Part shown: positions 1 through 13,005 of the stretch, piece by piece | Position numbering within the stretch: position 1 is the stretch's first letter | How the letters are laid out: each line of letters begins with the position of its first letter | Assembly: GCA_034722055.1 (NCBI GenBank) | Contig: JAYENL010000064.1 | Coordinates: forward strand, 1-13,005 | Direction: 5' to 3' | Length of the DNA: 13,005 nt | Origin: Armatimonadota bacterium | Lineage (GTDB): Bacteria > Armatimonadota > Zipacnadia > Zipacnadales > UBA5352 | Position numbers and translations under genes: made by a program | The notes under the pieces: generated by a model | The model's input: only the letters and a program-made list of their open reading frames with translations | Databases searched by the model: none | What the model was told of the DNA's origin: nothing

Positions 1-432
1 CAGGCTCTCCACGTCCACCTCGATGAGCAGCCCCTCCATGGTCAGGAAGTAGACGAGACGCCCGGGGTCGTAGAGATGCTCCACCGTGGCCGTCAGGCGG
101 TGCTCCACCAGGGGCTCGATGGTCCGCACCTCGCCGTCGGCGTCGATGATGTGCGGGCCGATGATCATCTGGTCGGTCTGCGGGTGCACCATGCGATTGG
201 CGTAGGTGCCAACCACGCTCTCAGGGCGCTTGCTCATGCGCAGGTCGGGCGTTACCTCATACAGGCCCGTCCCGGAGCCGCTGCCGGGGTTGGAGGGATA
301 GGTGATCATCCACAGCCGGTCGGCCCAGGGCATCAGCGCCCCGATGCCGGACTCGCTGCGCCTGGGCACCAGGTCCGCGGTCACGTGAAGGTGCGGGAAG
401 ACGCCGCTGATGTTGACGGGTCGCTGACTCAT
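1..432 (-). CDS. Conserved hypothetical protein, 5' portion only (runs off the left edge); not in the ORF track
   Basis: ATG at 432-430 overlaps the upstream TGA (ATGA coupling) and the frame is open to position 1. My translation: MSQRPVNISGVFPHLHVTADLVPRRSESGIGALMPWADRLWMITYPSNPGSGSGTGLYEVTPDLRMSKRPESVVGTYANRMVHPQTDQMIIGPHIIDADGEVRTIEPLVEHRLTATVEHLYDPGRLVYFLTMEGLLIEVDVESL... Strong GC3 bias. From recall, the 'ISGxxPHL...G.GA..PWADRLW.ITY' pattern resembles an uncharacterised family in Planctomycetota/Bacteroidota/Verrucomicrobiota. Confidence 0.85.
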   Translation of the reverse strand, partial: MSQRPVNISGVFPHLHVTADLVPRRSESGIGALMPWADRLWMITYPSNPGSGSGTGLYEVTPDLRMSKRPESVVGTYANRMVHPQTDQMIIGPHIIDADGEVRTIEPLVEHRLTATVEHLYDPGRLVYFLTMEGLLIEVDVESL

Positions 433-872
433 TCCGTTCGCCCCTCTAAGGTCGCGATCTCATGGTCGAACAGCGTCGGCTGCTGGGGCGGCCTGCGCAC
501 CACGATCAGTCCCATCAGCGCTGAGACGCCCACTACCGCGCCCAGTAGCGTCAGCAGCGAGCGCCACAGGTCGTCGGGCGGAGGGACGCTGCTGACGATC
601 GTGGCGGTGAGGAAGACCACCGCCAGATCCCACTTGAGCTGCGCCCACCTCGGCCGCAGCAGCAGCGCCTCCTCGCGCTCCCTCACCAGGAGCATGAAAG
701 TCCGAGGGAGGGTCACCGTCAGGAACGCCCCCAGGCAGATGCCGATCCACTGAAGCTGACCCACCTCAGGAGCCACCAGCACCCGCGCCGCCATCAGCGG
801 TGCCAGCACCATCAGCATCCACACCATAAGGATCACCATCAGGCCCCAGTCCATCCGGAATACCGAGCTCAT
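429..872 (-). CDS. Small integral membrane protein (147 aa, about 4 TM helices), function unknown
   Basis: Trimmed from ORF 429..1019. ATG at 872 (MSSVFRMDWGLMVILMVW...) follows a GGAGGG RBS and lies just downstream of the GH78 stop. Four hydrophobic stretches. The stop overlaps the next start (ATGA). Confidence 0.75.
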   Translation of the reverse strand: MSSVFRMDWGLMVILMVWMLMVLAPLMAARVLVAPEVGQLQWIGICLGAFLTVTLPRTFMLLVREREEALLLRPRWAQLKWDLAVVFLTATIVSSVPPPDDLWRSLLTLLGAVVGVSALMGLIVVRRPPQQPTLFDHEIATLEGRTE

Positions 873-903
873 GCACGCGTCCCTCCGGTCAGGCACATCT
901 GGT

Positions 904-3783
904 TCAGTATCGCTTCGCCTCGATGCTCGCCCGGCCGCCGTCGGCCAGCCGCACCTTCCACAGCCCCGCGGCTCGCACCACGTCCTGCACGCCCTCGCCG
1001 GCGACCTCGGGCTGCGCATACTCCTCGGTCTCGCAGGGCAGGATCACCGCCGCGCGCACTCCCGCGGGCAGGTCCACTTCGATCGCGAAGCGCTCGTCGT
1101 CACGCTCCCACGCCACCTCGATCTCCCCGTGAGGCGTGGGCATGCGCCCCTCGCACCACTGAAGGTCGAGCGGGATCGGCGCGATGATCGCCCGCTCGAA
1201 GCCCGGCAGCGCCGGCTCCACACCGAGCTGGTAGCGGTGCAGGAAGTACAGCGGCCCGCCCGACCAGGCGTGGCAGCGCGAGCGCGTGCGCTCATCGCCG
1301 AACATCTCCCAGGCGGTGGTCGCGCCGTGCCGGAGCATCTCCCCCCATCGCTCTCGCGTCCAGTCTGCGATCAGCTCGTACAGCCCCAGCTTCGCCAGCG
1401 CCTCGAAGGAGAAGAACGCGAAGAAGGGGCTGCCCATGGTCACGAAGTCCGCCGGCGGGGCGTAGACGTGGCGCTTGACAGACTGGAGTCGGTCTTCGAG
1501 CACCGCCTGGCAGAGGTAGCAGACCGTCTGCGTCTGCTGGCTGAACACCTCCGAGCGGGTGCCGTCATCGTGGATGCTGTCGATGTAGGCCTGCACGTCA
1601 TCGTCCCAGAGGTGCTCGTTGATCGCGTCGATGAGCTCCGGGACAGCGTCCGCGAACGCCTCGGCGTCATCGTCCTCGCCCAGCAGCTCCGCCATCTCTG
1701 CCCCCCGCCGCAACGCCTCCACCAACCAGGCGTTCTGATGCGTCACCACGCCCCGGTTCGGCGTGTCCATCGGCGCCCAGTCGATCATATTCCAGGCCTC
1801 GATCTCCAGCAGACCCTGCGCGTTGCGCATGCCCAGGAAGTTATGCAGCGCCTCCGACACGCGCGGGTAGATCTCTCGCTGGAACTGCAGATCGGCGTCG
1901 TAGAGGTAGACCTCCTCGCAGCCGAGCACCCACAGCTCCGCCCACGCGGTAAGGATGCCCTCATCCCCCGACGGCACTCGGGACTCGGGCACCGGGGAGC
2001 GGAACATCGACTGCGCCGCCAGCCGCCAGCAGCGCTTGGCGAACTCGTAGGTGCCGAAGGCCGCGTAGCCGATCAGCGCCTCGTTGCGCGCATCGCCCAC
2101 CCACAGTGCCTGCTCGTAGAGCGGGCAGTCCACGAAGGTGTCCTCCATGCAGCAGCGCTCGGTGTGCCGACACATCTCCCAGATGCGGTTCAGCAGCGCA
2201 TCGGAGCAGTGGAAGCTCCCCCGCCGGGGCACCGGCAGGGAGTGCAGCAGCACGCGCACCGTCCGGAGCTGCAGCGCCTCGGACAGGCCGCGGACGGTCA
2301 GCAGCATGTAGCGCAGGCCGCGGCGGTGCGGGCTCTGGAAGCGCTGCCAGCCCTCGCGCGTGACGTAGCGCAGCCCTGCATCAATGCGCGTCCACTGCGG
2401 CTCGCCCCCGCGGAAGGCCTCGAAGCCGTAGAAGTCCAGGACCGCCCCGGCCGGCGCCCGCACCTCGAACTCCAGCAGCCCCGAAACCTCCCGGCCGAAG
2501 TCGATGAGGATCTCGCTGTCGCCGGCGGCGTTCGGGTGGATGGCGGTGGCCTCCGCGTTCTCGGCGCAGAGCGCCTGAGGGTCATCGATGGCCGGTGCCG
2601 GCGCGTCCAGCGCCACTGCGTGCTGCGTCATCAGGCCGTTGTGCGCGTCCGTGAAGTGCTCCGGTCGCAGCGCCTCGAACTCCGGCGGGCCCTCGCGCAA
2701 CTGCTCGACCGTCTCGTGCGCCAGCGCCATGGCGGCGAGCTGATCGGCCTCGGCTTCATCCTCGGCATCCAGCACCCAGACGGCCACCGGCGTCTCGCCC
2801 CCCGGTAGCGGCGACGCCACCTCCAACGGTAGCTCAGAATCCAGGCCCAAGGTCACCGTCCCGTAGGTGCGCGTGAGGCCGGTGTCCAGCACCAGCAGGT
2901 TCTCGCCCTCGCGGAGGTCAAGCTCCAGCGACTGCCAGCGGTCCTCAAGCTCTACGGGCTGGCCGTTCAGGCCCACTGCGCGCAGGCCCAGGCGCCCGTA
3001 GGGCAGCAACGTGACGGTGCAGTCCTCCGGCGCGGTGATGACCACCGCCAGGAGCGCCACGATGCGGTCGGCGATCTCGCCCGGCGGGAGGGAGGCGTAC
3101 AGACTGGCGTCCAGCACCTGTCGCGGCGGCCGGACCGTCTGTGCGCTCACCACGCGAGCGGGGTAGGCCGGATCCTCGGTCAGGAAGGGGATCTCGCGTG
3201 GGGACATCCCGGTCCACGGCTCAACCCCGGCGGGGCCGATCTCGGCGGCCCGCTGCCAGGCGCCGTCATCGAAGTCCGCCTCGGTCCAGCCCAGCAGGTC
3301 ATCGCGGGCGTCGAACTGCTCCGCCCAGCCCATCTGCAGCGCCGCCCGCGGCGTGGGCCGCCGCCAGCCGGTGTGCCGCGTGACGCGCCAGGAGGCGTCG
3401 GAGATCAGCAGCTCCCGGCCGTCGGCCTCCAGCCGGCAGATCAGCCCGCCGCGCCCCGGCATGTACTGGTAGGTGGAGATGCCGATGTGGTGCACCAGCA
3501 CCGCGATGACGTTTTCGCCCGCGCGGAGGTGGCGGGCGACCTCGTGGCTGTCGTACTGCTGATCGAAGGGCCAGCAGCGGTTCGGGCCGCGGCCGACCGT
3601 CTGACCGTTGATGTGCAGCACATACCGGCTGTCGGCCGAGATGTGCAGCATGGCCTGTTCGGGCACGTCGTCAAGCTGGAAGGCGCGTCGGGCTGCGAGG
3701 TAGTAGTTCATCGGTGACGCTTCGCCTGGCGGCGCACCCGCACCGCTCGCCCAGATCCACCGGGCGTCGGCGAAGTGACTCAT
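904..3783 (-). CDS. Glycoside hydrolase family 78 (alpha-L-rhamnosidase-like), 959 aa
   Basis: N-terminal 'HISADSRYVLHINGQTVGRGP' (Bac_rhamnosid_N-like), 'ILIDFGREVSG', 'GSFHCSDALLNRIW', acid motif 'DTFVDCPLYEQALWVGD', base motif 'GATTAWEMF...SRCHAWSGGP', C-terminal 'PTPHGEIEVAW'. No obvious signal peptide. Confidence 0.92.
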   Translation of the reverse strand: MSHFADARWIWASGAGAPPGEASPMNYYLAARRAFQLDDVPEQAMLHISADSRYVLHINGQTVGRGPNRCWPFDQQYDSHEVARHLRAGENVIAVLVHHIGISTYQYMPGRGGLICRLEADGRELLISDASWRVTRHTGWRRPTPRAALQMGWAEQFDARDDLLGWTEADFDDGAWQRAAEIGPAGVEPWTGMSPREIPFLTEDPAYPARVVSAQTVRPPRQVLDASLYASLPPGEIADRIVALLAVVITAPEDCTVTLLPYGRLGLRAVGLNGQPVELEDRWQSLELDLREGENLLVLDTGLTRTYGTVTLGLDSELPLEVASPLPGGETPVAVWVLDAEDEAEADQLAAMALAHETVEQLREGPPEFEALRPEHFTDAHNGLMTQHAVALDAPAPAIDDPQALCAENAEATAIHPNAAGDSEILIDFGREVSGLLEFEVRAPAGAVLDFYGFEAFRGGEPQWTRIDAGLRYVTREGWQRFQSPHRRGLRYMLLTVRGLSEALQLRTVRVLLHSLPVPRRGSFHCSDALLNRIWEMCRHTERCCMEDTFVDCPLYEQALWVGDARNEALIGYAAFGTYEFAKRCWRLAAQSMFRSPVPESRVPSGDEGILTAWAELWVLGCEEVYLYDADLQFQREIYPRVSEALHNFLGMRNAQGLLEIEAWNMIDWAPMDTPNRGVVTHQNAWLVEALRRGAEMAELLGEDDDAEAFADAVPELIDAINEHLWDDDVQAYIDSIHDDGTRSEVFSQQTQTVCYLCQAVLEDRLQSVKRHVYAPPADFVTMGSPFFAFFSFEALAKLGLYELIADWTRERWGEMLRHGATTAWEMFGDERTRSRCHAWSGGPLYFLHRYQLGVEPALPGFERAIIAPIPLDLQWCEGRMPTPHGEIEVAWERDDERFAIEVDLPAGVRAAVILPCETEEYAQPEVAGEGVQDVVRAAGLWKVRLADGGRASIEAKRY

Positions 3784-3832
3784 AGCGATCAGTCCCTGCC
3801 TGTTGCCTGGTGCGGGGACTTGCTATATGCGA

Positions 3833-3861
3833 CGCGGCGGGGCGGGACTCCTCCCGCCGCG
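3833..3861. other. GC-rich intergenic hairpin between the large GH-like gene and GH78 (possible mRNA stability or weak termination element)
   Basis: CGCGGCGGG (3833-3841) is complementary to CCCGCCGCG (3853-3861). An alternative stem GGCGGGA/TCCCGCC exists. No U-tract. Confidence 0.35.
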
Positions 3862-3885
3862 CCGAAACCGCCGCAAAGTGTCCGC

Positions 3886-6800
3886 TCAGCGGCCGACGAT
3901 GTAGTCCACCGTCTCCGCGTCCGACTGGATGCGGATCATGCCTCCGTCGATCGATGGGCTGGCGTCTGTGGGCTGCGCCGCGAGGTCCCGGCCCAGCACC
4001 CGCCCGGCGTCCGCCAGCTCCGGTGCAAGCTGGCCCAGGTCGATGCTCAGCTCGCGCGTGCCGCGGTCGTCGGGGATGCCCGTCACCCGGCGGTCGTAGT
4101 GGAAGGAATACTCCTCTCCCGGCGCGACCTCCCACACGCCCAGGTTGCCGCAGGGGATGATCCGCAGGCCGTCGTCCTCGCGATGGATCAGCGCCGCGCC
4201 ATCCACCGTCACGCCGCCGTAGGACGCCCGCTCGCCGCCGGAGCTGAGGTAGACGTAGTCCGGGCAGTCCACGTAGTCCACGCGCCGGCCGTCGCGGAGC
4301 GCGCTGAAGGCCTCGAGCTCACCCGGCTTGACCGCCGCCCAGCCCATCGGCGGCAGCGTGTACTCCTCCCCGGCGACCTCCACCGTCCACGGCTCCTCGC
4401 GGTTGTAGTTGACGCACACGATCAGCCCCCGCGAATAGCTCACACGGATGCGGCCGATGTCGAGCATCTCCCGCCGGATCGCCTCGCTGGTGGAGACGAA
4501 GCGCTCGCCGTCATGGCGCTCGATGGAGGTCACCGTGTCGGTCAGCCACTCCCGCTGGGGGCCCGCCAGCATGGCGTAGTAGTGGATCATGCGGTGCAGC
4601 GGCGGGAAGTAGCCGTAGCCGAGGATCGCCGAGTGGCCGTGGGCGATCGTCGCCGCCAGGTACTGGTAGTAGTCCGCCGGCGGCACCGGCCCTCCCGGAT
4701 CGCCGTAGATCTCGCCCAGGTTCTCCTCCCCGAAGAACGGGCGGGGGGTGTAGCCCATGCCGGTCCCGATCTGCTTCGGATGGATCTTAAGCAGGTCGAA
4801 GTCGGGCAGGATGTCGCGCTGGGCGGGCAGCACCGTGCGTATCGGCCAGGTGGCGTAGTCCATGTCGCTGAGGCCCGCGTAGAGCCAGCGGTAGATGCCC
4901 TCCGAGCAGATGATGGCGTCGTGGGTGTCGCGCACGGCCAGGATAGCCTCGCCGTTGAGCTGCGCCTGCGCCGGCCCCGATCCAGCCCCCGGCACGCCGG
5001 CCTCGTAATCGCGCGCGGTCAGCGACTGGTTGGTGTGCGTGTCCATGTAGACCGCGTCGATGGGCACGCGCTCCTCCAGCCGCTCGCCGTTGCGCCTCGC
5101 CAGCATCGTCATCGCCACAGGCTTGGTGGCGTAGTGGCCCGCCCAGGAGGTCTGCCAGTCGCCCCCCGGCGTCAGCGACAGCAGGTCCGGGTCCCAGAAC
5201 TCGTTCATGGGGAAGAAGTCGCGATACTCCAGCAGCACCCCGAAGCGGTAGCCCAGCGAGCGCACCTCGTCCGCGTACTGGCGCATCTGCTCGACGCTCA
5301 TCTCCGGCCGGGGGCGATTGCGCATGCTGAAGCCCTCGCCGGCCCGCCGCCACCACATGCCCCCGAAGTGCATGGCGATGACCTGCTCGATCCCGTAGCG
5401 CGCCATCGTCCGCCACATCTCCGGCGTCGGCCCCCCGCCCATGACGTACATGAACCGCGCCGCCTCGTCGATGCTCTGCGCGCGCGGATTGGGCACGTTG
5501 GGCAGCACCTGCTCGAACTCCGGCGCGACGGTGACGATGATCCGGTCATGCAGGTCCCGCCGCCTCCCGTCGGTGAGCTTCTGGTAGATGGAGCCGCCGT
5601 TGACCGCGACGCCTCCCTCCGCGGTGGGATCGGGAGTGACCTCAGAGACCGAGAAGTCGCAGTTGGGCCAGTCGTAGAGCGCGCTCACGAAGACGTCCTC
5701 GGTGTACGCCACCAGCGGGCCCGGCGGCGTGCCCATCTGCAGGCAGGGCACCTCGGTCGTCTTCATGGCTTCGCCGGACACCACGCCGAACCGCGTCCCG
5801 ACGGCGTCGCCGTCGGCGCAGCGCACGTCCATCACCAGCGTGGCGCCCCGGATGCGGTAGTCGATCGAGAACTCCGCCTCGACTCCCTCCGCGGCAAAGC
5901 GCCAGCGCGTCCTGAGCGTCTCGCCCTCCGTTGTGCGCTCAAGCAACTCGCAGTTCTCCGCACTGGCCAGCACCGGCCCAGCGGGCGTGTCGAAGAGAAT
6001 ACCGCCACCATGCAGCGGCGCGAGGGCAGTCGGGCGTCCCCCGCCTTGCCACTCGAACTTGCACGGCACCCCGAAGGGCCCGCGCTCCTCCAGGTCCAGG
6101 AAGTAGAAGAGCGCCCACTCGTCGGTGCGGCAGGCCAGTTCCCTGATCTCGGCCGGCGCCGCGGAACTGCGCGCCCCCTCCGGCGGCGTGGGCAGCATCG
6201 CGTCCTCGCCCGTGGGGAAGGCCGGATCGGCCGGGCGCGGAGTCTGCGCGTAGGGCTCGCGGGCCTGCTGGTAGAAGGCCACCGACTCCAGCCACAGCCG
6301 GCACGGCTCCTCGCGGTTGCAGCGATCCAGCAGCAGCCCCACGAAGCGCGCGGGAGAGGCGATCCGCTCCCGCTGGCGCGCGCTCAGCGCCGCGTGCGAG
6401 ACGTACCAGTAGTACGCGCGCAGGTGGCCCATGGGGATCTCGTGGCGGCGCCCCTCGGCATCCTCCACCACCGCCACGGGCATGATCGGCCGGGGGACGT
6501 GCAGCGCCCCGCAGTCCACGTACGCCCACAGGTCGATGGCATCCCAGCCGCCCGGGAGGTCGATGGGCTCCGGCGGCTCAAGCTCCAGGATGCTGTTGGC
6601 CTCCCCGCCCTCGCAGCGCACCAGGAGACCCTGCGTCCTCCACGCCGTGTGCTGCCGCGACGCCGCCAGCTCCACCTGCGCGTCGCCCCGGACGTACGCC
6701 GTCCAGCCCGACAGGTCCTCGAAGGTCACCTGCGGCTCCGGCGTCTCCGGCCTGCCCGACCACTGCAGCTCGTAGGGCACCTCGCCCTCCGGCGCATCGG

Positions 6801-7458
6801 CGGGAAGCTCAGCCTCGATGGGCACCTGCCGGCGCTCGGCCATGGCCCCGATGACCTCCCGGCGCATCCGCTCCACCTCCTCGCGGCGCATGGCCGCCAC
6901 CCACACGTCGCTGATCACCAGCGGCGCCGGCTTGCCGAGGACCGCCGGGATGCTCTTCATGGCGTACTCCACCGCCACCGTCAGCGGCTCGCCCGGCCGC
7001 ACGAAGTCAGTGATCTCCCACAGGTAGTCGAAGTCCTCCTCGGCGTCGGTGAGGTCGCCCTCGTAGTCGGGGGCGAAGAGCGCCATCCAGGCCCGGTGGT
7101 GGCGCGAGTACCACTCGAAGTGATACTCGGTGCCCAGCAGGTCGAAGGCCGGGGGCTTGTTCAGCAGCCGCGGCGCGCTGATGGCCTCATCCAGCAGGGC
7201 GTCGTTGAGCAGCACCCGCAGCGCCCAGTTGCACCCGCCCCCGGGATCGACGTGCAGCCGGGCCCGCATGTGCATCACCAGCCGCTCCTCCGGCCCGGCC
7301 TCGGGAGCGGTCACCGTGCTCCGCCACACCTCCTCCGTGGACAGCCGCGCCTCCTCTTCCCGGATCATGACCGGCTCCCCGGAGAGAGGATACTGCTCCT
7401 GGGCGGCGCAGCCGGCGGCGATGAGGCTGGCTGCCGCGATCAGAGCTGCTCTGCTCAT
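3886..7458 (-). CDS. Large exported, probably lipoprotein, putative glycoside hydrolase, 1190 aa; C-terminal half GH129/GH101/DUF5696-like
   Basis: Trimmed from ORF 3886..7650. ATG at 7458 has a GGAGGT RBS. The N-terminus MSRAALIAAASLIAAG-C resembles a signal peptide with lipobox. Motifs 'MRQYADEVRSLGYRFGVLLEYRDFFP', 'AVYMDTHTN' and 'IICSEG' recall the TIM barrel of GH101/GH129-related proteins. The CDS is secure; the family call is tentative. Confidence 0.8.
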   Translation of the reverse strand: MSRAALIAAASLIAAGCAAQEQYPLSGEPVMIREEEARLSTEEVWRSTVTAPEAGPEERLVMHMRARLHVDPGGGCNWALRVLLNDALLDEAISAPRLLNKPPAFDLLGTEYHFEWYSRHHRAWMALFAPDYEGDLTDAEEDFDYLWEITDFVRPGEPLTVAVEYAMKSIPAVLGKPAPLVISDVWVAAMRREEVERMRREVIGAMAERRQVPIEAELPADAPEGEVPYELQWSGRPETPEPQVTFEDLSGWTAYVRGDAQVELAASRQHTAWRTQGLLVRCEGGEANSILELEPPEPIDLPGGWDAIDLWAYVDCGALHVPRPIMPVAVVEDAEGRRHEIPMGHLRAYYWYVSHAALSARQRERIASPARFVGLLLDRCNREEPCRLWLESVAFYQQAREPYAQTPRPADPAFPTGEDAMLPTPPEGARSSAAPAEIRELACRTDEWALFYFLDLEERGPFGVPCKFEWQGGGRPTALAPLHGGGILFDTPAGPVLASAENCELLERTTEGETLRTRWRFAAEGVEAEFSIDYRIRGATLVMDVRCADGDAVGTRFGVVSGEAMKTTEVPCLQMGTPPGPLVAYTEDVFVSALYDWPNCDFSVSEVTPDPTAEGGVAVNGGSIYQKLTDGRRRDLHDRIIVTVAPEFEQVLPNVPNPRAQSIDEAARFMYVMGGGPTPEMWRTMARYGIEQVIAMHFGGMWWRRAGEGFSMRNRPRPEMSVEQMRQYADEVRSLGYRFGVLLEYRDFFPMNEFWDPDLLSLTPGGDWQTSWAGHYATKPVAMTMLARRNGERLEERVPIDAVYMDTHTNQSLTARDYEAGVPGAGSGPAQAQLNGEAILAVRDTHDAIICSEGIYRWLYAGLSDMDYATWPIRTVLPAQRDILPDFDLLKIHPKQIGTGMGYTPRPFFGEENLGEIYGDPGGPVPPADYYQYLAATIAHGHSAILGYGYFPPLHRMIHYYAMLAGPQREWLTDTVTSIERHDGERFVSTSEAIRREMLDIGRIRVSYSRGLIVCVNYNREEPWTVEVAGEEYTLPPMGWAAVKPGELEAFSALRDGRRVDYVDCPDYVYLSSGGERASYGGVTVDGAALIHREDDGLRIIPCGNLGVWEVAPGEEYSFHYDRRVTGIPDDRGTRELSIDLGQLAPELADAGRVLGRDLAAQPTDASPSIDGGMIRIQSDAETVDYIVGR

Positions 7459-7546
7459 GGCACACCTCCGCGGCCAGGTCGATCGTCCCGTGCCTGAGAG
7501 TTGGCCGGGGGCGTGCTGGCATCCTCCCTCGGCGCACGGAGGGCGG

Positions 7547-7579
7547 AAAAGAGAAAGGGGCCGGCCCAGGGCCGGCCCC
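7547..7579 (-). terminator. Rho-independent terminator downstream of the prepilin-like gene
   Basis: The minus strand reads GGGGCCGGCC-CTG-GGCCGGCCCC followed by TTTCTCTTTT, beginning 45 nt after the stop at 7625. Confidence 0.85.
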
Positions 7580-8225
7580 GGAGCACTGCCGCGGGCGGGT
7601 GCGCGTGCGGCTGTTCGCCGCACATCACGGCGACAGGGCGCTGTCGTCATCCCAGAACAGGATGGAGGTGTTCTCGGTGTAGCTCCACGTCCCCTTCAGG
7701 TGCGCCTCCGAGTACCACTTCGCATGACCGTCGGCCATGCCCGCGTTCATGCCATCGTTGTGGCGACCGAAGGCAGCGGTGTCGTAGCCCCACGGCGCCG
7801 AGGTCCCCAGCAGTGTGAGGCAGCCGTGGTTGCTGGTCCCGATCTCCGTGATCTCTCCGAAGGCCATGAGCTCGGCCGGGTGCTTGATCATCGACAGCGG
7901 AATCCCACCCCCGTAGACGTTGTGGTTCGACCCGGTGAGGTGGTAGTAGCCCCACTGGTAGGGCTGGGAGTAGCCCCGCACCAGGTTCGGCTGGCTGGGA
8001 CAGCGGAGTATGTCGTCATTCTTGATATACGGTGTAAGCGTGTTGTACCAGCGGGAGATCTCCGGCGTGGTGTAGTCCATGTTCAGCGGAGTCAGCTCGT
8101 CGTAGTCCTGGCAGTACATGTGGAAGGCCAGCATGAGCTGCTTCATGTTGGACAGACAGGCGGTCTGGCGCGCCTTCTCGCGAGCCCTAGCAAACACCGG
8201 GAACAGGATCGCCGCCAGGATCGCG

Positions 8226-8246
8226 ATGATGTGACCGCTGAAAAAG
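8226..8246 (+). repeat. Left inverted repeat ATGATGTGACCGCTGAAAAAG
   Basis: Exact reverse complement of 8321-8341. Confidence 0.97.
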
Positions 8247-8320
8247 GTGGATTGGGAAGAATGTGATCCACGCAGCGCCCTGAGGATCGCCACAGCGCCG
8301 CGCCGATATTCAGTTTCCGG

Positions 8321-8341
8321 CTTTTTCAGCGGTCACATCAT
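8321..8341 (-). repeat. Right inverted repeat (+ strand CTTTTTCAGCGGTCACATCAT); contains the in-frame TGA
   Basis: Exact reverse complement of 8226-8246. Confidence 0.97.
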
Positions 8342-8440
8342 GGCGATCACGACGAGGAGCTCGATGAGCGTAAAGCCCCTACGCATATGCACACCCCCGT
8401 CTCAGATTCGGCATTCGCGTGGGGGTTTGTCCCCCCGCGG

Positions 8441-8500
8441 AACTGTTTTAAGTATACCCGACGTGTCCTATCTCGCCTTCGTTTCGTACGTTAAACTTCT
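8441..8500 (-). promoter_or_regulatory. Probable promoter of the prepilin-like gene (sigma70-like -10 TATACT at 8456-8451)
   Basis: AT-rich island in otherwise GC-rich DNA. The minus strand reads GGGTATACTTAAAACAG about 65 nt upstream of the ATG. No consensus -35 at 17-bp spacing, so activation may be required. Confidence 0.5.
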
Positions 8501-8934
8501 GTGCAGGGCGAGACCATGCCTAAGAGGGCAGCGAAAGCGCTCATGCGCCACCTCCGCTCACCCCTACGGGCACGACGTTTGCCGTCTGCTGGAAAGCGCG
8601 AAGTTGTCCCGCGCAAGTCGTTGTCGTCCGCCGTCGCCCTGATGTCGTACGGAGCGGCGGGCTGCCCAGCCCGCCAGCCGTTCCCGTGTGTCGTCGCCGT
8701 TCGGAGCGCCCGGGTCTTACGACCGTGTTGGGCCGACCTCCCCGGGGTCCTTCGCACCGCTCGTCGTGCGGCCCCTCCACCCGAATGTCGCGCAACTCCA
8801 CGAGAGCCAAGCGCCGGCGGGCGTGAGGCTGCCAGCCCGACAGCGCACGGAGGAATGTCGCCGCCGGCGGCAAAACTGCGTCCCGAAAGGCCGCATCCGC
8901 TGTCGCCGGTACTGAGGACACTGGGGAGGATCAC

Positions 8935-9477
8935 ATGGCAGATGAGAACGCGCCGTGGCTGGTGCGCACGTCCGACGGAGAGACGCTCGGCCCCTTCGAT
9001 GCTGATGAGCTCGCGGAGCTGCTGGCCGAGGGCCGCGTGGGCCGTGACGATCTCGTGAAGTCCGAGGATACCGGGCGCGTCCGCCGCGTCCGCGACGTCC
9101 TCACGTCGGAGCAGCTCGAAGCCGCGACGGCTCCCAGTGAGGCCATCCCGGAGGAGGGCGAGGAGGCCGAGGGAAGCGGCATGGACCGCCTGCTTCCCGC
9201 CCTCGGCAGGCAATGGGTGTGGCTGTTCGTGCCCACCTTCGGGATGCCGGTGGGCTTCCTGGTGGCCCTGGCCTACTGGCTGGTGGGCTGGCTGGGCGCC
9301 GCCCACTGCCGCACGACACGCGGCGAGCGCTCGGCGGAGGCCGTCATCAAGACCGCTCGCAACTGGCTCATCGCCTGGGCGGTGGCCCTGACGGCGGCCT
9401 TCCTGGCCCTCTTCCTGCTTCAGGCCTGGGCGGTCGCCAACGCCCTCATGTCGATGCGGGATATCCTGGGTCAATAG
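8935..9477 (+). CDS. Membrane protein with N-terminal GYF_2 (DUF4339)-like domain, 180 aa
   Basis: GGGGAGGA RBS. 'WLVRTSDGETLGPFDADELAELLAEGRVGRDDLV' fits the GYF_2 pattern W...G...GP...EL..L...G.....LV. An acidic linker is followed by hydrophobic segments. Confidence 0.8.
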   Translation: MADENAPWLVRTSDGETLGPFDADELAELLAEGRVGRDDLVKSEDTGRVRRVRDVLTSEQLEAATAPSEAIPEEGEEAEGSGMDRLLPALGRQWVWLFVPTFGMPVGFLVALAYWLVGWLGAAHCRTTRGERSAEAVIKTARNWLIAWAVALTAAFLALFLLQAWAVANALMSMRDILGQ

Positions 9478-9540
9478 CTGTCGAGGGAACCTCATGATAC
9501 GAGGACAACGGCGACGCGCCTGCCATGACACAGGCACCCT

Positions 9541-9570
9541 CCGCGCCCCGCTCGGCCGAGCGGGGCGCGG
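9541..9570. repeat. Perfect 30-bp palindrome CCGCGCCCCGCTCGG|CCGAGCGGGGCGCGG (terminator-like or REP-like hairpin)
   Basis: The 15-bp arms are exact reverse complements with no spacer. Intergenic between the GYF_2 and URO-D genes, followed only by CCTTGT (no real U-tract). Confidence 0.85.
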
Positions 9571-9665
9571 CCTTGTACGCGGAGGGAGGAGTATCGGGCA
9601 CGCGTGTGCAACTGTGCGCCTGAGCCACACCAACCAGGTCGAAGGCCGGTGATCTGGAGGATGCG

Positions 9666-10781
9666 ATGGATCCCCGCGAGCGCATCGAGCGAACCGTCAA
9701 CCATGAGCTGGCCGACCACGTGCCGCTGAAGATCTCGCCCCGCGATGAGGTCAGGCGGGAGCTGCTGGCCCACTTCCAGACCGACGACTGGAGCGAGGTG
9801 CTGAAGGCGCTGGGCGTGGAGGGCTGGGCGGGCGTGGGCGTGGGCATCTCCTGGCCCACGTGGGAGGCGAGGGAGGACAAAGAGGCGCGTCCGGGGGACT
9901 GGCCCGGCTCAAACCAGGAGTACGTGTGGCTCGACGAGGTCACCTTCCTCGACCGGTGGGGCGCGATCCAGCGCGTCGGCGCCGGCGGCAAGTACGTGGA
10001 GTACATCAGGGCCCCGCTCGAGGACGCCACCATTGAGGACCTCCAGCAGTACGACTTCCCCGGCCCCGACCGGCTCATCGACGATCCCGATCTGCCAGAT
10101 CGCGTCCAGGAGCTCAAGGACCAGGGCTACTGGGTCGGCGCCGGCGTCGAGCAGCCCTACAAGACCTCCTGGCGCATCCGCGGCATGCAGCAGAACCTGA
10201 TGGACTACCGCATCAACAAGGACTTCAAGAACGCGCTGTACGACCGCATCTACGAGACCTGGAAGGAGATCTGCCGCCGCGTGGTCTCCGCGGGCGTGGA
10301 CATGTTCAGCATCGGCGGGGACATCGCCATGCAGGACCGCCTGCTCATGAGCGTGGAGTCCTGGCGGGAGCTGGACAAGCCGCGACTGGCCGACCTCATC
10401 GCCACCGGCAAGCACATCGACCCCGATCTGCACGTCTTCATCCACTCAGACGGCAGCCTCATGGAGATCATGGACGATCTCATCGAGATCGGCTTCGACA
10501 TCATCAACCCCATCCAGCCGGAGTGCATGGACCCCTTCCAGGTCAAGCGCCGCTGGGGCGATCTCATCACCATGGACGGCTGCGGCTCCATCCAGCAGGT
10601 GCTGCCCTTCGGGACCGTGGAGGACGTCCGCAAGCACGTCACCGACCTCATCGAGGGCTGCGCCTACAACGGCGGCCTCATCCTGGCGCCCTCCAACGTG
10701 GTGCAGCATGACACTCCGCTGCAGAACATCCTGGCCTTCTACGAGACCGCCCGGGAGTATGACCTCAGCCGCCTTGCATGA
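9666..10781 (+). CDS. Uroporphyrinogen decarboxylase (URO-D/CIMS-like) superfamily protein, MtaA/CmuA-like; probably not true HemE, 371 aa
   Basis: GGAGGA RBS. Motifs: 'MDPRERIERTVNHELADHVP', 'DRWGA', 'GGDIAMQDRLLMS', 'FIHSDGS', 'GFDIINPIQP', 'LPFGTVEDVRKHV', 'GGLILAPSN'. Confidence 0.9.
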   Translation: MDPRERIERTVNHELADHVPLKISPRDEVRRELLAHFQTDDWSEVLKALGVEGWAGVGVGISWPTWEAREDKEARPGDWPGSNQEYVWLDEVTFLDRWGAIQRVGAGGKYVEYIRAPLEDATIEDLQQYDFPGPDRLIDDPDLPDRVQELKDQGYWVGAGVEQPYKTSWRIRGMQQNLMDYRINKDFKNALYDRIYETWKEICRRVVSAGVDMFSIGGDIAMQDRLLMSVESWRELDKPRLADLIATGKHIDPDLHVFIHSDGSLMEIMDDLIEIGFDIINPIQPECMDPFQVKRRWGDLITMDGCGSIQQVLPFGTVEDVRKHVTDLIEGCAYNGGLILAPSNVVQHDTPLQNILAFYETAREYDLSRLA

Positions 10782-10804
10782 CCACAACTGAAGGGAGAGG
10801 CGCC

Positions 10805-11707
10805 ATGTTCATCGACATCCACTGCCACGCCTACCGGATCACCCCGCCATTCGTGTGCAGCTTCTGCACCGCCGAGCAGGTGATCCAGCGCTACGACCAG
10901 GAGGGCATCGAGCGGGGATGCCTGCTGCCCATCGTCAGCCCCGAGATCTACTTCCCGCAGGCGAACGAGGACATCCTGGAGATGGCCCAGCAGCACCCCG
11001 ACCGCCTCATCCCGTGGTGCAACATCGATCCGAGGGTGCTGACGAACTCGGCGGATGCGCCGCTTGGTGATGTGCTGCGCTACTACCGCGACCAGGGCTG
11101 CAAGGGCGTCGGCGAGGTGATGCTGAACCTGCCGATGATGCACCCGCTGGTGCAGAACCTGTTCAAGCACGCGCAGGACGTGGGGCTGCCGGTGACCTTC
11201 GACGGCTCCGACCAGGTGGGCGGCGACTTCGGCCTCTACGATGACCCCGGGCTTCCGCAGCTTGAGCACACGCTGCAGCGCTTCCCGGACCTGATCATCC
11301 TCGGCCACGGCCCCACGTTCTGGTCCGAGATCGGCCCTCTGGAGCGGCCGGCGATGCGCTCCAGCACCTTCGCGCCCGGCGGCGGGCAGGTGGGCGGGGA
11401 GAGGCCCAGCGGCCCCATTACGGAGGAGGGCGTGATGCCCAAGCTCATGCGGGCCTACCCCAACCTCTACGGCGACCTGTCGGACCTGAACCCCTACAAC
11501 GCCCTGGCCCGCGATCCCGACTACGGTCCGAAGTTCCTGACCGAGTTCCAGGACCGCCTGCTCTACGGCACTGACCTGTGCAGCCCCGAGATGCCCCTCC
11601 CGATGATCGACCTGCTGACCGACTGGCGCAACGCCGGAAGGATCAGCGAGACGGTCTTCAACAAGGTCGCCCGCGAGAACGTCATCACGCTGCTGGGGCT
11701 ACAGTAG
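10805..11707 (+). CDS. Amidohydrolase_2 family metal-dependent hydrolase (TIM barrel), about 300 aa
   Basis: 'FIDIHCH' metal motif, 'KGVGE', 'LIILGHG', 'LYGDLS', 'DRLLYGTD'. ATG 10805 follows GAAGGGAGAGG. An alternative start at 10778 overlaps the URO-D stop (ATGA). Confidence 0.9.
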   Translation: MFIDIHCHAYRITPPFVCSFCTAEQVIQRYDQEGIERGCLLPIVSPEIYFPQANEDILEMAQQHPDRLIPWCNIDPRVLTNSADAPLGDVLRYYRDQGCKGVGEVMLNLPMMHPLVQNLFKHAQDVGLPVTFDGSDQVGGDFGLYDDPGLPQLEHTLQRFPDLIILGHGPTFWSEIGPLERPAMRSSTFAPGGGQVGGERPSGPITEEGVMPKLMRAYPNLYGDLSDLNPYNALARDPDYGPKFLTEFQDRLLYGTDLCSPEMPLPMIDLLTDWRNAGRISETVFNKVARENVITLLGLQ

Positions 11708-11876
11708 CGGCCCGGCGAGCGGCTCTGCGGAGACTCGTATCCGCCGCCCAGCCATGCACGTACATCCCACGTCCATGCCCGGAGGGACCCTGCTGGCTGC
11801 CCGAGGCGGCCTTCCGCTGGGTTCTGGGGCGGGTCTTCGGGGTGTAGACACCCGTCACACACTGGAGGTATGCACC

Positions 11877-12914
11877 ATGTCATTGCGCTGCGCCGTCGCC
11901 GGGCTGAATCGCGGGGCGCGCTTTGTGGAGCTGCTGCGGGCGAACGCGGACTGCGAGGTCGTCGCGGTGTGCGACACGCGCCCGGAGAAGCTCGCCGAGC
12001 ACCCCGACGCGGAGGGCTTCCAGGACTTCGAGCGGATGCTGGCCGAGGCCCAGCCCCACCTGGTCGCGATCATCACGCCCGGCCCGCTGCATGCCCCTCA
12101 AGCCCTCGCTGCCCTGCAGGCAGGCGCGCACGTGCTGGTCGAGACCCCGAACGTCTACTCCGCCCAGCAGGCGCAGGAGATCGTTGACCTGGCCCGCCAG
12201 CGCGACCTGAACTACATGCTGGCGGAGGACTACATCTACATGGGCTGGTGCCAGCGCCTGGAGGCGGCCGTCGAGGACGGGATGCTCGGGGAGATCATCG
12301 GCGGGATGGCGGAGTACACGCACGACTGCCGGCCTGTCCGGCCGCTCTCGGCGGCCGATGAGCGGCACGCGCAGTCCTGGCGCTTCACCGACCTGCCCCC
12401 GCTGGCCTACTGCTCGCACACGCTGGGGCCGCTGCTGCACCTCATGGACGACCGCTGCATCAGCGCCACGGGCATCGTCGGAGGACGGCAGGAGATCGCC
12501 GGAGTGGACGTCTTCCCGCTCGAGACCGCGGTGCTCCAGACCGAGGGCGGGCGCACCATCAGCCTCACCAACGGCTTCATGCTCAGCCACCCGTTCATCT
12601 GGCTGGCGGCGCTGTATGGCACCGAGGGCTCGGTGCGCGTCATCACCACCGACTACGGTGATCCGGACGCGCTGCGGGTGCTGATCTCCACCGATGATGA
12701 GCCGGGCTGGCGCGACTGGCCGATGCCCTGGCACGAGCGCGAGGACGGCCGCGATCACCTGCAGGTGATGGTGGACGACTTCGTGGACAGCGTCCTGAGC
12801 GATACCCCGCCGCCCTTCGATGAGGCGCGCTCGATGGACTTCTGCCTGCCGGGGGTGCTGGCGCACCAGTCGGCCAAGCGGGGCGGGGTGCCGCTGGAGG
12901 TGCCGCTGTTCTGA
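11877..12914 (+). CDS. Gfo/Idh/MocA family NAD(P)-dependent oxidoreductase, 345 aa
   Basis: Trimmed from ORF 11754..12914. ATG 11877 follows a GGAGG RBS. Rossmann start 'LRCAVAGLNRG...EVVAVCD', then 'IITPGPLHAPQALAALQAGAHVLVETP', 'YMLAEDYIY', 'YCSHTLGP', 'YGTEG'. Confidence 0.9.
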   Translation: MSLRCAVAGLNRGARFVELLRANADCEVVAVCDTRPEKLAEHPDAEGFQDFERMLAEAQPHLVAIITPGPLHAPQALAALQAGAHVLVETPNVYSAQQAQEIVDLARQRDLNYMLAEDYIYMGWCQRLEAAVEDGMLGEIIGGMAEYTHDCRPVRPLSAADERHAQSWRFTDLPPLAYCSHTLGPLLHLMDDRCISATGIVGGRQEIAGVDVFPLETAVLQTEGGRTISLTNGFMLSHPFIWLAALYGTEGSVRVITTDYGDPDALRVLISTDDEPGWRDWPMPWHEREDGRDHLQVMVDDFVDSVLSDTPPPFDEARSMDFCLPGVLAHQSAKRGGVPLEVPLF

Positions 12915-12970
12915 CAGTCGGGGAACGCGAACCGGTGACGGCGCCCTGCCGTTTGCCCAGCCGTCTGGAG

Positions 12971-12992
12971 GGGAGGGCCTCCGTTCCCTCCC
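12971..12992. terminator. Possible hairpin downstream of the oxidoreductase gene
   Basis: GGGAGGG-N8-CCCTCCC stem with no clear U-tract, close to the window edge. Confidence 0.3.
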
Positions 12993-13005
12993 GGCCGTTG
13001 CCGTT

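Follow-up and report, generated by a model that had tools for sequence, protein, structure and literature searches.

A 106-bp mini-element of a prepilin-targeting IS1182 clade interrupts a DUF1559 gene in an Armatimonadota bacterium

Results

The interrupted prepilin gene

The window, the whole stretch of DNA analysed here (13,005 nucleotides of contig JAYENL010000064.1 from an Armatimonadota bacterium), carries on its minus strand a prepilin-type/DUF1559 gene that lies in two parts. The 5' part, MRRGFTLIELLVVIA, comprises codons 1-15 (8342..8386, with the gene start at 8386), and an insert separates it from IIAILAAILFPVFARAREKARQ. The 3' part (7625..8230) matches DUF1559 in a profile search, and the earlier reading of its roughly 200 codons as free of stops and as including H-X9-DG was borne out, there being 201 open codons and an H-X9-DG match to TIGR04294 of 24.9 bits (cut-off 19). 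DUF1559 has been described as one of the largest families of Planctomycetes (PMC4807772). The closest intact homolog found, L311 of genome G007, has about 69% DNA identity and ATCAT at the centre of the target site described below.

Gene callers conceal the insertion, as had been claimed, because a GTG at 8293, inside the insert, gives them an ORF start (7625..8293, minus strand) and so a product that lacks the prepilin cleavage site. A conserved translational restart inside the element was considered and rejected: the homologous frame in the related element of genome G009 contains a stop, and the reading frame is kept in just 6 of the 17 mini-element insertions at this site, all belonging to the one family whose insertion adds 111 bp in frame.

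Directly 3' of the gene lies a terminator-like hairpin with a T-run (7557..7579, minus strand, a consensus match). This makes weak the proposal that the gene heads a glycan-use locus, and polar control of the downstream, rhamnosidase-containing region is therefore not indicated. That region includes a minus-strand open frame of 1,254 codons without a Pfam match (3886-7650), which likely begins near a lipoprotein-like signal, and, beyond it, an alpha-L-rhamnosidase-type gene (904-3783). On the other side, a G+C-rich hairpin (8418-8439) precedes the prepilin start codon by about 30 bases, and a 52-bp piece upstream of this hairpin resembles a repeated leader in genome G001. The intergenic stretch at 8624-8800, upstream of the prepilin gene, is highly repeated, with a summed contig depth of up to about 3,300 against 50 and many loose ends. 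An Rfam search of 7500-9000 gave no match.

Anatomy of the element

The insert is a non-coding, non-autonomous miniature element (MITE) of 106 bp (8231..8336), one of three copies in the genome that carries the window (G000), and it belongs to the prepilin-targeting IS1182 clade described below. Perfect 21-bp inverted repeats (8226-8246 and 8321-8341) do surround a 74-bp spacer, and the recognition of a mini-element from the sequence alone was correct, but its size of 111 bp was not: the element is 106 bp long with 16-bp terminal inverted repeats, and the outer 5 bp are a target duplication. These boundaries are fixed by the two other copies, which differ from the window copy at 0-1 positions inside the element and are flanked by the equal duplicates ATTAT/ATTAT (C57) and ATCAT/ATCAT (C149). 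The repeat seems to be 21 bp long in the window because the two duplicates there differ at their centre, being ATGAT and ATCAT in gene sense. The downstream duplicate (8226..8230, minus strand, ATCAT) has the ancestral form, which is also that of the intact G007 homolog, and the upstream duplicate (8337..8341, minus strand, ATGAT) has a changed central base that contigs of public sequencing runs reproduce without difference. Outside the duplicates lie the two arms of the target palindrome, ATCGCC on the left (8342..8347, minus strand, codons Ile-Ala) and CGCGAT on the right (8220..8225, minus strand). Removal of 111 bp restores the frame (762-111=651 nt), as predicted; the predicted VIAIIAIL, however, is only one outcome, the other being VIAMIAIL, depending on which duplicate stays.

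One terminal repeat, GTGACCGCTGAAAAAG (8231..8246, plus strand), has 2 differences from the left end of the resident IS, CTGACTGCTGAAAAAG. In the opposite repeat (8321..8336, minus strand), bases 2-4 are the stop TGA (8335-8333), which terminates the leader peptide MRRGFTLIELLVVIAMM. With its flanks, the insertion folds as a long hairpin of -44.7 kcal/mol. Homologs of the 106-bp MITE are present in genomes G009 and G014, with terminal repeats changed at both ends.

The junctions are supported by contigs from four public runs (X1-X4) of a single study, from which this DNA may itself have come. Three of the four runs cover the upstream junction without differences (X1-X3, depths 53.8, 14.2 and 35), and three cover the downstream junction (X2-X4, among the pieces listed; depths 13.8, 58.2 and 3); these depths are mostly near those of the gene's unique part, which are 50, 17.8, 41-53 and 4-8 by run. 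Separate contigs without differences thus cover each of the two junctions, and the window insertion is not an assembly artefact. Elsewhere in G000, the contig across one IS junction (L013:300-348, C203) has a depth of 10.3 in run X1 against 39 in the flank, a weak hint that the population is polymorphic for this insertion.

A probable autonomous IS1182 partner

Ten further ends turned up in G000 in a loose terminal-repeat search. All of them lie at contig edges and belong, five left and five right, to a collapsed IS that is assembled at its two ends only. The ORF at the left end is 99% identical over 68 residues to protein P0001 (510 aa), the C-terminus of which agrees with the right-end frame KPPCGAG. 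P0001 scores 333 bits against the NCBIfam IS1182 model (cut-off 270), all four proteins tested exceed that cut-off, and its architecture is DUF772 followed by DDE_Tnp_1/DDE_Tnp_1_6; a relative has a source name from Armatimonadetes. Complete IS1182 relatives consist of a single ORF between short terminal inverted repeats, 1,756-1,888 bp in all. The interior contig of the G000 IS stands at roughly 5-8 times single-copy depth, so that some IS ends are missing from the assembly.

Compared with the two resident IS ends, the terminal repeat of the MITE has 2 and 4 mismatches in its 16 positions. An IS with exactly the MITE ends is absent from the G000 assembly, and an IS end in genome G016 has them. 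Such differences look tolerated, since single elements of the clade (L085, L126 and L155) carry mixed ends. A comparison of the MITE interior with 61 complete elements yielded nothing significant (best E 0.066). The autonomous partner with similar ends that had been anticipated thus exists in G000 as an IS1182 element, and its transposase or that of a sister IS in all probability moves the MITE in trans.

Residues D144, D257, D324 and E455 are invariant in 76 sequences, and the catalytic aspartates are probably among the first three. A structure model built from these 76 sequences reached a pLDDT of 90, and its closest fold is Tn5 (Z 16.7, rmsd 4.4, 270 aligned), followed by Tn4430 (Z 14.8, rmsd 4.3, 260 aligned); piggyBac gives Z 13.7, rmsd 5.5 and 273 aligned. 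Foldseek also placed Tn5 on top, with no match at E<=0.001, an earlier model with a pLDDT of 60.5 had no structural match, and a sequence search of solved structures found nothing meaningful. Tn4430 is a replicative transposase, and the fold therefore does not fix the chemistry of the enzyme.

A 17-bp palindrome within a protein motif is the target

The codons of Ile-Ala-Ile-Ile-Ala-Ile spell a 17-bp palindrome, ATNGCN-ATNAT-NGCNAT, that is degenerate at wobble positions only. All 36 intact matches to it in G000 (6.1 Mb) are prepilin genes and, with 8 interrupted upstream halves, at least 8 of about 44 targets are occupied. The proposal that a conserved, multicopy N-terminal coding sequence serves as the target was supported, as all three MITEs and 9 of the 10 IS ends in G000 sit, in both orientations, at the same prepilin codon; the random or intergenic copies that would have spoken for an ordinary MITE were looked for, and none of the three is of that kind. 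The tenth IS end (L021:113-294, C249) is found within an IS4 transposase gene, where the site GTGATGGTG-TATTA bears a partial resemblance to the prepilin half-site.

To look beyond this genome, ends were searched without regard to their flanks in 67 genomes of the order, 24 of which matched. Prepilin halves flank 62 of the 91 distinct ends. The other 29 comprise one prepilin half with a 1-bp deletion, two ends of a single off-target MITE, seven from other mini-elements of genome G018, and 19 that look like chance, since a reversed control pattern gives 20 matches. The junction pattern occurs in 23 of 401 genomes of the phylum, mostly of this order, several of these being chance matches with one mismatch. 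A second, transposase-centred set was drawn from loci on 80 metagenome and 13 genome contigs, plus relatives, and gave a tree of 78 rows. In it, a clade of 69 rows (SH-aLRT 95 in a quick tree search) has a prepilin junction in 67; the remaining two are L052, with 2 flank bases only, and P0001, for which there is no DNA. L215, at 34% identity the most divergent of the targeted elements, falls just outside this branch, and the 8 other rows outside it are without a prepilin junction. The targeted clade spans 34-75% protein identity, and downstream halves read at its transposase loci are of the IIAILAAILFPVF type or close variants. That the window MITE belongs to a site-specific IS1182 clade is well supported.

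Could this pattern reflect unspecific insertion that survives in redundant prepilin genes, or misassembly? The genes are indeed redundant, with 1-147 intact sites per genome, and assemblers do mis-join repeats: by a count made by eye, 25 of 51 assembled full-length elements have flanks that cannot belong together (5'/5' or 3'/3'). Survival, however, cannot fix a single phosphodiester position in both orientations across a clade of 34-75% protein identity, and all 17 on-target MITEs are properly paired 5'/3', with junction contigs in several runs, which leaves this explanation a negligible probability.

A further alternative is recognition of structure rather than sequence. Elements of the same family, IS1272 and TnSha1, target hairpins with little sequence conservation (PMC4923244, PMC5678879), and the prepilin motif might be palindromic by chance and be hit as a cruciform. 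G000 has, however, 347 perfect palindromes of the target shape, of which just 19 are of the target type, so structure alone does not explain the choice of site: the 328 others compare with one off-target end. Wobble positions often break the symmetry of occupied targets, the window's included, and insertion produces a fixed 5-bp duplication, not a deletion. Cruciform targeting is accordingly very unlikely in our estimation. A guide or bridge RNA was also considered and rejected: the non-coding ends of 50 elements contain 0 target half-sites against 0.21 expected, and no Rfam match was obtained around the MITE.

The known off-target cases are the C249 IS end, the MITE L160 and about five diverged intergenic mini-elements of 100-120 bp in G018 (L150, L173, L180, L317 and L318), which have clade-like terminal repeats and other duplications (8 bp in L180) and are probably MITEs of another IS1182 group. 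One prepilin junction, L194 (G417:C254), has lost a base of the duplication and reads A-CAT in place of ATCAT. G000 also contains intergenic tandem arrays with a 14-bp unit, CTGAC(C/T)GCTGATAG (C29, C38, C76, C186, C198, C239 and C240), the first 10 bases of which equal the start of the IS/MITE terminal repeat; this may be chance or may reflect a link to the transposase.

MITEs across genomes and the stop codon at their ends

Nine genomes hold 17 on-target mini-elements, and one off-target copy, L160, was found besides. They are 106-111 bp long in 16 of 17 cases, and most of their interiors are unrelated. A 98-bp pairing at L073 (a full IS end, loosely matched), one CTACT row and two pattern matches without ATNAT flanks (G041 and G015) were dropped from this set. 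In either orientation, bases 2-4 of the end form the next codon in the host frame, so that insertion truncates the protein after about 17 residues. This triplet is a stop in 126 of 128 true end types (TGA 93, TAG 18, TAA 15; TGG never), after exclusion of six false ends in intact genes, and both exceptions belong to the L215 element. Selection of the ends for a clean stop may be suggested from these sequences, and is a suggestion only, because related ends are not independent.

The central-base scar

Unequal duplicates like those of the window occur in 6 of the 17 MITE insertions, which are short enough to be spanned by reads; five have G upstream and C downstream, and one has C/G. Among distinct junctions, the upstream halves carry a central G in 15 of 100 cases and the downstream halves in 2 of 96 (Fisher p=0.0016 on a near-identical junction set, in which kin are not independent). 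A central G, that is Met in the protein, is found at 2 of 2,976 intact sites in 67 genomes, and the G of the upstream halves therefore arises at or after insertion.

What might explain why one duplicate changes? The scar is best explained by donor-derived overhangs on the excised ends, a reading to which we would give an even chance. The principal alternative is that the transposase makes an ordinary 5-bp duplication, and that template switching within the resulting quasi-palindrome, during replication or gap repair, makes the duplicates unequal. Template-switch mutagenesis in imperfect palindromes is established. All six unequal on-target pairs make the arms more perfect and all are C/G, as such copying predicts, and the long hairpin fold of the insertion would favor it. 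The copy L234 has, in addition, a change 9 bases further out that fits a longer copied tract, but it is an old, decayed copy and the exception: in the other cases, the change ends at the edge of the duplication. The base just outside is unconverted, being C in 4/15 against 20/85, where copying from the opposite arm would give G or A only. The scar is found at the ends of 1.8-kb elements as well, and 10 of the 15 G halves come from outside the MITE pairs. The off-target MITE L160, a single old copy, has the duplicates ACGAT/ACCAT, which fit a GAT overhang and not a copy of the opposite arm; 8 other genomes of the genus were searched for its empty allele, without success. Template switching is accordingly a tentative alternative, less likely than not. 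No reliably linked non-complementary pair of duplicates was found, an attempt to pair the 10 IS ends of G000 through orthologs in 5 genomes of the family did not resolve their partners, and the assembled full-length elements cannot decide the origin of the scar, given their impossible flank pairs.

Does the insertion act as a switch?

The sequence-only reading had seen in the intact downstream frame an ON/OFF switch worked by precise excision. In its strongest form, the whole 5-nt duplication would be carried as overhangs, as in the TTAA manner of piggyBac, the donor would re-anneal seamlessly, and prepilin genes would cycle off and on. Several observations are compatible with this. Where at least 800 nt of an interrupted 3' half were available, the frame was open for at least 145 codons in 36 of 37 cases, although the junction filter favors young copies; the family persists with at least 8 of about 44 targets occupied; the scar suggests that donor bases travel; and piggyBac offers a precedent (PMC7351741). 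Other observations count against it. No joint of the window gene's own halves was found in the contigs of the four runs, and no circle joint of the MITE among the contigs listed, with the reservation that contigs drop rare variants; the skips listed derive from paralogs with other letters, and junction contigs are near single-copy depth. Excision from a G/C site should leave Met about half the time, and among the 1,182 intact sites of the 19 genomes that bear an element none has it (at 95%, the upper bound is 0.25%), although Met alleles may be purged. The sole Met-centred intact sites among the 2,976, L229 (G059) and L230 (G028), sit in genomes without a shown prepilin junction, and the one old copy, L234, has decayed. 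A reversible switch is thus improbable, and with no restored allele, no Met footprint and one decayed old copy, the window element reads as a knockout element aimed at a gene family, not as a regulated switch.

Discussion

A MITE with a 5-bp duplication truncates the prepilin gene, and we propose that it was placed there in trans, very likely by a predicted palindrome-reading IS1182 transposase. Direct protein read-out of the site is also likely, with a transposase dimer delivering a 5-nt staggered attack at the palindrome centre. The predicted enzyme would recognise ATNGCN-ATNAT-NGCNAT by sequence, and the stagger would yield the 5-bp duplication. The excised ends may keep a short 5' overhang of the donor flank, comparable with piggyBac and Tn7 ends, and, as all donors share an ATNAT flank, the overhang could pair within the 5-nt gap opened at the new site. 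When the orientation flips, a central G:G mismatch would arise upstream or a C:C mismatch downstream. A G:G mismatch is thermodynamically better tolerated than C:C, and the former may be fixed more often, leading to the ATGAT/ATCAT of the window. Of the roughly 44 paralogous targets, one would thereby be knocked out, and together they would offer the element a renewable niche at low cost.

The clade resembles the IS1182 family and its members IS1272 and TnSha1 in the DUF772 + DDE transposase, 16-bp terminal repeats, palindromic targets and use of both orientations. IS1272 is reported to enter terminator-like hairpins without a sequence consensus, which are partly deleted, and to make no duplication (PMC5678879, PMC4923244). 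Unlike IS1272, the present clade uses one coding sequence and one position with a 5-bp duplication, and stem-loop replacement of the IS1272 type is not what is seen, as the duplication includes the variable centre (T/T in C57, C/C in C149). Like other bacterial MITEs, of which Correia elements are an example, the window element is short, non-coding and multicopy, with ends and duplication in common with an autonomous IS. It differs from them in that 17 of the 18 insertions examined are at one codon of one gene family, with such a narrow range of lengths.

Site-specific elements with multicopy targets include IS1111-attC/IS110 bridge elements, ISPa11 in REP sequences, R2 in rDNA and Tn7 at attTn7. 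Like these, the clade has a renewable landing site in host sequence that is conserved and repeated; unlike them, it destroys a protein-coding target, and neither a guide-like sequence nor a separate targeting protein was found. The enzyme is of the DDE type and a duplication is present, which is not as in the bridge-RNA elements of IS110/IS1111. To our knowledge, the apparent reading of a 17-bp site by a single-protein DDE transposase is unusual, such sites being mostly the province of Tn7-like, IS110 or recombinase systems. IS-based phase variation is known from IS1301 in siaA and IS492 in eps, where, as here, the insertion has a defined position in a gene whose product is likely surface-related; in the present case, many paralogs are struck rather than one switch locus, and reversion was not seen in the run contigs.

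With piggyBac, the clade shares a fixed, short palindromic duplication and an RNase H-like fold near Tn5, and the donor overhangs proposed here would be a further likeness. The overhangs of piggyBac come from a hairpin that is cut 4 nt inside the flank, in a pathway common with Tn5 (PMC7351741). It is unlike piggyBac, a eukaryotic element with a 4-nt TTAA target and no variable centre, in having a 17-bp site, and seamless excision, proven for piggyBac, is unsupported here. It is unlikely that the clade is a full counterpart of piggyBac in bacteria, combining a 17-bp target read by protein, a carried duplication, seamless reversible silencing and ends selected as stops in either orientation. 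The literature searched, with few subscription journals, no ISfinder and no supplements, contains no IS or MITE that targets prepilin/DUF1559 genes; look-ups for the MITE or the central-base scar found nothing, and the parts available of 10.1101/2024.06.02.596822 and PMC7043111 hold nothing further on the subject.

A practical consequence of these insertions is that assemblies break at prepilin genes and that gene callers go astray. The central-base scar offers a way to probe by experiment how IS1182 elements excise, and the transposase, if it does read the 17-bp site, would be a compact site-specific insertion tool for which the MITE shows that 106 bp are enough as cargo ends. The insertions also amount to natural knockouts in a large gene family whose function is not known. 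In this bacterial order, a protein motif creates a DNA palindrome, and the palindrome is kept as the niche of a parasite.
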